Source: Candidatus Acidiferrales bacterium
GTDB lineage: Bacteria > Acidobacteriota > Terriglobia > Acidiferrales > UBA7541
Assembly (NCBI GenBank): GCA_050014395.1
Contig: JBEKDK010000004.1
Location: 9,765-73,764, forward strand
Reading direction: 5' to 3'
Length of the DNA stretch: 64,000 nucleotides
Positions 1 through 64,000 of the stretch are shown here, in pieces. The position numbers and the translations under genes are program-made. How positions within the stretch are numbered: the stretch's first letter is position 1; the number at the start of each line of letters is the position of its first letter. The notes beneath the pieces were generated by a model. That model had not been told where the DNA came from and did not search any database. It saw nothing but the letters and a program-made list of their open reading frames with translations.

Positions 1-1
1 C

Positions 2-1240
2 TTGGATGCTGCGGGCCTCTCGACGTATCTCGATCAACTGGGATTTCAATTGGTGGGATTCGGGTGCACGACGTGCATCGGGAACAGCGGTCCGCTGCCG
101 GAGCCGATCGGCGCGGCGATCAAGGAGACGGGCCTGGTTGCGGTGTCTGTGCTGAGCGGAAATCGAAATTTCGAAGGGCGCATTCATCCGCTGGTGCGCG
201 CGAATTATTTGGCGTCGCCGCTGCTGGTGGTGGCGTACGCGCTGGCGGGGCGGATGGACGTGGATATTTCGAGCGATGCGATCGGCGAAGATCGCGCGGG
301 CAAACCCGTTTATCTGCGCGACATTTGGCCTTCGCCGGCGGAAATCGAGCAGGCCGTGCGCGCGGCGGTGAAGACGCAGATGTACTCGAAGGAATACGGC
401 GAAGTGTTTCACGGCGACGATCGCTGGCGCTCGCTGCCGATACCGGAGGGCGATTTGTACGCGTGGAACGCGCAATCGACTTACATCGCGCGGCCGCCAT
501 TTTTCGACGGGATGCCGAAATCGCCGGAAGCGCCGGCCGACATTCGCAACGCGCGCGTGCTGGCGGTGCTGGGGCACAGCGTGACGACGGATCACATTTC
601 GCCGGCCGGCTCAATTCAACCGGATGGGCCGGCGGGGCGCTACTTGATCGAGCACGGCGTGAAGCCGGTGGATTTTAATTCCTACGGCGCGCGCCGCGGC
701 AATCATGAGGTGATGGTGCGCGGCACGTTCGCGAATATTCGTCTGCGCAATCAGCTTGCGCCGGGCACCGAAGGCGGCGTGACGCTGCATTTGCCTGGCG
801 GCGAAGCGATGAGCATTTACGACGCGGCGATGCGCTATCAGAAAGAAGGCGTGCCGCTGGTGGTGATCGCGGGCAAGGAATACGGTGCGGGATCTTCGCG
901 CGATTGGGCGGCGAAGGGGCCGCTGCTGCTCGGTGTGCGCGCCGTGATCGCGGAAAGCTACGAGCGCATTCATCGCAGCAATCTGGTGGGCATGGGAGTG
1001 CTGCCGTTGGAATTTGAGCCGGGGCAGACGCCGGCGTCGCTGGGGCTCACAGGGCGGGAGAAATATTCGATCGAGGGAATCGGCGCGCTTTCGCCGCGCA
1101 AAAAAGTTACGGTGCGCGCAACCGACGATTCCGGCAAGACCACGACGTTTCAAACCATCGCGCGAGCCGACACGCCGGAAGAAGTCGCCTACTACCAGCA
1201 CGGCGGCATCTTGCGCTACGTGCTGCGGCAAATGCTGTAA
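2..1240 (+). CDS. acnA: aconitate hydratase A, C-terminal ~410 aa (5' end outside window)
   Basis: ORF open at window edge; [14 protein letters not shown] cluster-ligand motif, [19 protein letters not shown] and [10 protein letters not shown] tail are aconitase hallmarks. Confidence 0.9.
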
Positions 1241-1261
1241 ACCTGCGAGCGCACTTTAACC

Positions 1262-3103
1262 GTGAGTCGCAGAACCGCCTATTTCGTTTCACTGCTCAGT
1301 GCCTTAACGATTGTGGCGAGCCCGCGCAACGCCGCGGCTGGCGTGCAGCCGTGGATCGAAATCCGCAGCCCGCATTTCCGAGTTCTGACGAACGGCAGTG
1401 TGGACGACGGGCGGCGCGTGGCTTTCGATTTTGAAAAACTGCGCTACGTTTTCGCCACTCAATTTCCTCATTACCGGCTGGAGTCGGGCGCTCCGTTGCT
1501 GATTTTCGCGCCGCGCGATCTGGCGTCGGCGGAAATCGTCGCTCCGGCACTGGTGAGCGTTAAAGGTGCGGATCAAATGGCCGGCTTTTTCACGCACGGA
1601 TGGGAAAAGCAGTACGCCCTGATTCGCCTAGACACGATGAACACAATGGGAGAGGCGCCCGTCTTCCACGAGTACACACATTCGATCCTGCACATGAACG
1701 TGCATTGGCTTCCGACATGGTTAGACGAGGGTATCGCCGAGTACTACGCGTACACTCGGTTCGATGGCGATAAAATCCTGCTTGGCGTTTCCACCCAGCG
1801 CTATCCAATCATCTCCACGGGCACGCCGATTCCGATCGAGACGTTGCTCGACGTGGATGAAAGCTCGCCCTATTACCATGACGCCGACAAAGTGCAAATG
1901 TTCTATGGCGAATCGTGGGCGCTGGTGCATTTTTTGACGCTTACCAAAGGCATGGGCCGCGGCGAGAAGATCAACAATTTTTTCCGCCTGCTGCAGTCGG
2001 GGACCGATCAGAAAACGGCGTTTGTGCAGGTGTTCGGCGATTTCGCGAAGATGAACCGCGCTCTGGATACTTACATGCGCGGCCAATTTATTTATGGCGT
2101 GATTCCGGCTCCATCCGGGCTCGACGAGAGCACGTTCACGACAAGAACGCTGAGCGCCGCGGAGACAGAGGCTGAACTCGCCGGCTTCCAGCTATGGCGG
2201 CACGAAATCGCCACCGCCGTGCCGCTGGTGGCGCAAGCGCTGCGGGACGATCCGACGCTCGGATTCGCGCACGAGGAGGCGGGGTTCCTTCTTTTCCAGG
2301 ATGGAAGGACTGAGGATGCCGTCACTGAGTTTTCAAAAGCGTACGCGCTCGATCCGGGGCTGTATCTATCGCTGTTTGCCAAGACCATGCTTTCTCCCAT
2401 CGCGAAATCGGACGCCGCGGATGACGAAAAAGCCTTTCGGGCGGCGCTGGCGGCGGTCCTGCAGTTGAATCCGCAGTTCGCTCCCGTATACGTTCAATTG
2501 GCCCGGCTGGACGTGAAAGCAGGCGACCTGAACGAAGCGCTGCAATTTTCGCAGAAGGCAGAAGCGCTTGAACCGTGGCGCGCCGAGTACCGTCTGGAAA
2601 CGGGCGAGATATTTTTGAGAATGGGGCGCGGCCCGGAAGCCGCGGCTATCGCTCGATTTGTTGCACAGCGTTGGTCGGGCACGGACCACAACGAAGCCGT
2701 CGAACTTTGGAACGAAGTGCCTGCGGATCAGTGGCCGGCAAGCGAAGCGCTATCGGACGCTCAGGCGCAAAATAGCGAGAAGGTGACAGGGTTCATCGAA
2801 TCGGTGAACTGCCGGGCACAAAGTCAGCGCATGGATTTTGTCTTGGATCATGGCGGGCAGACCCTCACGTTCCATCTCAAGCAAGGCTTCGAAGGCGGCT
2901 TTTCCGATACGCTGTGGTACGGAGAGGACCACTTCAGTTTTTGCCACAACTTAGAAGGCTTGCGAGCCGTGGTGTATTATCTGCCGCCGTCGGATGCGTC
3001 CTATACCGGCGACGCGGCGGAAATCGATATCCGCAACGACCTGCCGGCGCCAGCATCAACACCCACGCCAACGCCCGCGACGACGCCGCCCCCGGGCCAC
3101 TAA
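1262..3103 (+). CDS. secreted HExxH metallopeptidase-like protein with C-terminal TPR-like region
   Basis: GTG start 21 nt after acnA stop; signal-peptide-like N-terminus; FHEYTHSILH zinc motif; helical-repeat C-terminal half; Pro/Thr-rich tail. Confidence 0.6.
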   Translation: MSRRTAYFVSLLSALTIVASPRNAAAGVQPWIEIRSPHFRVLTNGSVDDGRRVAFDFEKLRYVFATQFPHYRLESGAPLLIFAPRDLASAEIVAPALVSVKGADQMAGFFTHGWEKQYALIRLDTMNTMGEAPVFHEYTHSILHMNVHWLPTWLDEGIAEYYAYTRFDGDKILLGVSTQRYPIISTGTPIPIETLLDVDESSPYYHDADKVQMFYGESWALVHFLTLTKGMGRGEKINNFFRLLQSGTDQKTAFVQVFGDFAKMNRALDTYMRGQFIYGVIPAPSGLDESTFTTRTLSAAETEAELAGFQLWRHEIATAVPLVAQALRDDPTLGFAHEEAGFLLFQDGRTEDAVTEFSKAYALDPGLYLSLFAKTMLSPIAKSDAADDEKAFRAALAAVLQLNPQFAPVYVQLARLDVKAGDLNEALQFSQKAEALEPWRAEYRLETGEIFLRMGRGPEAAAIARFVAQRWSGTDHNEAVELWNEVPADQWPASEALSDAQAQNSEKVTGFIESVNCRAQSQRMDFVLDHGGQTLTFHLKQGFEGGFSDTLWYGEDHFSFCHNLEGLRAVVYYLPPSDASYTGDAAEIDIRNDLPAPASTPTPTPATTPPPGH

Positions 3104-3193
3104 ACTTCCCGCGCTGTTGTGAAGATTGAAATGTGAACGACGCGGTGGCGCGCCGGCGCGCCGGCACGCCCACCGAGCCACTGTGGAATCGCG

Positions 3194-3622
3194 CTACGCG
3201 CCGAAGGCTTGTTTCACGGTCGTCTGGTTCAGGTACCACACGATCAGAACGTTGATCGCGATGCGGACTAGCGCCCAGAAAACCAAGAACATGGCGAAGT
3301 GCATCATCAGCGGGAGCAAGGACAAAAGTCCGCCAATCGCGCCGAGAACGGAAAGTACCATTGCGACGACGCGCGCCCAATTCTTCAGGCCGATCAGGCC
3401 GATGGCGACTACCAATGCCAGCGCCGCGAACACCAACACAATTACTCCGATAAACGCTCCGATTCCGCCGGCGAATCTGCCGCCGACCGGCACGCCCCAT
3501 GCCGCAGCGTGTGTCATCAAAAGGCCGCCGAAGAAGAAAGCACCCAAGGCGACGAGAACCATAAAAACCGCACTGATAATGTAGAGGGCCGCGATCAGGA
3601 CTACTCCCGTAGGACGTTGCAT
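3194..3622 (-). CDS. small polytopic membrane protein, function unknown
   Basis: 142-aa ORF, about four hydrophobic helices, last gene of the minus-strand lgt cluster. Confidence 0.55.
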   Translation of the reverse strand: MQRPTGVVLIAALYIISAVFMVLVALGAFFFGGLLMTHAAAWGVPVGGRFAGGIGAFIGVIVLVFAALALVVAIGLIGLKNWARVVAMVLSVLGAIGGLLSLLPLMMHFAMFLVFWALVRIAINVLIVWYLNQTTVKQAFGA

Positions 3623-3716
3623 CAGCTTACCTCCGTGTAGGACTCGTGGATACTTTGGGAGAATCTGGCCTGGAGTTGAGGTTGCGAACGAAAGCTATGT
3701 CAGATTGCGGGCAACG

Positions 3717-4550
3717 TCAAGCGCGGTTTCGCGGTGGCGCGGCCTTCGAGCTGGAGCGGGCGGCCTTCGAGCCGGGACGCGAAACGGGATCCGGCTGCGC
3801 ATCGCCGTGCGCGCGCACAATCCAGAACAGAATCGCGCCAGCGAGAATCGAGCCGAGACTGGCGGCTTGCGCATTGGTCATGCCGAAAAATGAGCGCGGA
3901 TTGATGCGGATGAACTCGATCAGAAAACGCGCGATGCCGGTGAGCACCAAATACGCGGCGAAGACGATGCCGGCGGCGCGTGCATCGCGAATGGCGCGCG
4001 CGCCCAAGCGCCACAAAATCCAGAAGATCACCAGTTCGATCAGGAATTCGTAGATCGGCGTGGGATGGACGCGCTGCGTGGTGGGCACGATGCCGTTGGG
4101 AAAGCTCATGCCCCACGGCAGCGACGTCGGCGTGCCGTAATCGCCGTCGCCGGAAATCAGGCAGCCGATGCGGCCCACGCCGTAGCCGATGGCCGCGGCC
4201 GGCGAAGCGGCGTCCAGCATGGTGAGGATTTTGATTTTGTAATGCCGCGCCAGCCAGACCAGCGCGATGAATCCCGCGATCACGGAGCCGAACCACGCAA
4301 AGCCCATCGTGCTGAAGAGCAGCGGCCAAGGATCGGCGAAAAATTCGCGCGGGCTTTCCATCAGGTGATAGAGGCGCGCTCCGGCGAGACCGGCGAGGCC
4401 TGTGATGCCGACGACCGTCTCCGCGTCAATCGGCAGCGCGCGGCGGCGGAAATCGGCGCGCAGCACAAAAAACGCAACGAGCAACGCCGTCGCCACCAGC
4501 AGGCCGTACGTGCCGAGCGTGATGGGACCGAGATGGATGAACGGATACAT
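3717..4550 (-). CDS. lgt: prolipoprotein diacylglyceryl transferase
   Basis: MYPFIHLGPITLGTYGLL N-terminus, GRIGCLISGDGDYGTPTSLPWGMSFPNG motif, polytopic profile. Confidence 0.9.
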   Translation of the reverse strand: MYPFIHLGPITLGTYGLLVATALLVAFFVLRADFRRRALPIDAETVVGITGLAGLAGARLYHLMESPREFFADPWPLLFSTMGFAWFGSVIAGFIALVWLARHYKIKILTMLDAASPAAAIGYGVGRIGCLISGDGDYGTPTSLPWGMSFPNGIVPTTQRVHPTPIYEFLIELVIFWILWRLGARAIRDARAAGIVFAAYLVLTGIARFLIEFIRINPRSFFGMTNAQAASLGSILAGAILFWIVRAHGDAQPDPVSRPGSKAARSSSKAAPPRNRA

Positions 4551-4560
4551 TGTGAATGCT

Positions 4561-5475
4561 CTAAGAGCCGAACGCGCGTTTCAGCGCGAGCCACGGCAAT
4601 TGCACAATCGTCAGCGGATGCGACCACAGCCGCTTGGCCATCAGCCACGGATGGCGGTGCAAGCGGCGAATGCCGCCATCCGCCGTCACCATATGCGTTG
4701 CGTCTTCGATGGTATAGAGATGCCACCATCCCCCGACGAGCGCGCGGCTGCGCTTGGCCTCCGGGCCCATGAACACGCCGTTGGAACCCTGTGGATGGTG
4801 CGAGTAATCGTGATTCTGATGAATGGCCATCACGGCGGCGCTCGCGTCCACCACGCCGGCGCCGCGCGAACGAGCCAGCCACACCAAATAATTATCGTAG
4901 TACGGGCGGCCCACCGGAAGCGACAACATGCCGTCGAATAGACCTCGGCTGAACGCGAAATAATCGACGAAGTTAGCGTTACATTGCTCGCCAGCCTTCA
5001 TGACTTCGCCGCGCAGATCCACCTGCCAATTGAGTGCGGAGAAATCGAGCGGCCGCGCGAGGTCCAAATTCCAGCGGCGCCCGACGACCAGAAAACGTGA
5101 GCGCGATGCGGCCACGCGCTCGATGGCGACGGGAAAATCCGGCAGAAGGATGATGTCCGCATTGCAGTAGACCAGCGTGCGGCCGGTTCCTTCGCGTGCG
5201 GCGCGCGCGAAAAGATCGTCAACCAGCGGCGTACCGAATTCGTTCCGGCCGATTTCGGGCACATGGCGCACGCCGAGATCGCGGGCGGCCTCGGCGGTTC
5301 CCTCATCATCGCCGAACAGAATCACGTCGGGGCGCGGCGTGAGCGCGGCCCAACTGGCGATGGCGTTGCGCTGGCGCATGGCGGTCGATCCGCGAAAAGG
5401 TTTGGGCATGCCGCAAATCGTAAGGGCTGGCGACGCCGTTGGCGACGATGCGGGAGTTAGCGTCGATTTCGGCAT
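4561..5475 (-). CDS. hypothetical protein, possible nucleotide-sugar transferase (weak)
   Basis: 304-aa ORF ending 10 nt upstream of lgt; composition looks coding; no motif I can name with certainty. Confidence 0.45.
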   Translation of the reverse strand: MPKSTLTPASSPTASPALTICGMPKPFRGSTAMRQRNAIASWAALTPRPDVILFGDDEGTAEAARDLGVRHVPEIGRNEFGTPLVDDLFARAAREGTGRTLVYCNADIILLPDFPVAIERVAASRSRFLVVGRRWNLDLARPLDFSALNWQVDLRGEVMKAGEQCNANFVDYFAFSRGLFDGMLSLPVGRPYYDNYLVWLARSRGAGVVDASAAVMAIHQNHDYSHHPQGSNGVFMGPEAKRSRALVGGWWHLYTIEDATHMVTADGGIRRLHRHPWLMAKRLWSHPLTIVQLPWLALKRAFGS

Positions 5476-5558
5476 GAGGAGATGCGAGCGGAACGCACGA
5501 AATTGATCTTATCTTGCGCGAATCGAAGGGGCAAGAACGACGCGATTGGCAGGATCGT

Positions 5559-6500
5559 CTAGCCGCGCTTCCTGATATGCGTTTTGAATGCGATCTCCCG
5601 AATAAAATTCTGGCAGGCGCGCCTGACTCTGTTCCGGAGTAGAAGGGGCTTGGTGTGCGCGTTGTATCCGGAGTTGATGAACCTGGGATTGATGAAAATG
5701 TGTCCGCCATTCTCTTTGATTTTCTTGTGAAACGGGACGTTGTCGCAAACCTCCTCGCCCGTTTCGGTCACTCCGGCATATTCCGATGCGATCATTACGT
5801 CCTTGCGATAGATCGCGATCCCGCCAAAGGCGGCATCGACTTCAATCCAATCGGCAGTTTCCGGAATCACGATCATTTTGGAATGGACAGCTGTAACGAG
5901 AGCCTTCTCGCGTCCTACGTTATTTCGCAAGAGCGATTTGTATTCAGACCAGCAATCGCCCGGACACCACTCGGGATGGCGCAACGACCAAATATCGTAA
6001 TAGGGCCCGCGCTGATTGGCGGTGCAAACGTCCCAGCCGGTTTTCTGGAAGCACGACCAGAAGGCTTCCGGGGTGATCGATCGGTTGAGCCCGTCCAGGT
6101 CGGCGACGACGACGTAGTCGATATCTTTATAGATCGCGTTGGTTCTCAGTTCATCAAGGTAGCGATTCCTGCAAAATGCAATTCGGTTGGTACGGATCGG
6201 CATTCCGGGGAGCAGATTGCCGACGGTAATGAAACGGAAATTGCGAACTTCGGTTTGTAGCTCGTGCAGTTTCTCGACAGTGTTATCGCTGCTATCGGAT
6301 TCGACGATCAACCAGTGCAGGCTGGCACATTGCCCGACAACGGCGGAGAGCCTGGCAACGTCTTCTTTGATGGCCTGGCCACAATTGCGCACAACACCGG
6401 CAACCAGAATGTTGATGTTCCGGATGTCTCCGCCATTATTGAACTGGGGATTGTCGACCAATTGGCCGGGCTGATGCGCTTCAGTTGTCATGGCTTTCAA
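5559..6500 (-). CDS. putative glycosyltransferase (GT-A-like), weak assignment
   Basis: 313-aa ORF; NILVAGVVRNCG...IVESDSSDNT pattern resembles GT-A type sugar transferases. Confidence 0.45.
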   Translation of the reverse strand: MKAMTTEAHQPGQLVDNPQFNNGGDIRNINILVAGVVRNCGQAIKEDVARLSAVVGQCASLHWLIVESDSSDNTVEKLHELQTEVRNFRFITVGNLLPGMPIRTNRIAFCRNRYLDELRTNAIYKDIDYVVVADLDGLNRSITPEAFWSCFQKTGWDVCTANQRGPYYDIWSLRHPEWCPGDCWSEYKSLLRNNVGREKALVTAVHSKMIVIPETADWIEVDAAFGGIAIYRKDVMIASEYAGVTETGEEVCDNVPFHKKIKENGGHIFINPRFINSGYNAHTKPLLLRNRVRRACQNFIREIAFKTHIRKRG

Positions 6501-6838
6501 ATGTTACGCTTGGCCGGCGCGCCGAGCAGCACGCATGAATTTCATCTTAGCTTGGCCGAATCCAGGCGGGCAAGTCCGGCCGGGCGGCAAGACACCCGCG
6601 CTTTCGCCGTGGGCCAGTTCTCGCCATAAGAATGACCGTTTGAACATCGGCGGCGGGGCCGCAGTTGTTCCTAGCGCGCTGCGGCGGGATAATTCCATAC
6701 GTGATTTACCGAAGCGCGCCCAGCCGCGCCCCGAGCGTCTCCCGACTGGGCCGTCGCCGAACGGAAATCTATATTGCGAGACGTGTGTCGCGCTAGCGCG
6801 TGGCGGTTCGAAGCTTCATCGGAAGGGCGAATCGGGAA

Positions 6839-7432
6839 ATGCAATTTAACTCAGGACCGAGAACCTCGCGGCTGCGGACGGCCGCTGCAGGACACGATGA
6901 GCGGCGGCGCTCCGTGCGGCATACGATTTCGGCCGTCGTGCAAGTGGTGGATTTGGGATCGGGAATGCGGCTGACGACACGCGCATCCGATCTGAGCGTG
7001 GGCGGTTGCTACGTGGAGGCCCTCACACCTTTCGCCGTTGGAAGCGAAGTGCGCGTCGGGCTGCACAAAGATAACAACGTAATCGAATTCAATGGGAAGA
7101 TCGTCTATTCGAGTCCCGGCCTGGGCATGGGAATCGCGTTCACAGAAGCTGAGCCCGACCATCAGGCTGCCCTTGAAGAATGGCTGAATACGCTTCAGCA
7201 AGAAAAGCTTGGCGGCCCTGCCCCGCACCCAGCCGTGTCCGCCGAATCGACAGCGCCGGCCACGCCGACCGCATCGGCCGCTCCGGCCACGCCGCGATCT
7301 TTCGCATTTACCGCCGCCGGGCCCGATGCGCGAGCGGTTGTCACGCGCCTTGTGCATTTGCTCGTCGCCAAAGGCCTGCTGAGCGAAGACGACGCCGAGA
7401 TGATTCTGCAGCACCGCCAGCCGGTCATTTAG
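6839..7432 (+). CDS. PilZ domain protein (c-di-GMP binding type)
   Basis: RRSVRH...DLSVGGCYVE motif pair typical of PilZ; start moved to first ATG (6839) inside ORF 6800..7432. Confidence 0.65.
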   Translation: MQFNSGPRTSRLRTAAAGHDERRRSVRHTISAVVQVVDLGSGMRLTTRASDLSVGGCYVEALTPFAVGSEVRVGLHKDNNVIEFNGKIVYSSPGLGMGIAFTEAEPDHQAALEEWLNTLQQEKLGGPAPHPAVSAESTAPATPTASAAPATPRSFAFTAAGPDARAVVTRLVHLLVAKGLLSEDDAEMILQHRQPVI

Positions 7433-7513
7433 TCGCTCGTTCCCGCCGATCGCGGACAGCAGCTTGCGCTCGCACCGGCAACCAAGCTATCGTGTTTGCG
7501 ACCGCCTCCTCCC

Positions 7514-8212
7514 ATGAAGCGCATTTTATTGATCGAGGACGACCGCGATATCGTCGAATTGGTTCGTTACAATCTTTCGCGCGAAGGGTTTGACGTCGTT
7601 TCCGTGGGCGACGGTTCCTCAGGGCTTGCGCAACTCCGAAAATCCCCGCCCGATCTTCTAATACTCGATCTAATGTTGCCGAAGCTGCCCGGCCTGGAAG
7701 TGTGCAAGGAAATTCGCCGCGATCAAAAACTGAATCGGTTGCCGATCCTGATCTTGAGCGCGCGCGGAGAAGAAGCCGATCGCGTTCTGGGCCTGGAACT
7801 CGGTGCGGACGATTACGTAACCAAGCCGTTCAGTCCGCGCGAACTGCTGGCGCGCGTGAAAGCGCTGCTGCGCCGGCTGGAGCCGGCCGCGGCGGAAGGC
7901 GAAAAGCTGATCACGCGCGGGGAGCTGGCGCTGGACCCGGCGTCGTTCCGCGTGACGCGCGACGGCGACGCCGTGCCCATGAGCACTTTGGAATTTCGGC
8001 TGCTCTACTTTCTGGCCTCGCATCCCGACCGAGTTTTTTCACGCGACCAATTGCTCGACGCGGTGTGGGGCTCAGAGCGATTCGTGACCCCACGCAGCGT
8101 GGACGTTTACGTGCGCAGAATTCGCAAGAAGGTCGAACGCGATCCCGAGCGGCCGGTATATCTGAAGACGCTGCGCGGCGCCGGCTACATTTTTGAAACC
8201 CGTGCGAATTAA
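7514..8212 (+). CDS. phoB: OmpR/PhoB-family response regulator
   Basis: MKRILLIEDD receiver with DLMLP phospho-acceptor region, winged-helix C-terminus (RGAGYIF); overlaps the downstream kinase; sits in a pst/Pho-box neighbourhood. Confidence 0.65.
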   Translation: MKRILLIEDDRDIVELVRYNLSREGFDVVSVGDGSSGLAQLRKSPPDLLILDLMLPKLPGLEVCKEIRRDQKLNRLPILILSARGEEADRVLGLELGADDYVTKPFSPRELLARVKALLRRLEPAAAEGEKLITRGELALDPASFRVTRDGDAVPMSTLEFRLLYFLASHPDRVFSRDQLLDAVWGSERFVTPRSVDVYVRRIRKKVERDPERPVYLKTLRGAGYIFETRAN

Positions 8213-10016
8213 TCTTTTTTGGCAACTGGGACTCTCCGTCGCCGCGCTGCTGCTGGGCGTGGTGGCGGTGCTCGATCTGTACGCCGCGCGGCTGCTGCAA
8301 CGCCAAGCGCTGGCCGCGGCCGATCAGCGGCTCACCGCGCTTTCGCAAATAGCCGTCACGCGCTTCCCGATTGACGCGGACTTGGTCCCTTCCACGGCCC
8401 CGAAAAATCCCGCCAGCCGCGCGCAGCTTGACGCCTGGGTGAATTGGGTGAAGCTGAGCGGCACGCGCGCGACGGTGATCGCCGCGGACGGTACGGTGCT
8501 GGCCGATTCCGACAGCGATTTCCATACGATGGAAAATCACGCGGGGCGCCCCGAAGTAATTCAGGCGCTGGCCGAAGGCGCAGGCGAATCGGTGCGCCAC
8601 AGCGCGACGCTCAGCGAGGATCTGGTTTATCGCGCGGTGCGCTTTCCGATTCCGACGGGGCCGCCGATCGTGCTGCGATTTGCCGCGCCGCTCGAACCGA
8701 TCGAGGCAACGCTAGGCGAAATTCGCCGGCGGCTGATTCTTGCGACGCTGCTCATTTTTGCTCTGGGCGGATTGATCGCGCTGATGTTCGCGCGGAATTT
8801 TTCCAAGCGCGTCGATCGCCTGAAGGAACTTTCCGAGCGCGTGGCCGCAGGCGATTTCCACACTCTGCCAACGGACCACTCCGGCGATGCGCTGGCCAAA
8901 CTGCGCGGAACGCTGAACGCCACCGCGCAGCAACTGGAGCGCACCATCGGCGCGCTGCAGCAGGAGCGTAATCGCTCCGCGGCGATTCTGGCCAGCATGG
9001 CTGAAGGCGTTGCGGTGATTGACGCGCAGGAACGCCTGGTTTTCTGCAATCAAGCCTTCCGCCGAATTTTCCGATTGGGCATGGCGCCGGCTGACGGGCG
9101 GCCGATGATCGAACTGGTGCGCGAACCTGAATTGCTGACAACCGTGCGCCGCGCGCTCTCTGGAGCTGCGCCGGAAGCCGGGGAATTGGAGCGCGGCACC
9201 GTGCTGCGGCAAAGTTTTCGCGTGACGGCTTCGCCGCTGCAAGCCGGTGAGACCGGCGGCGCGGCGCTGGTGCTGCACGACATCACCGACCTGCGGCGTC
9301 TGGAACGCGTGCGGCGCGATTTCGTGGCCAACGTCTCGCACGAATTCAAAACGCCGCTGACGGCCATCCAAGGATTCGCGGAAACGCTGCTGGGCGGCGC
9401 GCTGGAAGATCAAACCAACAATCGGCGATTCGTTGAGATCATTCGCACGCACGCGGCGCGTTTGGCGCGTCTGACGGACGACCTGCTGGAGCTGGCGCGC
9501 ATCGAGTCCGGGCGAATCGAAATCGACCGGCGCGAAGTCTCGATCGCGGAAGTGGCCGAGGTGTGCGCGGAAACCACGCGGCCGCGCATCGAGCACAGCG
9601 ATCTACAACTCGAATTGCGAATCCCAGAAGATTTGCCGCACGTTTCCGCCGATCCGCGGCGCTTGCGTGAAATACTTCAGAACTTGCTGGACAACGCCAC
9701 GCAGTACACGCCGCGCGGAGGCCGCATTTGGGTGGAAGCGCGCGTCACAACCGTCGCGGAAGCCGGCAAAGGCGCGTTTTCCGGCGTCGTTGTCACCGTC
9801 GGCGATACCGGCATCGGAATTCCGCAATCCGATCAGCAGCGCATCTTCGAGCGATTCTATCGCGTGGATGCGGCACGCTCGCGCGAAGCCGGCGGGACGG
9901 GACTGGGCCTGGCGATCACGAAGCACCTAGTGGAACTGCATGGCGGGCGGATATGGGTGGAAAGCGAAGTGGGCCGCGGCTCCCAATTTCATTTTTCGGT
10001 GCCCGTAGCTGCATAA
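8193..10016 (+). CDS. phoR: PAS sensor histidine kinase, PhoR-like
   Basis: TM, periplasmic region, TM, HAMP, PAS, HisKA (SHEFKTPLT), HATPase (GTGLGLAI); 20-nt overlap with the regulator gene. Confidence 0.6.
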   Translation: MKPVRINLFWQLGLSVAALLLGVVAVLDLYAARLLQRQALAAADQRLTALSQIAVTRFPIDADLVPSTAPKNPASRAQLDAWVNWVKLSGTRATVIAADGTVLADSDSDFHTMENHAGRPEVIQALAEGAGESVRHSATLSEDLVYRAVRFPIPTGPPIVLRFAAPLEPIEATLGEIRRRLILATLLIFALGGLIALMFARNFSKRVDRLKELSERVAAGDFHTLPTDHSGDALAKLRGTLNATAQQLERTIGALQQERNRSAAILASMAEGVAVIDAQERLVFCNQAFRRIFRLGMAPADGRPMIELVREPELLTTVRRALSGAAPEAGELERGTVLRQSFRVTASPLQAGETGGAALVLHDITDLRRLERVRRDFVANVSHEFKTPLTAIQGFAETLLGGALEDQTNNRRFVEIIRTHAARLARLTDDLLELARIESGRIEIDRREVSIAEVAEVCAETTRPRIEHSDLQLELRIPEDLPHVSADPRRLREILQNLLDNATQYTPRGGRIWVEARVTTVAEAGKGAFSGVVVTVGDTGIGIPQSDQQRIFERFYRVDAARSREAGGTGLGLAITKHLVELHGGRIWVESEVGRGSQFHFSVPVAA

Positions 10017-10264
10017 TCCACGCTGTAGATACTACACGTAGAATTCACCGCGCCTTCACGCGCCATTCAAATTCAATTTCTACAGTGGAGTCACCCGGCG
10101 ACCTGGTTTAAGCGGTTCTCCGCTACCGCCACCAAATGGTCTCGGGATTTTGGCCCACCACGGGGCCGGTGTTACCCGGCACCGGCCCCACCCCTAACTT
10201 AAGCCGTGTTGTTCTAGCGTGTTAGCAAGCTGCGGAAGAACTGTGCCGTTTCGGAACTGCGCTC

Positions 10265-11209
10265 TCAGTAGTTTCCGGTCATTTCGAGGACGGCGCCGCC
10301 GTCGGTGGCGAATTCCTCGGCTCGCGGTGGATTGCCTGCGCGCAGTGTGAGCCGCGCTAGCGCCAGACTGTTATTGGCGACTTCAAAAGTGCCGGTGCAA
10401 TCGGTCTTGGCGTAGGGCAGGCGATGCACGGATTGGCCGCCGCCTTCGATTTCCACGTCGATCGACGCCGCGGGAAAATCCGCGCGGAAAACCCAGCGCA
10501 TGGCTTTCGGATCGCGGCAACTCTCGCGCAGCTTGCCGGAGACGTATGAGCGGCCTTCGTGCCAGAGAATCGCCTTGCGGAATACCAATCCAAGCGGCAT
10601 TTCATAGACGAGGGCTTCGAATGTGGAAAGACGCCCATCGGGCTGCGGAAAACACGCGTGCGTCCACGTCCAGAAGTTGCGATGACGAAAACCGCAGTTG
10701 TGGCCCTGCACGCCGAAGCCGAGAGGATCGCCGCGAAAAACTTGATCGTCGAAATGAATTTCGCCGGAGAAAACAGCGTCGGAGTGCGGAGTGCGGGAGA
10801 AACCGATCCAGCCTTTATTGCTCAGCGTGATTCCGAAATTGGCGCGATAGCGCAAATCCCAGGAGAGCTTGTGACCGCGAATTTTGAGAGCGCCCCGGCA
10901 TGCGGAATCCTCGATACGGTTGGGGCCCGCTTCGAGAAAAAACGGATCGCCGCGGGCGCTCACGCGCAGCGCTTCGATCGGAAATTCCTGGATGAAACTT
11001 TCAGGCGAGCCGCCGCGCGGAAACCACGTCGCCCAGATTTGCACGGGCGCCGCGCGGGGCACGCCGGGGCAGCCTTTACGTCCCGGATTCGCCAGGAGAT
11101 AGCGCAACCACCACGCGCCGGAGCCATCGGCCAGGCCGAAGCGCAGGAACCAGGATTCATAGCGGCGGTGCATGCCGAGCCGCGTGTAGGGATTATTCAG
11201 CGAAGCCAT
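10265..11209 (-). CDS. conserved hypothetical protein
   Basis: 314-aa ORF with coding-like composition; TTCAAG-17-TACACT promoter-like element just upstream; no recognisable motif. Confidence 0.5.
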   Translation of the reverse strand: MASLNNPYTRLGMHRRYESWFLRFGLADGSGAWWLRYLLANPGRKGCPGVPRAAPVQIWATWFPRGGSPESFIQEFPIEALRVSARGDPFFLEAGPNRIEDSACRGALKIRGHKLSWDLRYRANFGITLSNKGWIGFSRTPHSDAVFSGEIHFDDQVFRGDPLGFGVQGHNCGFRHRNFWTWTHACFPQPDGRLSTFEALVYEMPLGLVFRKAILWHEGRSYVSGKLRESCRDPKAMRWVFRADFPAASIDVEIEGGGQSVHRLPYAKTDCTGTFEVANNSLALARLTLRAGNPPRAEEFATDGGAVLEMTGNY

Positions 11210-11343
11210 GGTGCTTAGGAAATAGTGTAGAACATTTCTGGCGGCGCTTGAATATTGTGCGTGCAGGGAGGGAGGGCCGCCCCGGGCGGAGAATCGAGCG
11301 TGTTCGATTCCCCGCCCCGAAGCGGAGATAGACTGCTATTGGT

Positions 11344-13143
11344 TTATGGCAGCGTGTAGCGCAAGTCCACGTAGACCATGAATAGGTGAGCATCGTGGGG
11401 TGCGCCGGTAGCGACGAACCACGGGGCGCGCGTTAGATACGACCCTTGAGTGATCAGCGAGACGGCACCATAGTTCGGGTTTTTGAAGAAGGTTTGAATT
11501 ACACCAATCGTCGCTTCCTGAATGGAGCGATTTTGGCTGTTCGGTCCGCCAGAGTACCCATAACCTTCAAGCTTGGTTGAGGTGCTGGCAGGATCCTGAT
11601 AGAAGGCACGTCCGAAGTAGTCTCCGCCATAGTATCCGTAGAGGAATGACTTCGGTGTGGCCTGCCATTCGAAGCCGGTGATCGTGGAACCGGCCTTCAA
11701 CGGGACGGGAAGAAACGAAGATGTGGTGGTGAGTTGCTGGACCACCAAATCCGGCCCCCCCGCTTCGAGGTACCGGCCGCCTCCATCGCTCCAGTAGCCC
11801 GTGCCGATCCAGTGGAAATTCTTCACGAGTTCGAGGTTCAAGTTCGCCTCGATTCCACCGCCCACCGACGAGTTCGTGACGCGACTTGTGCTGACGACGA
11901 CCGAACCGGGGGTCACCAACTTAAACTCACTCAGGAGGCCGGCGACATCGAAGTGCCACGCTGTATTGCCGACCTTCGGGTCGGCGGCGAGTTTGAAGAT
12001 GAAATCAGGCGCGACGTTGGGTGTCGGCGGGGTCGCAAGCATTCCTCCGCTGGTTGCGTCCACAGCGCCGGCCACTCCGCTAAACGCCGTCGGAGTTGTC
12101 GCCGCGCCGCCCAAGAACTGGTCGGGATTTTCGATTGAAAGGCCGATGGCCCAAGTGCTGTTGGGATGATAGACGAACCGAACTTGCGGCGCCCTCGTCC
12201 AAGTCAAGCCAACTTGGTAGTTCGTGTCCATGTCTTGTGAATAAAAGATGTCGCTGGGGTATGGTGACAATCCCTTTCTGTTTGGCGTCAGCATCGACCA
12301 ATCCTGCCCCGCGAGAAATTCGAACTTCCCCTTGCGGTAATCCGCGAAGTACACACGCATACGCAGGGAGTTCGAGTTGCTGGTGTTGTTGGCGTTTTGT
12401 GCGGTGAGGCCCAGGAAGTCGGCCTCAAGGTAGCCCGTGACGGTCGCGCTGCCTACGGGTGCGTCTACGCGCAAACCGATTCGCGAGTTCTGCGCGCTGA
12501 AACGGTCTTCGGTTAGCCCCGCGGCCGGCAAGCTGTTGTTGTACGGAACACCGGTGAAGCTGGTGCCGATGCCATTGCCGGTGCCCGTGGTGCGGAAGAC
12601 GTCCGTCAAGTCCATGAAGCCGAGCGGCGTGAATGTGGCGTCGCCGATCTTGAAGCTGAGCGGGCTGTGCTGCGGCGCGCCCGTATCGGCTGCCAACTTG
12701 GCCGATGACTTTGCCGTCCGCGTTGCCGCGGCCGTCGCGGCGGGTGGCGGCGGCGTGATGGCCATCGCCATAGCCGCCGGTGCGGACGCCGGTGCCGCTG
12801 CTGAAATGCTCGATGAAGGCGCCGGCTGTGCCGAGTTGCTGCTGCTGTTGTCGCCGAGCTTGGCCTTCATTTCCGCGAGTTCTTCTTGCTGCTTCTGAAT
12901 CTGTTCGGATTGCGATTGCACGAGAATCCGCATCTGATCAATCTCATCTTGCAAAACGGCGCTTGACGGCGCCGCACTCACCGGCGCGGTGGACGGTTGC
13001 GTAGTCGCCGCAGGCGTCCCGCCGCTGTTTGCCGTAGTTCCCGCCGAGCTACCCCCTGAATCTCCACCGCCGGGTCCGCCGGCATATGCCACCGGGGACA
13101 CGAGCACGCATAAGGACAACACCCAGACTGCAATGTTACGCAT
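11344..13143 (-). CDS. outer-membrane porin, probably phosphate-selective (OprO/OprP-like)
   Basis: Start set at ATG 13143 (AGGAGG 7 nt upstream) giving signal peptide MRNIAVWVLSLCVLVSPVAYA; low-complexity region and coiled coil, then a long beta-rich C-terminal domain; Pho-box array upstream. Confidence 0.55.
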   Translation of the reverse strand: MRNIAVWVLSLCVLVSPVAYAGGPGGGDSGGSSAGTTANSGGTPAATTQPSTAPVSAAPSSAVLQDEIDQMRILVQSQSEQIQKQQEELAEMKAKLGDNSSSNSAQPAPSSSISAAAPASAPAAMAMAITPPPPAATAAATRTAKSSAKLAADTGAPQHSPLSFKIGDATFTPLGFMDLTDVFRTTGTGNGIGTSFTGVPYNNSLPAAGLTEDRFSAQNSRIGLRVDAPVGSATVTGYLEADFLGLTAQNANNTSNSNSLRMRVYFADYRKGKFEFLAGQDWSMLTPNRKGLSPYPSDIFYSQDMDTNYQVGLTWTRAPQVRFVYHPNSTWAIGLSIENPDQFLGGAATTPTAFSGVAGAVDATSGGMLATPPTPNVAPDFIFKLAADPKVGNTAWHFDVAGLLSEFKLVTPGSVVVSTSRVTNSSVGGGIEANLNLELVKNFHWIGTGYWSDGGGRYLEAGGPDLVVQQLTTTSSFLPVPLKAGSTITGFEWQATPKSFLYGYYGGDYFGRAFYQDPASTSTKLEGYGYSGGPNSQNRSIQEATIGVIQTFFKNPNYGAVSLITQGSYLTRAPWFVATGAPHDAHLFMVYVDLRYTLP

Positions 13144-13212
13144 TCCATTTCCTCCTGGTTGAACGTGGCTGCACGACTGCTGCCAAAGCCTAGGCATGGG
13201 CCATTAAGCGTA

Positions 13213-13241
13213 TGTAAGAGGAATGTGAATCCTCTGTTACT
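13213..13241 (-). promoter_or_regulatory. putative Pho-box array (three 7-mers at 11-bp spacing) upstream of the porin gene
   Basis: Plus strand reads TGTAAGA-GGAA-TGTGAAT-CCTC-TGTTACT. The 7+4 nt periodicity and TGTxAxx repeats resemble PhoB sites and the pstS site at 15200. Confidence 0.5.
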
Positions 13242-13296
13242 GAATTTTGACCCCCGACTCCGGCCGCAGGTGCAGCTTCTTGCGATTTACAAAGCA

Positions 13297-13342
13297 CCCA
13301 AAAACAAAAAAAACCACCTGCCAGATCGTCTCTGGCGGTGGG
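13297..13342 (-). terminator. intrinsic terminator, near-identical to the sat-leader terminator
   Basis: Minus strand CCCACCGCCAG-agacgat-CTGGCAGGTGG followed by T9GT5; about 38 of 43 positions identical to 33521..33563. Confidence 0.75.
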
Positions 13343-13372
13343 TCACCGAAATCCACGGCTTCAGTTCGGCCG

Positions 13373-13468
13373 TTAGCTCCCTCGGATAGACTTCCCTCCG
13401 CCAGAAGACGCGTCAGCGCAATGCGCACGACAACAGGTGAGGATGGCAGTTTGAATCTCGATCGTCAC
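13373..13468 (-). CDS. candidate 31-aa leader-like sORF (VTIEIQTAILTCCRAHCADASSGGGKSIRGS)
   Basis: GTG start 8 nt after AAGGGGG; 3 Cys; 3' part (GCGTCTTCTGG, encoding ASSG) shared with the sat leader. Confidence 0.35.
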   Translation of the reverse strand: MTIEIQTAILTCCRAHCADASSGGGKSIRGS

Positions 13469-13583
13469 CGCGATAACCCCCTTTCGAGTGTGCTACTTCC
13501 CCGCTCGGCTCATATCCTGCGGCTGGCTTCTCCGTGCCGCAGAATCCCCTCGTCGACTGGGCTGTGGCACGGAAAGCCGGCGA

Positions 13584-14669
13584 CTAGTGGAGGAAGCGGC
13601 TCGAACCGAGCACCAGGCCCAGCGTCAGGCCGGCGATCACGATCTCTCCGACTGCTCCCACCAAAAACGGACGTAGACCTTGCTTGCGCAACTCGCCGAT
13701 GTTCGTGCGCAGGCCGACTCCGGCGAACGTCAGCAGGAAAGCCCAGCGCGAAAGATTCCCGAGGCTCGCGAGCTGCGGGCCGCTGAACACTTTGATCGTG
13801 GCCAGCGTCGAAATCAGCAGAAAGCCGAGCACGAACTTGGGGAATTTCTGCCATAGGAACGCCGCTTTGTTGCCCACGCCTGCGGTGTGTTGCTTGCGCG
13901 CCCAGTGAATGGCGTAGCCCAGCACCACGAAGCCGATCAGCGCGTTGCGCGCGGTCTTGGCCAGCACGGCAACCTTGCCCGCGGCGTCGGAATAGAGCGC
14001 GCCCGCTGCGGTGGCTTCCGCCGTGTTGTCAACGCCCAGGCCGGCCCAAATGCCGTAGCTGGTATCGCTCATGTGCAACGCGTGACCAATCAGGGGAAAC
14101 GTGAATAGCGCGACGGCACCGAGAGAGAGGATGGCGGCGATGGCGTAGGAGGAATCCTCTTCGTCGGCGTCGATGGCGCCTTGCGCCGCGATGATCGCGG
14201 AAACTCCGCAAATCGAAGAGCCGATCGCGAGCAAATCGGTAAGTTTCGGACTCAATTTAAAGGCTCTACCAAGCGCGGTCATGAAGAGCAGTGACACGGT
14301 AATCTCGATTGCCACCAGGATCAGGCTGACGCCGCCGAGCTTCGCGACATCACCGAGAATGAACCGCGAGCCCAACAGGACGATGCCCGCCTTGAGCCAG
14401 AATTCGTAGGTCGCCAGACCCGGCCGGAACGCGGCGGGGATGCCGACGGTGTTGGAAATTAGCAGGCCGATCAGAATGGCCCAAAGAACGTACTCGATAT
14501 TCGGCAGCGTTAGATGATGGGATTTGCCGTACACCGCGATCGCGTGCTCGATGTACTTGCCCGCCCATCCGACTGCAACGAGCAGGAGCAAGCCCGGCAA
14601 TAGGCGTATCGTGCGCTTGAAAAAATTGTCATGAACTTCTGCTGCTGGCAGAGCGACGGAGCTGGCCAT
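13584..14669 (-). CDS. YeiH/UPF0324 (PSE family) membrane transporter, 'putative sulfate exporter' type
   Basis: 361-aa polytopic protein with the glycine-rich helix pattern of the YeiH family; GAGGAG SD. Confidence 0.7.
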   Translation of the reverse strand: MASSVALPAAEVHDNFFKRTIRLLPGLLLLVAVGWAGKYIEHAIAVYGKSHHLTLPNIEYVLWAILIGLLISNTVGIPAAFRPGLATYEFWLKAGIVLLGSRFILGDVAKLGGVSLILVAIEITVSLLFMTALGRAFKLSPKLTDLLAIGSSICGVSAIIAAQGAIDADEEDSSYAIAAILSLGAVALFTFPLIGHALHMSDTSYGIWAGLGVDNTAEATAAGALYSDAAGKVAVLAKTARNALIGFVVLGYAIHWARKQHTAGVGNKAAFLWQKFPKFVLGFLLISTLATIKVFSGPQLASLGNLSRWAFLLTFAGVGLRTNIGELRKQGLRPFLVGAVGEIVIAGLTLGLVLGSSRFLH

Positions 14670-14715
14670 CGAATCATTCTCCTCAAAGAAACGAATTTTG
14701 TTTCGGAATCCAGCC

Positions 14716-14856
14716 TTACCAAGGAACTCGCTTGATCCAACCTAACCACACCAAGGCGGCAAGGCCGAGTGCCACTGCTACCGCCCACCAATCGAGCGAA
14801 ATACCAATGCCAGCGGCCTTTTTTGCCACGTTGGTGGTTTCGAATTTTTCGGACAC
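14716..14856 (-). CDS. 46-aa single-pass membrane peptide (MSEKFETTNVAKKAAGIGISLDWWAVAVALGLAALVWLGWIKRVPW)
   Basis: GTG start 7 nt after GGGAGGA; one hydrophobic helix; stops 46 nt before the YeiH-like start; below the ORF-track size cutoff. Confidence 0.55.
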   Translation of the reverse strand: MSEKFETTNVAKKAAGIGISLDWWAVAVALGLAALVWLGWIKRVPW

Positions 14857-14941
14857 GGTTCGATCCTCCCTTTGCTTTCTTTAGCTTTGCGACGAGATTG
14901 GTGCTGTGATCGATTTCCGGAGGCCGATTCGAGGGGCGCGC

Positions 14942-14983
14942 AAAAAAAAATGCCCGTCTATCGGCAGGAACCGATGATCGGGC
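14942..14983 (-). terminator. intrinsic terminator following the polycysteine sORF
   Basis: Minus strand GCCCGATCATCGG-ttcctg-CCGATAGACGGGC followed by A then U9. Confidence 0.8.
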
Positions 14984-15006
14984 GTTTTGTTCCGAACGCT
15001 AAATTC

Positions 15007-15102
15007 TTAGGAAGACATTCGGGTCGCACCCGCACACCGGCCGCTCGCCGTTCGACAACACGGCGCGCAACAACCGGTGCAACAGATGCGGCTCATCGAC
15101 AT
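15007..15102 (-). CDS. polycysteine leader sORF, 31 aa (MSMSRICCTGCCAPCCRTASGRCAGATRMSS)
   Basis: 7 Cys including three CC pairs; ATG lies 7 nt after a TAGGAT -10 element; stop 23 nt before a strong terminator. Confidence 0.6.
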   Translation of the reverse strand: MSMSRICCTGCCAPCCRTASGRCAGATRMSS

Positions 15103-15109
15103 TCGGCGA

Positions 15110-15138
15110 ATCCTACAGAGAGATCAAACGCGTGTCAA
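15110..15138 (-). promoter_or_regulatory. sigma70-type promoter TTGACA-17-TAGGAT driving the polycysteine sORF (probably leaderless)
   Basis: Minus strand TTGACA (15138-15133), 17-nt spacer, TAGGAT (15115-15110), then 7 nt to the ATG at 15102. Confidence 0.55.
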
Positions 15139-15199
15139 GCATCAAAAGACCAAATTCATTTTCTGCGCCTGTGGGTATTTCACCCCTATTTTTTCGGGT

Positions 15200-15217
15200 T
15201 GTAACACGAGTGTAACA
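15200..15217 (+). promoter_or_regulatory. putative Pho box upstream of pstS
   Basis: TGTAACA-CGAG-TGTAACA: two identical 7-mers separated by 4 nt (11-bp period), 43 nt upstream of the pstS ATG. Confidence 0.55.
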
Positions 15218-15259
15218 ATTCCGAGCAAGAATCAGCGGCGAGGAGATTCCCCACCTACC

Positions 15260-16276
15260 ATGAAAAAGATATTGCTCGCTCTCTCGCTCTGCCTGGGCAT
15301 CGCAGGAATGCTGGCGGCCGATAATCCGATCCAGCTCAATGCTGCAGGCGCGACGTTCCCCAACCCGATCTATTCGAAGTGGTTCGACGAATATCACAAA
15401 ATTAGCGGCAATGTGGAGATCAACTACCAGAGCATCGGTTCCGGCGGCGGAATTCGGCAATTGATCGCGCACACCGTGGACTTCGGCGCTTCCGACATGC
15501 CAATGACGGACCAACAATTGCAGCAGGCAGGTTTCAAGATTCTTCACTTCCCCACCGTATTGGGCGCGGCCGTGCCGAGCTACAACGTTCCGGGCGTGAC
15601 CACCGACTTGAAGTTCACGCAGAAGGCGCTGGCCGGAATTTACCTGGGCACGATCACCAAGTGGAACGATCCGGAAATCGCCAACGCCAATAAGGGCGTC
15701 AATCTTCCGGCGGCCGACATCGTGGTGATTCACCGCTCCGACGGCAGCGGCACATCCTTCATCTGGACCGATTTCCTCTCCAAGGCTAGCGCCGATTGGA
15801 AAAACAAAGTCGGAAGCAATTCGTCGGTGAATTGGCCGGTGGGATTGGGCGGCAAAGGCAATGAAGGCGTCGCCGGACTTCTGAAGCAGACGCCCGGTTC
15901 GATCGGCTACGTCGAATTGATCTACGCCGTGCAAAACAACATCGCCTACGGCGAAGTGCAAAACGCCAGCGGCACGTTCGTCAAAGCGAGCTTCGACAGC
16001 GTCAGCGCAGCGGCCGCCGGGGCGGCTAAAACCATGCCCGACGATTTCCGCGTCTCGATCACCAACGCGCCGGGCAAAACCGCGTATCCGATCTCCAGCT
16101 TCACATGGCTGCTGATTCCCGCGCAGATCCAGGACGCGGGCAAGCGCGATATCATCAAGGCCTTTCTCAAATGGATGCTCACCGATGGGCAAAAGGATTG
16201 CGCCGGTTTGTCGTACGCACCGCTGCCGGCTCCTATCGTAACCAAGGAACTGAAGGCTATTTCACTGATCCAGTAG
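15260..16276 (+). CDS. pstS: phosphate ABC transporter substrate-binding protein
   Basis: Signal peptide MKKILLALSLCLGIAGMLAA; GATFPNPIY, SIGSGGG and HRSDGSGTS motifs of PstS. Confidence 0.9.
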   Translation: MKKILLALSLCLGIAGMLAADNPIQLNAAGATFPNPIYSKWFDEYHKISGNVEINYQSIGSGGGIRQLIAHTVDFGASDMPMTDQQLQQAGFKILHFPTVLGAAVPSYNVPGVTTDLKFTQKALAGIYLGTITKWNDPEIANANKGVNLPAADIVVIHRSDGSGTSFIWTDFLSKASADWKNKVGSNSSVNWPVGLGGKGNEGVAGLLKQTPGSIGYVELIYAVQNNIAYGEVQNASGTFVKASFDSVSAAAAGAAKTMPDDFRVSITNAPGKTAYPISSFTWLLIPAQIQDAGKRDIIKAFLKWMLTDGQKDCAGLSYAPLPAPIVTKELKAISLIQ

Positions 16277-16315
16277 CGTTCGGCAAGATATCGGTTACTG
16301 GACCGAACACAAATC

Positions 16316-17305
16316 ATGGCAACGAGTGACACTTCTGTAGTCGTGCGGCCTGCGGGCTTCTGGAGCCCGCAGGCCGTGCTGCGTCGATTGCGCAGCGGCG
16401 ACGCCATCGCGCACATGGTGACGTTGGTGTTCGGGGCGCTGGTTCTGCTGATCACCGTGCTGCTGGTCGGACAATTGTGGACCCACTCGTCAGCGTCGCG
16501 CGCGGCGTTCGGATGGCATTTCCTGACGACGAGCGTATGGGACCCAGTCTTCGACAATTACGGCGCGCTGACTTTCATCTACGGCACTGTGGTGACGACG
16601 TTCCTGGCGCTTTTGATCGCCGTGCCGCTGGGCTTGGGCGCCGCGATTTTCCTTTCCGAACTTGCGCCGCCGAAACTTTCGGCCGGCCTCTCCTTTGTCG
16701 TCGATCTTTTGGCCGCGGTGCCGAGCGTGATCTACGGACTGCTGGCCATCTTCACACTTTTGCCTTTGCTTTCGACAACCGTCGAGCCTTTTCTGAAAAA
16801 GACGCTGGGCTTTCTGCCGCTGTTTCAGGGGCCGGCGTACGGCGTCGGCTTTCTGGCGGCCGGCTTGGTGCTGGCGATCATGATCGTGCCGTACATCGTA
16901 TCGGTATCGCGAGAAGTGCTGCTCTCCGTACCGGCCGATCAGCGCGAAGCGGCGCTGGGCCTGGGCGCGACGCGCTGGGAGACCACCTGGAGAGTTGTGG
17001 TGCCGTACGCGCGAATCGGAATTATGGGCTCGGTGTTCCTCTCGATGGCGCGCGCGCTGGGCGAAACGATGGCCGTGACGATGGTGATCGGCAACACGCC
17101 GAAAATTTCGGCGTCGCTGTTCGCTCCGGGTTACACGATCGCGGCGGTGATCGCCAACGAATTCACAGAAGCCACCGGCAATCTTTACCTGAGCGCGCTG
17201 ATCGAGCTCGGACTTGTGCTGTTCCTTCTGACGTTCATTCTGAATGGCCTGGCGCGGATCATGATGGCGGCCACCGAATCGCGCGGTGGCGGGATGCGCA
17301 CATGA
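16316..17305 (+). CDS. pstC: phosphate ABC transporter permease
   Basis: Polytopic; EAALGLGATRWET...ARALGETMAV EAA-loop region; position after pstS. Confidence 0.9.
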   Translation: MATSDTSVVVRPAGFWSPQAVLRRLRSGDAIAHMVTLVFGALVLLITVLLVGQLWTHSSASRAAFGWHFLTTSVWDPVFDNYGALTFIYGTVVTTFLALLIAVPLGLGAAIFLSELAPPKLSAGLSFVVDLLAAVPSVIYGLLAIFTLLPLLSTTVEPFLKKTLGFLPLFQGPAYGVGFLAAGLVLAIMIVPYIVSVSREVLLSVPADQREAALGLGATRWETTWRVVVPYARIGIMGSVFLSMARALGETMAVTMVIGNTPKISASLFAPGYTIAAVIANEFTEATGNLYLSALIELGLVLFLLTFILNGLARIMMAATESRGGGMRT

Positions 17306-18150
17306 GCTTCCGAACGCTTTGGCGCAAGTCGCTGAGCGCCGTGATGATGAGCCTCACCGGTTTGTGCGCGCTCATCACCGTGTCTGTGCTGGTCGTGGTG
17401 CTCGGCTATTTGGCGTGGAATGGCGCCACGGCAATACACTGGAGCTTCTTCACGAATCTGCCCGCGCCGGTGGGAGAAGAAGGCGGCGGAATTGCCAATG
17501 CGATTGTGGGCAGCGCGAAGCTGCTGCTACTGGCGGCGCTGCTGGGTGTGCCGGTCGGCCTGCTGGGCGCGGTGTATCTGGCGGAATACGCTTCGTCGAT
17601 TCCCGCGTTCCTGGTGCGCTATTCCGCCGATCTGCTGAACGGCGTGCCGTCTATCGTGATGGGCATTTTCGCGTACACCATCGTGGTGCTGCCGATGCAT
17701 CATTTTTCGGCGTTGGCCGGCGGGTTTGCGCTCGGCGTGATGATGATTCCGATCATCCTGCGGAGCTGCGAAGATTTTCTGCGCGCCGTGCCTAGATCGC
17801 TGCGCGAAGGGGCGATGGCCGTCGGCGCCAGCAAATGGAAAACGATTTTGACCGTGGTGGTCCCGGCGGCTTCGGGCGGAATCATGACGGCGATTCTTCT
17901 TGCGCTTTCGCGCGTCGCAGGAGAAACGGCACCGCTGCTGTTTACGGCGTTCGGAAATCGCTTCTGGAGTTCGGGCTGGAACGAACCTATTGCGTCTTTG
18001 CCCGTTGTCATTTATACCTACGCGATCTCTCCGTATGATGACTGGCATCGCCAAGCGTGGGCGGCGGGTTTGGTATTGCTGGGATTGGTCTTGGTCACCA
18101 ACGTCGTGGCGCGGACAGTGCTGGCGCGCCCCGCGGGTCAACGGAGATAA
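17302..18150 (+). CDS. pstA: phosphate ABC transporter permease
   Basis: ATG 17302 overlaps the pstC stop (ATGA); REGAMAVGASKWKT...RVAGETAPLL motif. Confidence 0.9.
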   Translation: MSFRTLWRKSLSAVMMSLTGLCALITVSVLVVVLGYLAWNGATAIHWSFFTNLPAPVGEEGGGIANAIVGSAKLLLLAALLGVPVGLLGAVYLAEYASSIPAFLVRYSADLLNGVPSIVMGIFAYTIVVLPMHHFSALAGGFALGVMMIPIILRSCEDFLRAVPRSLREGAMAVGASKWKTILTVVVPAASGGIMTAILLALSRVAGETAPLLFTAFGNRFWSSGWNEPIASLPVVIYTYAISPYDDWHRQAWAAGLVLLGLVLVTNVVARTVLARPAGQRR

Positions 18151-18156
18151 TCTCGA

Positions 18157-18990
18157 ATGGAAGCTTCTTCGGCGGTGCGCACGGCCGTGGCTAAGGAGAA
18201 ATCGGTGAGTAGCGTTTCGCTCGGGCCGCACCCGGCGCTTGCGAACTCCCCTGTCCGGGTGAAAGTTGAAGGCCTGAACTTTTACTACGGCAAGGCGCAA
18301 TCGCTGTTCAAAATCAATCTGGAAATCGCATCGAATCGCGTGACGGCGATGATCGGGCCTTCCGGCTGCGGTAAGTCCACGCTGCTGCGCACGCTCAATC
18401 GCATGCACGAAACGATCAGCCACACGCGCCTGGACGGCAAGATCCTGCTCGATGGAAACGACATCCTTTCGCAAGATGTGACGAGGTTGCGGCGCAAAGT
18501 CGGCATGGTTTTTCAGAAGCCGAACCCGTTTCCGAAATCCGTTTACGACAACGTGGCCTACGGCCTGCGCATCAACGGCTACGCCGGTTCGCTTCAGGAA
18601 CACGTTGAGCACAGCTTGCGCCGCGCCGCGCTGTGGGAGGAAGTGAAGGACCGCCTGCACAAATCGGCGTATTCGCTTTCGGGCGGGCAACAGCAGCGGC
18701 TGTGCATTGCGCGCGCGCTGGCGGTGGATCCGGAAGTGCTTCTGCTGGACGAGCCGTGTTCCGCGCTCGATCCGGTGAGCACGGCCAAGATCGAAGACTT
18801 GCTGATCGAATTGAAGCAAAACTGTACGATCGTGATCGTCACGCACAACATGCAGCAAGCCGCGCGCGTGAGCGATTTCACGGCGTTCATGCTGATGGGC
18901 GAGCTGATCGAATTCCAAGCAACGCCGCAGCTCTTCACCACGCCCAGCGATCCGCGCACTGAGGCTTACATCACCGGTCGCTTCGGATGA
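18157..18990 (+). CDS. pstB: phosphate ABC transporter ATP-binding protein
   Basis: Walker [10 protein letters not shown], signature LSGGQQQR, Walker B LLLDEP, PstB-type C-terminus YITGRFG. Confidence 0.92.
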
Positions 18991-19026
18991 GGCTGACGAG
19001 AAAGGTTACAATACACCACTAAGAAT

Positions 19027-19692
19027 ATGCCGCGTCCCTTTGAGCAAGAGCTGCAGGAACTGAACGAGCGAGTGCTGTGGATGGCGAGCCTCTCCGAGCG
19101 CGCCGTGCACGATTCCGTGCACGCCGTTCTGGATTCCGACCAGAGCCTGGCCGATGCCGTGCTCGAGCAGGAAAACGTCATCAATGAAATGCAGATTGAG
19201 ATCGACGATCGCGTCGTGCAGTTGGTGGCGCAAGTGCAGCCCATGGCCAGCGACCTGCGCTTCTTGCTGGCCATCAGCCGCATCAACTCGGAACTCGAGC
19301 GCATCGGCGATCAGGCCGTGAACATCGCGCAAGCTGCGGTGCGCATCCTGCGGCACCCGCGCGTGAAGCCATACGTCGATCTGCCGCGCATGAGCGAACT
19401 CGCCGAGGGCATGGTCCGCGACAGTATTCGCGCCTTGATCGATCGCAATATCGAACTGGCGCAGGGTGTCCTGGTGCGCGACGATCTGGTGGACCAGTTA
19501 CGCAATCAGATATTCCGCGAAATGCTCACCTACATGATGGAAAATTCCGCCGTGGTCTTCGCGTCGTTCGAGCTGATCCTAATGGCCAAGAATCTCGAGC
19601 GCATCGGCGATCTGGCCACGAATATCGCCGAGGACGTCATCTACATCGTGCAAGGCCGCGACGTTCGCCACAACGCGATGGATCGCCGCTAG
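19027..19692 (+). CDS. phoU: phosphate signalling complex protein PhoU
   Basis: Two PhoU repeats with ERIGD motifs; follows pstB. Confidence 0.9.
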   Translation: MPRPFEQELQELNERVLWMASLSERAVHDSVHAVLDSDQSLADAVLEQENVINEMQIEIDDRVVQLVAQVQPMASDLRFLLAISRINSELERIGDQAVNIAQAAVRILRHPRVKPYVDLPRMSELAEGMVRDSIRALIDRNIELAQGVLVRDDLVDQLRNQIFREMLTYMMENSAVVFASFELILMAKNLERIGDLATNIAEDVIYIVQGRDVRHNAMDRR

Positions 19693-19879
19693 CCGGCGCG
19701 TTCATCGCGTTAAACTCATCGAAGAAGCAGGACATCCGCGGCTGCGACGCCCCGCGACATAGCTCCACGTTGACTTATCGCGGTGGTATGATTCCATTAT
19801 GGCGCTAAGGAACTGACGTAGCGCCGGCGGACGCCCGCCCCTGGGACGCCGTTTGCAACTGGCGATATCGCCTAACTCA

Positions 19880-20974
19880 ATGAACTCAACGATTCGATAC
19901 GTCTCGCTGGCCGCGGCAGCGGTGCTGTTTGCTGGCGCTGTTGCATCCGTGCGCGCGGACGACAGCGCGGCGTCGGTAGCTGCCGGAGGCATTCAGTTAC
20001 GCCGCGATGCGGACATCTCGATGGAGAAAGAGGTACTGACGATCAGCCAGAGCAAGGTGACGGTCGAGTACGAATTCCTGAATGAAACGGACAAGGATAT
20101 TACGACGGAGGTGGCCTTCCCAGTTCCACCCTACGACGCCGAATACACTGGCCCCGGAGGCCACGGAGGCTTTGAGGATTTTCGGCTGTGGGTCGAAGGC
20201 AAGGAACTGAAATATAACAACGAGGTCCGCGCGGAGTTGAACGGCAAGGACTACACCGACCTGCTCAAGGGGCTTGCAATTGACATTGCATCGTTCGGGG
20301 GATGGGATAACAAGAACGGTCAACCTGTTGGGCCAGTCACAAAGCTCCCCGACGAGCAGCTTCGGCAACTTTCAATCCTTGGACTCATCTCGTTGGAAGA
20401 CGGCTATCGAAACAAGATGCCGCTTTGGGACGTTGTGAAAACGTACTACTGGACCCAAACCTTTCCTGCGCATCAAATCCTGCACGTTCGTCACGAGTAC
20501 ACGCCAGAAGTTGGCTACACGTTGGTCGATCCCGAAGACCTTGACCCCGTACAGCGCCAGAAAAAACTTTCGGGACTCCGGCCGGGTGCGCCGATTCCGC
20601 CGGATTTCGACGATACCGTGACGCTTAACCAGTACATCGAAAACTCTTGCATCGCCCCGCCGATGCAAGAATTACTCGCCCGGCACGCGGCTGGAAAGCC
20701 CCAGGCAAATGGCGGCGTAATATTGATGCTCTGGGTGGACTTCATTTTGACCACCGCCAATTCCTGGAAAACACCCATCAAAGATTTCACTCTGATTGTC
20801 GAACGGCCGTCGGCGCCGCGCCTGGTGCCTGGAGCAGTTGCGCCCGTCGTCAGCTTTTGTTGGGACGGCCCAATCACCGAGGAGGTTCCCGGGCACATGG
20901 TGGCGCACGCGACAAATTTCGTACCCGCGAAAGAACTCCACGTGGGCGTTTTTTCCGTACCTCAACATCCCTAA
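19880..20974 (+). CDS. secreted hypothetical protein (possibly DUF4424-like)
   Basis: Start at ATG 19880 gives signal peptide MNSTIRYVSLAAAAVLFAGAVASVRA; family call from memory only. Confidence 0.55.
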   Translation: MNSTIRYVSLAAAAVLFAGAVASVRADDSAASVAAGGIQLRRDADISMEKEVLTISQSKVTVEYEFLNETDKDITTEVAFPVPPYDAEYTGPGGHGGFEDFRLWVEGKELKYNNEVRAELNGKDYTDLLKGLAIDIASFGGWDNKNGQPVGPVTKLPDEQLRQLSILGLISLEDGYRNKMPLWDVVKTYYWTQTFPAHQILHVRHEYTPEVGYTLVDPEDLDPVQRQKKLSGLRPGAPIPPDFDDTVTLNQYIENSCIAPPMQELLARHAAGKPQANGGVILMLWVDFILTTANSWKTPIKDFTLIVERPSAPRLVPGAVAPVVSFCWDGPITEEVPGHMVAHATNFVPAKELHVGVFSVPQHP

Positions 20975-21060
20975 CCTGATCAGGCGCGCTGTCGCTCATC
21001 GCCGCGCGGGGCGGCCACCTTGACGGCGGCCGCAGTGGCGCTTACCATCGACCGGCAAAC

Positions 21061-23313
21061 ATGAGCGAAGATCCGCTGATTGGGCAGTCGCTGTTACATT
21101 ACAAAATTATCCGCCAGTTGGGCGCGGGCGGCATGGGCGTGGTGTACGAAGCCCAGGATTCGCAGCTCGGCCGGCGCGTGGCCCTGAAGTTTCTGCCCCC
21201 GGAGATGGCGCAGGATAGCCAATTGCTCGAGCGCTTTCAGCGTGAAGCGCGCGCGGCTTCCTCCCTTAATCATCCGAACATCTGCACCATCCACGCGATC
21301 GAGCAACACGAGCGGCGGCACTTCATCGTGATGGAACTGCTCGAAGGGCAAACGCTGGCGCAGAAAATGACGCGGCAACCGATGGAAGTGGAGATGCTTG
21401 TCACGCTTTCCATCCAGATCGCCGACGCCCTGGAATCGGCGCACGCCAAGGGCATCGTGCATCGCGACATCAAGCCAGCGAATCTGTTCCTCACCGAGCG
21501 CGGGCAAATAAAAATTTTGGATTTTGGCCTGGTGAAGATCAGCGGTGGCGAACTTACGCAAGCTGCCGCTGCGGCGCACGGCGAGACTCAGTTTTCCAGC
21601 AACGACCTTACATCGTTGGGCGCGGCCGTCGGTACCGTCTCCTACATGTCGCCGGAGCAGGCTCGCGGCCAGATGGTGGACGCGCGGACGGATCTGTTTT
21701 CCACCGGCACCGTGCTCTATCAAATGGCCACCGGGACGCTCCCTTTTCAGGGAGACACCACGGCGATCATCTTTGACGCCATCCTGAATCGCGATCCCAA
21801 GCCAGCCGGCGAGTTGAATCCGCAGCTGCCCCCGGATTTTGTGCGCATCCTGGATAAGGCTCTGGAAAAAGACCGCAATTTGCGCTGCCAGACGGCGACG
21901 GAACTGAAGACCGACCTTACTCGCCTGAAGCGCGATCTTGAATCGAGCAACAGGCGCGCAAAGGGGAAAACCGATTCGGATCCGGGCGTCGCGAAGCAAA
22001 CGGGAAAATCCGTGGCCGTCCTTTATTTTGAAAACTTGAGCGGCGCCAAGGAAGACGAATACCTGCGCGACGGCATCACCGAAGACATCATCACCGAGCT
22101 TTCCAAGATTCGCGGACTGAATATGTTTTCGCGCCCCACCGTTCTGGTGTTCCGCGACAAGCCGGTGACTCCGGCGCAAATCGGCCAGCAGCTTGGCGCG
22201 GCGTACGCGCTGACTGGAACGCTGCGCCGCGCCGGCTCGCGGCTGCGCATCAACGCGCAGCTTGTGGACACGCACACGGATTTCACGCTCTGGTCGGAGC
22301 GTTTCGACCGCGAGATGAAAGACGTTTTCGAGATTCAAGACGAAATTGCCCGCAAGATCGCGGAGGCCCTGCGCGTGACGCTTTCCCCGCAAGAACTCGA
22401 AGCGCTGGCCGTGAAGCCCACGGAGAGCCTGCAGGCCTACGATCTTTACTTGCGCGGAAAACGATACGCGCGGCGGCAAACGCGGCAGGATTTGGAATTC
22501 GCGCTGCAGATGTTTCAAAACGCGGTGGCCATGGACGAGAATTTCGCACTGGCTCATGCCGCCTGCGCGAACGCCTGCGCGATGTTCTATTGCAACTACA
22601 GCCGCGATCAAGTGTGGGTGGAACGCGCGCGCGAGTCTTCGGGCAAGGCCGTGGCGCTGCGCTGGGATCTGCCCGAAGTGCACGTCAGCCAAGCGTGGGT
22701 GCTCTACGCCGCCGACCTGCATGACGAAGCCGTGCGCATGGTCCGCAAAGCCATCGAACGCAAACGCGATTGCGAAGGCGCGTACTACATGCTCTGCCGC
22801 GCGCTATTCGCCGCGGGGCGCTACCAGGAAGTGGTGAACGTCGCGGAAGACGCGATCGAAGCCAGCGGCGAGGATTACAACGTGTATGTGCCGATCATCA
22901 ACTCGCTGGGCGCATTGGGAAAACAAGAAGCGCAACGCAACATGGCTCATAGGGTGGTCGGCGCGCTCGAGAATCACTTGAAGCAAGTGCCCGAGGATGC
23001 GCGGGCGCGCGTCCTGATGGCCAGCTATTGCGCGGATATCGGGCGTGCGGACGACGCCGTGCGCGAACTCAACTTGGCCGTTACGCTGCGCGCCAACGAA
23101 GCTTCAATTCTCTACAACGCGGCCTGCACCTACTGCAAAATTAGCAGAAAGCAAGAAGCCCTGGACGCCCTGGCCAAAGCTTGGGAAGCGGGATTCAAAG
23201 ACGCGGTGTGGGCGCGCCGCGATCCCGACCTCGCCGCTCTTCACGGCGAACCGGAATTTGAGCGCTTATACCCCGAGAAACCCGAGACGCCCTCCGCTTT
23301 CGCGTCCCACTGA
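21061..23313 (+). CDS. Ser/Thr protein kinase with C-terminal TolB-N-like and TPR region
   Basis: GAGGMGVVY glycine loop, [23 protein letters not shown]; TPR-like C-terminus. Confidence 0.88.
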
Positions 23314-23347
23314 GGTTTTCAGAAGACAACGGAGTCAGTAAAAGAAA

Positions 23348-23383
23348 GCCGGGGATGCGATTCGCATCCCCGGCATTGTTTTT
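23348..23383. terminator. bidirectional intrinsic terminator between convergent genes
   Basis: GCCGGGGATGCG-att-CGCATCCCCGGC (12-bp perfect stem) flanked by an A-rich 5' side and ATTGTTTTT 3' side. Confidence 0.75.
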
Positions 23384-23399
23384 GCGATTGTGGCGACGC

Positions 23400-25622
23400 T
23401 TAGCGGTGATGACCTCCGCCACCGCCTCCGCCGTGGGAACCGCCGCCCCCACCGCCGCCACCGCCGCCCCGCGAACCACCGCCGCCCCCACCCCCGCCTC
23501 CGCCGCGATTACCGCCACCGCCGCCGCCGTAGCTGCCGCGGCTAGGAGCGCTCGATCCGCCACGATTGCCACCACCGCCGGGGTTATTGTTCGGGCGGCT
23601 CACCACCGGTTGGTGCATGTTGAGCGGCGGGCGGTAGTTGCCGGATGAATTGGAGGGTGTGCGCGCATTGCTGCCGCCTGCGTTGCCGCCGGAGGGCCGC
23701 GATGACGGGTTGAATTGCTGGTAGCCATTTCCGCGACCGACGGAATCGGGTGCGCCGCGATTATCGCCGTTGGTGTTTCCGGAATTCGGAGGCCGGTACG
23801 ACGGCGTTGAATTGCGATTGCCGCCCTCGTTGCCGGATGGACCGCGCTGGCCCTCGCCCGAATTCGTATCGCCGAATCGATGCCAACCTTGCGCCGATGC
23901 CGCTCCAGTGGCGGCTCCGCCTCGACCGGATTCGGATGCGGCGCCGCGCTGTTCGCTGCCTGCGGCATTCGCTCCGAAGCGCGCGCCATTCTCCTGAATG
24001 CTCTGGCGCTGCGCCGCGGAGGTTTGATCGAACGAGCGGGACACGGACGCCGTCTGATGCACGGAGTAGAAGTGTTCGTTATTCGCACGACCGGAAATTG
24101 ACGAAGGATTCGCCGCGCGGCCGCTGGCGCTGAGACTTGCGCGCGTTGGCGCCACGGGCATCGCGCCGGTGATGCGGTTTCCCTGGCCGATCATTTCGCG
24201 CGAAGCCGGCGTCACTCCGACTCGGCCCGCGCCGAAGCGATCGGCCGGGACGGTTGATAGCGCTCCGCGCAAGCGATCGTTCCCAGCGAAGCCGAGCGTC
24301 GAATAGCCGCCAGCGCGCAGCGGACCAAAACCGCCCGCGTGATAGCCGAGATGGTTCACGTCCTCGAATCCGAATCGCGCTCCGCCATACCACGGGAAGA
24401 AGCGGTCACCGGGCCCAAGCGGCATCCAGCCGTAGTGGCCGAACCCGAAGCCACCCCCGAATCCGCGGCCGAAGCCGAAGAACGAAACGTACGCCGGAGC
24501 CCAGATCGGGCGATAGAACCGGCCCCAGCCGAAGTTCACGCCCCAACCCCCGCCCCAGCCTCCGCCAAAGCCCCAACCAAATCCGCCATACACCGGGCCG
24601 GGCCACCATGCCCATGCGTCGCCGCAAAGCAACCAGCGGCCATAGTGATACGGCGCCCATCCCCACGACTCATTCGAAACCCAAGTCCAGCCGTAATACG
24701 GTTCCCAAACCCACTGGCCGTCTTGATAGGGCGCCCATCCCGGACCCTCCGCGGGCTCCCACACCTGGCCGTAGCCGGGGGCGTCAACCCAATTACCGTT
24801 GGCATCCAGGTCCTGCGTGCCAACGTAGTAGGGATCGGTGTCCTGCCAACTGCCGGCGCTTTGAATCTGGTGATCGCGTTGTTCGTTCCACGAATCGAAC
24901 GCGTCTTTTTCGGGGGCGTCGCTGATTTTGTACTGCGCATCTTGTCCCGCGCCCTGGATGGTAATCAGCTCGCCCTTCTTGACGTGCGTGCTGCCCTGCG
25001 GCGTAGAGATTTCGGCGGAGCCGTTGCGCACGATCACCTGCGTTTCAGTGTCGGAGAGGACGAGGATGCGGAAGCTGCCCTCATCGTGATTTGGGTGAAT
25101 CGCGACGTTGGGAGTGTCGATCTCGACGTCTGATTCGCTGTGCTTGAAAATCGAAAAGTTCACCAAGCCTTCCGCGACCTGCACTTGAATCTGTTGCTGG
25201 TCCAGCGCCGCGATGTTGGCCTGCGCGTGTTCGCTCAGTCGCAGGACGTCCGCGAAATCCAACTGCACTTCAGCTTGCGAGTTCGCGCCGGTGGAGATTT
25301 TGTCGCCCGGTTCGAGCGGCGTGTTCAGCGTCGCCGCCGACCAATCGCCGGAATCGCCGCGTTGCGTTGAGGCGTCGCCGCGAATCAAGCTGATGCGCGC
25401 CACGCCCGGCGCCGCTTGCTGCTGGCCCTGTTGCTGCGGCTGCGATTGATCGGGCGCGCCGGCCGGTGGTGGCGGGGCCTGCTGCTGCATTTGCCCCTGC
25501 ACTTGGTACTGGCCCTGGTCGGGCGGCTGTTGCGATTGATCGGGCGCTTGAGCGAGGATGCTGCTGGCGCCGAACAGCGCGATCGTCAAAATTGCGGTTG
25601 CGCTAAAGATTTTGGTCTTCAT
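23400..25622 (-). CDS. secreted FecR-like / Trp-rich (DUF6600-like) protein with poly-Gly tail, paralog 2
   Basis: Signal peptide MKTKIFSATAILTIALFGASSILAQA; FecR-like beta region; WxW-rich core (WGWAPYHYGRW); long low-complexity C-terminus. Confidence 0.75.
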   Translation of the reverse strand: MKTKIFSATAILTIALFGASSILAQAPDQSQQPPDQGQYQVQGQMQQQAPPPPAGAPDQSQPQQQGQQQAAPGVARISLIRGDASTQRGDSGDWSAATLNTPLEPGDKISTGANSQAEVQLDFADVLRLSEHAQANIAALDQQQIQVQVAEGLVNFSIFKHSESDVEIDTPNVAIHPNHDEGSFRILVLSDTETQVIVRNGSAEISTPQGSTHVKKGELITIQGAGQDAQYKISDAPEKDAFDSWNEQRDHQIQSAGSWQDTDPYYVGTQDLDANGNWVDAPGYGQVWEPAEGPGWAPYQDGQWVWEPYYGWTWVSNESWGWAPYHYGRWLLCGDAWAWWPGPVYGGFGWGFGGGWGGGWGVNFGWGRFYRPIWAPAYVSFFGFGRGFGGGFGFGHYGWMPLGPGDRFFPWYGGARFGFEDVNHLGYHAGGFGPLRAGGYSTLGFAGNDRLRGALSTVPADRFGAGRVGVTPASREMIGQGNRITGAMPVAPTRASLSASGRAANPSSISGRANNEHFYSVHQTASVSRSFDQTSAAQRQSIQENGARFGANAAGSEQRGAASESGRGGAATGAASAQGWHRFGDTNSGEGQRGPSGNEGGNRNSTPSYRPPNSGNTNGDNRGAPDSVGRGNGYQQFNPSSRPSGGNAGGSNARTPSNSSGNYRPPLNMHQPVVSRPNNNPGGGGNRGGSSAPSRGSYGGGGGGNRGGGGGGGGGGSRGGGGGGGGGGSHGGGGGGGHHR
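23403..23580 (-). repeat. coding low-complexity (GGN)n tract giving Gly runs of about 10
   Basis: Plus strand is a CCGCC/CCACC-rich tract; translation ends ...GGGGGGNRGGGGGGGGGGSRGGGGGGGGGGSHGGGGGGGHHR. Confidence 0.8.
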
Positions 25623-25672
25623 GACTATCTGTGCCTCCCCCTGGAAGCATACAAATCATACGCAGATGAGAG

Positions 25673-25689
25673 AGCAGGCCGCGTGCCAG
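25673..25689 (-). promoter_or_regulatory. sigma54 (-24/-12) promoter upstream of paralog 2
   Basis: Minus strand TGGCACG-cggc-CTGCT. Matches TGGCACG-N4-TTGCW with correct GG/GC spacing. About 50 nt upstream of ATG 25622, with a GGGGGAGG SD in between. Confidence 0.7.
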
Positions 25690-25853
25690 ACTCGCCGATT
25701 CCAAGCCTTCCCGTAAATCTATTTAATTGAGCGCGATAGGGCGAATTTTGCGGGGTGGGATTCCTTGTTCGGAAGCGGTCTCTGGCTGCTTTCAATCAGA
25801 AGTGGTGGATTTCGGCCACCGCCTCGCAGCCGGTTGCGTCAGCTCGCAGAAGA

Positions 25854-27233
25854 TCAAGTTTCCTTGTCGGGATCGTCGGCGATGCCCATTCGCGTGAGGC
25901 GATAGCGCAGGGCGTTGCGCGAAAGTCCAAGCATCCGCGCGGCGCGGCTCTTGTTGCCGGCGGTGCGGCGCAAGGCCTCGCGAATCATTTCGTCTTCCCA
26001 CTGCTCGAGCGTGACGCCTTCGGGCAGCAGCGGTCCGGCTTCGGATGGGCCGGAAGCCGGCTTCGCTCGGCCGGAATCGACGTGGATGTCTGCAACTTCG
26101 AGCACTTCGCCCTGGGCCAGCGCGCAGGCGCGCTCGATCACGTTTTCAAGCTCGCGCACGTTACCGGGCCAATGAAACTCCATCAGAATTTCGAGCGCGT
26201 CGGGGCGAATGCCGGTGACCGGCTTGCCGGAGCCGCGCGAGAATCGCTCGATGAATAATTGCACCAGCTCCGGAATGTCTTCCTTGTGCTCGCGCAGCGG
26301 CGGGATGTCGATGGGCACGACGTTCAAGCGGTAATACAAATCTTCGCGGAAGGTTCCCTCTTCAAGCGCGGCGCGCAGATCGCGATTCGTGGCCGCGACC
26401 AATCGAACATCCACCTTGAGCGTGCGCGTGCCGCCAAGCCGCTCGAATTCACGCTCCTGGAGCACGCGCAGGAGCTTCACTTGCGTCGCCGGCGGCACGT
26501 CGCCGATCTCGTCCAGAAACAGCGTGCCTTTATCGGCCATCTCGAATTTGCCGGGCTTGGTGCCGGATGCGCCGGTGAACGCGCCCTTCTCGTATCCGAA
26601 TAATTCGCTTTCGAGCAAATTTTCCGGAATGGCCGTGCTGTTGATTTTGATGAATGGGCCCGAGGCGCGGCGCGATTTTTCGTGCAGTACGCGGGCGATC
26701 ATGTCCTTGCCCACGCCGCTTTCTCCGCCCAGCAGCACGGTGGCGTTGGTTGGCGCGATGCGCTCGACTGTGGCCATCACCTCCTGCATTTTCGCGCTGC
26801 TCGTCACCACATTCGGGTGGGCGTAGCGCTGCCCCAGCGCCTCGCGCAGCGTGCGATTTTCTTCGCGAAGGCGGCGGACGTCCAGCTCCTTCTGAATCAC
26901 CATTTTCATTTCCGCCAGCGAAAATGGTTTCAACACGTAGTCGCTGGCGCCGGCCTTCATCGCCTCGACAGCCGTTTCGACGGTGCCAAACGCCGTCATC
27001 ACCACCACCGGCAGCGCCGCGTTGGTGCGCTTTACGGCCTGCAGAAATTCCAGGCCGTCCATGCCGGGCAGCTTCAGATCGGTCACCACGACATCCACCG
27101 ATTCCTGCCGCAGCAGCTTCAAGCCCTGCTCCGCGTCAGCGCCGGTGAGCACACGATGGCCTTCTTCGCTCAGATCGAGCTCCAGCAGCCGGCGCAGCTT
27201 CGGCTCGTCTTCGACAATTAGGATTGTAGCCAT
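25854..27233 (-). CDS. sigma54-dependent response regulator (NtrC family)
   Basis: Receiver domain, AAA+ with GESGVGKD Walker A and GAFTGA loop, C-terminal Fis-type HTH. Confidence 0.9.
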   Translation of the reverse strand: MATILIVEDEPKLRRLLELDLSEEGHRVLTGADAEQGLKLLRQESVDVVVTDLKLPGMDGLEFLQAVKRTNAALPVVVMTAFGTVETAVEAMKAGASDYVLKPFSLAEMKMVIQKELDVRRLREENRTLREALGQRYAHPNVVTSSAKMQEVMATVERIAPTNATVLLGGESGVGKDMIARVLHEKSRRASGPFIKINSTAIPENLLESELFGYEKGAFTGASGTKPGKFEMADKGTLFLDEIGDVPPATQVKLLRVLQEREFERLGGTRTLKVDVRLVAATNRDLRAALEEGTFREDLYYRLNVVPIDIPPLREHKEDIPELVQLFIERFSRGSGKPVTGIRPDALEILMEFHWPGNVRELENVIERACALAQGEVLEVADIHVDSGRAKPASGPSEAGPLLPEGVTLEQWEDEMIREALRRTAGNKSRAARMLGLSRNALRYRLTRMGIADDPDKET

Positions 27234-27246
27234 TAGCGTTTCAAGT

Positions 27247-28704
27247 CTATAACACGGCAGCCGAAGATTCGGCGTTCGCCCCGTCCGTGGCGCCTGCTGC
27301 CGGCAGAAAAACTACGAATCGAGCGCCGCGCGGGCTGTTTTCCAGATGAATCGTGCCGCGATGCTCGTCAATGATTTTCGAGACGATCGAAAGGCCCAGG
27401 CCCACGCCGGTCTTCTTCGTGGTGACGAACGGATTGAAAATCTGCTCGCACATTTCGGCCGGCACGCCGGACCCGGTGTCCTCAATACGCACTTCCACGC
27501 CCGCCCGCCCGCCGGATTGCGCGGGGTTCACGGAAACGCGCAATGTTCCTCCCGCATCGCCCATGGATTCGTATGCGTTCTGCACCAAGTTGACGAACGC
27601 GCGCTCCGCCAAATTTTCATCGAGCGGAATTTGCGGCAAGTCCGGCGCGATGTTGCGCTCCACGCGCACCGGTCCGCCATGCCAGCCTTCGGCAACCGTG
27701 GCGAGCACGCGATCGAGAAGCGCCGCGATCGATCCCGGATATCGCTCCGCGCGCAGTGGCCGCGCAAAATCGAGAAACCGCGAAACCAGCGCGCCCAGGC
27801 GATTCACTTCGCTTGAAATGTAACCGGCCAATTCTCCGGCCAGCGGATTCGACGTGCCGATTTTCTGCTCGAGCATCTCCGCCGAGCCCTTGATCACGCC
27901 CAGCGGATTGCGAATTTCGTGCGCCAGGCCCGCGGACATCTGACCGAGCGCCGCCAAGCGCTCCGAGCGGCGCGCTTCGTCCTGGGCCTGCTCGAGGCGG
28001 GTATTCGTTTCGGCGAGGCGCAGGGCGAGGCCCCGATAGCGTGTCGTTTGGCGGCGGATCTCGATCGAAAAACGATTCACCACGATGGCGACCAGAAAGA
28101 AAAACAGAATGCGAATCGCAAGCTCGCCCAACTCGGGCAAACCGATCATGAAATCGCGAGAGGCGGGCAGCAGGTAGTAGCAGTAGGCGGCCGATGCAAG
28201 CAGAGTCCACAGCAGCGTGCCGATCGTGTCGAAATACATCCCCGCGGTCATCACCGGCAAAAAGAAAATCGGGTAGTAGCTACTGTTGATGGTGGCTTCG
28301 CCACCGGTGTGGTCGATCAAAAGCATCGCCAGAGCGATCTTCAGCAGCACGGCGTAGTAGCGGCCGCGTCGTGGCTCGAATCGGACGAGGCGCCCTTCGA
28401 GCAGTTGCACCGCAGCGATCACTATCAGTATGAGCTGTTTGTGAATTTCGCGAATCGGCGGAAGAACCGCGAGGCCGGCGAGAATGATCACCACCAGCCA
28501 ATCGATCCAAGCGCGGCCATCGTGCTCGGTTCGATTGCCGCCGTCGTCAACCACTTCATCGTCCATCGTGCCGGGAATTGTAGCGGAAATCTCCGGGGCG
28601 CCGACATCCGCGCCCGCGTTAATCGCGCGGCTCGCGGACGCCGTGGCGCCCTCAGTGATCGATTGCGTCCGCCCCTCAGGGCGGGCGTGGAATATCTCAG
28701 CCAT
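27247..28704 (-). CDS. membrane sensor histidine kinase
   Basis: Multi-TM N-terminal half, HisKA (SAGLAHEIRNPL), HATPase (GVGLGLSIV); 13 nt upstream of the regulator gene. Confidence 0.85.
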   Translation of the reverse strand: MAEIFHARPEGRTQSITEGATASASRAINAGADVGAPEISATIPGTMDDEVVDDGGNRTEHDGRAWIDWLVVIILAGLAVLPPIREIHKQLILIVIAAVQLLEGRLVRFEPRRGRYYAVLLKIALAMLLIDHTGGEATINSSYYPIFFLPVMTAGMYFDTIGTLLWTLLASAAYCYYLLPASRDFMIGLPELGELAIRILFFFLVAIVVNRFSIEIRRQTTRYRGLALRLAETNTRLEQAQDEARRSERLAALGQMSAGLAHEIRNPLGVIKGSAEMLEQKIGTSNPLAGELAGYISSEVNRLGALVSRFLDFARPLRAERYPGSIAALLDRVLATVAEGWHGGPVRVERNIAPDLPQIPLDENLAERAFVNLVQNAYESMGDAGGTLRVSVNPAQSGGRAGVEVRIEDTGSGVPAEMCEQIFNPFVTTKKTGVGLGLSIVSKIIDEHRGTIHLENSPRGARFVVFLPAAGATDGANAESSAAVL

Positions 28705-28723
28705 CTTGGGCTACATCGCTACA

Positions 28724-30742
28724 TCATCGATGCGGAGGCTTCTGCCCTTGCGAACCCTGACCGCCGCTCGGGTGGCCGCCGCCAGACTGGCCGCCGCTCG
28801 GCTGGCTGTGGCTCGGTTGGTTATTGGCGGGCGGCGGAGTGTTCTGGCTCCCGTGCACCTCTTGATGTTTATCCTGCCAGCCCTGCTGCTTCGCCGTATC
28901 ACTCTGTTGCTCTTGCGGAGTAGGCTGGCGCACCGGCGGCGCCGACCGGGCGGTCGGGCTGGGAGTCTGGGCACGCGGCGGCTCCGGCGGTGGCGCGGGC
29001 CGTTGCTCTGGCTGCGGCGCCGGGCGTTCCTCGGGCTGCGGCGCTGGGCGTTCCTCGGGCTGCGGCGCTGGGCGTTGCTCCGGCTGCGGCGCGGGCTGCT
29101 CAACATTTCCGCGCCCATTGTTCGGTTCGTTGCCGCGGCCTTCCCCATTTTGCGGCGGCGCCGATTGCATGCCGCCCTGCTGGCTCGGCGGCCGGTAACC
29201 CTGGCCGGGCTGGCCGCCGGTTGTCGCCGCTCCATTCGAGTGGAAAGTTTGCGGCTTCGCCGGCGCACGCACGGCCACAGTGGTTCGGCTCACCACGGTC
29301 GCCGGCGGGCGAGCCGTCGAGACGCGCGATTCGCCGATGACGCTGGCGTGCGTCGGCTCGGCCGCGGGCCCCGCGCGATTCACGGGCGCCGAAGCCAGAT
29401 CGCGCTCCGGCACGTTGACGACATTTCTTGAGACATCGCGGCCCCCCACGAATGTATCGTGCGCGACGACGGTGACCCCACCATTCACATGCTGATTGAC
29501 GTACGTAACGTTCCGCGCATTGTTGTGAAACACGTCGACCACCGTGTTGCGGTCCACCACCGTGTTCGTCACGTTGATGCGCGTCATGTATCCCATGCTG
29601 ACGTGATACGTCGGCATGAACACCTCACGCGGACCCAGCGGGAACCACGCGATCCCTCCGCCGCCACCGATTACAATCGAGAACGAAAACCCCGGCTCGC
29701 CGCCGACCCAACCGACCAGCGCCGGCGCGTACACCGGACGAACTCCAGCGGCATACGGACCCGGCACCCAGCCCCATCGCCCGCCGAAGACCGCCCAGCG
29801 GCCATAGTGAAACGGCGCAAATCCCCACGGCTCCGAATCCACCCACGTCCATCCCCACGGCGCGATCCAAACCCAGTGGCCGAAGCGATACGGCGCCCAA
29901 CCCACCGCCACGCTACTCGGGAACCACACCGTTCCGTAATCGGCTTCGGGTGCCCATGTGCCATTCGCATCAAACTCGTCGCTGCCGGTGGTTTCGGGTG
30001 ATAAGTATTGAGGCGCCGGGGCGCTGTTCTCCATCGCATCGCGCTGCGCTGACCACTGCTCGAAATCCGTTTGCGGCAGTGAATCCGCATCCTCGAGGCT
30101 GTAATCGAGCGTGTCCGTGCCGGTGAACGTCGCTTGCTGATCGGGAGTGATATTCCACGAGCGCCCGCCGCCGGTCACTTGCCCTGCGCCCGCGACCACG
30201 GTCACAACGGTGACGTCTTTATCGGGGTCGGCATCAATTTCATACGTGCCCGGCTGCATCAACGTTACCGCAAGATTCGGCGCGTCCACCTCAAACGCGT
30301 CGTTCGGATCGAGCTGCCGCAAGCGCACGATCACCGACCCAGCCGAAACCTGAAGCTGGATCACGTTGTCCGACAAATTCAAAAACGAAACGCCCGTGTT
30401 GTGACCGAGGCGCACGGAGGTCGAGCCCACTTCCATTTCCACCCAGCCGTCGGTATCGGACCACAGCTGATCGCCGGTGGTGAGCGGGCGATTGACTTCC
30501 GCCGCTACCCAATCGTTGTCGCCTCCGCCGGCCGGCTGAAATGACACCGAACCCTGCAGAAAATTTAGGTCGGCCACGCGGCCCGGCGGATCGTCAGCCG
30601 TTGCGCCGGTCCCGCTTTGCGCCGGGGCCGGCGGAGGCGCGCTCTGCGCCGCGGCCGTAATCGGCGCGCGCAGCAAAAAGGCGATGGCCGCCAGCGCCAA
30701 GGCCGCGAAAAAAAACTTGCGAGATTTCATCTGCATCTGCAT
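28724..30742 (-). CDS. secreted FecR-like / Trp-rich (DUF6600-like) protein with Pro-rich repeats, paralog 1
   Basis: Start at ATG 30742 (GGAGGA 8 nt upstream); signal peptide; same FecR-like and WGWxPxxYGRW architecture as 23400..25622. Confidence 0.75.
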   Translation of the reverse strand: MQMQMKSRKFFFAALALAAIAFLLRAPITAAAQSAPPPAPAQSGTGATADDPPGRVADLNFLQGSVSFQPAGGGDNDWVAAEVNRPLTTGDQLWSDTDGWVEMEVGSTSVRLGHNTGVSFLNLSDNVIQLQVSAGSVIVRLRQLDPNDAFEVDAPNLAVTLMQPGTYEIDADPDKDVTVVTVVAGAGQVTGGGRSWNITPDQQATFTGTDTLDYSLEDADSLPQTDFEQWSAQRDAMENSAPAPQYLSPETTGSDEFDANGTWAPEADYGTVWFPSSVAVGWAPYRFGHWVWIAPWGWTWVDSEPWGFAPFHYGRWAVFGGRWGWVPGPYAAGVRPVYAPALVGWVGGEPGFSFSIVIGGGGGIAWFPLGPREVFMPTYHVSMGYMTRINVTNTVVDRNTVVDVFHNNARNVTYVNQHVNGGVTVVAHDTFVGGRDVSRNVVNVPERDLASAPVNRAGPAAEPTHASVIGESRVSTARPPATVVSRTTVAVRAPAKPQTFHSNGAATTGGQPGQGYRPPSQQGGMQSAPPQNGEGRGNEPNNGRGNVEQPAPQPEQRPAPQPEERPAPQPEERPAPQPEQRPAPPPEPPRAQTPSPTARSAPPVRQPTPQEQQSDTAKQQGWQDKHQEVHGSQNTPPPANNQPSHSQPSGGQSGGGHPSGGQGSQGQKPPHR
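28997..29092 (-). repeat. four tandem 24-bp coding repeats (RPAPQPEE octapeptide)
   Basis: cgggcgttcctcgggctgcggcgc-type units repeated head to tail; translation QRPAPQPEERPAPQPEERPAPQPEQRPAP. Confidence 0.85.
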
Positions 30743-30845
30743 GTGCTCATTCCTCCGTCGCACTCCACGCCATTCCACACTGTGTAAAACACCGGCATCC
30801 TGTATTAGTTTCCCGCCGGGCAAAAAGGGATGTAAGGCCTTCGTT

Positions 30846-30917
30846 CGATTTCACTCGAACGGTCGTTCGATTCCACTTGAGCCGGGAGCGATTCTACTTG
30901 AATTGACGTTGAATTGA
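30846..30917 (-). promoter_or_regulatory. direct-repeat arrays in the promoter region of the paralog-1 / kinase / regulator operon
   Basis: CGATTTCACTCGAA (30846), CGATTCCACTTGAG (30868) and CGATTCTACTTGAA (30889) at a 21-22 bp period, then TTGAATTGA-cg-TTGAATTGA (30898-30917) at an 11-bp period. Confidence 0.4.
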
Positions 30918-30961
30918 TGCACGCTTCAACCGTTAGCGACACCCGCCGGCGCGTTATCGCC

Positions 30962-32302
30962 TCAGTGACGCGCCGCGGGCGCGCCTACGTAGCTGACGCG
31001 CCAAATTGAATTTGAGCCGTCGTCGCTGACGAACAGCGCGCCATCCTTCGCCACCGTAACGCCGACGGGGCGGCCCCACACGCCGCCTTGCGGTGTGACG
31101 AAGCCGGTCAGGAAATCTTCGTACTCGCCGGTGGCTTTCCCCGAGCTATCTACGGGCACGCGAATCACTTCGTAGCCGGTGCGCAGGTTACGGTTCCACG
31201 AGCCGTGCTCGGCGGCGAAAATATCGGCGTGATATTCCTTCGGATATTGAGCACCCTCGTAAAACGTCATCTCGAGAGAAGCGTTGTGCGGTTGGAGGAG
31301 CACGTCGGGGACGATCGCCTTGCTTCGCAGTTCGGGATGCTTGCCCGGAAAACGCGGATCGGGATTTCCGCCGGTGTAATACCACGGCCATCCGTAAAAT
31401 CCGCCGTCCTGCACATGCGTGATGTAGTCGGGCGGCAAATTGTCGCCCAATTCATCGCGCTCGTTCGTCGAGCACCATAGCTCGCCCGTCTCCGGCTGAA
31501 TCGCTTCGCCAACACAATTGCGAATGCCCCAGGCGTAGACGCGCTGACCGCTGCCGTCGGGATTGAACTCCAGGACATCGGCACGATTGGTTTCAATGGG
31601 GCTTGCATCCGTATCCGTGATGTTGGCGGCCGAACCCACGGAGACATACATTTTCTTTCCGTCCGCACTGAACACAACGTCGCGCGTCCAATGGCTCCCG
31701 CCATGCGGAAGCACCGGCACAATTGTTTCCGGCTTGCCCGTCGCCACCAAATCGCCGTTGTGGTACGCGAAGCGCACCACCGAATCCGTGTCGCCCACGT
31801 ACACATATTGCGGATCGGGGCCCGGCGGATAGAACGCGATTCCGAACGGCCGATTCAGGCCCTTCGCGAACACCGAGGTGCGCTGCGGCTTTCCTTCCGG
31901 CGTGACGCCGCGAAAGACCAGGATTCGGCCCGGAATATCATCCGACGCATTCACTGGGAAACTTTCCGCCACGAAAATATCGCCGTTGGGCGCCGTGCGG
32001 ATTTCGCGCGGATTGTCCAGGCCCGTCACGTAGAGCTGCACTTTGAAGCCCGGCAGCGCTTCCGGCATGGCGCCAGCCGGGCGCGGAATCAATTTCGGGG
32101 CATTTTGCGCGGTTTGCGTCGCAAAGGGCGCCGGCAAATCTTCCGGAGTGATCTTGCGAAACACGCCGGGATGTTCCGCTTCAAACGAATGAAACGCCGC
32201 GGCCCCAGTCACAACTTGCTGCGGCTTCGCGTCCTGTGAGCGCGCCGATATCCACGCAACGCACGCCAACGCCATAATCAAAATTCCCAATCGTTTAGAC
32301 AC
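30962..32302 (-). CDS. PQQ-dependent sugar (glucose/sorbosone) dehydrogenase family protein
   Basis: GTG start 32302 (GAGGAG upstream) gives a signal peptide; beta-propeller motifs incl. GGFYGWPWYY and HGSWNR. Confidence 0.75.
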   Translation of the reverse strand: MSKRLGILIMALACVAWISARSQDAKPQQVVTGAAAFHSFEAEHPGVFRKITPEDLPAPFATQTAQNAPKLIPRPAGAMPEALPGFKVQLYVTGLDNPREIRTAPNGDIFVAESFPVNASDDIPGRILVFRGVTPEGKPQRTSVFAKGLNRPFGIAFYPPGPDPQYVYVGDTDSVVRFAYHNGDLVATGKPETIVPVLPHGGSHWTRDVVFSADGKKMYVSVGSAANITDTDASPIETNRADVLEFNPDGSGQRVYAWGIRNCVGEAIQPETGELWCSTNERDELGDNLPPDYITHVQDGGFYGWPWYYTGGNPDPRFPGKHPELRSKAIVPDVLLQPHNASLEMTFYEGAQYPKEYHADIFAAEHGSWNRNLRTGYEVIRVPVDSSGKATGEYEDFLTGFVTPQGGVWGRPVGVTVAKDGALFVSDDGSNSIWRVSYVGAPAARH

Positions 32303-32518
32303 GGCGATATCTCCTCGGCCGGAAGCGCGCCCTTTCACGAATGCAGAATCGCGCGATGCGCGCCGCGAAATTTGCCGCCAAACGGAATCATACCACCGTC
32401 TCGGAAGCGAAAAAAAAACGGGAAGCTCGCGCCAAGTTGCGGGTGACCTAGGATCGAATGCGCAGACGTATGCGCCGCAACGGTACAACCGGGGCCATTT
32501 CATGCGAAACGAATCGGA

Positions 32519-33256
32519 TTATTCGCGCTGAGCCGCGGAACTGTGCACGGAAAGAAACGCCAGCGTCAGCGGCCAGGCTTCGGCTGCGGAAACTGCGTGG
32601 TATGCCGGCCGCGCGTCGCAGAAAAATCCGTGATCGGCGTCCGAGAATTCAACGTTCACGAAATTCTTGCCCGCTGCGCGCAGCGCGTCGGTGACGGAGC
32701 GGACCACATCCGGTCCGAGATGCTTGTCGCGTCCGCCCCAGATCAGCATCACGGGCGCGCGCAATTCGCTTGCGCGATCGAGCAGTCCGGGGCGCTGCGC
32801 GCTCGGCGCGATGCCGCCGCCATAGAACGAAACTGCGCAGGCGATCGGCAGCGTGAGCGCCGCGAGAAACGCCACCATTCCGCCCATGCAGAACCCTACG
32901 GCGGCGATCGGCGATTTGCCAACGCCGTTCGCGGTGAGCCAACCGTGCGACGCGCGAAGATCCGCTTCCAGTTGCGGATGGCGCAGAGCCTGCGTGTGCG
33001 GCATGGCGGACGGAAAATCGTCGTAGCGCCCCTCGAACCCTGGGCCGGTGCGATGAAACAACTCAGGCGCGATGGCCACGTAGCCTTCGCGCGCAAATCG
33101 CTCGGTGATGTCGCGAATGTGCGCGTTCACGCCGAACGCTTCCTGGCCGACGATCAGGCCCGGATGCGCGCCCGGTGTCGCGGGCCGCGCCGCGTACGCA
33201 CGCATCGTCGTGCCGTCGTCAGCGCTCAAATTCACGAATTCGCTGCGAATTTCCAT
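32519..33256 (-). CDS. dienelactone hydrolase family protein
   Basis: 245 aa; GxCxGG nucleophile region (GFCMGG), typical DLH length and layout. Confidence 0.8.
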   Translation of the reverse strand: MEIRSEFVNLSADDGTTMRAYAARPATPGAHPGLIVGQEAFGVNAHIRDITERFAREGYVAIAPELFHRTGPGFEGRYDDFPSAMPHTQALRHPQLEADLRASHGWLTANGVGKSPIAAVGFCMGGMVAFLAALTLPIACAVSFYGGGIAPSAQRPGLLDRASELRAPVMLIWGGRDKHLGPDVVRSVTDALRAAGKNFVNVEFSDADHGFFCDARPAYHAVSAAEAWPLTLAFLSVHSSAAQRE

Positions 33257-33333
33257 GAGTCCTTACCCCCTGCGCAACATCCAAATGATAGCACCGGCGC
33301 GCCTTGCGGTGTTCCGGCGCACCGTTTAAAACT

Positions 33334-33361
33334 TTGAGATATCCTGAGGATATGAGATACT
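33334..33361 (+). promoter_or_regulatory. candidate promoter (TTGAGA-16-GATACT) overlapping inverted repeat ATATCCTgAGGATAT
   Basis: TTGAGA 33334-33339, GATACT 33356-33361, ATG of the Cys-rich sORF 10 nt later; perfect 7-bp inverted repeat at 33339-33353. Alternative -10 choices exist. Confidence 0.3.
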
Positions 33362-33371
33362 TCCGTCGCTC

Positions 33372-33491
33372 ATGAACGATCAAATCCAGAAGACGGCTTG
33401 CTGCTGCGGCGTGGTGTGCTGCTGCATTATGTGTTGTTGTGCGCCATGTTGTTGTATGCCCGCGTCTTCTGGGGGGATCCTGACGAGCTAG
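33372..33491 (+). CDS. polycysteine leader sORF, 39 aa (MNDQIQKTACCCGVVCCCIMCCCAPCCCMPASSGGILTS)
   Basis: 12 Cys codons as four CCC triplets (6 TGC then 6 TGT); flanked by complementary 10-mers; terminator 30 nt downstream; precedes sat. Confidence 0.65.
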   Translation: MNDQIQKTACCCGVVCCCIMCCCAPCCCMPASSGGILTS

Positions 33492-33520
33492 AACTAAAAA
33501 TAGCTCAACCGTAGTCAGAG

Positions 33521-33563
33521 CCCACCGCCAGAAGACGACCTGGCAGGTGGGTTTTTTGTTTTT
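33521..33563 (+). terminator. attenuator terminator upstream of sat
   Basis: CCCACCGCCAG-aagacgac-CTGGCAGGTGGG followed by TTTTTTGTTTTT; 60 nt before the sat ATG. Confidence 0.75.
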
Positions 33564-33623
33564 AGGAAGCGAAAGGCAAGACCGACCACTCAAAAACGAG
33601 AGTCGACCCGGGAGAACCGCTAG

Positions 33624-34826
33624 ATGACCGCCGCCACCGAAACGAAAAATATCGCCGCGCACGGGGGCACGCTCGTCAATCGCGTCGTTCCGCCCAACGC
33701 CAGGGAAGAAATGCGGGCGCGCGCCGCCGCACTTCGCCCGGTGCGCATTGACGCTCGCGCCGCAAGCGAGCTGCTGCTGATCGCCACCGGCGGCTTCAGC
33801 CCGCTTGAAGGTTTCCAAACCAAGGCCGCGGCGCAATCTGTCGTCGACAAAATGTCGCTCCCCGACGGCATGCTTTGGCCGCTGCCGATTCTGCTGCAAC
33901 TCACGCCCGCCGAAGCTGGGGATGTGCGCGTGGGCGAGCGCGTCGTTCTTGTCCTCGATGGCGAGCCATTGGCCACGCTCGACGTGGAAGATCGTTTCAC
34001 CGTGCCGGCCGACGAATGGGCGCCGAAAATCTTCGGCACCAGCGACGCGAAGCATCCGGGCGCTGTGGCTCTGCGCAACGCGGGCGAGATCGCCCTCGGC
34101 GGAAAAATCGAATGGCTAGGTGAGCCGACGCTTCCGGGATTAGGTGAGCGATGGCGCACGCCCGCCGAAACGCGGGCCGAGATTAGAGCGCGCGGCTGGA
34201 ATACCGTGGCCGGCTTCCAGACGCGCAATCCCGTGCATCGCGCGCACGAACACGTGCTGCGCATCGCGCTCGAAGTGACCGACGGATTGCTGCTGCATCC
34301 GCTGGTCGGCGAAACGCGCGCCGAAGATATCCCCGCCGACATTCGCATGCGCTGTTACCAGGCGCTGCTCGACAATTACCTGCCGCAAAAGCACGTGCTC
34401 TTCACCGTGTTGCCGGCCTTCATGCGCTACGCCGGTCCGCGCGAAGCCATTTTTCACGCGCTAGTGCGCAAGAATTTTGGCTGCACGCATTTCCTTGTCG
34501 GGCGCGACCACGCCGGCGTCGGCGGCTACTACGGTCCATACGAGGCGCACGAATTGCTGCGATCGGTTGCTGATCGCGGCCTGGATATCCAGCCGATTTT
34601 CTTCGACGAAGTTTTTTACTGCAATCGATGCGGTTCGATGGCCAGCCGCAAAACCTGCGCGCATCCCGACGACGCCCATCTCAGCCTAAGCGGCACGGAA
34701 GTTCGCCGCCGCTTGCGCGAAGGCTTGCCTTTGCCGGTGGAATTCACGCGGCCCGAAGTCGCCGCAGTGCTTGCCGAAGCGTTCCGCGAACCTGCCGGCG
34801 CAATCCAGGAGACGCAACGTGGTTGA
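33624..34826 (+). CDS. sat: sulfate adenylyltransferase (ATP sulfurylase, homomeric type)
   Basis: QTRNPVHRAHEH and GRDHAG motifs; about 400 aa with no APS-kinase domain. Confidence 0.9.
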   Translation: MTAATETKNIAAHGGTLVNRVVPPNAREEMRARAAALRPVRIDARAASELLLIATGGFSPLEGFQTKAAAQSVVDKMSLPDGMLWPLPILLQLTPAEAGDVRVGERVVLVLDGEPLATLDVEDRFTVPADEWAPKIFGTSDAKHPGAVALRNAGEIALGGKIEWLGEPTLPGLGERWRTPAETRAEIRARGWNTVAGFQTRNPVHRAHEHVLRIALEVTDGLLLHPLVGETRAEDIPADIRMRCYQALLDNYLPQKHVLFTVLPAFMRYAGPREAIFHALVRKNFGCTHFLVGRDHAGVGGYYGPYEAHELLRSVADRGLDIQPIFFDEVFYCNRCGSMASRKTCAHPDDAHLSLSGTEVRRRLREGLPLPVEFTRPEVAAVLAEAFREPAGAIQETQRG

Positions 34827-35589
34827 AATTCTTCTCGGTGTCGTCGGCGGCATTTTGGTCGGCGCTACCGGTTCGGGATTCGGCACCGTGATCACGCCGG
34901 TCCTGCTGCTCTTGGGCTATCGCCCGGCTGTGGCGATCGGAACGACGCTCGGCGTGCTTGTAGCCACAAAATTTGTCGGCGCGGTGACGCACCATCAATT
35001 GGGTCACTGGCCGCGGCAACATGTCTGGCTGCTATTGGCCGGTGGCGTGGGCGGCGCGCTGGTGGCGGGCTACGCCGCGGCTACGTGGATGCCCGCACTT
35101 TCCGATGGAAATCGCTTGCTGGCGCGCCTGCTGGGGGCGGCCCTGCTCGGTCTGGCGGCGTTTATTTTCGGGCAGGAGCTTTGGACGAAATATGGGCGCG
35201 CACCGGTATTGGCAGACGAGATTCCGAAGGAGCGCGGCGGGCCAATGACGTTGTTTGCCGTCGGGATGGGCACGGGCGCAGCAGTGACGCTGACGGCGGC
35301 TGGCTCGGGCAGCGTTCTCGTTCCCGCGCTGGCCCTAGTGACGAATTGGAGCACGGCACAATTGGCCGCGGCCAGCAATTTGTTCGGCTGGGTGGTGGGC
35401 GCGATCGGAGTCCTATTGTTCTCCCACGCGGGAGCGTTCGAGTGGCCGCTGTTCGCAAAAGTTTTGGTCGGCACGCTGCCGGGAATCTATCTCGGCGCGA
35501 TCGCTTCGCGCTACATCAAGCGCGGCTGGTTGCTGCGAGGCGTGGGCGTGATCGCAGTGATTCTGGGCGTGCGCCTGATTTTCCGGTAA
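34819..35589 (+). CDS. TSUP (TauE/SafE) family membrane permease
   Basis: GTG 34819 (AGGAGA 6 nt upstream) overlaps the sat stop by 8 nt; two glycine-rich repeat halves (GGILVGATGSGFG / GTGAAVTLTAAGSG). Confidence 0.75.
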   Translation: MVEILLGVVGGILVGATGSGFGTVITPVLLLLGYRPAVAIGTTLGVLVATKFVGAVTHHQLGHWPRQHVWLLLAGGVGGALVAGYAAATWMPALSDGNRLLARLLGAALLGLAAFIFGQELWTKYGRAPVLADEIPKERGGPMTLFAVGMGTGAAVTLTAAGSGSVLVPALALVTNWSTAQLAAASNLFGWVVGAIGVLLFSHAGAFEWPLFAKVLVGTLPGIYLGAIASRYIKRGWLLRGVGVIAVILGVRLIFR

Positions 35590-35627
35590 ACTTTCCGATA
35601 GGCCCTCACAAAGGAGAAACAAAGCGA

Positions 35628-36338
35628 ATGGATACGCTTCAACAGGATTCACTGCGGCAAGAAGTGGCGGCGCAGCAGCAAGCGGCTGAGTCGTGGGACG
35701 CTGCTCAGCTAATCAAATGGGGGCTCGAGCGATTCGGCAAGAACCTTTCAATTGCATCGAGCTTCGGCGCCGAGGATGTTGTATTGGTGGAACTCGCCAA
35801 GCGCGCGGGAGTTCCCTACCGCGTCTTCACGCTCGACACCGATTTTCTTTTCCCCGAAACGTACACGCTGATCGACAGCACTGAAAGACTCTACGGCGTG
35901 CACGTCGAACGCACCCGCCCGGCGCTCACTCCTGAAGAGCAGGCCGCGAAGCATGGCGATGCGCTCTGGGGACGCGAGCCCAATCTGTGTTGCTCGATCC
36001 GCAAGGTTGAACCCCTGAAGAAAATGCTCTCCGGCCTGGACGCCTGGATCACCGGAATTCGCCGCGACCAGACCCCCCAACGCGCCAACGCCAAAAAGAT
36101 CGATTGGGACGCCGGCTTCGGCCTGGTGAAAATCAATCCGCTGGCCGATTGGACTTCCGATCGCGTCTGGGATTTCATTCGCGACAACAAAGTTCCTTAC
36201 AACGCGCTGCATGACAATCATTACCCGAGCATCGGCTGCACCTATTGCACGCGCCAGGTGATGCCCGGCGAAGATCCGCGCGCCGGCCGCTGGTCCGGAT
36301 TCACCAAGACCGAGTGCGGACTGCACGCAAAAGAGTAA
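35628..36338 (+). CDS. cysH: adenylylsulfate (APS) / PAPS reductase, Fe-S-type signature
   Basis: AAGGAG SD; C-terminal ECGLH motif; CC (CCSIRKVEPL) plus CxxC (GCTYCT) pairs typical of [4Fe-4S] APS reductases; no cysC in the operon. Confidence 0.85.
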   Translation: MDTLQQDSLRQEVAAQQQAAESWDAAQLIKWGLERFGKNLSIASSFGAEDVVLVELAKRAGVPYRVFTLDTDFLFPETYTLIDSTERLYGVHVERTRPALTPEEQAAKHGDALWGREPNLCCSIRKVEPLKKMLSGLDAWITGIRRDQTPQRANAKKIDWDAGFGLVKINPLADWTSDRVWDFIRDNKVPYNALHDNHYPSIGCTYCTRQVMPGEDPRAGRWSGFTKTECGLHAKE

Positions 36339-36362
36339 CTTTTCGCTCTCAAAAATATTCTC

Positions 36363-36415
36363 AAGCCCGAGGCGCGCGTCGCGTAGCATTGCGGCGCGCG
36401 CCTTGGGCTTTCATT
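36363..36415 (+). terminator. long GC hairpin after cysH (weak U tract)
   Basis: AAGCCCGAGGCGCGCG-13 nt-CGCGCGCCTTGGGCTT followed by TCATT. Confidence 0.45.
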
Positions 36416-36425
36416 ACGCCGCACG

Positions 36426-37298
36426 TTGAATAATAATTCGCAAATGCGCCGCGTCGATTTCAACGGTTTGGCCGTCCTCGCGCTCGAAAGCCGCCGCGCG
36501 CCGGAAACGGCCAAGCTGATCGCATCACGCGGCGGCCGGGCAATCGTTGCGCCGGCGCTGCGCGAAGTTCCTCTAGCATCGAATGTAAGAGCGCTTGAAT
36601 TCGTCGACGCGCTGATCGCAGGCCAGTTTGATATCGCAATTTTTCTGACCGGCGTGGGCACCCGCGCGCTGGCCGGAATCGCGGACGCCGCCGGCAAGCG
36701 CGAGCCGTTTCTCGCCGCGCTGCGCAAAGTCGCTGTCGTGGCGCGCGGTCCGAAACCGCTGGCAGTTTTGCGCGAACTCAATGTTCCCGTCAGCGTCGCG
36801 GCGCCCGAGCCCAACACGTGGCGCGAACTTCTCGCCGCGCTGGACGCCGCCGTCTCGCAATTCCCTGTGCGCGGCCGACGCGTCGCTGTGCAGGAGTACG
36901 GCGTATCGAATCCCGAGTTATTGGCTGCGCTCACCGAGCGCGGCGCCACAGTGACGCCCGTGCCCGTCTATCAATGGGCGCTCCCCGAAGACCTTGAACC
37001 GTTGCGCGCGGCGATTGCCGCAATCGGGCGCGGAGAAATCGATATCGTGCTGTTCACGACGAGCGTGCAGATCGGCCACATTTTTCAAGTCGCCGCGCAA
37101 ATGGACGCCGAAGCCAGCCTCCGGCGCGGCCTTGCGCGCATGGTGATCGCCTCGATCGGGCCGACCACCAGCGAGGCCCTGCAGCGGCACGGATTGAGCG
37201 CGGATATAGAGCCATCTCACCCCAAATTGGGCATTTTTGTGGACGAAACCGCGGCCCAGAGTGGCGCCATTTTGGTCCGCAAACGTGCCCTACCATAA
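36426..37298 (+). CDS. hemD: uroporphyrinogen-III synthase family protein
   Basis: Two-lobed HEM4-like sequence (LESRRAPE..., TSVQ..., IGPTTSEAL); TTG 36426 or ATG 36444 as start. Confidence 0.65.
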   Translation: MNNNSQMRRVDFNGLAVLALESRRAPETAKLIASRGGRAIVAPALREVPLASNVRALEFVDALIAGQFDIAIFLTGVGTRALAGIADAAGKREPFLAALRKVAVVARGPKPLAVLRELNVPVSVAAPEPNTWRELLAALDAAVSQFPVRGRRVAVQEYGVSNPELLAALTERGATVTPVPVYQWALPEDLEPLRAAIAAIGRGEIDIVLFTTSVQIGHIFQVAAQMDAEASLRRGLARMVIASIGPTTSEALQRHGLSADIEPSHPKLGIFVDETAAQSGAILVRKRALP

Positions 37299-37364
37299 AC
37301 CCTGTAAATGAATGATTAAAAGACGGTTAAACCCGGCGCCGGTTCGCGCCAAAATTTTGGTGGA

Positions 37365-38189
37365 ATGCAGCGAAGACTTGCGTTGGACACCCCGCTCGCG
37401 GCCCCGCTAACATTGCACATGGACACCACTGCTCTGTCCCCCGTGGACGTACAAAGCGAAGTTCCCAACGACGTTCTAACCATTGATTTCGACTTTCTCC
37501 TCGAGATCACCAGCCGGATCGCCGCGGCCGATGAACTCGATAAAGTGCTCGGGCGCGTGGTCGATTTTGTTTCAACTCTCGTGAAATGCGATTCCTGCTT
37601 CATTTACATTCTCGAAGGAAAGGAACTTATTCTGCGCGCCTCAAAGAATCCTCATCCCGATATCATCGGCCGTCTGCGTCTGCACGTCGGTCAAGGCATC
37701 ACCGGATGGGTGGCTGAGCACAGAGAGCCGGTGACAGTTGCGCGCCATGCATCCAAGGATCCGCGCTTCAAAGTGTTTCACGAACTGCCGGAAGATAGTT
37801 TCGAGGCTTTCCTTTCGGTTCCCGTGCTGTGCCGCGGACGCCTCGTCGGCGTCATCAACCTGCAGCACAAGCAGCCTCACCATCACAGCAAGCGCCAGAT
37901 TCAATTGATTTCGACGATCGGGTTTCTGGTCGGCGCCGAAATCGAAATGGCGCGCCTGGAAGGCGAAAATTCCGAATTAAACGAGCAACTTGAAACGCGC
38001 AAGGTCGTGGAGCGCGCCAAGGGAATTCTGCAACGTGAGCTGCGCATCAGCGAAGAGGAAGCCTATCTTTCGATGCGAAAGCAAAGCCGCCAGCGGCGTA
38101 TGCCGATGAAAGATATCGCTTCGGCCATCGTGCTCAGCGACGAAGTGCATCGCGGCCGCAGCCCGGTCTCAAACGCTCGTACGGCTTAG
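37365..38189 (+). CDS. GAF + ANTAR domain RNA-binding antitermination regulator
   Basis: GAF domain (ITGWVAEHREPV, VPVLCRGRLVGVINL), coiled linker, ANTAR helices (VERAKGILQRELRISEEEAYLSMRKQSRQRRMPMKDIASAIV). Confidence 0.85.
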   Translation: MQRRLALDTPLAAPLTLHMDTTALSPVDVQSEVPNDVLTIDFDFLLEITSRIAAADELDKVLGRVVDFVSTLVKCDSCFIYILEGKELILRASKNPHPDIIGRLRLHVGQGITGWVAEHREPVTVARHASKDPRFKVFHELPEDSFEAFLSVPVLCRGRLVGVINLQHKQPHHHSKRQIQLISTIGFLVGAEIEMARLEGENSELNEQLETRKVVERAKGILQRELRISEEEAYLSMRKQSRQRRMPMKDIASAIVLSDEVHRGRSPVSNARTA

Positions 38190-38259
38190 GAAAACAATAT
38201 CGGACACGAGGCGTCCGCGTTGCGCAGGCGCCTCGTGATGATTTACGTTGGTGGACGGA

Positions 38260-39213
38260 TCAGGATTCTGAGAGGCTGATATTTCGTTCGGCGGCGTCTG
38301 CGTCGAATGGAGCTTCGGCAGTTTCTTCGGCCACGTCCCCCGCAACCTCCGCCGAAATTTCTTCGGCGAATTGCAGCTCCGCTCGAACCTCGAAAGCCCC
38401 TGCGGCGGCCTGCGCGATTTCGGCTGTGGCTTCCGATTTGGCTTTGGCCGCGACTTTCTCCACCGACCAATCGCGCGCCGCCATGGCGCGTTCGGCGGCA
38501 ACGGCGCCGATCACGAGGAGCGCAGGCGCACCCAGCGTCGGCGCAAGGGCCACTTCACCCAGCGTCATCCTTACAACTTTCTGTTCGCGCCGCGTGGCGC
38601 AAGAAATCACCGCGCAAGGCGTGTCCGAGGAGAGCCCGCCGCGCACAAGCTCCTCGACGCGCGCCGCAACGTTCTGCCCCGGCATGTAGACCGCCAGCGT
38701 CGTGTCCTCGTCCGCCATTTGCACCCAAGCGGAGTCAGCCTTATCCCGGCTGTGATGATTGCTCACCAGCAGAAGCTTTGACGCTAGGCGCCGGTCCGTC
38801 AGCGCCACTTGCGCCGCCGCCGCGGCTCCCAGCACGGCCGTCACGCCCGGCACCACCTCGAACTCAACTCCAGCTCGCGCCAGCGCATCCATCTCCTCGC
38901 CCGCGCGGCCGAAAACCAGCGGATCGCCGCCCTTCAGGCGCACCACGGTGAGTCCTTGCTGCGCGTACTCGATCAGCCGGCGCTCAATTTCAGGTTGGGA
39001 GATCGAATCTTTGCCGCAGCGTTTGCCGACGTTCTGCACGCGTGCGCCGGGCGGCGCGAGCGCCAAGATCTCGTCGGAAACCAAATCGTCGTGCAAGATC
39101 GCATCGGCAACACGCAGTAGCCGCGCGGCCTTAAGCGTGAGCAACTCCGGATCGCCGGGCCCCGCGCCGATCAAATACACCTTGCCGGGAATCACGTATC
39201 CGTGACGCACCAT
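38260..39213 (-). CDS. cobA: uroporphyrinogen-III C-methyltransferase with Ala/Glu-rich C-terminal extension
   Basis: VYLIGAGPGDPELLTLKA and VVRLKGGDPLVFGR motifs; start set at ATG 39213. Confidence 0.85.
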   Translation of the reverse strand: MVRHGYVIPGKVYLIGAGPGDPELLTLKAARLLRVADAILHDDLVSDEILALAPPGARVQNVGKRCGKDSISQPEIERRLIEYAQQGLTVVRLKGGDPLVFGRAGEEMDALARAGVEFEVVPGVTAVLGAAAAAQVALTDRRLASKLLLVSNHHSRDKADSAWVQMADEDTTLAVYMPGQNVAARVEELVRGGLSSDTPCAVISCATRREQKVVRMTLGEVALAPTLGAPALLVIGAVAAERAMAARDWSVEKVAAKAKSEATAEIAQAAAGAFEVRAELQFAEEISAEVAGDVAEETAEAPFDADAAERNISLSES

Positions 39214-39416
39214 AACTCCTTGACATTTTGACGACCTGCCCATGCTAGCACCTGCGGGAACGGCGCTCATCAGAAAAATCGCGAAGGCGAGACCGGGCGG
39301 CCGGCGCCCCGGGCGGCTGGCTGGGGTCCGTAGGGCTCCAGCGTTGTAGGCAGGGGAGCGCACAAGTAAGATACAATGTTGAGAAACCTTTCTCTCGGGT
39401 GTGCGTATAGTAAGTG

Positions 39417-40655
39417 ATGAAGTCGCGTCTCAATCTGCGTGAGCCTATCTCCGTGGCGCTTGGCACCCTCTGGGAGCACAAGCTGCGGTCGTTCCTGATG
39501 TTACTGGGAATCATCCTTTCGGTCTCCACGCTGATTCTGGTGGTTTCGCTGATTTCCGGGGTCAATTTATACATTGCGGATCGCGTGGCGAATCTTGGCT
39601 CCAACGTTTTCTTGATCGCCCAATTTCCGATTATCACGGATGTGACCGATCAGGTGAAAGCCGCCCGCCGCAACAAGCTCATCACTTGGGACGACTACGA
39701 GTATCTGCGGACAAACCTTAAGCTACCGGAGCGCGTGGGCGTCGAGGTGCGCGACCTCGCGCGCGTGCGCTACGGCAATAAGACGCTCGAGGACTGCAGC
39801 GTTCGCGGAGTGAGTTCCACGATCGGCGAGATGGACGTCGAGGAGCCGGCGGAGGGCCGCTACATCAGCGACGACGACGAGTTGCACCGGTCGAACGTTG
39901 CGATGATCGGGTCCGACGTGGCCGCCAAGCTGTTTCCCAATGTCGATCCGCTGGGCCGCGAAATCATGGTGGATGGCAAGCCGTACCAAATCGTCGGCGT
40001 GGCCAAATCGATCGGCACCGTATTCGGGCAATCGCAAGACGAGTACGTCTACATTCCGGTCGAGGTTTTTCTGAAAGTTTATGACGTGGCCGATCGCAGC
40101 CTGACGATCAACATCCAAGCGCGCGGCCCCGATTGGATGGCGCGCACGGAAGACGAAGCGCGCATGTTAATGCGCGCGAGGCGTCACTTGGCGCCCAATG
40201 AAAAAGACGCGTTCGGAATCCTGAATTCCGCGGCGCTGCTCGATCTGTGGAATCAGCTCACGGGCTCGATCGCCGCCGCGATGGTCGGAATCGTGTCTGT
40301 ATTCCTGGTGATCGGCGGCGTGGTGATCATGAACGTGATGCTGGCCTCGGTCACGGAGCGCACGCGGGAGATTGGCGTGCGCAAAGCCATCGGCGCGCGG
40401 CATCGCGATATCCTGCTGCAATTTCTGTTGGAAGCCGGCGTGATGGCGGCGATCGGCGGAACGATTGGCGTGACGATTGCCTATGGCTTGGCAAGCTTGG
40501 TCGGCGCGACAACGTCCGTGCCCATGCACGTGCCGTTGACGGCGGTGCTTATCGCGTTGGGCGTTTCGACAGGCGTAGGGTTGTTCTTCGGGATTTATCC
40601 GGCGCGCAAGGCCGCGAAGTTGAGTCCGATCGAAGCGCTGCGTGCGGAAGTCTAA
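39417..40655 (+). CDS. MacB/FtsX-type ABC transporter permease (no adjacent ATPase)
   Basis: N-terminal TM, about 220-aa periplasmic domain, FtsX 3-TM C-terminus with REIGVRKAIGA motif. Confidence 0.8.
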   Translation: MKSRLNLREPISVALGTLWEHKLRSFLMLLGIILSVSTLILVVSLISGVNLYIADRVANLGSNVFLIAQFPIITDVTDQVKAARRNKLITWDDYEYLRTNLKLPERVGVEVRDLARVRYGNKTLEDCSVRGVSSTIGEMDVEEPAEGRYISDDDELHRSNVAMIGSDVAAKLFPNVDPLGREIMVDGKPYQIVGVAKSIGTVFGQSQDEYVYIPVEVFLKVYDVADRSLTINIQARGPDWMARTEDEARMLMRARRHLAPNEKDAFGILNSAALLDLWNQLTGSIAAAMVGIVSVFLVIGGVVIMNVMLASVTERTREIGVRKAIGARHRDILLQFLLEAGVMAAIGGTIGVTIAYGLASLVGATTSVPMHVPLTAVLIALGVSTGVGLFFGIYPARKAAKLSPIEALRAEV

Positions 40656-40670
40656 GGCGGAGAAGCCGCG

Positions 40671-41930
40671 ATGCCATTGATGCTCGGCGAAAACGCGAAG
40701 ATGGCGCTGACCACGCTGCGTGAGAACAAAATGCGCTCGTTTCTCACCGTGTTGGGAGTGGTGATCGGAATCACTGCGCTGATTTCGGTAGCCTCGATTT
40801 TGGTCGGGCTGTATCAGGATGTGGACAACATGCTGAACGACTACGGCCCGAACACTCTTTTCGTTTGGCGATTGTCGCCCGGAATACAAACCGGTCCGCC
40901 GACGGCGGAAGAACGCTCGCGAAAGACGCTTTCTTACGACGACGTGCTGGCCATTCGGCAATTCTGCCCTGACGTGAAGTTGGTGACCGCCAGCCTTTAC
41001 CCGCGAGTGAATTTTACGGGCCCACAAACGCCCGTGAACGCTCTGTACAAAGACCGCGAAGTGGACGGCGTGGATTTCTCCGGCAATCTGGTCGAATCGG
41101 AAGACGTCTTCAATTCGCGCCCGGAGGTCGGCCGCTTTTACTCGGAGGCCGAGGACCTGCACCGCTCCGATGTCGCGGTGATCGGCTACGACGTCGCGCA
41201 AGGGCTGTTTGGACCGGGAAATCCGCTCGGCAAACAAATCACCATCAGCGGCGTGCCCTACGAAGTGATCGGCGTATTCGGGAAACGCAAGGGGCAATTC
41301 TTCAAGGACCCGCAGGCGGATAAAGAAATCGACATTCCCTATCGCACGTATCAGAAACACTATCCGGCCGACGACGAAAATTTCATCGGCGCCGAAGCGT
41401 ACCCCGGCCGCATGGCCGAGGCCGAAGACGAAATCACGGCTGTGTTGCGGCGGCAGCGCAAGGTTCCATACGACAAGCCGGACAACTTCGGCATCTCCAG
41501 CGCGCAGCAAATTGCCGATCAGTTCCGCCAGATCACCGGATCGGTGGCGCTGCTGATTGCCGTGATCAGTTCGATCGGACTGCTGGTCGGCGGCGTGGGC
41601 GTGATGAACATCATGCTGATGTCCGTAACGCAGCGAACGCGCGAGATCGGCGTGCGCAAAGCCATCGGCGCGCGCAAACGCGACATCATTTGGCAATTTT
41701 TGACCGAGGCGATGGTGCTCACCGGCTCTGGCGGCGTGATCGGCGTGCTGTGCGGCGTCGGAATCAGTATGCTGATCAACGCGCTGGCGCCGAGCCTGCC
41801 TTCGAGCGTCCCTCTGTGGGCCGTGTTTTTGGGCACGGGCATGTCGATGAGCGTCGGGTTGTTCTTCGGTATGTATCCCGCCGTGAAAGCCGCCCGGCTC
41901 GATCCCGTTGTTGCCCTCCGCTACGAGTAG
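40671..41930 (+). CDS. MacB/FtsX-type ABC transporter permease, tandem paralog
   Basis: Same architecture and REIGVRKAIGA motif; 15 nt after the previous gene. Confidence 0.8.
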   Translation: MPLMLGENAKMALTTLRENKMRSFLTVLGVVIGITALISVASILVGLYQDVDNMLNDYGPNTLFVWRLSPGIQTGPPTAEERSRKTLSYDDVLAIRQFCPDVKLVTASLYPRVNFTGPQTPVNALYKDREVDGVDFSGNLVESEDVFNSRPEVGRFYSEAEDLHRSDVAVIGYDVAQGLFGPGNPLGKQITISGVPYEVIGVFGKRKGQFFKDPQADKEIDIPYRTYQKHYPADDENFIGAEAYPGRMAEAEDEITAVLRRQRKVPYDKPDNFGISSAQQIADQFRQITGSVALLIAVISSIGLLVGGVGVMNIMLMSVTQRTREIGVRKAIGARKRDIIWQFLTEAMVLTGSGGVIGVLCGVGISMLINALAPSLPSSVPLWAVFLGTGMSMSVGLFFGMYPAVKAARLDPVVALRYE

Positions 41931-42153
41931 TGCATCCCGCCTGATCGGCCAAATGCTCGCCGTGATCCCGTAGCAGCGATCGCCGCGGCTGGGCAACCGC
42001 GATCGCACCCTCACACAGCTCGGAGATCGTTAGAACCGCGGCATCGATAATTCGTCAATTACATTGCGCACCGTGGCGGCAGCATGTACAGTGTGCGCCG
42101 CTTCGGATGTGAGAAACGGCAGTTCTGTCCGCCGACTTTCAAAGGGGGAAACG

Positions 42154-42441
42154 ATGGTTCGAACGAGCACAATGCTTCGAGTTTTTGTTGTCATGGCTTT
42201 GCTTTGCGCTGGCGTCGCGTATTCGCAATCCGCGCCCGCGAGAAACATCGATCCAAGAATCAGTCCGAACCTCGCCGACGCTCAAACTTACATCACCGAC
42301 GCTTGGAATAAGGTGGTCCTGGCGCAGAAGGTGAACAATTTCGATATGGCCGGCCACGCCGACAACGCCCGGAACGATCTGGTTCATGCGAGCAATGAAC
42401 TGTATCTGGGAGCACAAGCGGCGTACGCGCACACAAAATAG
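42154..42441 (+). CDS. small secreted hypothetical protein (95 aa)
   Basis: ATG 42154 with AAGGGGG SD; signal peptide MVRTSTMLRVFVVMALLCAGVAYS. Confidence 0.5.
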   Translation: MVRTSTMLRVFVVMALLCAGVAYSQSAPARNIDPRISPNLADAQTYITDAWNKVVLAQKVNNFDMAGHADNARNDLVHASNELYLGAQAAYAHTK

Positions 42442-42469
42442 CTGACCGGTCGGCGCATTTCTGATTAAG

Positions 42470-42493
42470 GCCTGCCCGCTGCTGCGGGCAGGC
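42470..42493. terminator. hairpin between convergent genes
   Basis: GCCTGCCCGC-tgct-GCGGGCAGGC, perfect 10-bp stem; no clear U tract. Confidence 0.5.
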
Positions 42494-42538
42494 TCGACCC
42501 CAACAAAAATGGGCGTACGGCGAGGCCCGCGGCGCGAA

Positions 42539-43747
42539 TCAGGTAATGCGCTCGAAGAGGTAGCCGGCTTCGGTGAGCGCCTTCAGCAGCACGGCCACGT
42601 GTTCGGCGCCGCGCGTTTCCATCGTGAGGTCGATGGCGGTGTCGCCGAAATTCACGCCGTAATAGGCGCGATCGTAGGCAGTCGCCACGATGTTCGTGCG
42701 ATGCTCGGTGAGCACGCCGGTGAGCCGATGTAGCGCGCCGGGATAATCGGGCAGATGAATGCGCAGGCGAATCATGCGCCCATCCTGCACCAGGCCGCGC
42801 TCGATAATGCGCGAAAGGATCGTGACGTCCAGATTGCCGCCGGAAACGATCAGCACCACTCGTTTGCCGGAAAGTTTCGTTTTGCCGTTTAGCAGAGCTG
42901 CGAGCGGGACGGCGCCCGCTCCTTCGGCGAGAATTTTCTCGCGCTCGAGAAGCAACAGAATCGCGCTGGCGATCTCTTCTTCTTCCACAGTCACAATTTC
43001 ATCGACGTACTTCTGCACCAGCGGCAACGTCAGTTCGCCCGCGCGGCGCACGGCGATGCCGTCAGCCAGCGTTGTGGCCACCGGCAACGTGACCGGCTTG
43101 CCGTGCTCTACCGCTTCCTTCATTGAAGCCAGGCGCGCGGTTTGCACGCCGATCACGCGAATCGATGGGCGCGCGTGTTTCAGCACGCAGGCCACGCCGC
43201 TGATCAGCCCGCCGCCGCCAATGGCGGTGACGACGGCTTCGATATCCGGCTGCTGCTCGAACAACTCAATACCCAGCGAGCCTTGGCCCGCGATCACCGC
43301 GAGATCGTCGAACGGATGAATCAGCGTGAGGTTGTTCTCTTTCGATCGGCGCAGCGCTTCGTCGAAGGCTTCGTCGTAATTCGCGCCGTGCAGCAGCACT
43401 TCGGCGCCATAGCGCCGCGTGGCCATCACTTTGTTCAACGGCGTCGCCAGCGGCATGCAGATTTCCGCCGGAATTCCCCGCCGCGTGGCGTGATAGGAGA
43501 CCGCCTGCGCGTGATTGCCTGCCGAAGCCGCGATCAGGCCGCGCCGGCGCTCGTCCTCGGTAAGCGTGAGGATGCGATTCAGTGCGCCGCGCTCCTTGTA
43601 GGAACCGGTACGCTGCAAATTTTCGAGCTTCAGAAAAACGTCGTTGCCGGTCATCTCGGAAAATGTTTCCGAGCGGGCGCAGGGCGTCACCAGAATCGAA
43701 TCCCGGATCCGGCCGCGTGCTTGCTTGATGTCTTCGACCTTTAGCAT
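42539..43747 (-). CDS. ilvA: threonine ammonia-lyase (threonine dehydratase)
   Basis: PLP lysine region (FLKLENLQRTGSYKERGA), GGGGLISG loop, one C-terminal ACT-like domain. Confidence 0.85.
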   Translation of the reverse strand: MLKVEDIKQARGRIRDSILVTPCARSETFSEMTGNDVFLKLENLQRTGSYKERGALNRILTLTEDERRRGLIAASAGNHAQAVSYHATRRGIPAEICMPLATPLNKVMATRRYGAEVLLHGANYDEAFDEALRRSKENNLTLIHPFDDLAVIAGQGSLGIELFEQQPDIEAVVTAIGGGGLISGVACVLKHARPSIRVIGVQTARLASMKEAVEHGKPVTLPVATTLADGIAVRRAGELTLPLVQKYVDEIVTVEEEEIASAILLLLEREKILAEGAGAVPLAALLNGKTKLSGKRVVLIVSGGNLDVTILSRIIERGLVQDGRMIRLRIHLPDYPGALHRLTGVLTEHRTNIVATAYDRAYYGVNFGDTAIDLTMETRGAEHVAVLLKALTEAGYLFERIT

Positions 43748-43776
43748 GAAGTCACTTTCTCGTATCGCCGGCGAAT

Positions 43777-44720
<944 letters not shown>

Positions 44721-45049
44721 TCACATCCCTTTCTTTTCTCAGGCTTGGGCCGCCCGAGCGTGCTGCGATGCGGGGCATGCCGATTGCGCCGCGCCAACGG
44801 CGGCGAAACGCTTCTGAACTCCACGAACTTGATGAAACTGATGAACTTAGTTGAGCCCGCCACTGGGAACGTCTAAAACCAAGAATTTTGCATCCGCCCA
44901 ATTGAAATTTTCCGTTTCCCATCTAAAAGAGTCAAGCGTAGAGTCGATCACCTTAATGAATTCTAAACAAGATTCAAACGAAATATAAACAGGGGCCATA
45001 AGAAACAAGGGTGGAGTCGGTGCCTTCAATATCATATAAATAGGAGACG

Positions 45050-46576
45050 ATGAAAACTATGCGCATTAAGATTCTTCTAGTATCCGGTCTATTGCTGATT
45101 GCGTCCACCGTTGTACGGGGCCAGGCTACGGCCCCGGCAACAACGGACTCGAGTTCCCCGGCGACTGCGGCGCAAACGCCGGCCGCAACCCCCGCAGCGA
45201 CGCCGGATTCAAGCTCCACGGCGCCCGCGGCGCAAAGTCCCGCCGCGACGCCCGCAGCGGCGCCAACGGCGCCGCCGACGTGGTCTGCGGGGCCGATCGA
45301 CTTCGCCGGCGAGATCGACGGCTACTATACCTTTAATACGAATCATCCGGACGGCGTTTTTGGAAACACGTCCGGGACATACAGCACGTACAATAACAAC
45401 AATCTTTACAACTTCAACTCCAAAGCCAACCAGTTCGATTTGAATTTCGCCAAGCTGGCGATGTCGCACGCGCCGGACCCGGTCGGCTTCGAGTTGGACT
45501 TCGGATTTGGGCGCACAGTGCAAACGGTCAATTTTTCCGAGCAGCCCAACGGCTTCCAGTACGTGGAGCAAGCGTACTTGGAATGGAAGCCGGCCAAGGC
45601 CAAGGGGTTCGAGTTGGACTTCGGGAAATTCGCGACGAGCGCCGGCGCGGAAGTGATCGAGACGTACAACAACTGGAACTATTCGCGCTCGCTGCTTTTC
45701 ACATGGGCGATCCCGTATTACCACATGGGCGTGCGGACGTCCTTTCCGATCGGAAAACACTGGACCGCCGGAGTGCAGGTGGTCAACGGCTGGAACAACG
45801 TTTCGACGACTGTGAACAGCGGCAAGACGCTCGGATTCGTCGCGGCCCTTACGACAGCCAAGGCCACGTGGAACATCAACTACTACACCGGCCCGGGGAA
45901 TGCCGGCTCGAACAGCGGCTGGCTGAACTTGATCGATACCACGCTGTTGCTGACGCCAACGGGTAAGCTCGCTAAGCTCAACGCGTACATCAACTACGAT
46001 TACGACCGGCACGGCTTCGGCACATCCCAGGGTTTCGCAATGCCGGCAGTTTCCTGGTACGGCATCGCCGGCGCGCTCCACGAACAATTGACTGGGAAGT
46101 TTGCTCTCGCACAGCGCTTTGAATGGTTCGACGACGCAAACGGATTCGACCTTTCGAGCGCCCTGCCGCCCGCTGTCGCCGGCGACGCGGTACCGCAACA
46201 GGTGAAGGAAATCACGATCACGGCGGAATACAAGCTGCTCGAAGGTCTGCTGTGGCGGCTGGAATACCGGCGAGACTGGTCCACGTATCCGATGTTCTTG
46301 CGTGGCGCGTTCCCCCAACAAGCTGATTTCTGCAATTACAACGTCGACTTCGACGACGGTTGCGCCAATCAGGAACCCGACGAAGGTGGCATCGTGAAGG
46401 CGCCCGATACTGGCTCGGGGTTGATGAACACCGTCAACCCGCTGGCCACGGTGGCGCCCGGCGCCGAATTCCCCTCCGTGCTCAGCCCGAACAACCCGGC
46501 GGGCCTGTACGGCTTCTCGAAATCGCAGAACACGATCACCATCGGTCTGATCGCGTTCTTCGGCCCCAAGCGGTAG
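45050..46576 (+). CDS. outer-membrane beta-barrel porin (OmpL/BBP2-like) in a nitrogen-assimilation neighbourhood
   Basis: AGGAGA SD; signal peptide MKTMRIKILLVSGLLLIASTVVRGQA; Ala/Pro/Thr linker then alternating beta-strand pattern. Confidence 0.55.
   Translation: MKTMRIKILLVSGLLLIASTVVRGQATAPATTDSSSPATAAQTPAATPAATPDSSSTAPAAQSPAATPAAAPTAPPTWSAGPIDFAGEIDGYYTFNTNHPDGVFGNTSGTYSTYNNNNLYNFNSKANQFDLNFAKLAMSHAPDPVGFELDFGFGRTVQTVNFSEQPNGFQYVEQAYLEWKPAKAKGFELDFGKFATSAGAEVIETYNNWNYSRSLLFTWAIPYYHMGVRTSFPIGKHWTAGVQVVNGWNNVSTTVNSGKTLGFVAALTTAKATWNINYYTGPGNAGSNSGWLNLIDTTLLLTPTGKLAKLNAYINYDYDRHGFGTSQGFAMPAVSWYGIAGALHEQLTGKFALAQRFEWFDDANGFDLSSALPPAVAGDAVPQQVKEITITAEYKLLEGLLWRLEYRRDWSTYPMFLRGAFPQQADFCNYNVDFDDGCANQEPDEGGIVKAPDTGSGLMNTVNPLATVAPGAEFPSVLSPNNPAGLYGFSKSQNTITIGLIAFFGPKR
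45144..45259 (+). repeat. imperfect ~57-60 bp tandem duplication in the porin linker
   Basis: TDSSSPATAAQTPAATPAA followed by TPDSSSTAPAAQSPAATPAA. Confidence 0.5.
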
Positions 46577-46924
46577 AGCGAGGCGGTCCGCTGACAAGGG
46601 ACGAGAGCGTTACAAGTGATGATGGAGACCTAGATTGAATTGCGAGTGATTGTGTGGATGGCCGGGAGCTCCCGGTCGCCGTCGGCAGCGGCGGCCGGGA
46701 GCTTTGGCCGGCCCTGGCGCACATTGGAGAACTGGTGGGCGCCAAGTAACTCCGAAACGGCGCGCGGCGGGTGCGAAGCGCTGACGGTTGCGCAAAACGG
46801 GCGTGGCCCTGTATGATTCCGAGTTTCATGAAGCTTGGCAAGACGCGTCAGCGCGCAAGGCGATCCCACCGAGAGACGCACATGGATTTCTGTTGTGGAA
46901 TATCATTTCATCTAAGGAGCTCAA

Positions 46925-48334
46925 ATGAATGCTAAGGAGTTGTTGGAGTTCGTAACCAAGAACGACATCAAGCAAGTGGATTTGCGCTTCATCGACCTGC
47001 CGGGCGTCCAGCAGCACGTCAGCTATCCGATCGCCGAACTGAACAAGGGATCTCTCGAAGATGGCTTTGGCTTCGATGGATCGAGCATTCGCGGCTGGCA
47101 AGCCATCAACGAAAGCGACATGCTCTTGATTCCGGACCCGGAAACGGCGTTCATCGACCCATTCTGCAACGTCAAGACCATCGTCTTGATCTGCGACGCG
47201 ATCGACCCCGTCACCCGCCAGCCTTACGGACGCGACGCCCGCTGGGTGGCGCGCAAGGCCGAGCTGTACCTGAAGAACAGTCACCTGGGCGACACGGCGT
47301 ACTTCGGCGCCGAATCCGAATTCTTCATCTTCGATAGCATTCGCTTCGACACGGACCACCAGCACAGCTATTACTTCATCGACTCCGACGAAGGCCGCTG
47401 GAATTCCGGCAAAGAAGGCCCGAACCTGGGATACCGGCCGCGCTACAAGGAAGGCTACTTCCCCGTCCCGCCAACCGATCAATTCCAGAATCTGCGCAGC
47501 GAAATCGTGCAGACGATGTTGGCCTGCGGTCTGGATATCGAGTGTCATCACCACGAAGTCGCCACCGGCGGACAATGCGAAATCGATCAGCGCTTCAACA
47601 CGCTGGTGAAATCGGCCGACGGCATGACACTCTATAAGTACATCATCCGCAACGTCGCGTTTAAGTACGGCAAGACCGTCACCTTCATGCCCAAGCCGCT
47701 GTTCGCCGATAACGGCAGCGGAATGCACACGCACCAGAGCATTTGGAAAGACGGCAAGCCGCTGTTCGCCGGAGACCGCTACGCCGGACTTTCCGAAATG
47801 GCGCTGCACTACACCGGCGGGCTGCTGAAGCACGCGCGCGCGCTTTCCGCGATCATTGCTCCGACGACCAACAGCTACAAGCGCTTGGTGCCCGGTTACG
47901 AAGCGCCGGTGAACCTGGCGTATTCGCGCCGCAACCGCTCGGCCGCGTGCCGCATCCCGATGTATTCCAACAGCCCGAAGGCCAAGCGCGTTGAGTTCCG
48001 TCCGCCCGACCCGGCCGCCAATCCGTATCTGGCGTTCGCGGCCATGCTGATGGCCGGCTTGGACGGCGTGCTGAATAAGGTGAATCCCGGCGAGCCTCTG
48101 GACAAGGACATCTACGATCTGTCGCCTGAGGAGTTGAAGGCCGTGCCGTCGATGCCGGGCTCGCTGGAAGAAGCGCTCTCCTGCCTCGAGGCCGACCACG
48201 AATTCCTGCTCAAGGGCGACGTCTTCTCCGAGGACCTGATCGAAACCTACATCAACTACAAGCGCAAGAACGAAGCCGACGCCGTGCGCATGCGCCCGCA
48301 TCCGTACGAATTCCACCTCTACTACGACATTTAG
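46925..48334 (+). CDS. glnA: glutamine synthetase type I
   Basis: 469 aa; [18 protein letters not shown] and adenylylation-region NLYDLP-like (DIYDLSPEE) motifs; AAGGAG SD. Confidence 0.92.
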
Positions 48335-48370
48335 TCGTCCAGTCGTAGCTGTGGACATCGAAGCGAAAAC

Positions 48371-48406
48371 CGAACGGGCCGGCGATCAAATCGCCGGCTC
48401 GTTTCG
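48371..48406. terminator. terminator hairpin between glnA and ureD (convergent)
   Basis: GCCGGCGAT-caa-ATCGCCGGC core with flanking pairing, followed by GTTTCG. Confidence 0.55.
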
Positions 48407-48440
48407 CGTCTGAGTCTCGCACCCGATCAAACTTAAGGAA

Positions 48441-49241
48441 TCAATATTTTCTGAGGTCGAACGGCGGCAGAGCCAGCAAAGAGCGGCGCGCGGCGGCCCA
48501 CAGCGCGGACGTGGCTGCGGCCAGATCGCCGGCAGTGGCGGTGAGATAGCGGACGACGCAACCGCCGCTGCCTAGAAGGCTGGCTCCGGCGCGCAGATGC
48601 GGCATGGTAGCTAGCGTCGCGTGCGTGGCGTCGGTGACGGATTGCCAATTCTCGAAGCCATCGGCGAGCATCACCAGTGAAGCCACATAGCCGAATCCTT
48701 CCGCGATGCCGAGACTTGTTGGGCGCAAATCGCTCGCTCCCGGACTCTTCGGCGCATCGGCCTGCGAGCCGCGCGGTGCGGGCGCGATTTTCGTTCGGCT
48801 GAGATATAACGGCGCGCCGTCGCAAAACACACGCGTCTCCGAATCGAATTCACGGGAGGCCCAGGCTTCGCCGTGCGCCAATCGCCCGGCGGCGAACGCA
48901 TCGAACAGAATTGCGCGGCTGCCGCGTCCCAATTCCACTGACAATCGCTGCCTGAATCGCGAATCCGCGTGCGGGATTACGTGATCCGGCACGAATTCCA
49001 GCGTCGCACCAGCGCCCACTTCAATCCACGTTTCCTGCACGCTCGGCTCGCCAAGTGAGCGATAGACGCGCGTGGCCGAAGGAGTGGAAAGGCACGCATG
49101 CGTTCCGGGATCGAGCACCACTCTTGACAAGAGACGATCGCCGCCGAGAATTCCGCCCGTGGGATTGAGCAGCAGCATGTAGGCCGCGCCGTCGTCCATC
49201 GCAATCGCGGTCTGCGCCTGCAGCGGCAGCGTGTAACGCAA
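48441..49241 (-). CDS. ureD: urease accessory protein UreD (N-terminus probably extends upstream)
   Basis: LNPTGGILGGD motif; last gene of the ure operon; first canonical start is TTG 49241 but UreD-like sequence continues upstream in frame. Confidence 0.75.
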   Translation of the reverse strand: MRYTLPLQAQTAIAMDDGAAYMLLLNPTGGILGGDRLLSRVVLDPGTHACLSTPSATRVYRSLGEPSVQETWIEVGAGATLEFVPDHVIPHADSRFRQRLSVELGRGSRAILFDAFAAGRLAHGEAWASREFDSETRVFCDGAPLYLSRTKIAPAPRGSQADAPKSPGASDLRPTSLGIAEGFGYVASLVMLADGFENWQSVTDATHATLATMPHLRAGASLLGSGGCVVRYLTATAGDLAAATSALWAAARRSLLALPPFDLRKY

Positions 49242-49311
49242 GCGGCTGACGACGGTGCGTCCGCCATCGTTCTTGAAACGCAGGCTCAGGAACCCATCGC
49301 GCCCGGCGCGT

Positions 49312-49923
49312 TCAAGACTCGAAGAGAAGTTCGCGCCTGACCCAGCTGACGACTGTGTCCACGCCTGTCCCGTCTTTGAGGTTGGTGAAGACGTATGGCC
49401 TTTCCCCGCGCACGCGTTTGGCGTCGCGATCCATCACTTCCAGGCTCGCGCCAACGTACGGCGCAAGATCGATCTTATTGATGACGAGCAATCCCGACGT
49501 TGTGATGCCCGGCCCGCCCTTGCGCGGGATTTTGTCGCCCTCCGCCACGTCGATCACGTAGATCGTCGCGTCCACCAGCTCTGGGCTAAACGTCGCTGCC
49601 AGATTGTCGCCGCCACTTTCGATGAACAAAATTTGCAGGCCGGGAAAGCGCTGGAACATTAGCCGCGCTGCCTCAAGATTCACCGAAGCATCTTCGCGAA
49701 TCGCTGTGTGCGGGCAGCCGCCGGTTTCTACGCCGACGATGCGCTCGGCCGGCAGCACGCCGCGGCGCGTCAAAAATTCGGCGTCCTCGCGCGTGTAAAT
49801 GTCGTTGGTGATCACCGCCAAATCGTATTGCGGCTGCAACCGTCGGCAGAGCGATTCCACCAGCGCGGTTTTCCCCGAGCCCACCGGCCCGCCGATCCCG
49901 ATGCGCACTGGAACTTGCGTCAT
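49312..49923 (-). CDS. ureG: urease accessory GTPase UreG
   Basis: [10 protein letters not shown]-loop, ESGGDNL; ATG 49923 overlaps the ureF stop (ATGA). Confidence 0.92.
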
Positions 49924-50609
49924 GATCGGAATAGCCTCGCGGAAAGATGGGCGTGCTGCATCGCCGCAATCTCGATGGCCGGAACGAAGCTCCAAATTTC
50001 ATCCGGCTTGCGATTCGCGGCAACCGCAGCCAGCCGCGCAATGATGGGCCGCAAATTCCACAGGATGCGCTGCCCGGCCAGTTGGCCCAGCGGTGCGAGG
50101 CGCAGCGCCGCGCCCACAAGCTGCGCGCTTGTGGCATACAGCAGCGCCGAAGCCGTCGCCTGCGCGTCCCAACCCTGCGCGCTCGCAATCAAGCCAAACG
50201 CAACCGCGTGATGCCCTGGCGTTCGGCCGCTCTCGAGGGCGGCGGACAATTCCTCCACAATCGCACTTCCACACACCGCCGCCGCGATACGCAGCGTCTG
50301 CCGCCCCATTTGCCGGCTTGCCTCGCGTAATTCCGCCGCGCACTTCATCGCTTCGAGTGACGCATCAAGTTCAAGGCAGGCGGGCAGATCGCCCGCGGCC
50401 GCGGCCCGCGCCGCCGCAATCGCGGCAACAGCATCGGTAGGCCCTGCGGAATTTTCAAGATACGCGCGAATGAACGATTCCACGCCGGCGGCATCGCTCA
50501 CCGCGCCGGCCTGCACGTAAGTTTCCAGCCCCAGCGAATGCGCGTAGCCTCCCGCGGGAAACAATCCGTCGGAAAATTGCAGCAGGCTGATCAGCGCGTC
50601 AGCGTCCAT
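49920..50609 (-). CDS. ureF: urease accessory protein UreF
   Basis: Start at ATG 50609 ([29 protein letters not shown]); overlaps the ureE 3' end by 11 nt. Confidence 0.85.
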
Positions 50610-51153
50610 GCCGATGCTCGTGAGCGTGGTTGTCGCTATGAACGTGGTCGTCGCTCTCAACGTGGTTATCGGAGTGATCGTGCGTGTGGCCGTGCGTTGC
50701 CTCATGCGCATGGTCGTGGCTGTGCGCCTTGCCGATCGGCTCGAAGACGGCCAGCCGCCGCTCCCAGCGCGCGCCGATGCGATCGAGAAGTTGCACCATC
50801 GCCGTATCATCCGGCACCAGCAGCGCGTCGCCATCCACTGCCAGCGGAAAATGCCGATTGCCAACCTCAAACGCGATGCGCACCGCGCTGCGTGAATCGG
50901 CCGGCAAAATCGCGAGCACCGATTCCGGCGCCGCCTCGATCGCCAGATACCAATCGGCCTCAATCCACACGATTGCTCCCGGCTCAAGCGTCGTGCCGGT
51001 AGGCAAAGCGAAAGCAATTTCGCGCCCGCCGGCCGTCGTGAACCGGCCGCGCAGCCAGCGGCGCTGCTCAGATGTAAGGATTAGCGAATCGCGCTGCCTG
51101 CCAGAGATGCCGGCGGCCGCAGCTGGCAGCGCGAGTTGTTCGATAATCAGCAC
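50599..51153 (-). CDS. ureE: urease accessory metallochaperone UreE with His-rich tail
   Basis: GNRHFP motif; C-terminal HSHDHAHEATHGHTHDH... tract. Confidence 0.85.
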   Translation of the reverse strand: MLIIEQLALPAAAAGISGRQRDSLILTSEQRRWLRGRFTTAGGREIAFALPTGTTLEPGAIVWIEADWYLAIEAAPESVLAILPADSRSAVRIAFEVGNRHFPLAVDGDALLVPDDTAMVQLLDRIGARWERRLAVFEPIGKAHSHDHAHEATHGHTHDHSDNHVESDDHVHSDNHAHEHRHGR

Positions 51154-51168
51154 GCCCGCCTCCGCGAT

Positions 51169-52887
51169 TTAAAAAAGAAAATAGCGTTGCGCCATCGGCA
51201 GCACGCGCGCCGGCTCGCACGTCAGCAATTCGCCGTCGGCGCGCACCTGATAGGTTTCAGGGTCCACTTCGATGCGCGGCAGCGCGTCGTTGCGAATCAT
51301 GTCGCGCTTGCTCAGCCCGCGGCAGCGGCGCACCGCGGAGATTCTCTTTTTCAATCCCAATTTCGCCGGCACTCCGCCATCCAGCGCCGCCTTAGAAACG
51401 AACGTCAACGAAGTCGAATTCACCGCTGCGCCGAAGCTGCCAAACATCGGCCGATAAAGCACCGGCTGCGGCGTGGGAATCGAAGCGTTGGCGTCGCCCA
51501 TCGCGGCCCACGCAATGAAGCCGCCTTTCAGAATCATTTCCGGCTTCACGCCGAAAAACGCCGGCGTCCACAACACCAAATCCGCAAACTTCCCCGTCTC
51601 AACCGACCCAACTTCGTGCGCAATTCCGTGCGTGATCGCGGGATTGATCGTGTATTTCGCCACGTAGCGCCGCACGCGCAGATTGTCGCTCCCGGATTTT
51701 TCGCCCGGCAACGGCCCGCGCTGCTTTTTCATTTTGTCCGCGGTCTGCCACGTGCGAATCACCACTTCCCCGATGCGCCCCATGGCCTGCGAATCTGACG
51801 ACATCATGCTGATAGCGCCCAAATCGTGCAGCACGTCCTCGGCGGCGATCGTTTCAGCGCGAATGCGCGACTCCGCAAACGCCACGTCTTCCGGAATCGA
51901 TGGACTCAAATGATGGCAGACCATCAGCATGTCTAGATGCTCGTCGAGCGTGTTGACGGTAAACGGCATCGTGGGGTTGGTCGATGACGGCAAACAATTC
52001 GGCTCGCCGCAGACCGTGATAATGTCCGGCGCGTGTCCGCCGCCCGCGCCTTCAGTGTGATACGTGTGGATCGTGCGCCCGCGGAACGCGCGAATCGATT
52101 CCTGCACGAAGCCGGCTTCGTTCAGCGTGTCCGTGTGAATCGCCACTTGTACGTCGAATTCTTCGGCCACTCCCAGCGCGCAATCGATCGCCGCCGGCGT
52201 CGTGCCCCAGTCTTCGTGCAGCTTCAATCCGATCGCGCCGGCTGCGATCTGCTCGATCAGCGGCTCCGGCCACGACGCGTTGCCCTTGCCGAGAAAACCG
52301 AGATTGATCGGAAAGCCTTCCGCGGATTCCAGCATGCGATGCATATTCCACGGGCCGGGCGTGCACGTGGTGGCATTGGTGCCGGTGGCGGGCCCCGTAC
52401 CGCCGCCGAGCAGCGTGGTCACGCCGGCAGCGAGCGCCGTCTCCACGAGCTGTGGGCAAATAAAATGTATGTGCGAATCGATTCCGCCGGCCGTGGCGAT
52501 TTTTCCTTCTCCGGCGATCACCTCCGTGCTCGCGCCGACGACCATGCCGGGCGTCACGCCATCCATCAAATCTGGATTGCCCGCCTTGCCGATGCCCACG
52601 ATTCGTCCGCCGCGAATCCCGATATCGGCCTTCACGATTCCGCTGTGATCCAGGATCACAGCGTTGGTGATCACCGCGTCCAGCGCTCCGCCGGCGGCCG
52701 TGGCCGTGCTCGATTGCCCCATGCCGTCGCGCAACACTTTGCCGCCGCCGAATTTCGCCTCTTCGCCGGGCGTGGTCAGGTCGCGCTCGATCTCAATGAA
52801 AAGATCGGTGTCGGCCAAGCGCACGCGATCGCCCACGGTGGGACCGTAAAGGTCCGCGTACTGACGGCGTGGAATATTCAGGCTCAC
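51169..52887 (-). CDS. ureC: urease subunit alpha
   Basis: 572 aa; [21 protein letters not shown] active-site motifs. Confidence 0.95.
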
Positions 52888-52891
52888 GCGT

Positions 52892-53260
52892 CTAAGCTCC
52901 CAAGAATCCTTGTTCGCGCGCGCGTTTCAATGCCGCTTCGCGCCGCGATTCGTCGGTCGATCCCTCGGTCAAACCGTTGCACCCATGCACCGTCGCCGTC
53001 CCGCCGATCGCCACCAGCACGACGCGCTTTGTATCTCCCGGCTCAAATCGCACCGCCGTCCCCGCCGGAATGTTCAGCCGCATCCCGAACGCCAGCTTGC
53101 GATCAAAGCGCAGCGCCTTGTTCGCCTCAAAAAAATGATAATGCGAGCCGACTTGAATCGGCCGGTCGCCCGTGTTGGCGACTTCGAGTTCCTGGGTCCG
53201 CCGGCCGGCATTCGCCACCACCGCGCCCTCGCCCAAAATGTATTCGCCCGGAATCATCAA
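52892..53260 (-). CDS. ureB: urease subunit beta
   Basis: MIPGEY...[17 protein letters not shown]. Confidence 0.93.
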
Positions 53261-53328
53261 GAGCCGCTCAGTCTCCCCCCCTAACCCGTTGTCCTAATTG
53301 CACTTACTGCCGCTGTTCCGTTTTGGAA

Positions 53329-53631
53329 CTAACGGATCGGGTGGTGCACCGTCACCAATTTCGTCCCGTCGGGAAACGTTCCTTCCACCTGAATTTCGGG
53401 CAGCATCTCCGGCACGCCTTCCATCACGTCGGCGCGCGTCAAAATCGTGGCGCCAAATTCCATCAGCTCCGAAACGGAGCGGCCGTCGCGAATCGCTTCG
53501 AGCAATTCCCCGGTGATCAGCGCAACCGCCTCGGGATAGTTGAGCAGCAACTTGCGCGCCCGCCGCTTCCGCGCAAGCTCCGCCGCCGTGGCGATCAACA
53601 GCTTATCGACCTCGCGGGGCGTGAGATGCAT
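53329..53631 (-). CDS. ureA: urease subunit gamma
   Basis: [13 protein letters not shown]...[19 protein letters not shown], 100 aa. Confidence 0.93.
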
Positions 53632-53744
53632 GCCGGAAGATTATCAAACGAGGGAAAGCGCGACAATGCCCGGGGCCGCGCCAAATCTTTGCTTCAGCCG
53701 CCGCGTTATTTCGATAGGCGATGTGAACTGCGCTTCGGCCGGCC

Positions 53745-55352
53745 CTAAACCGCCAGGCCATTCACGCGAAACACGATCGCATAATCGCACGGCTTCTCCG
53801 CCGGCAATTTCACGCGCAGCGCGTCCGCGTCCTGCGTCCATTCAAGCTTGCCCGGCGCGCCGAGTAATTCGACATTGGTGATTTTCCCCATCGCCACGGC
53901 GCTCGACGTTCCGAGCGGCGCGATCACCGCCGTTTCGCCCGGCACACCCATCACGAACGCATACAGCGTTTGCCCCTTGGTCGTAAAGCGCACGTCGGCT
54001 TCGGTGAAATCCTGGCGGCCTTTCTCGTTGAACGCGGAAGCCGGCGCGGCCGCGGTCGGCGCCGCACCCGGAGCGGCAGGCACCGTGCTCGGCCCTGCGC
54101 CAAATATTTTCCATGGCCGGCTCGAATAAATCGCTTCGCTATTCACCGCCATCCATTTTGTGATCCCGTCGAGCACGGCAAGTTCCCTGTCGTCGAGCAT
54201 GCCGCTATTCGGCAGCGGAAAATTCAGCAGCAGATTGCCGTTGCGGCTGACGATGTCCACGAGCATGTCCACCACGCGCTTCGGCGTCTTGTAGACGATA
54301 TCGCGCTGGTAGTGCCAATTGCCAACGCACGTGTCCGTCTGCCAGGGCCGCGGCCAAATCGCATCGACAACGCCGCGCTCGACGTCCAGCGCGCACGTCC
54401 CCGTCGCGCAATCCTCGCGCCGCTTGCTGGTGTACACCACATCGACCACTCCCCCGCTCCGCGCCGCATCGCGATTGTAAAAATCTGCGACCAAGCTGAG
54501 CCCCAAATCCTCAAACGGTATCGGCCCGTCGACGTAAAGCAAATCGGGCTGATAGCGCGAGTAAAGATCCTGTATGCGCCTGAACCACTCACGCCGCCAC
54601 ACTTCGGGAATGCCGTCGTCGTTCCAATCCACTTTTTCCGGCGGCACGCCGGTGGCCGTGTAATCGTGATACAGATCGTTCCACCGCGGATCGGCGCCGT
54701 CGTACGGCACACCCGCCAGCGGCCCATCCTTATCGGCCATGTGGCTCACGCCCCACCATTTGTAACTGATCCACAAATGATCGCTCACGCCGAATCGCAG
54801 CCCATTTTCGTGCGCGGCCTGCCGCCATTCGCCCACGACGTCCCGCTTGATCCCCATGTTCGCCGCGTTCCAGCGATGAAATTTCGAATCCCACATGTCG
54901 AAATTGTCGTGATGCACTCCCATGCTGACGAAATATTTCGCGCCGGCCTTTTTGTAGAGCTGCATCAAATGATTCGGATCGAATCGTTCGCCCTTCCACG
55001 TCGCGATCACGTCTTTGAATCCGAATTTCGAAGGATGCCCGTAATGTTGCACGTGATACAAATTCTGCGGCGAACCCTGAATATAAATGTTCCGCGCGTA
55101 CCAATCGCCCTGCTCGGCGGCGGATTGCGGCCCCCAGTGCGCCCAGATCCCGAACTTCGCGTCGTTCAGCCACGCGGGCACCTGGTACGCCGCGAGCGAT
55201 TCGCGCGTTCCGGCAAACGGGCCAGGCGTGATCGTCGGCGCGGCCAGCGGCGTCTGACCGCCAGCGCGCGCCACCATCCACGCTGGCACAGCGCCCGCCA
55301 TAACTTTCATCATCGATCGCCGCGACAACAACATCCGCCGAGATTTAGACAT
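53745..55352 (-). CDS. alpha-L-fucosidase (GH29-like), Tat-type signal
   Basis: AGGAGG SD; SRRSMMKV twin-Arg-like signal; KFGIWAHWGPQS, YFVSMGVHHDNF motifs. Confidence 0.75.
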   Translation of the reverse strand: MSKSRRMLLSRRSMMKVMAGAVPAWMVARAGGQTPLAAPTITPGPFAGTRESLAAYQVPAWLNDAKFGIWAHWGPQSAAEQGDWYARNIYIQGSPQNLYHVQHYGHPSKFGFKDVIATWKGERFDPNHLMQLYKKAGAKYFVSMGVHHDNFDMWDSKFHRWNAANMGIKRDVVGEWRQAAHENGLRFGVSDHLWISYKWWGVSHMADKDGPLAGVPYDGADPRWNDLYHDYTATGVPPEKVDWNDDGIPEVWRREWFRRIQDLYSRYQPDLLYVDGPIPFEDLGLSLVADFYNRDAARSGGVVDVVYTSKRREDCATGTCALDVERGVVDAIWPRPWQTDTCVGNWHYQRDIVYKTPKRVVDMLVDIVSRNGNLLLNFPLPNSGMLDDRELAVLDGITKWMAVNSEAIYSSRPWKIFGAGPSTVPAAPGAAPTAAAPASAFNEKGRQDFTEADVRFTTKGQTLYAFVMGVPGETAVIAPLGTSSAVAMGKITNVELLGAPGKLEWTQDADALRVKLPAEKPCDYAIVFRVNGLAV

Positions 55353-55541
55353 AGCGTAGCCTCCTAGTGGCTCGAACCGCAGTATACGACCTGCCATGCA
55401 TCTGCGGATCGGAAATAATCACACCGCGCGGCGGCATCGCAAGCGTTCATCCGAACATCTATTAGAGATCACTCAGCATCGAAGTGGAAGACACAATTCC
55501 AGCCTGAGCATCGCGCCGACTCGATAGGGAGATCTCGCACC

Positions 55542-56591
55542 ATGCAGATCGCCGGAACCGCCACCGCGTTCCCCGCACAATACTATTCGCAAGAAACGCT
55601 CGCCGCGGCGCTCAAAGAACGCTGGGCGCCGCAATTCGACAAGCCCGAAATTATCGAGCGCATGCTGAATCGCGTCGGAGTCGATGGCCGCTATCTCGCG
55701 CTGCCGATCGAGCGCTATTACAAGCTGAATGAATTCGGCGTGACCAACGACGCGTGGATCGAAGTCGCTTGCGATCTCGGCGAACAAGCGCTAGGCCGTG
55801 CGCTGGCCCGCGCCGGCGTTCAGACCAGCGACCTCGACGCCATCTATTTCGTCTCCGTCACCGGAATCGCCAGCCCTTCGATCGACGCGCGCCTGGTGAA
55901 TCGCATGAAATTGCCGGCGCGCATCAAACGCGTGCCGATTTTCGGACTCGGCTGCGTCGCCGGAGCCGCGGGCATCTCGCGCGCCGCGGACTACGTGCGC
56001 GGCTTTCCGAATCACGCAGCCGCGCTCGTCTCTGTGGAGTTGTGCTCGCTCACTTGGCAGCGCAAAGATACTTCGCTCGCAAATATTATTTCCACGGGCC
56101 TATTCGGCGATGGCGCCGCCGCCGTCGTTCTCACTGGCAGCGAACGCGCGTCGCAGGGCCCGAAAATTCTCGCCACGCGCTCATCCTTTTATAACGACAC
56201 CGAAGACGTGATGGGATGGGCCGTGTCCGAGCGCGGTTTTCAGATCGTCCTCTCGCCCACCGTCCCTGACGTTGTGCACCAGCACCTCGCGCAGGATGTC
56301 GACGCATTCCTCGGCGAGCACGGCCTCTCGCGCAGCGACATCGGAAGTTGGATCATGCACACCGGCGGCCCGAAAATTCTGAACGCGACAACAGAAGCCC
56401 TCGGCTTGCCCAAGGATGCGCTCGAAGCTTCCTGGGCCTGCCTGAAGAAAGTCGGCAATCTTTCTTCCGCCTCGGTCCTCTTGGTGTTGGATGAATTTAT
56501 GTATCGCCGTCGCCCCGCACCCGGAAGCTACAGCATTCTCGCAGCGATGGGCCCCGGCTTCTGCGCCGAGCTCGTGCTTCTTCAGTGGTAG
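55542..56591 (+). CDS. type III polyketide synthase (chalcone/stilbene synthase family)
   Basis: Catalytic Cys context GLGCVAGAAG, FGDGAAAVVL, HTGGPKIL, GNLSSASV; 349 aa. Confidence 0.85.
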   Translation: MQIAGTATAFPAQYYSQETLAAALKERWAPQFDKPEIIERMLNRVGVDGRYLALPIERYYKLNEFGVTNDAWIEVACDLGEQALGRALARAGVQTSDLDAIYFVSVTGIASPSIDARLVNRMKLPARIKRVPIFGLGCVAGAAGISRAADYVRGFPNHAAALVSVELCSLTWQRKDTSLANIISTGLFGDGAAAVVLTGSERASQGPKILATRSSFYNDTEDVMGWAVSERGFQIVLSPTVPDVVHQHLAQDVDAFLGEHGLSRSDIGSWIMHTGGPKILNATTEALGLPKDALEASWACLKKVGNLSSASVLLVLDEFMYRRRPAPGSYSILAAMGPGFCAELVLLQW

Positions 56592-56619
56592 GATTTTTCA
56601 GCGGCGCTCGCGGATATCG

Positions 56620-57393
56620 CTACATTCTCCGGACCGTTAATCCACCGTCCACCATAATCACGGCCCCGGTGGAATAAGGGAAATCCCCGCGCGCCAACGC
56701 GGCCACGGCCTTGCCGACTTCTTCCGTCGTACCCCAACGCGCGTCGATCGCCAGGCCTTCGCGCAGTAACCTGTCGTATTTTTCGATCACACCCGCCGTC
56801 ATGTCCGTGCGGACAACGCCCGGGCAAACCTCATAAACCGGAATTCCAAATTCGCCCAGCCGCACAGCCCACAGCTTCGTCGCCATGGCCACGCCGGCTT
56901 TTGAGATGCAGTAATCGCCGCGATTGATGCTGGCGACGATTGCGGAAACGGACGAGATGTTGATGATTGCGCCGCGAAATTCTTTCTGCGCCTTTCGCTG
57001 CTCGATCATCCAGCGCGCCACGGCCTGCGTGAGAAAATAGGGACCGCGCAGATTTGTCCGCAGCACATCTTCAAAACTCTGCTCGGTCGCATCCAGAATG
57101 TCCGTGCGCATGGCCGGCGCGCGGCCTGCATTGTTCACCAACACGTCGAGCCGGCGGAATTTCTCGCGCACCGCTTCCACCAGCCGCGCCCGCGCCGCAG
57201 CGTCGCCCACGTCGGCCTGCACATAATGCACCTCTGCGCCCGCGCCGCGAAGTTTCTCAAGCGCTTCGCTCGCCGCCACAGTTTGGCGCACGCCGCAAAT
57301 CGCAAGGTCGAATCCCTCGCGCGTCAGACACTGCGCGATGCCGAAGCCGATGCCGCGGCTGCCGCCGGTCACAAGCGCCACGCGCCGCGTCAC
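56620..57393 (-). CDS. SDR family oxidoreductase (KduD/3-oxoacyl reductase-like)
   Basis: GTG 57393 overlaps the upstream stop (GTGA); TGGSRGIG, NNAG, YCISK motifs. Confidence 0.85.
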   Translation of the reverse strand: MTRRVALVTGGSRGIGFGIAQCLTREGFDLAICGVRQTVAASEALEKLRGAGAEVHYVQADVGDAAARARLVEAVREKFRRLDVLVNNAGRAPAMRTDILDATEQSFEDVLRTNLRGPYFLTQAVARWMIEQRKAQKEFRGAIINISSVSAIVASINRGDYCISKAGVAMATKLWAVRLGEFGIPVYEVCPGVVRTDMTAGVIEKYDRLLREGLAIDARWGTTEEVGKAVAALARGDFPYSTGAVIMVDGGLTVRRM

Positions 57394-58568
57394 GGCTGCA
57401 ACTCCGGCACTTCCATCCGCGCGTGCGCCGCCCACGATTTCAATCCCAATTCGCCCAATTGCACGCCCTTCGCCCCTTCCAGCAACGTCCACTCGAACGG
57501 TTCGCCCGCAACCACGTGTCGCAAAAACAATTCCCATTCGATTTTGAAGGCGTTCTCATAAGATTCGGCGCCCGCGAATTTCTTCCAGCCGTCGAAATAT
57601 CGAATCGGGCTTTCAATATCCGGATTCCACACTGGCCGCGGCGTTTCGCCGTACGATTGCGTCCAGCAATCGCGCAGGCCCGCCACAGCCGAGCCCTTCG
57701 TGCCGTCCACCTGCAGCGTCAGCAAATCGTCGCGCCGCACTCGCACGTCCCACGAAGAATTGATCTGCGCCACAATGCCGCCTTCCAGCTCAAACGTTGC
57801 ATACGCGGCGTCTTCCGCCGTGCATTCGTACGCGTTGCCATTTTCATCCCAGCGCCGCGGAATGTGCGTCGCTCCCGTGCACGAAACGCTTTTCACGCGG
57901 CCGAACATTCGATCCAGAACGTATCGATAGTGGCACAGCATATCCATAATGATGCCCCCGCCGTCTTCCTTGCGATAATTCCACGACGGTCGCTGCGCGG
58001 GAACCGCGTCGCCTTCAAACACCCAGTAGCCGAATTCGCCGCGCACCGACAAAATGCGCCCGAAAAATCCATCCGCTTGCAGCGCCGCCAGCTTCAGCAT
58101 CCCCGGCAACCACAACTTGTCCTGCACCACGCCGTGATTCACGCCCGCCTTCTTCGCGAGCTGGTACAGCTCGTAAGCGTCCGCTGCGGAATTCGCCGAC
58201 GGCTTCTCGCAATAAATATGTTTCCCGGCCGCAATCGCCTGGCGAATCGCCGCCGCGCGCCGATCCGTTGTCTGCGCATCGAAATAAACTGAATTGCCGC
58301 GATCGGCCAGCGCTTCTTCGAGATTCGTCGTCCACCGCGCCCCGCCCGCTGCGTCGGCAAGCGATTCGAGCTTCTCCGCGTTGCGCCCCACCAAAATCGG
58401 CTCCGGCATGATCGTTTCGCCCGACGCCAATTTCACGCCGCCCTGCTTGCGTATCGCGACGATCGAGCGGTGCAGGTGCTGGTTCGTCCCCATGCGCCCG
58501 GTCACGCCGTTCATGATCACGCCGACGGTGTGCACCTTGCGCCCCGCGACCGAATCCGCCGGCGTCAC
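57390..58568 (-). CDS. Gfo/Idh/MocA family oxidoreductase
   Basis: GTG 58568 overlaps the cupin stop (GTGA); N-terminal Rossmann VGVIMNGVTGRMG, EKP motif (IYCEKP). Confidence 0.8.
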   Translation of the reverse strand: MTPADSVAGRKVHTVGVIMNGVTGRMGTNQHLHRSIVAIRKQGGVKLASGETIMPEPILVGRNAEKLESLADAAGGARWTTNLEEALADRGNSVYFDAQTTDRRAAAIRQAIAAGKHIYCEKPSANSAADAYELYQLAKKAGVNHGVVQDKLWLPGMLKLAALQADGFFGRILSVRGEFGYWVFEGDAVPAQRPSWNYRKEDGGGIIMDMLCHYRYVLDRMFGRVKSVSCTGATHIPRRWDENGNAYECTAEDAAYATFELEGGIVAQINSSWDVRVRRDDLLTLQVDGTKGSAVAGLRDCWTQSYGETPRPVWNPDIESPIRYFDGWKKFAGAESYENAFKIEWELFLRHVVAGEPFEWTLLEGAKGVQLGELGLKSWAAHARMEVPELQP

Positions 58569-59020
58569 GCCTCGGGCCTTTCCGTGCACTGCGGACACGC
58601 GCCCGCAGGCAGCGCCGGCGCATCGACGCCAGCCTTCGGCAACGTGCCCGCAAGTTCTTGCCGCCAATGCGCAACGTCTCCTGCCGGACCATAGCAATAA
58701 ATCATGCGCAGCGGCGCGTCGCCCGTGTTCGTCAGTTGATGAAACACTCCCGGCGGAATAAACACCGCCTGCCCCGCGTGCACCATCTGCCGCTCTGCGC
58801 CCAAACACATTTCGCCCGCGCCCTCCACAATAAAATAAATCTCTTCCTGTCCCTGATTGTGCCACGGCACTTGCCCGCCGCGAGGATCGAGCGTGACGTT
58901 GCCCATGCAAAACTGTTTCGCCTGAATTGGTGAAGCCCCGCCCACCAGATTTTGCGTTCGGCGCCGCGCCGGATACCGGCGCCCTTCGATTTTATCGAGA
59001 TCGGCGACGATCATCGTCAT
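58565..59020 (-). CDS. cupin domain protein
   Basis: G(X)5HxH-like WHNQGQEEIYFIVEG and GxxxxxPxGxxH (FIPPGVFHQ) cupin motifs. Confidence 0.75.
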   Translation of the reverse strand: MTMIVADLDKIEGRRYPARRRTQNLVGGASPIQAKQFCMGNVTLDPRGGQVPWHNQGQEEIYFIVEGAGEMCLGAERQMVHAGQAVFIPPGVFHQLTNTGDAPLRMIYCYGPAGDVAHWRQELAGTLPKAGVDAPALPAGACPQCTERPEA

Positions 59021-60350
59021 TCCCCCAGAAAACCAAATATGGCTCGTCAGCGGCGACGCGCTGCACGTAAAGCGCGGCCTCGCGCGCGTGGTAATCGCCC
59101 CACATGCTCGATTCTCCGCACGGCACCTTGCGCCGCGGCGGCACGTAGTCCCACGCGTTCGGGCGATGATACACCGAGTGCAAAATCAATCCTTGGTGCT
59201 TCGCATCCGTCGAAACATACGGCTCACCCAGCAGCGTATCCAGCACCGTCAGTCCCGCCTGCCAATAACGCCGCCCCGCCGCTCCCAGCACATGGCCCAG
59301 GCGCAAGAGTCCTTGCGCCGCAATCGTCGCAGCGGAGCTATCCACCGGCTCAAAATCGTTGAACGGATCGGCGCGTTTCGATTGCCAATCGCCCAAGCGG
59401 CGCAAGCCGGGCGCTCCCGTATCCCAGTAAGGAATTCCATCGGCGGCTGTGGCGCTCTCGATATAGAAATCGCACGTCGCGCGCGCCGCCTCCGTCAGCA
59501 GCGGCACAATTTTCTTTCGCCCGATCGCCCGCAGAAATTCGATTTGCTCGGCGAAGCCGCACATCGCCCACGCCAGCCCGCGCGTCCACGTGCTGAATGG
59601 CGAATAACCCTGCTGCGAGTTCGGCGAACGAAACGCGCCGGTGCTCACGTCGAAGATCGATTCGTGCGCCACGCGCCCACGCACATCGTACAAATCGCGC
59701 GCGCCCCCGTAGTAAACGGAGTATTTCGCCGTCGCCGCCGCGTGCTCCTCCAGCCGCTCGAGCAGCGAAACTTTCCTGTCGCCGTCCTCCATCAGCACGT
59801 GCCCTAGCCTGTGCGCCACCGCCAGCGACCGCAGCGATCGAATCGTATCCACGAAAAGCGAGTGCGCCCCGTTGAACGAATAGATGTAGCCGCCGTCCGC
59901 GATCTTCGTCCATCGCCGCGCCTGCACCGCGCCGCTCACCTTCAGCGCCAGCGCGTAAAACTCCCGCTCCCATTTGCTTTCCGGAATGCGTCCTTCGCCC
60001 ATCAAGCGGTGCAGATTGCCGTACGTGCTGATATTGTTGAAGCCGTGGTCGTGCACGCCGAAATGGCTCACGTGCGGCGCCATGAATTTCACGGTTTGCG
60101 CGCGGCCCAACTCCAAAAATTCCCGTTCGCCCGTGGCGCCGAATTGCAGCAGCGCGGACCCAAATTCAAATCCCTGCGTCCATTCCGTCCACCCTCGCTG
60201 CGTGTATTTTCCGCGCACCGTAAACACCGGCGAGCCCTTCGCGCGGTCGATCGTGCCCTCGATCCGCCGAATCTTCCCGGCCGAAAGTTCCCAGACTCGC
60301 CGCAACCTCGCCGCGAAATCGCCCGGCCGAATCTTGTAATCGATCTTCAT
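58992..60350 (-). CDS. glycoside hydrolase, unsaturated glucuronyl hydrolase-like (GH88/GH105-like)
   Basis: 452 aa, alpha/alpha-toroid-like pattern, WTQGFEFG motif; family call tentative. Confidence 0.5.
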   Translation of the reverse strand: MKIDYKIRPGDFAARLRRVWELSAGKIRRIEGTIDRAKGSPVFTVRGKYTQRGWTEWTQGFEFGSALLQFGATGEREFLELGRAQTVKFMAPHVSHFGVHDHGFNNISTYGNLHRLMGEGRIPESKWEREFYALALKVSGAVQARRWTKIADGGYIYSFNGAHSLFVDTIRSLRSLAVAHRLGHVLMEDGDRKVSLLERLEEHAAATAKYSVYYGGARDLYDVRGRVAHESIFDVSTGAFRSPNSQQGYSPFSTWTRGLAWAMCGFAEQIEFLRAIGRKKIVPLLTEAARATCDFYIESATAADGIPYWDTGAPGLRRLGDWQSKRADPFNDFEPVDSSAATIAAQGLLRLGHVLGAAGRRYWQAGLTVLDTLLGEPYVSTDAKHQGLILHSVYHRPNAWDYVPPRRKVPCGESSMWGDYHAREAALYVQRVAADEPYLVFWGNDDDRRRSR

Positions 60351-60440
60351 CGCGCTAGAATTGCTCCTGCTCCAGTTTCGCGTTCAACAGAATACGCCGA
60401 AGCCGATGAAAACCGAAGCGAGCATCGAAAAGAGCGCGGC

Positions 60441-61490
60441 ATGAAGGCGCTGTACCTTGACGCCCCCGGCGCGTGGTCGCTTCGCGAAATCCCGCCGCCC
60501 GAAATGGGGCCCGGCCAAGTCCTGCTGCGCGTGCGTTTCGTGGGACTCTGTGGCAGCGATCTCGCTACATTTCGCGGCAAGAATGCGCTCGTCGAATTTC
60601 CGCGAATCCTCGGCCACGAAATCGCCGCCACCATCGAGCGCGCCGGCGCCGGCGTCCCCGCCCATCTGCGCCCCGGTACAAACGTCACATTGCTTCCCTA
60701 CAAGAGCTGCGGCGTGTGCCCCGCCTGCCGCCAGGGCCGCCTGAATTCTTGCCGCGCGAATCAAACTATGGGCGTGCAGCGCGATGGCGCGCTCGCCGAA
60801 TGGATCGTCGCACCGTGGGAACAGTTGCGCACGTCGAACACGCTTTCCCTGCGCGAACTCTGCTTGGTTGAACCGCTCACCGTCGGCTTCCACGCCGTCG
60901 CGCGCGGCCGCGTCACGCCGCAAGACACAGTCCTCGTAATTGGCTGCGGCGTGGTCGGCCTGGGAGCCGTGGCCGGGGCGGCGCATCGCGGCGCCACCGT
61001 CATCGCGCTGGATATGGATGAAGGTAAGCTCGCCCTGGCCCGTCGCGCCGGCGCTGCGCACACAATTCGCGGCGAGAAGCATGAGGGCGCAGCCGGCTCG
61101 TCCGTGCGCGACCAAATCCTGGCGCTCACTTCCGGCGATGGCCCCGCTGTGGTGATCGAAGCCGTTGGCACGCCCGAAACATTCCGCATGGCCGCGGAGG
61201 TCGCCTCTTTCGCCGGCCGCGTCGTTTATATCGGCTACGCGAAGGAGCCCGTCAGCTACGAGACGCGCTGGTTCGTCCTGAAAGAACTCGACATCCTCGG
61301 CTCGCGCAATGCCACGCCGGAAGATTTTGAGGCCGTCATCACCATGCTCGAGCGCCGCGAGTTCCCCGTCGACGAAACGATCGGCTCCGTCGTTCCATTT
61401 GAAAAAGTTGGCGAAGCGCTGCGCGCGTGGGAGCGGAATCCCTTCGCCTACCGCAAAATTCTGGTCGAAGTCAGCCCCGCCACGAACTGA
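60441..61490 (+). CDS. zinc-dependent alcohol/sorbitol dehydrogenase family (MDR)
   Basis: GLCGSDL and GHE motifs, structural-zinc Cys cluster (CGVCPACRQGRLNSC), GCGVVGLG Rossmann. Confidence 0.85.
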   Translation: MKALYLDAPGAWSLREIPPPEMGPGQVLLRVRFVGLCGSDLATFRGKNALVEFPRILGHEIAATIERAGAGVPAHLRPGTNVTLLPYKSCGVCPACRQGRLNSCRANQTMGVQRDGALAEWIVAPWEQLRTSNTLSLRELCLVEPLTVGFHAVARGRVTPQDTVLVIGCGVVGLGAVAGAAHRGATVIALDMDEGKLALARRAGAAHTIRGEKHEGAAGSSVRDQILALTSGDGPAVVIEAVGTPETFRMAAEVASFAGRVVYIGYAKEPVSYETRWFVLKELDILGSRNATPEDFEAVITMLERREFPVDETIGSVVPFEKVGEALRAWERNPFAYRKILVEVSPATN

Positions 61491-61563
61491 ACGCGAGCGA
61501 GCGCAGGTATTCCTTCGCCAGCGAGTCCTCGCCGAAATTTTCAATCGGCAGATTTTCTGCGGA

Positions 61564-61965
61564 TTATTGCAATTTGCGGTGCGGCTTGCGTATATCGTCG
61601 TACACCAGGATCGAAGCCACCACCAAAATCCAAATGGGGAAGATGCCCATCCCAGGAATCGCCTCTGTGATCAAACCCGGCAGAATCGCCCACCGCTTCC
61701 CAAGAATCACAAACAGCAGCGCCGCCGTCGCCAAATCCACAACCCATTGAATCGGCGGCACGATCGTGACGAAAAGCGAAATCGCGTCCGAAATCGCCGC
61801 CACGCCAAACGCCAGCGCCCAGCGCTTCCATGACGTGCGCTTGGCGACCAGCAGTCCTTGCTCGGCAACCGTCGCCGCCATATCGCTGGCCGAAACCACC
61901 AGCGCCTGATTCGTTTCTTCGTTCGCCATAAATTCAATGGTGCCATCTTCGGCGATTGCCCGCAA
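61564..61965 (-). CDS. small membrane protein, function unknown
   Basis: 133-aa ORF with three hydrophobic segments; start uncertain. Confidence 0.45.
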   Translation of the reverse strand: MRAIAEDGTIEFMANEETNQALVVSASDMAATVAEQGLLVAKRTSWKRWALAFGVAAISDAISLFVTIVPPIQWVVDLATAALLFVILGKRWAILPGLITEAIPGMGIFPIWILVVASILVYDDIRKPHRKLQ

Positions 61966-62053
61966 GCCCCGTGCCGACGGTCCCCGTGCGCGGCTGGGCG
62001 TGTTACGATGGGGCCGCTCGCCGACTCTTGTGAATCCATTTAGGGGGCTTTCG

Positions 62054-63667
62054 ATGAAAAAGGCGATCCGCTACGGGCTCGTCGCCCTCGGCATTCTGAT
62101 TCTTCTTGCTCTCGTTCTCCCGCTTTTCGTCAGCGTCAATAGTTTCCGTCCTACGATCGAGCAGAAACTCTCCGCCGCGCTTGGCCGCCAAGTCCAGGTC
62201 GGCAATCTCGGACTCTCGGTCATATCCGGTTCGGTTTCCGCCGACAATCTTGCCGTCGCCGACGATCCGGCGTTCAGCTCAACATCATTCCTCACCGCGA
62301 AGTCGCTGAAGATCGGCGTCGAGCTGATGCCCCTGATTTTTTCGCGCACGCTGCATATCACCAGCCTGACGATCGAGTCCCCGCAAGTGACCCTGTTGCA
62401 CAATCCCGCGGGCCGCTGGAATTTTTCGTCGCTGGGCGGCCCCAGCTCCGCCACATCGACGTCATCCTCCGGCAGCGAGGCCTCATCACTCGTCGTGGAA
62501 AAACTCGACCTAAAAACCGGCCAACTCACCGTCGGCTCGACGACTTCCTCCAAGCGCAGCGTCTACAGCGCCGTCGATCTCGAAATCAGCAATCTTTCTG
62601 CATCGTCGCAATTCCCGATCACGCTGAAAGCCAGCCTGCCGGGCGGCGGCAGCCTTACGGTCACCGGCCAAGCCGGCCCGCTCGATTCCGCCGACGCCGC
62701 GCTCACGCCGCTCAACGCCAAGCTTGAAATTGACAGCCTCAATCTGGTCTCCACCGGCTTCCTCGATCCGAACGCCGGCGTCAGCGGCATCGCCAATATG
62801 AATTGCACAATCCAATCCACCGCCGGCAGCGCCGAAGCGCAAGGCTCGATCGATCTTTCCAAGCTGCAAGTGGTAAAGGGCGGCGCGCCAGCCACCACGC
62901 CCATCGGCATCAGCTTCGATTCCACCTATGACGTGCAGCACAACACCGGCGTCATCAAGCAAGGCAGCGTCACAATCGGCAAAGCCGTCGCGCATCTGAG
63001 CGGCGCCTACGATTTCAGCGGCGATACTCCGGCAATCAACGTGAAGATTTCCGGCCAAGACATGCCCGTGCAAAATCTGGAATCCGCGCTCCCCGCCGTC
63101 GGCGTGATTCTGCCCAAGGGCGCCACGCTCGAATCCGGCACGCTCACGGCGAATCTCAGCACCTCCGGCCCCACCAGCGCGCTGATCACCACCGGCAATA
63201 TCGCGCTCGCGAACGCCAAGCTCGCCGGATTCAACCTCGGCTCGCAGCTGGCGGCCGTCTCGGCGTTTTCCGGAATCGCGAAAGCCGCTGACACCACGAT
63301 CGAAAGGTTGACCGCCGGCGTGCGCATCACAGTCGACGGCACCACGCTCAGTCAACTCGACGTGGTCGTCAATGGAATCGGCGAACTCACCGGCGGTGGA
63401 ACCATCGCCGCCAACAACGATCTCGATTTCAAAATGAAGGCGTCGCTCAGCGTGGGCGGCTCGATCGGCCAAGCCCTGGGCGGCTTGACCGGCAACAAAA
63501 ACATGAAGCTCGGAATTCCGTTCAAGATTGGCGGAACGACGTCCAGCCCGACGTTCGCCCCGGATCTCAGCGGCGCATCGTCCGCCACCAAAGGCATCAC
63601 GAGCCCCGCCAGCGGCGCGGCCAGCGCCGTAGGCGGCCTGTTCGGCAAGAAGAAAAAGGGAAATTAG
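62054..63667 (+). CDS. AsmA-family outer-membrane biogenesis protein
   Basis: ATG 62054 (GGGGG upstream); N-terminal anchor MKKAIRYGLVALGILILLALVL then a long Ser/Gly/Thr-rich beta-type domain. Confidence 0.65.
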   Translation: MKKAIRYGLVALGILILLALVLPLFVSVNSFRPTIEQKLSAALGRQVQVGNLGLSVISGSVSADNLAVADDPAFSSTSFLTAKSLKIGVELMPLIFSRTLHITSLTIESPQVTLLHNPAGRWNFSSLGGPSSATSTSSSGSEASSLVVEKLDLKTGQLTVGSTTSSKRSVYSAVDLEISNLSASSQFPITLKASLPGGGSLTVTGQAGPLDSADAALTPLNAKLEIDSLNLVSTGFLDPNAGVSGIANMNCTIQSTAGSAEAQGSIDLSKLQVVKGGAPATTPIGISFDSTYDVQHNTGVIKQGSVTIGKAVAHLSGAYDFSGDTPAINVKISGQDMPVQNLESALPAVGVILPKGATLESGTLTANLSTSGPTSALITTGNIALANAKLAGFNLGSQLAAVSAFSGIAKAADTTIERLTAGVRITVDGTTLSQLDVVVNGIGELTGGGTIAANNDLDFKMKASLSVGGSIGQALGGLTGNKNMKLGIPFKIGGTTSSPTFAPDLSGASSATKGITSPASGAASAVGGLFGKKKKGN

Positions 63668-63674
63668 TTTCGCG

Positions 63675-63977
63675 TCAGAAGAGCAGCACAGCAAGGCGAT
63701 AGCTGCTGAATCCATCGGCCCGCACGTCCGAGCACGCGCCAACCGCCGCTTGCCGGTAACGCCCGCTCGCAATCGTGCGGTTCAACGCATCGGGCAAATT
63801 GTTCAGCGAATCCGTGTCGAATCGAATTAGGTAATATGCCCGCATGTCTGCGTTCCATTCGTGGCCTGAGGCGCAAGCTCGCCGCGCCTCGCCGTGATCG
63901 TCCAGCAATTGAATTCCGCGCTCTCTGACGAGCGTGCCGAGCTGCTCTTCCTGCTGCTCGATCGTCAAGTCAGCCAC
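63675..63977 (-). CDS. hypothetical protein (100 aa)
   Basis: Complete ORF with GTG start close to the window end; no recognisable motif. Confidence 0.35.
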   Translation of the reverse strand: MADLTIEQQEEQLGTLVRERGIQLLDDHGEARRACASGHEWNADMRAYYLIRFDTDSLNNLPDALNRTIASGRYRQAAVGACSDVRADGFSSYRLAVLLF

Positions 63978-64000
63978 GGCGCGCGAAAAATCCTGTACCG

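Follow-up and report, generated by a model that had tools for sequence, protein, structure and literature searches.

A polycysteine leader ahead of a peptide-yeiH operon in a soil acidobacterium: a predicted cysteine-specific transcription attenuator

What would a short reading frame crowded with cysteine codons, lying behind a promoter-like sequence and in front of a hairpin, contribute to the expression of a transporter operon? This question is raised by a 64,000-nt stretch of acidobacterial DNA (hereafter the window), on whose minus strand all features of the leader described here are located, upstream of genes for a 46-aa membrane peptide and a divergent YeiH-family transporter. The source organism is uncultured and represented by metagenome-type sequence only. 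Comparative and folding evidence makes it probable, with good confidence, that this leader belongs to the ribosome-mediated transcription attenuators of the trp/his type and is specific for cysteine; it would operate on a leaderless mRNA and control the peptide-yeiH operon. It would most likely turn on a sulfur-related transporter only when cysteine is scarce in this soil acidobacterium. The same evidence supports the core reading of the initial annotation of this DNA, namely a leaderless polycysteine attenuator in which stalling at Cys codons is read out by an intrinsic terminator. The attenuation principle is known, whereas the literature searched has no description of it for this phylum, this target gene or this set of features taken together.

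Promoter, reading frame and cysteine codons

The short open reading frame (sORF) of the leader (Table 1) contains seven Cys codons, at positions 7, 8, 11, 12, 15, 16 and 23, which read UGU UGC UGU UGC UGU UGU UGU. Six of them form three CC pairs, and the seventh (15036-15034) falls within the RNA segment designated region 2. The initial annotation had described this frame with five of its seven Cys codons being TGT, as well as the two promoter hexamers with their spacing to each other and to the ATG, the hairpin and U9 tract that begin 23 nt past the stop codon, and the two genes that follow, the first of them preceded by a Shine-Dalgarno sequence; all of these features are present as it gave them. 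Within the window, three ATG-initiated frames of at most 50 aa carry at least six Cys and at least two CC pairs, whereas 100 dinucleotide-preserving shuffles averaged 0.1 such frames and never exceeded 2. A promoter scan of positions 13000-16000 identified a single sigma-70-like site, that of the leader, with 10 of 12 positions matched, and it revealed no promoter-like site between the terminator and the 46-aa gene or yeiH.

Table 1. Features of the leader and of the genes behind it (positions in the window)
Feature	Positions	Strand	Basis or remark
-35 hexamer TTGACA	15133..15138	-	sequence and promoter scan
-10 hexamer TAGGAT	15110..15115	-	17-nt spacer to -35; 7 nt (tcgccga) to ATG at 15102
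Leader sORF MSMSRICCTGCCAPCCRTASGRCAGATRMSS, 31 codons and UAA	15007..15102	-	ORF translation; retained in 34 homologous leaders
Predicted sensor: six Cys codons in three pairs (7-8, 11-12, 15-16)	15055..15084	-	codon positions
Region 1, CGCAUCUGUUGCACCGGUUGUUGC, with Cys codons 7-12; 5' side of the 1:2 hairpin	15067..15090	-	fold
Region 2, 3' side of the 1:2 hairpin and 5' strands of the antiterminator	15015..15048	-	folds
Region 3, 3' strands of the antiterminator; overlaps terminator 5' arm	14969..14999	-	stalled-ribosome fold
Helix A, CCGAAUGU with GCGUUCGG	15022-15015 with 14999-14992	-	folds
Helix B, CGGGUG with CGCCCG	15032-15027 with 14984-14979	-	folds
Helix C, GGCCGGUG with CAUCGGUU	15042-15035 with 14976-14969	-	folds
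Intrinsic terminator hairpin, GCCCGAUCAUCGG (14983-14971) with CCGAUAGACGGGC (14964-14952)	14952..14983	-	fold, -18.5 kcal/mol
U9 tract	14942..14950	-	one A separates it from the hairpin 3' arm
46-aa single-pass membrane peptide gene	14716..14856	-	ORF; GTG start, GGGAGGA Shine-Dalgarno
Divergent YeiH-family transporter gene	13584..14669	-	PF03601, E 4.9e-78

In Acidobacteriota MAGs and metagenomes, nhmmer and a covariance model recovered 34 homologous leaders ahead of orthologous peptide-yeiH operons, so that conservation of the sORF ahead of YeiH-family genes, on which the initial annotation had made its reading depend, is seen at 34 orthologous loci, with reading frame and start position maintained in every one. 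Judged by this comparison with homologues, the leader is a real element. The detailed analyses cover 31 leaders, and upstream DNA is readable for promoter geometry in 31. In all of the latter, a -10 hexamer of the form TAnnAT precedes the start codon by 6-8 nt, with a -35-like hexamer 16-18 nt further upstream, and it occurs in five variants (TAGGAT in 22 leaders, TAGCAT in 5, TATAAT in 2, TACTAT and TACGAT in 1 each).

When the window is considered by itself, the AGGA inside TAGGAT, 8 nt before the ATG, could be taken for a Shine-Dalgarno sequence served by a promoter further upstream. The relatives speak against this reading, which was rejected: T1, A2, A5 and T6 of the hexamer are invariant whereas the AGGA core varies, and the variants TAGCAT, TATAAT and TACTAT retain the -10 positions without AGGA. 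The -10/start-codon geometry conserved in 31 of 31 leaders thus points to a leaderless start, and we infer that transcription begins at A15102 or 1 nt before it; with a start there, the RNA would begin with AUG and no Shine-Dalgarno sequence would be needed.

Among the cysteine codons, TGTTGT (codons 15-16) is invariant in the 31 aligned leaders. TGT outnumbers TGC by 120 to 69 in the leaders (63% TGT), as opposed to 6 to 50 (11%) in the long ORFs of the window. Outside the Cys run the leader peptides of the four groups differ widely, and within each group the peptide is well conserved, as exemplified by MHRDTCSNQCALCCCPPDAWGGVRSE.

Terminator, predicted antiterminator and the proposed switch

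The terminator scanner does not allow 3x3 internal loops, and for this reason alone it missed the terminator hairpin of the leader, whose stem contains one. All 31 leaders analysed keep a terminator of -14 to -27 kcal/mol with a U run behind it, and the sequence of its upper stem is group-specific while the pairing is maintained. Upstream of it, folding predicts a hairpin between regions 1 and 2 (the 1:2 hairpin, 15090-15025) of -42.0 kcal/mol, and an equivalent is predicted in nearly all of 21 folded leaders. In the model alignment, 14 of the 21 pairs in the two main helices of this hairpin are changed on both sides, as are 26 of 44 pairs of the off-state structure as a whole, for which covariation reaches 0.202, compared with 0.158 in shuffles (0 of 500 reach the observed value) and 0.06-0.115 with slid partners. 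RNAalifold applied to a MAFFT alignment, which is not structure-aware, recovered only five basal pairs of the terminator.

Constrained folding of the leader, which the initial annotation had proposed as a check, yields a four-region switch, although with pairings other than those it had guessed: neither CCGAAUG with CAUCGG nor GGAAC with GUUCC appears in any fold, free or constrained. When a ribosome is modelled as stalled on the Cys codons, helices B and C are predicted to extend helix A and to sequester the 5' arm of the terminator. The stalled-ribosome transcript folds at -31.0 kcal/mol, and the segment 15042-14969 alone at -30.6 kcal/mol, compared with -26.3 kcal/mol for helix A plus terminator. 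In a partner-swap test, the cognate duplex of regions 2 and 3 reaches -32.9 kcal/mol against -21.9 and -19.8 kcal/mol with foreign partners, none of 25 being as good; the test is positive in groups G1a, G1b and G3, and in group G2 no preference for the cognate partner was found. The pairing probability of the window's antiterminator is 0.85, compared with 0.40-0.49 in shuffles (p about 0.02-0.03), and many single leaders beat GC-rich shuffles marginally in this type of comparison. With a stalled ribosome and the 3' arm of the terminator still unmade, the 5' arm pairs mostly upstream in 31 of 31 leaders, with mean probabilities of 0.52-0.97. When the window's antiterminator pairs are scored column by column over the entire family, covariation does not reach significance (0.067, compared with 0.077 in shuffles), and the antiterminator helices occupy different registers in different groups; the antiterminator is therefore argued for by per-sequence folding, shuffles and the partner-swap test.

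The proposed mechanism would operate as follows. The sigma-70-type promoter (15138-15110), whose geometry is conserved in 31 relatives, would start the transcript at or next to A15102, and a ribosome would translate the 31-codon sORF while RNA polymerase is still within the leader. When Cys-tRNA(Cys) is plentiful, this ribosome would clear the six paired Cys codons and reach the UAA (15009-15007), where it would cover the 5' strand of helix A; region 2 would fold back on region 1 behind it (-42 kcal/mol), the terminator (14983-14952, -18.5 kcal/mol, U9) would form, and transcription would end near 14942. When Cys-tRNA(Cys) is scarce, the ribosome would stall at 15084-15055, where most of the Cys codons are the rare UGU, and occupy region 1, allowing region 2 (15042-15015) and region 3 (14999-14969) to build a three-helix antiterminator of about -31 kcal/mol, which would take the 5' arm of the terminator and let polymerase read through into the peptide and yeiH genes. 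In a leader that is not translated, the 1:2 hairpin and the terminator would both form, leaving the operon off by default.

Three other explanations have to be weighed against this switch. In the first, the Cys codons would still drive attenuation, but they would act via Rho or via access to the downstream ribosome-binding site, leaving the hairpin the role of a constitutive partial terminator or of a stability element. The studied polyCys leader Ms5788A indeed sequesters a Shine-Dalgarno sequence (bioRxiv 10.1101/834739), and leaders at the same locus in Acidobacteriaceae, a fourth group that has only an ending ...CCCR-stop in common with the others and can be as short as 10 aa (MNRLSACCCR), mostly have no obvious terminator (41 leaders of this type, with 80% pyrimidine in the 20 nt past the stop codon). 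Anti-Shine-Dalgarno pairing in these 41 leaders showed a mean z of +0.28, with none significant against composition-matched shuffles. In the window and 30 homologues, however, a canonical hairpin and U run are conserved, region 2 is complementary to the terminator 5' arm, and the Shine-Dalgarno sequence of the 46-aa gene is situated more than 60 nt past the terminator, outside the predicted leader structures and unpaired in the leader folds, which leaves this explanation quite unlikely.

It is very unlikely that the sORF is instead an independent gene for a functional cysteine-rich peptide, metal-binding or redox-active, with the hairpin as its own terminator and with peptide-yeiH transcribed separately. 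The conservation of the peptide inside each group would fit such a gene, but between groups conservation is confined to the Cys run, those C-terminal codons that are conserved fall on RNA region 2, and the brevity of the Acidobacteriaceae versions argues against a functional product. The sORF is, moreover, always co-oriented with and directly upstream of the peptide-yeiH operon or other sulfur genes, the stretch between terminator and 46-aa gene offers no promoter-like site of its own, and the bias towards rare codons suits a stalling sensor, not efficient peptide production. Sensing of something besides Cys-tRNA charging, be it nascent-peptide arrest by a small molecule or an RNA bound by a protein or ligand with Cys codons incidental to its structure, is highly improbable: UGU and UGC codons do pair in the 1:2 hairpin, so that part of their conservation could be structural, but the leader region matches no Rfam family at gathering thresholds (a permissive search gave chance-level scores of at most 16.4 bits), frame and start position are retained throughout the homologues, and recurring Cys runs in different leaders are a signature of amino-acid-specific attenuation.

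Regulated genes and further polycysteine leaders

A cysteine-responsive attenuator would be expected to be read out by genes whose function is consistent with its signal. In 73 of 80 genome loci, the 46-aa peptide gene, with the motif SLDxWAV...W.G.IKxVPW, is conserved as the immediate upstream neighbour of yeiH, and the YeiH-family protein scores 125 bits against TIGR00698, below the 232-bit cut-off of that model. In relatives whose peptide-yeiH pair has no leader of its own, the pair comes last in an operon with sulfite reductase and siroheme synthase genes, and some of these operons have a polyCys leader in front. Based on the link of the YeiH family to sulfite/sulfate and on this operon context, the regulated genes appear to belong to sulfur/cysteine metabolism. 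Proteobacterial YeiH has been tied to sulfite resistance or export, and in Bordetella an excess of cysteine has been reported to induce yeiH (PMC12880088; bioRxiv 10.64898/2026.04.22.720190), a regulatory sign opposite to the one proposed here. The 617-aa gene located downstream of yeiH shows only a faint DcaP outer-membrane match (E 0.019) and no similarity to the BBP2 porin of the window.

Two further polyCys leaders are present in the window, one (33372-33565) before sat-TauE-PAPS reductase and the other (13530-13300) before a porin-like gene. The initial annotation had considered the sat leader to be of unrelated sequence and to reflect independent recruitment, a view that is not established, since a covariance model of the yeiH-leader family gives a weak match that spans the entire sat leader (33414-33561, 36.4 bits, E about 4e-7). 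A collinear nhmmer match (25.6 bits) was also obtained. The stretches that match comprise CGCCaTGTTGTTGT, GATCC, the stop codon and the terminator. Distant paralogy could explain this likeness, and so could convergence on a common functional core. Cys-codon runs are a recurring feature of leaders that otherwise differ, ahead of sat, sulfite reductase, yeiH and the porin-like gene. Several other cysteine-rich segments were considered and set aside. Among the minus-strand ...RCCCC-stop sORFs that lie by several group-3 loci, the one checked (L028) is antisense within the 3' end of a 701-aa ORF; within the window, a Cys-rich segment at about 45410 (minus strand) is antisense inside the BBP2 porin gene, and an sORF at 25393 (plus strand) is antisense inside a long ORF (23400-25622) and probably due to chance.

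Comparison with known attenuators and wider reading

Classical leader-peptide attenuators control the enterobacterial trp, his, leu, thr, ilv and pheA operons. The leader described here is predicted to share with them the 1:2, 2:3 and 3:4 pairings, the location of the regulatory codons in region 1, the readout by an intrinsic terminator, a stop codon sited such that a terminating ribosome blocks the antiterminator, and an off state by default when translation fails. It differs in that cysteine is the predicted regulatory amino acid, that the mRNA would be leaderless and not Shine-Dalgarno-led, that the predicted antiterminator stacks three helices around the stop codon, and that a transporter and a small peptide would be regulated instead of biosynthetic enzymes.

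The known systems that come nearest to this leader are the leaderless polycysteine sORF attenuators of mycobacteria, the 'Cys ribulon', which include Ms5788A (Canestrari et al. 2020, bioRxiv 10.1101/834739, Mol Microbiol 114:93), together with the Rhodobacterales motif described below. Common to the ribulon and the present leader are a leaderless first ORF (predicted in the present case), consecutive Cys codons, a location upstream of sulfur/cysteine operons, several independent leaders per genome (three in the window) and, as the proposed signal, ribosome pausing for want of Cys-tRNA(Cys). On the other hand, the present leaders belong to Acidobacteriota and those of the ribulon to Actinobacteria, and a sequence relationship is not expected; the present Cys codons are paired and spread inside the 1:2 hairpin and make up no run at the C-terminus, a YeiH-family transporter is the target, and where Ms5788A unmasks a Shine-Dalgarno sequence and thus acts on translation, a conserved intrinsic terminator and a predicted antiterminator are found here. 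The leader would work like the Cys ribulon family without being a member of it in mechanism or ancestry.

Two further comparisons can be drawn. The uORFC-8-2 motif before cysS of Rhodobacterales (Brewer et al. 2021, PMC8632094) likewise consists of a predicted uORF with tandem Cys codons in a stem, followed by an intrinsic terminator, but it has only two Cys codons, mostly UGC, controls cysteinyl-tRNA synthetase in Alphaproteobacteria and is not described as leaderless. Candidate Cys leader peptides have also been proposed before the cys and cbs operons of Actinobacteria, where no terminator was found (Seliverstov et al. 2005, PMC1262725). They too are short ORFs with Cys-codon runs, theirs being near the stop codon and ahead of cysteine genes, and as terminator-less elements they are closer to the Acidobacteriaceae-type leaders than to the element in the window.

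It can be put forward, as a tentative idea with somewhat less than an even chance, that polyCys leaders define an Acidobacteriota-wide regulon that dispenses with a transcription factor, in which two expression platforms serve the peptide-yeiH locus, leaders have been duplicated or moved, and YeiH is induced by cysteine starvation. If so, the Acidiferrales-type platform would consist of a leaderless ORF with terminator and antiterminator, and the Acidobacteriaceae one, with its terminator-less ...CCCR-stop ORF and pyrimidine tract, could use Rho or ribosome-binding-site access; leaders would have been duplicated and relocated before sat, sulfite reductase, yeiH and the porin-like gene. The divergent YeiH and its 46-aa partner might then mediate uptake of an oxidised sulfur source or act as a sulfite valve coupled to assimilation, and their regulatory sign would be the reverse of that of proteobacterial YeiH.

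The proposed attenuator would extend cysteine sensing by ribosome stalling past Actinobacteria into a major, poorly studied soil phylum, and it suggests that the leaderless polycysteine design can combine with a classical terminator/antiterminator switch. It also provides a regulatory clue to the divergent YeiH and its unannotated 46-aa partner, which are apparently switched on together with sulfate assimilation when cysteine is short, a behaviour that differs from the sulfite-export role reported in proteobacteria. The 34-sequence alignment and the covariance model could seed a new RNA/leader family, and the way in which these leaders consistently employ UGU, a rare codon, within GC-rich genomes offers a testable idea on how such a sensor may be tuned.

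Anatomy and conservation of the yeiH leader

The Cys-rich sORF and terminator ahead of the 46-aa peptide gene and yeiH very likely form a cysteine-responsive, ribosome-mediated transcription attenuator, every functional step of which we infer. The initial annotation had read this region as a leaderless polycysteine stalling attenuator, and every feature that it listed was found where it had been placed on the minus strand; this core is supported, while two details, the antiterminator pairs and a recruitment independent of the sat leader, are corrected below. The sORF carries seven Cys codons, arranged as three CC pairs and one single codon, of which five are UGU. Three ORFs this Cys-rich occur in the window and are not expected by chance: 100 shuffles that preserved dinucleotides gave 0.1 on average and never more than 2. 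The promoter was the only sigma-70-like match in a scan of 13000-16000 (10/12 positions), and a 3x3 internal loop in the stem of the terminator hairpin explains why a terminator scanner run over the leader did not report it.

Table. Coordinates (window positions) of the yeiH leader, its predicted antiterminator helices, neighbouring genes and the two other polycysteine leaders.
Feature	Position	Strand	Basis or detail
-35 hexamer TTGACA	15138-15133	-	sequence; 17-nt spacer to -10
-10 hexamer TAGGAT	15115-15110	-	sequence; 7 nt before ATG 15102
Leader sORF, 31 codons	15102-15007	-	sequence; ATG 15102, UAA 15009-15007
Antiterminator helix A	CCGAAUGU 15022-15015 with GCGUUCGG 14999-14992	-	predicted; stop codon enclosed
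Antiterminator helix B	CGGGUG 15032-15027 with CGCCCG 14984-14979	-	predicted
Antiterminator helix C	GGCCGGUG 15042-15035 with CAUCGGUU 14976-14969	-	predicted
Terminator hairpin	14983-14952	-	fold, -18.5 kcal/mol
U9 tract	14950-14942	-	sequence; one A after hairpin
46-aa membrane-peptide gene	14856-14716	-	ORF with Shine-Dalgarno sequence, downstream of leader
yeiH (PF03601/YeiH family)	14669-13584	-	profile match; downstream of 46-aa gene
pstSCAB	from 15260	divergent to leader	divergent transcription
Third polycysteine leader	13530-13300	-	sORF 13468-13373, VTIEIQTAILTCCRAHCADASSGGGKSIRGS; GTG start; directly after yeiH stop codon
sat leader	33372-33565	+	sORF from 33372, peptide MNDQIQKTACCCGVVCCCIMCCCAPCCCMPASSGGILTS; terminator ~33520-33565

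The YeiH protein of the window has thousands of relatives, the closest being in Acidobacteriota, Candidatus Acidiferrales among them. Around yeiH orthologues, 80 loci from genomes and 80 from metagenomes were sampled; a polycysteine sORF precedes the peptide-yeiH pair in about 50 of the genome loci and in many of those from metagenomes. Homology to the yeiH leader was found for 34 leaders (nhmmer E 1e-15 to 1e-39; covariance model 59-146 bits), which fall into four groups, namely G1a (the window's own), G1b, G2 (peptide MNRCSQACLCTPCCCTPNGWRGAAIRIL) and G3 (peptide MHRDTCSNQCALCCCPPDAWGGVRSE). At one locus (L044) an intact G3 leader (1103-1250) has been cut off from yeiH by an inserted IS/transposase gene with rve integrase domains (1598-2833).

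It is likely that the yeiH leader mRNA is leaderless. Each of the 31 leaders for which upstream sequence was available has a -10 hexamer 6-8 nt ahead of its start codon and, 16-18 nt upstream of that hexamer, a -35-like hexamer; from this geometry transcription should begin at the A of the start codon or one nucleotide earlier. TAGGAT could also be read as a Shine-Dalgarno sequence; however, among its variants (TAGGAT 22, TAGCAT 5, TATAAT 2, TACTAT 1, TACGAT 1) the AGGA core varies while T1, A2, A5 and T6 are invariant, which argues against that reading and favours a promoter element.

With regard to the sensor, TGTTGT is invariant in the 31 aligned leaders, and Cys codons number 120 TGT to 69 TGC in the leaders versus 6 to 50 in the window's long ORFs, so that the leaders favour the rare, wobble-read codon. 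Apart from the Cys run, the leader peptides of the four groups are unlike one another, a pattern that suits a sensor of codons better than a peptide with a function of its own.

The predicted RNA switch and its support

The free leader is predicted to fold into a long hairpin, the small helix A and the terminator (z = -4.1 against shuffles); the long hairpin (15090-15025, -42.0 kcal/mol) pairs region 1 (15090-15067, Cys codons 7-12) with region 2 (15048-15015) and buries Cys codons 7-16. When the stalled state was modelled, with a ribosome on the Cys codons and the terminator 3' arm not yet transcribed, region 2 and region 3 (14999-14969) formed a three-helix antiterminator (-31.0 and -30.6 kcal/mol), more stable than helix A and the terminator combined (-26.3 kcal/mol), in which helices B and C take up the terminator 5' arm. 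Stalling on the Cys codons would thus let region 2 pair with region 3 and occupy the terminator 5' arm, while a ribosome reaching the stop codon would cover the 5' strand of helix A, return region 2 to region 1 and allow the terminator to form. A similar arrangement, with region 2 capturing the terminator 5' arm, is predicted in 31/31 leaders.

That an attenuator is present is well supported. In a model-based alignment the off-state structure has a covariation score of 0.202, versus 0.158 in shuffles (0/500 reach it) and 0.06-0.115 with partners slid, and both sides have changed in 26/44 pairs, although these numbers are biased in favour of this structure since the alignment was fitted to it. 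Support for the exact antiterminator pairing is moderate, somewhat better than an even bet. In the window, upstream pairing of the 5' arm has a probability of 0.85, versus 0.40-0.49 after shuffling of region 2 (p ~0.02-0.03), and the cognate region 2:region 3 duplex reaches -32.9 kcal/mol versus -21.9 and -19.8 for other groups' partners (0/25 as good), a preference present in G1a, G1b and G3 and absent in G2. When the window's antiterminator pairs were projected onto the alignment columns of the whole family, covariation was not significant (0.067 vs 0.077 in shuffles); the registers of these helices differ between groups.

Putatively regulated genes and sulfur context

The 46-aa peptide gene lies directly upstream of yeiH in 73/80 genome loci and is therefore a real, conserved gene, whose product may be a subunit of the YeiH transporter. 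Small membrane proteins in this position before the YeiH subfamily have ~28-50 aa and the motif SLDxWAV...W.G.IKxVPW, and the family has no Pfam or NCBIfam match. YeiH itself is a divergent family member, scoring 125 bits with TIGR00698, whose cut-off is 232.

At loci without a leader of their own, peptide-yeiH are the last genes of a sulfite reductase/siroheme synthase operon. At L006, L011, L015-L017, L024, L030, L035 and L067, for example, the pair follows NIR_SIR, NAD_binding_7 and TP_methylase genes on the same strand. A sat-type polycysteine sORF stands further upstream, before the sulfite reductase gene, at L071 and L076 (e.g. MKDCCQTMCCCCACNAACRMTPISGQRSFRT), and L067 has a weak covariance-model match immediately before that gene. 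This operon context and the polycysteine leaders place the transporter in sulfur assimilation. Salmonella YeiH, controlled by the regulator YeiE, confers resistance to sulfite (PMC12880088). In Bordetella, excess cysteine induces yeiH (bioRxiv 10.64898/2026.04.22.720190), a response opposite in sign to that proposed for the window's gene; induction by cysteine shortage would suggest uptake of an oxidised sulfur source or a sulfite valve tied to assimilation.

Other leaders and known systems

Downstream of the sat leader come sat (33624-34826) and the genes for a TauE-family permease and a PAPS/APS reductase. With the yeiH-leader covariance model the whole length of the sat leader gives a weak match (36.4 bits; nhmmer 25.6 bits), spanning the Cys-codon core, GATCC, stop codon and terminator, so that independent recruitment of the two is not established; their likeness could reflect distant paralogy or convergence. 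The third polycysteine leader, apparently with a G-rich Shine-Dalgarno-like run upstream of its GTG start, is clearly paralogous to the sat leader, given their almost identical terminators. It is followed by a 617-aa gene (13197-11344) whose product begins with what resembles a signal peptide, contains a coiled-coil stretch and matches the DcaP outer-membrane protein (porin) only faintly (E 0.019).

The yeiH leader region has no Rfam family match, and the papers searched gave no account of such polycysteine leaders in Acidobacteria. In mycobacteria, leaderless polycysteine sORFs are demonstrated cysteine-responsive attenuators, the studied case unmasking a Shine-Dalgarno sequence (bioRxiv 10.1101/834739). 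For Actinobacteria, a 2005 study predicted terminator-less Cys leader peptides (PMC1262725), and in Rhodobacterales a cysS uORF has been predicted that contains two Cys codons and is followed by a terminator (PMC8632094). The yeiH leader resembles trp-type attenuators in its working and the mycobacterial leaders in its sensor, but belongs to neither lineage.

Acidobacteriaceae carry a separate, shorter leader type at the same locus, ending in ...ACCCR-stop. At L043, L048-L080 and L104-L153 these leaders occupy the orthologous position ~250-450 nt upstream of yeiH, end in ...(A/G)CCC(C)R-stop, mostly have no obvious intrinsic terminator and are 80% pyrimidine across the 20 nt past the stop codon. 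The pairing of this tract with the downstream Shine-Dalgarno sequence is not stronger than in shuffles matched for composition; these leaders may work through Rho or through access to the ribosome-binding site. Elsewhere in the window, an Rfam 5_ureB_sRNA match (RF02514, 82.6 bits, 52440-52734, plus strand) falls within long, overlapping ORFs of the two strands and, at a guess, marks urease coding-sequence conservation rather than an sRNA. A GAF-ANTAR protein (RNA-binding antiterminator regulator), encoded at 37365-38189 (plus strand) near tetrapyrrole and siroheme genes, may be a second regulator in the neighbourhood that acts at the RNA level.

Follow-up and report, generated by a model that had tools for sequence, protein, structure and literature searches.

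A predicted cysteine-codon transcription attenuator upstream of sat-TSUP-cysH in Acidobacteriota and a family of related leader elements

The attenuators of the enterobacterial trp, his, leu, thr and ilv operons combine a short leader ORF carrying a run of cognate codons with four RNA segments whose pairings 1:2, 2:3 and 3:4 are mutually exclusive, the 3:4 pairing being an intrinsic terminator located just 5' of the first biosynthetic gene. The terminators of the trp and leu leaders exceed the antiterminators in stability, which makes the decision between them a kinetic one, and the leu leader uses the rare CUA codons as regulatory codons. The element analyzed here, which precedes a sat-TSUP-cysH operon, resembles these attenuators in its overall architecture, in its rare regulatory codons and in a terminator/antiterminator decision that would likewise be kinetic. 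It differs in that it would sense cysteine, has sulfate assimilation as its target and belongs to the phylum Acidobacteriota, and in that its sORF is probably leaderless or nearly so, with up to 12-16 regulatory codons in such leaders. In addition, the Cys codons of the first copy occupy the loop that separates segment 1 from segment 2 and are not part of segment 1 itself, and there is neither sequence similarity to the enterobacterial attenuators nor a match in Rfam.

Polycysteine leaderless sORFs have been described in mycobacteria (Canestrari et al. 2020, bioRxiv 10.1101/834739), following an earlier prediction (Seliverstov et al. 2005, PMC1262725). In the case that has been dissected, translation is controlled via a sequestered downstream ribosome-binding site and no conserved terminator was found; the regulon responding to the charging of tRNA-Cys was named a 'ribulon' by these authors (bioRxiv 10.1101/834739). 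Both the mycobacterial sORFs and those considered here encode polycysteine at the 5' end of cysteine or sulfur operons and occur in several independent copies per genome. Unlike the mycobacterial ones, however, the latter are joined to a conserved canonical terminator and antiterminator, and they belong to another phylum and have unrelated sequences. The mycobacterial sORFs are leaderless; in the elements considered here the predicted -10 hexamer is separated from the start codon by 10 nt in copy 1 and by 7 nt in copy 3.

A third system, described by Brewer et al. 2021 (PMC8632094), is the uORFC-8-2 motif upstream of cysS in Rhodobacterales, a predicted ribosome-mediated transcription attenuator in which a Cys-codon uORF is followed by a terminator stem with a U run. 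This motif contains two tandem Cys codons near uORF codons 14-15 and is found only before cysS and in Alphaproteobacteria (PMC8632094), whereas the leaders described below have 3-16 Cys codons, a different structure and sat, cysD, sulfite reductase or rhodanese genes downstream instead of cysS. The attenuation mechanism itself is thus textbook knowledge, but the large family is apparently undescribed: the literature searched contained no description of this Cys-leader attenuator family and, in line with the original prediction, no earlier one for Acidobacteria.

The element upstream of sat

The window, i.e. the whole stretch of 64 kb that was analyzed, has a Candidatus Acidiferrales MAG as its closest relative, and its genome belongs to Acidobacteriota. 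The features of the element and of two further copies are listed in Table 1. The leader sORF, which lies 132 nt upstream of sat-TSUP-cysH on the same strand, was correctly predicted with respect to its coordinates, its translation and its 12 Cys in four triplets, which occupy codons 10-28 of 39. As had also been stated, half of the Cys codons are TGT: the first two triplets consist of TGC only and the last two of TGT only (six of each), compared with 179 TGC to 73 TGT in a crude count over the long ORFs of the window and 17 to 3 in the eight genes adjoining the element. A density of at least 6 Cys within 8 residues is found in no further stop-to-stop segment of the window.

Table 1. Positions of the leader elements and of the genes next to them in the 64-kb window
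Feature	Positions	Strand	Remarks
Sigma-70-like promoter (predicted)	33334-33361	+	-35 TTGAGA 33334-33339; 16-nt spacer with TG; -10 GATACT 33356-33361
Perfect palindrome ATATCCTgAGGATAT	33339-33353	.	in promoter spacer
Leader sORF, 39 codons	33372-33491	+	product MNDQIQKTACCCGVVCCCIMCCCAPCCCMPASSGGILTS, then stop
Segment 1 (UCCAGAAGACG)	33385-33395	+	codes IQKT; ends 3 nt 5' of first Cys codon
12 Cys codons (putatively regulatory)	33399-33458	+	inside leader sORF
Segment 2 (CGUCUUCUGGGGG)	33463-33475	+	codes SSGG; alternative partners segment 1 or segment 3
Middle hairpin, -11.7 kcal/mol	33480-33518	+	holds leader stop UAG 33489-33491; 2:3 helix stacks on it
Segment 3	33521-33537	+	terminator 5' arm CCCACCGCCAG 33521-33531 plus loop bases AAGACG; contains second CCAGAAGACG
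Terminator loop	33532-33539	+	
Segment 4 and U tract	33540-33563	+	terminator 3' arm CTGGCAGGTGGG 33540-33551; T6GT5 33552-33563
sat, sulfate adenylyltransferase	33624-34826	+	proposed first regulated gene
TauE/SafE (TSUP) family membrane protein	34771-35589	+	start codon uncertain
cysH-type PAPS/APS reductase	35628-36338	+	homology starts at about 35628 within over-long ORF 35085-36338
Second copy of element	13300-13468	-	
Copy 2 sORF, 3 Cys	GTG 13468 to TAA 13373	-	MTIEIQTAILTCCRAHCADASSGGGKSIRGS, then stop; Shine-Dalgarno-like GAAAGGGGG upstream of start
Copy 2 segment 2 (CGTCTTCTGGCGG)	13410-13398	-	
Copy 2 terminator	13342-13314	-	CCCACCGCCAG...CTGGCAGGTGG; T tract 13313-13300
599-aa secreted protein	13143-11344	-	3' of copy 2
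Third copy of element	14942-15138	-	segment 2/3/4 sequences differ
Copy 3 promoter (predicted)	15138-15110	-	TTGACA 15138-15133; 17-nt spacer; TAGGAT 15115-15110; 7 nt to ATG 15102
Copy 3 sORF, 7 Cys	15102-15007	-	MSMSRICCTGCCAPCCRTASGRCAGATRMSS, then stop
Copy 3 terminator	14983-14952	-	GCCCGATCATCGG/CCGATAGACGGGC; T9 14950-14942
46-codon ORF, then YeiH-family transporter	14669-13584 (transporter)	-	3' of copy 3

The 10-mer CCAGAAGACG is present at 33386-33395 and 33528-33537 and its reverse complement at 33463-33472, which agrees with the original prediction; the window holds four matches where shuffles lead one to expect 0.08, the fourth (13401) falling within the second copy of the element. 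The intrinsic terminator at 33521-33563, composed of segments 3 and 4 and the U tract, has a folding energy of -22.4 kcal/mol, and the 60 nt between the end of its T tract and the ATG of sat were also given correctly. A simple consensus terminator scanner did not report it, probably because of a bulged A in the stem. The region 33360-33565 folds with -88.1 kcal/mol (z = -5.7), and none of 200 shuffles was as stable. Since only 10 nt separate the end of the -10 hexamer from the ATG and a Shine-Dalgarno sequence is lacking, copy 1 probably gives rise to a leaderless mRNA or to one whose 5' UTR measures a few nt. A gene for a GAF-ANTAR protein is located 3.5 kb downstream of the element.

Both further copies are on the minus strand, copy 2 at about 13.3-13.5 kb and copy 3 at about 14.9-15.1 kb, so that this window alone has three predicted Cys-leader attenuators. 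The ABC transporter beside copy 3 was considered as a sulfate carrier and rejected, as it is a PstS/PstC phosphate system and unrelated. Copy 1 gave no relevant Rfam match at E values up to 10, copies 2 and 3 gave none at E up to 1, and nothing was found over the whole window at the gathering threshold.

Relatives in Acidobacteriota and in metagenomes

A Cys-rich sORF followed by an intrinsic terminator was found upstream of sat or sulfite reductase-sat in five acidobacterial relatives. In the closest one (L001), whose Sat is 85% identical, segments 1-4 are 100% identical to copy 1, including the stretch of segment 4 and the U tract, while the sequence between the terminator and the downstream gene diverges. 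The L001 leader has an 18-nt insertion corresponding to one added Cys block and contains 16 Cys codons in all; the four triplets of copy 1, which had been called extreme, thus rank high within the family without being unique. In L002, L003, L008 and L049 the Cys leader and its terminator precede sulfite reductase-sat or sat. Among 80 genome loci no convincing Cys-rich sORF was seen 5' of sat in Chloroflexota, Bacillota and other phyla.

The comparison with L001 also bears on the promoter. The -35 and -10 hexamers and their spacing are kept in L001, but the palindrome, which is indeed perfect and overlaps the promoter, reads AAACTCCGGCGGTAT in the alignment. The suggested second, protein-mediated layer of control thus found no support, and the palindrome was rejected as a protein operator. 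A structured cis-regulatory RNA (riboswitch or protein-binding leader) in which the ORF is incidental is a most unlikely explanation of the element, and so is control exerted mainly by a repressor bound to the palindrome. The very stable fold, the perfect palindrome within the promoter spacer and the GAF-ANTAR protein encoded nearby would fit such an explanation; however, no Rfam family matches, the palindrome is not conserved in L001 and elements whose segments 2-4 are unrelated in sequence share an in-frame Cys run between start and stop.

Metagenomes were scanned with the terminator sequence as the only query, which gave at least 120 loci, nearly all of them with a hairpin followed by a U tract. 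A Cys-rich sORF was present in about 104 of the 118 unique matches listed, its stop codon lying 26-38 nt (about 30) 5' of the terminator. The genes downstream, among the matches listed, encode CysD (17), tandem rhodaneses (19), single rhodaneses (19), sulfite reductase (10) and Sat (3), and CysK and TauE also follow Cys leaders. Other leaders on the same terminator scaffold are rich in Thr (e.g. MRITSTKSTTTTKKSTT or WTTTATTTM) and precede aspartate kinase, or rich in Val/Ile/Leu (e.g. TRISVVVAVGVRVRLV) and precede ilvC, again among the matches listed. As all three kinds of leaders sit before genes of the matching pathway, the regulatory codons match the pathway.

The following values likewise refer to the matches listed. 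The number of Cys codons per leader has a median of 5 and a range of 3-13 in the counted tail. TGT exceeds TGC in the leaders (396 to 187), in contrast to the downstream genes (51 to 273). Relative to the first Cys codon, the end of segment 1 falls between -30 and +15 nt in 91% of 92 leaders, and in 54 of 96 leaders a distance of exactly 9 nt separates the end of the last Cys codon from UCUUCUGG. The 1:2 duplex is only moderately better than that of shuffled controls (median z -1.65). The distance from the end of the -10 hexamer to the start codon is exactly 6 nt in 24 of 95 members; with 3-11 nt tested (6-10 nt observed), 36 of 95 members have such a spacing as opposed to 3 of 95 shuffled controls.

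Pairing between segments 2 and 3 was evaluated in several ways. Of the 2:3 cells, 86.8% are paired among the matches listed versus 32-50% after sliding the partner. Formal covariation statistics for 2:3 in the family alignment were flat, but this test is uninformative because segment 3 is fixed by the search pattern. The evidence for co-variation therefore comes from a handful of elements with other terminators: complementarity of segment 2 to segment 3 holds across five different terminator sequences, with segment 2 always 40-54 nt upstream of the terminator. RNAalifold recovered the terminator in the alignment from segment 2 to the terminator and no consensus middle hairpin, since the middle region aligns too poorly.

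The extreme cysteine density might also point to a functional Cys-rich small peptide, either metal- or redox-active or a RiPP precursor, with a hairpin that merely terminates a small gene, and a few homologues of the leader are in fact annotated as hypothetical proteins in JGI metagenomes. On the other hand, the peptides vary in length and in Cys number (3 to 16), with conservation limited to Met1, some Cys and one Gly, and the conserved C-terminal VSSG coincides with RNA segment 2, whose CUGG core is read in one frame in 85 leaders and in another in 11 of the 96 among the matches listed. Furthermore, Thr codons take the place of Cys codons on this RNA scaffold upstream of aspartate kinase, as do Val/Ile/Leu codons upstream of ilvC, the rare TGT codon is preferred in the leaders and the sORF has no linked genes for maturation or export. 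Such a peptide is consequently very improbable, and judged from these sequences the constraint is one that acts on the RNA and not on the peptide. A profile led by the 45-aa L001 leader, searched against 5.8 billion predicted proteins, gave 7 matches, none of them informatively named, from which it follows that the leader sORFs are almost never called by gene finders.

Folding energies and proposed mechanism

In copy 1 the 1:2 hairpin has an energy of -48.0 and the 2:3 duplex of -24.2 kcal/mol, and the stretch from segment 2 through segment 3 folded alone gives -35.0 kcal/mol. The 1:2 hairpin together with the terminator is the predicted fold of the free RNA as well as of RNA with a ribosome at the stop codon. 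When a ribosome footprint was placed over Cys codons 10-12, constrained folds of transcripts ending at 33540 or 33548 contained a 14-bp antiterminator; in this model segment 1 is masked by a ribosome located at the first Cys triplet, and the antiterminator precedes the synthesis of segment 4. Once the transcript has reached full length, still with a masked segment 1, the two states hardly differ in energy (-48.8 versus -49.4 kcal/mol), and for this reason the choice between terminator and antiterminator must be kinetic. The simple footprint model masks segment 1 by stalls at the first triplet only: stalls at triplets 2-3 need an assumed steric block, and a stall at the fourth triplet begins to cover segment 2.

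Simulations of the family, among the matches listed, led to a similar picture. The free RNA adopts 1:2 and the terminator in 100 of 104 leaders, and a ribosome positioned at either the first or the middle Cys codon leads to the antiterminator before segment 4 exists in 99-103 of 104. Masking of segment 1 nevertheless leaves the terminator as the equilibrium fold in 96-99 of 104 members, so read-through must rest on kinetic trapping.

We propose, with a probability of about 0.85, that the element works as a classical ribosome-mediated transcription attenuator, through which the level of charged tRNA-Cys would gate the sat-TSUP-cysH operon. The trp/his-type reading put forward in the original prediction is supported by the modelled alternative folds, the acidobacterial relatives, about 100 metagenomic loci, the co-variation of segment 2 and the match between codons and pathway. 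Transcription would start at, or a few nt 5' of, the ATG at 33372, and a ribosome would occupy the 39-codon leader while RNA polymerase nears the terminator, which presupposes translation of the leader and its coupling to transcription in Acidobacteriota. With plentiful Cys-tRNA the ribosome would pass the 12 Cys codons and reach the UAG at 33489, segment 1 would re-pair with segment 2 (about -48 kcal/mol) and segment 3 would be left free for segment 4, so that transcription would stop at the U tract 33552-33563, 60 nt 5' of sat. If Cys-tRNA is scarce, the ribosome would presumably stall at the first Cys codons, 3 nt past segment 1, and cover this segment. Segment 2 would then take segment 3 upon its emergence, the terminator would come too late and the polymerase would enter the sulfate activation and reduction genes, which is the response to cysteine that we infer for the living cell.

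It is conceivable, though improbable, that the sORF senses cysteine with an output other than intrinsic termination, i.e. sequestration of the downstream ribosome-binding site or Rho-dependent polarity, the hairpin and U tract being secondary. The sole experimentally dissected polycysteine sORF acts translationally (bioRxiv 10.1101/834739), many members of the present family look leaderless as do the mycobacterial ones, and the terminator is the equilibrium fold even when segment 1 is masked. This explanation has to contend with the GC-rich hairpin and immediate U tract in nearly all members among the matches listed, with the position of the copy-1 hairpin 60 nt upstream of the sat start and away from its ribosome-binding site, and with the fact that segment 2 is competed for by the terminator's 5' arm and not by a Shine-Dalgarno sequence.

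Implications for sulfur assimilation in Acidobacteriota

Few groups of soil bacteria are as abundant as the Acidobacteriota, yet to our knowledge almost nothing is known about gene regulation in this phylum. The transcription attenuator proposed here would provide a concrete model of how these organisms control sulfate assimilation, sulfite reduction, cysteine synthesis and sulfur transfer of the rhodanese type. Cysteine-specific attenuation is predicted to reach beyond Actinobacteria and Rhodobacterales, with a canonical terminator as read-out, and the elements would represent an RNA/sORF family which numbers over 100 members and has no entry in Rfam.

Guilt by association may moreover tie unknown genes to sulfur metabolism, for example those for a DcaP-like secreted protein, FadL-like outer-membrane proteins, beta-carbonic-anhydrase-like proteins and the YeiH-family transporter.

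More tentatively, and at slightly less than even odds, sulfur assimilation in Acidobacteriota might be run mainly by a 'ribulon' responding to tRNA-Cys charging, consisting of many independent Cys-leader attenuators that were built from a reusable cassette of segment 2, segment 3 and terminator, duplicated and re-programmed by swaps between Cys, Thr and Val/Ile/Leu codons. If this is true, the ribulon would exemplify how regulation can evolve through the reuse of modules: in it, leaderless sORFs similar to those of mycobacteria would be combined with classical terminator/antiterminator control.

The cysteine leader upstream of sat

The element upstream of sat (copy 1) had been read in the original prediction as a ribosome-mediated attenuator of the trp/his type, an interpretation that is supported by its sequence and by folding models. 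All sequence elements named there were found in the window where they had been placed (see table). The 12 Cys codons of the leader form four triplets within codons 10–28, the six TGC codons all lying in triplets 1–2 and the six TGT codons in triplets 3–4. The sequence CCAGAAGACG, which recurs in the leader and the terminator, has four matches in the window against 0.08 expected. The -10 hexamer is 10 nt from the start codon, no Shine-Dalgarno sequence precedes this ORF, and 60 nt separate the terminator end from the sat ATG (33624). Sat is followed by a TauE/TSUP protein, a PAPS/APS reductase and HemD. Just 3' of hemD, the end of this cluster, lies a gene whose product belongs to the GAF-ANTAR family; members of this family are RNA-binding antitermination regulators. 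The additional proposal that the promoter palindrome is an operator found no support, as it is not conserved in the closest related locus (L001).

The copy 1 region folds at -88.1 kcal/mol (z = -5.7), far more stable than shuffled sequences, and folding with and without ribosome masking gave the alternative states, 1:2 plus terminator (3:4) or antiterminator (2:3), that had been envisaged. The free transcript forms a long 1:2 hairpin (-48.0 kcal/mol), whose upper part is the Cys-codon stretch (33399–33458) paired with itself; it also forms a middle hairpin (-11.7) containing the leader stop codon, and the terminator (-22.4). The 2:3 duplex amounts to -24.2 kcal/mol; stacking of the middle hairpin within it brings the region from segment 2 to segment 3 to -35.0 kcal/mol. 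A ribosome footprint modelled with its A site on Cys codon 10, 11 or 12 covered segment 1, and transcripts ending at 33540 or 33548, before completion of segment 4, were predicted to form a 14-bp antiterminator, while a ribosome absent or at the stop codon led to 1:2 and the terminator. With segment 1 masked in the full-length RNA, the predicted energies are nearly equal (antiterminator -48.8, terminator -49.4). The same logic applies to the trp leader: there, too, the antiterminator is the less stable of the two structures, and the outcome is likewise kinetic. A ribosome stalled on the first Cys codons would mask segment 1 and let 2:3 form before segment 4 emerges; without stalling, the ribosome would reach the stop codon, allowing 1:2 and the terminator to form, and transcription would not enter sat. 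In this simple footprint model, stalls at triplets 2–4 leave segment 1 unmasked, and a stall at triplet 4 starts to cover segment 2.

Features of the leaders and their neighbourhood
Feature	Position or loci	Strand	Remarks
Copy 1 promoter, sigma-70-like			TTGAGA-16-GATACT; palindrome in spacer at 33339-33353
Copy 1 leader ORF	33372-33491	+	ATG to TAG; product MNDQIQKTACCCGVVCCCIMCCCAPCCCMPASSGGILTS
Copy 1 repeat CCAGAAGACG	33386-33395, 33528-33537		reverse complement at 33463-33472
Copy 1 terminator 5' arm	33521-33531	+	
Copy 1 terminator loop	between 33531 and 33540	+	8 nt
Copy 1 terminator 3' arm	33540-33551	+	
Copy 1 T tract	33552-33563	+	T6GT5
GAF-ANTAR protein	37365-38189	+	
Copy 2	13468-13300	-	3-Cys leader, GTG start led by Shine-Dalgarno sequence
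Copy 3	15138-14942	-	promoter TTGACA-17-TAGGAT, then 7 nt, then ATG
Secreted protein, 599-622 aa	11344-13143; also L135 (metagenome)	- (window)	signal peptide, low-complexity region, coiled coil, probable beta-barrel
PstS, PstC phosphate ABC transporter	15077-17305	+	divergent from copy 3
5_ureB_sRNA match	52440-52734	+	82.6 bits
CysD behind Cys leader	17 loci among matches listed		
Tandem rhodanese behind Cys leader	19 loci among matches listed		resembles 3-mercaptopyruvate sulfurtransferase
Single-domain rhodanese behind Cys leader	19 loci among matches listed		
Sulfite reductase behind Cys leader	10 loci among matches listed		
Sat behind Cys leader	3 loci among matches listed		
Scaffold CCCACCGCCAGA...CTGG..GGTGG before ilvC	L105, L111, L175, L176, L186		
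Same scaffold before aspartate kinase	L145, L147, L149, L169		
Same scaffold	L114		next gene not recovered
Segment 2, other terminator	copy 3		GCCCGAUCAUCGG
Segment 2, other terminator	L008, L049		GACGCCCGCUGA..
Segment 2, other terminator	L135b		CCCACCACCGG

Distribution in Acidobacteriota and metagenomes

The nearest Sat (85% identical) belongs to a Candidatus Acidiferrales MAG, the next-nearest to Terriglobia and Acidobacteriota MAGs. The nearest locus, L001, carries the same element with identical segments 1–4, an 18-nt insertion that adds a Cys block (16 Cys codons in total) and a diverged spacer 3' of the terminator. Shorter Cys leaders with a terminator stand directly before sat in L003, L008 and L049, and that of L002 precedes sulfite reductase-sat-TauE, so that the conservation of a Cys-rich leader sought in related genomes is indeed present. 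Among the Sat relatives from other phyla, no convincing equivalent was found upstream of sat.

A metagenome scan with the terminator sequence only (CCCACCGCCAGA, a gap of 3–9 nt, CTGGNNGGTGG) yielded at least 120 loci; among the matches listed, about 104 of 118 unique ones have a Cys-rich ORF whose stop lies about 30 nt 5' of the terminator (consensus ..QK[NT]A..C.CC.CC..VSSGAGRL..). These leader peptides are almost never annotated. Besides the genes in the table, CysK, TauE, FadL-like outer-membrane proteins, beta-carbonic-anhydrase-like proteins and one secreted protein without Pfam match are encoded behind them. The genes directly behind the leader at L138 and L156 (FadL/TodX-like) and at L161 and L177 (beta-carbonic-anhydrase-like) have no obvious sulfur link; speculatively, the latter two might encode COS or CS2 hydrolases.

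The leaders favour the rare Cys codon (396 TGT versus 187 TGC), whereas the genes 3' of them use 273 TGC versus 51 TGT; the leu leader of E. coli offers a parallel with its rare CUA codons. The -10 hexamer ends exactly 6 nt 5' of the start codon in 24 of 95 leaders, and within the tested 3–11 nt in 36 of 95 (observed 6–10 nt) versus 3 of 95 shuffled controls, a spacing from which many leaders are probably leaderless.

RNA-level constraint and other amino acids

The QK motif corresponds to segment 1 (CCAGAAGA), and segment 2 (GUCUUCUGG) corresponds to the VSSG motif; in 11 of 96 leaders its CUGG core is translated in another frame. In 91% of leaders, segment 1 either overlaps the first Cys codon or stands directly before it, and exactly 9 nt separate the end of the last Cys codon from segment 2 in 54 of 96. 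Pairing of 2:3 is found in 86.8% of alignment cells, versus 32–50% with the partner slid. Because the search fixed segment 3, a 2:3 covariation statistic was unobtainable from the terminator-selected set, and co-variation was taken from elements with other terminators, where a complementary segment 2 always lies 40–54 nt 5' of the terminator. When the ribosome is placed at either the first or the middle Cys codon, the antiterminator is predicted in 99–103 of 104 leaders. Judged from these sequence patterns, the constraint is on the RNA rather than on the peptide.

A natural control is provided by at least 10 loci with the same terminator scaffold and no Cys leader. Thr-rich leaders precede aspartate kinase (such as MRITSTKSTTTTKKSTT, WTTTATTTM and KRITSMSTGTSTRIS) and Val/Ile/Leu-rich leaders precede ilvC (such as TRISVVVAVGVRVRLV and LITVVVVVSVRVRLV), so that the amino acid of the repeated codon matches the downstream pathway, which is the hallmark of leader-peptide attenuation. 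A single attenuator scaffold thus appears to serve several amino acids in Acidobacteriota.

Further copies and comparison with known leaders

Copy 2 shares its terminator type with copy 1, and its leader has motifs homologous to those of copy 1 (IQ.TA and ASSGG). A YeiH-family transporter gene lies on one side of it; on the other it precedes the gene of a 599-aa secreted protein that weakly matches the DcaP porin. Such proteins of 599–622 aa stand behind a Cys leader in the window and in one metagenome contig, have no Pfam or NCBIfam match and weakly match the DcaP-like porin 6eus in the PDB (E = 0.0013). They may be outer-membrane channels for sulfur compounds. Behind copy 3, which has 7 Cys and segments 2, 3 and 4 unrelated in sequence to those of copy 1, come an ORF of 46 codons and the gene of a YeiH-family 'putative sulfate exporter'. 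pstS is annotated with a GTG start (15077) that overlaps this minus-strand leader, and its true start is therefore probably further downstream.

Polycysteine leaders predicted in Actinobacteria have no terminators (PMC1262725), in contrast to the family described here, and those of Mycobacterium smegmatis act by sequestration of the ribosome-binding site (bioRxiv 10.1101/834739). In Rhodobacterales, a predicted two-Cys uORF with a terminator precedes cysS (PMC8632094). In the literature we found no cysteine leader in Acidobacteria, before sulfate-assimilation genes or linked to rhodaneses, in agreement with the original prediction, which knew of none for such an organism, and Rfam holds no family matching the element. 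The only Rfam match above the gathering score in the window, 5_ureB_sRNA, may simply reflect sequence conservation of a ureB gene at that position.

The element most likely represents a regulator type that is well known, here with a new family and in a phylum new for it. The proposed mechanism is unsurprising; what makes the family interesting is how broad it is, together with its regulon and the modular scaffold.
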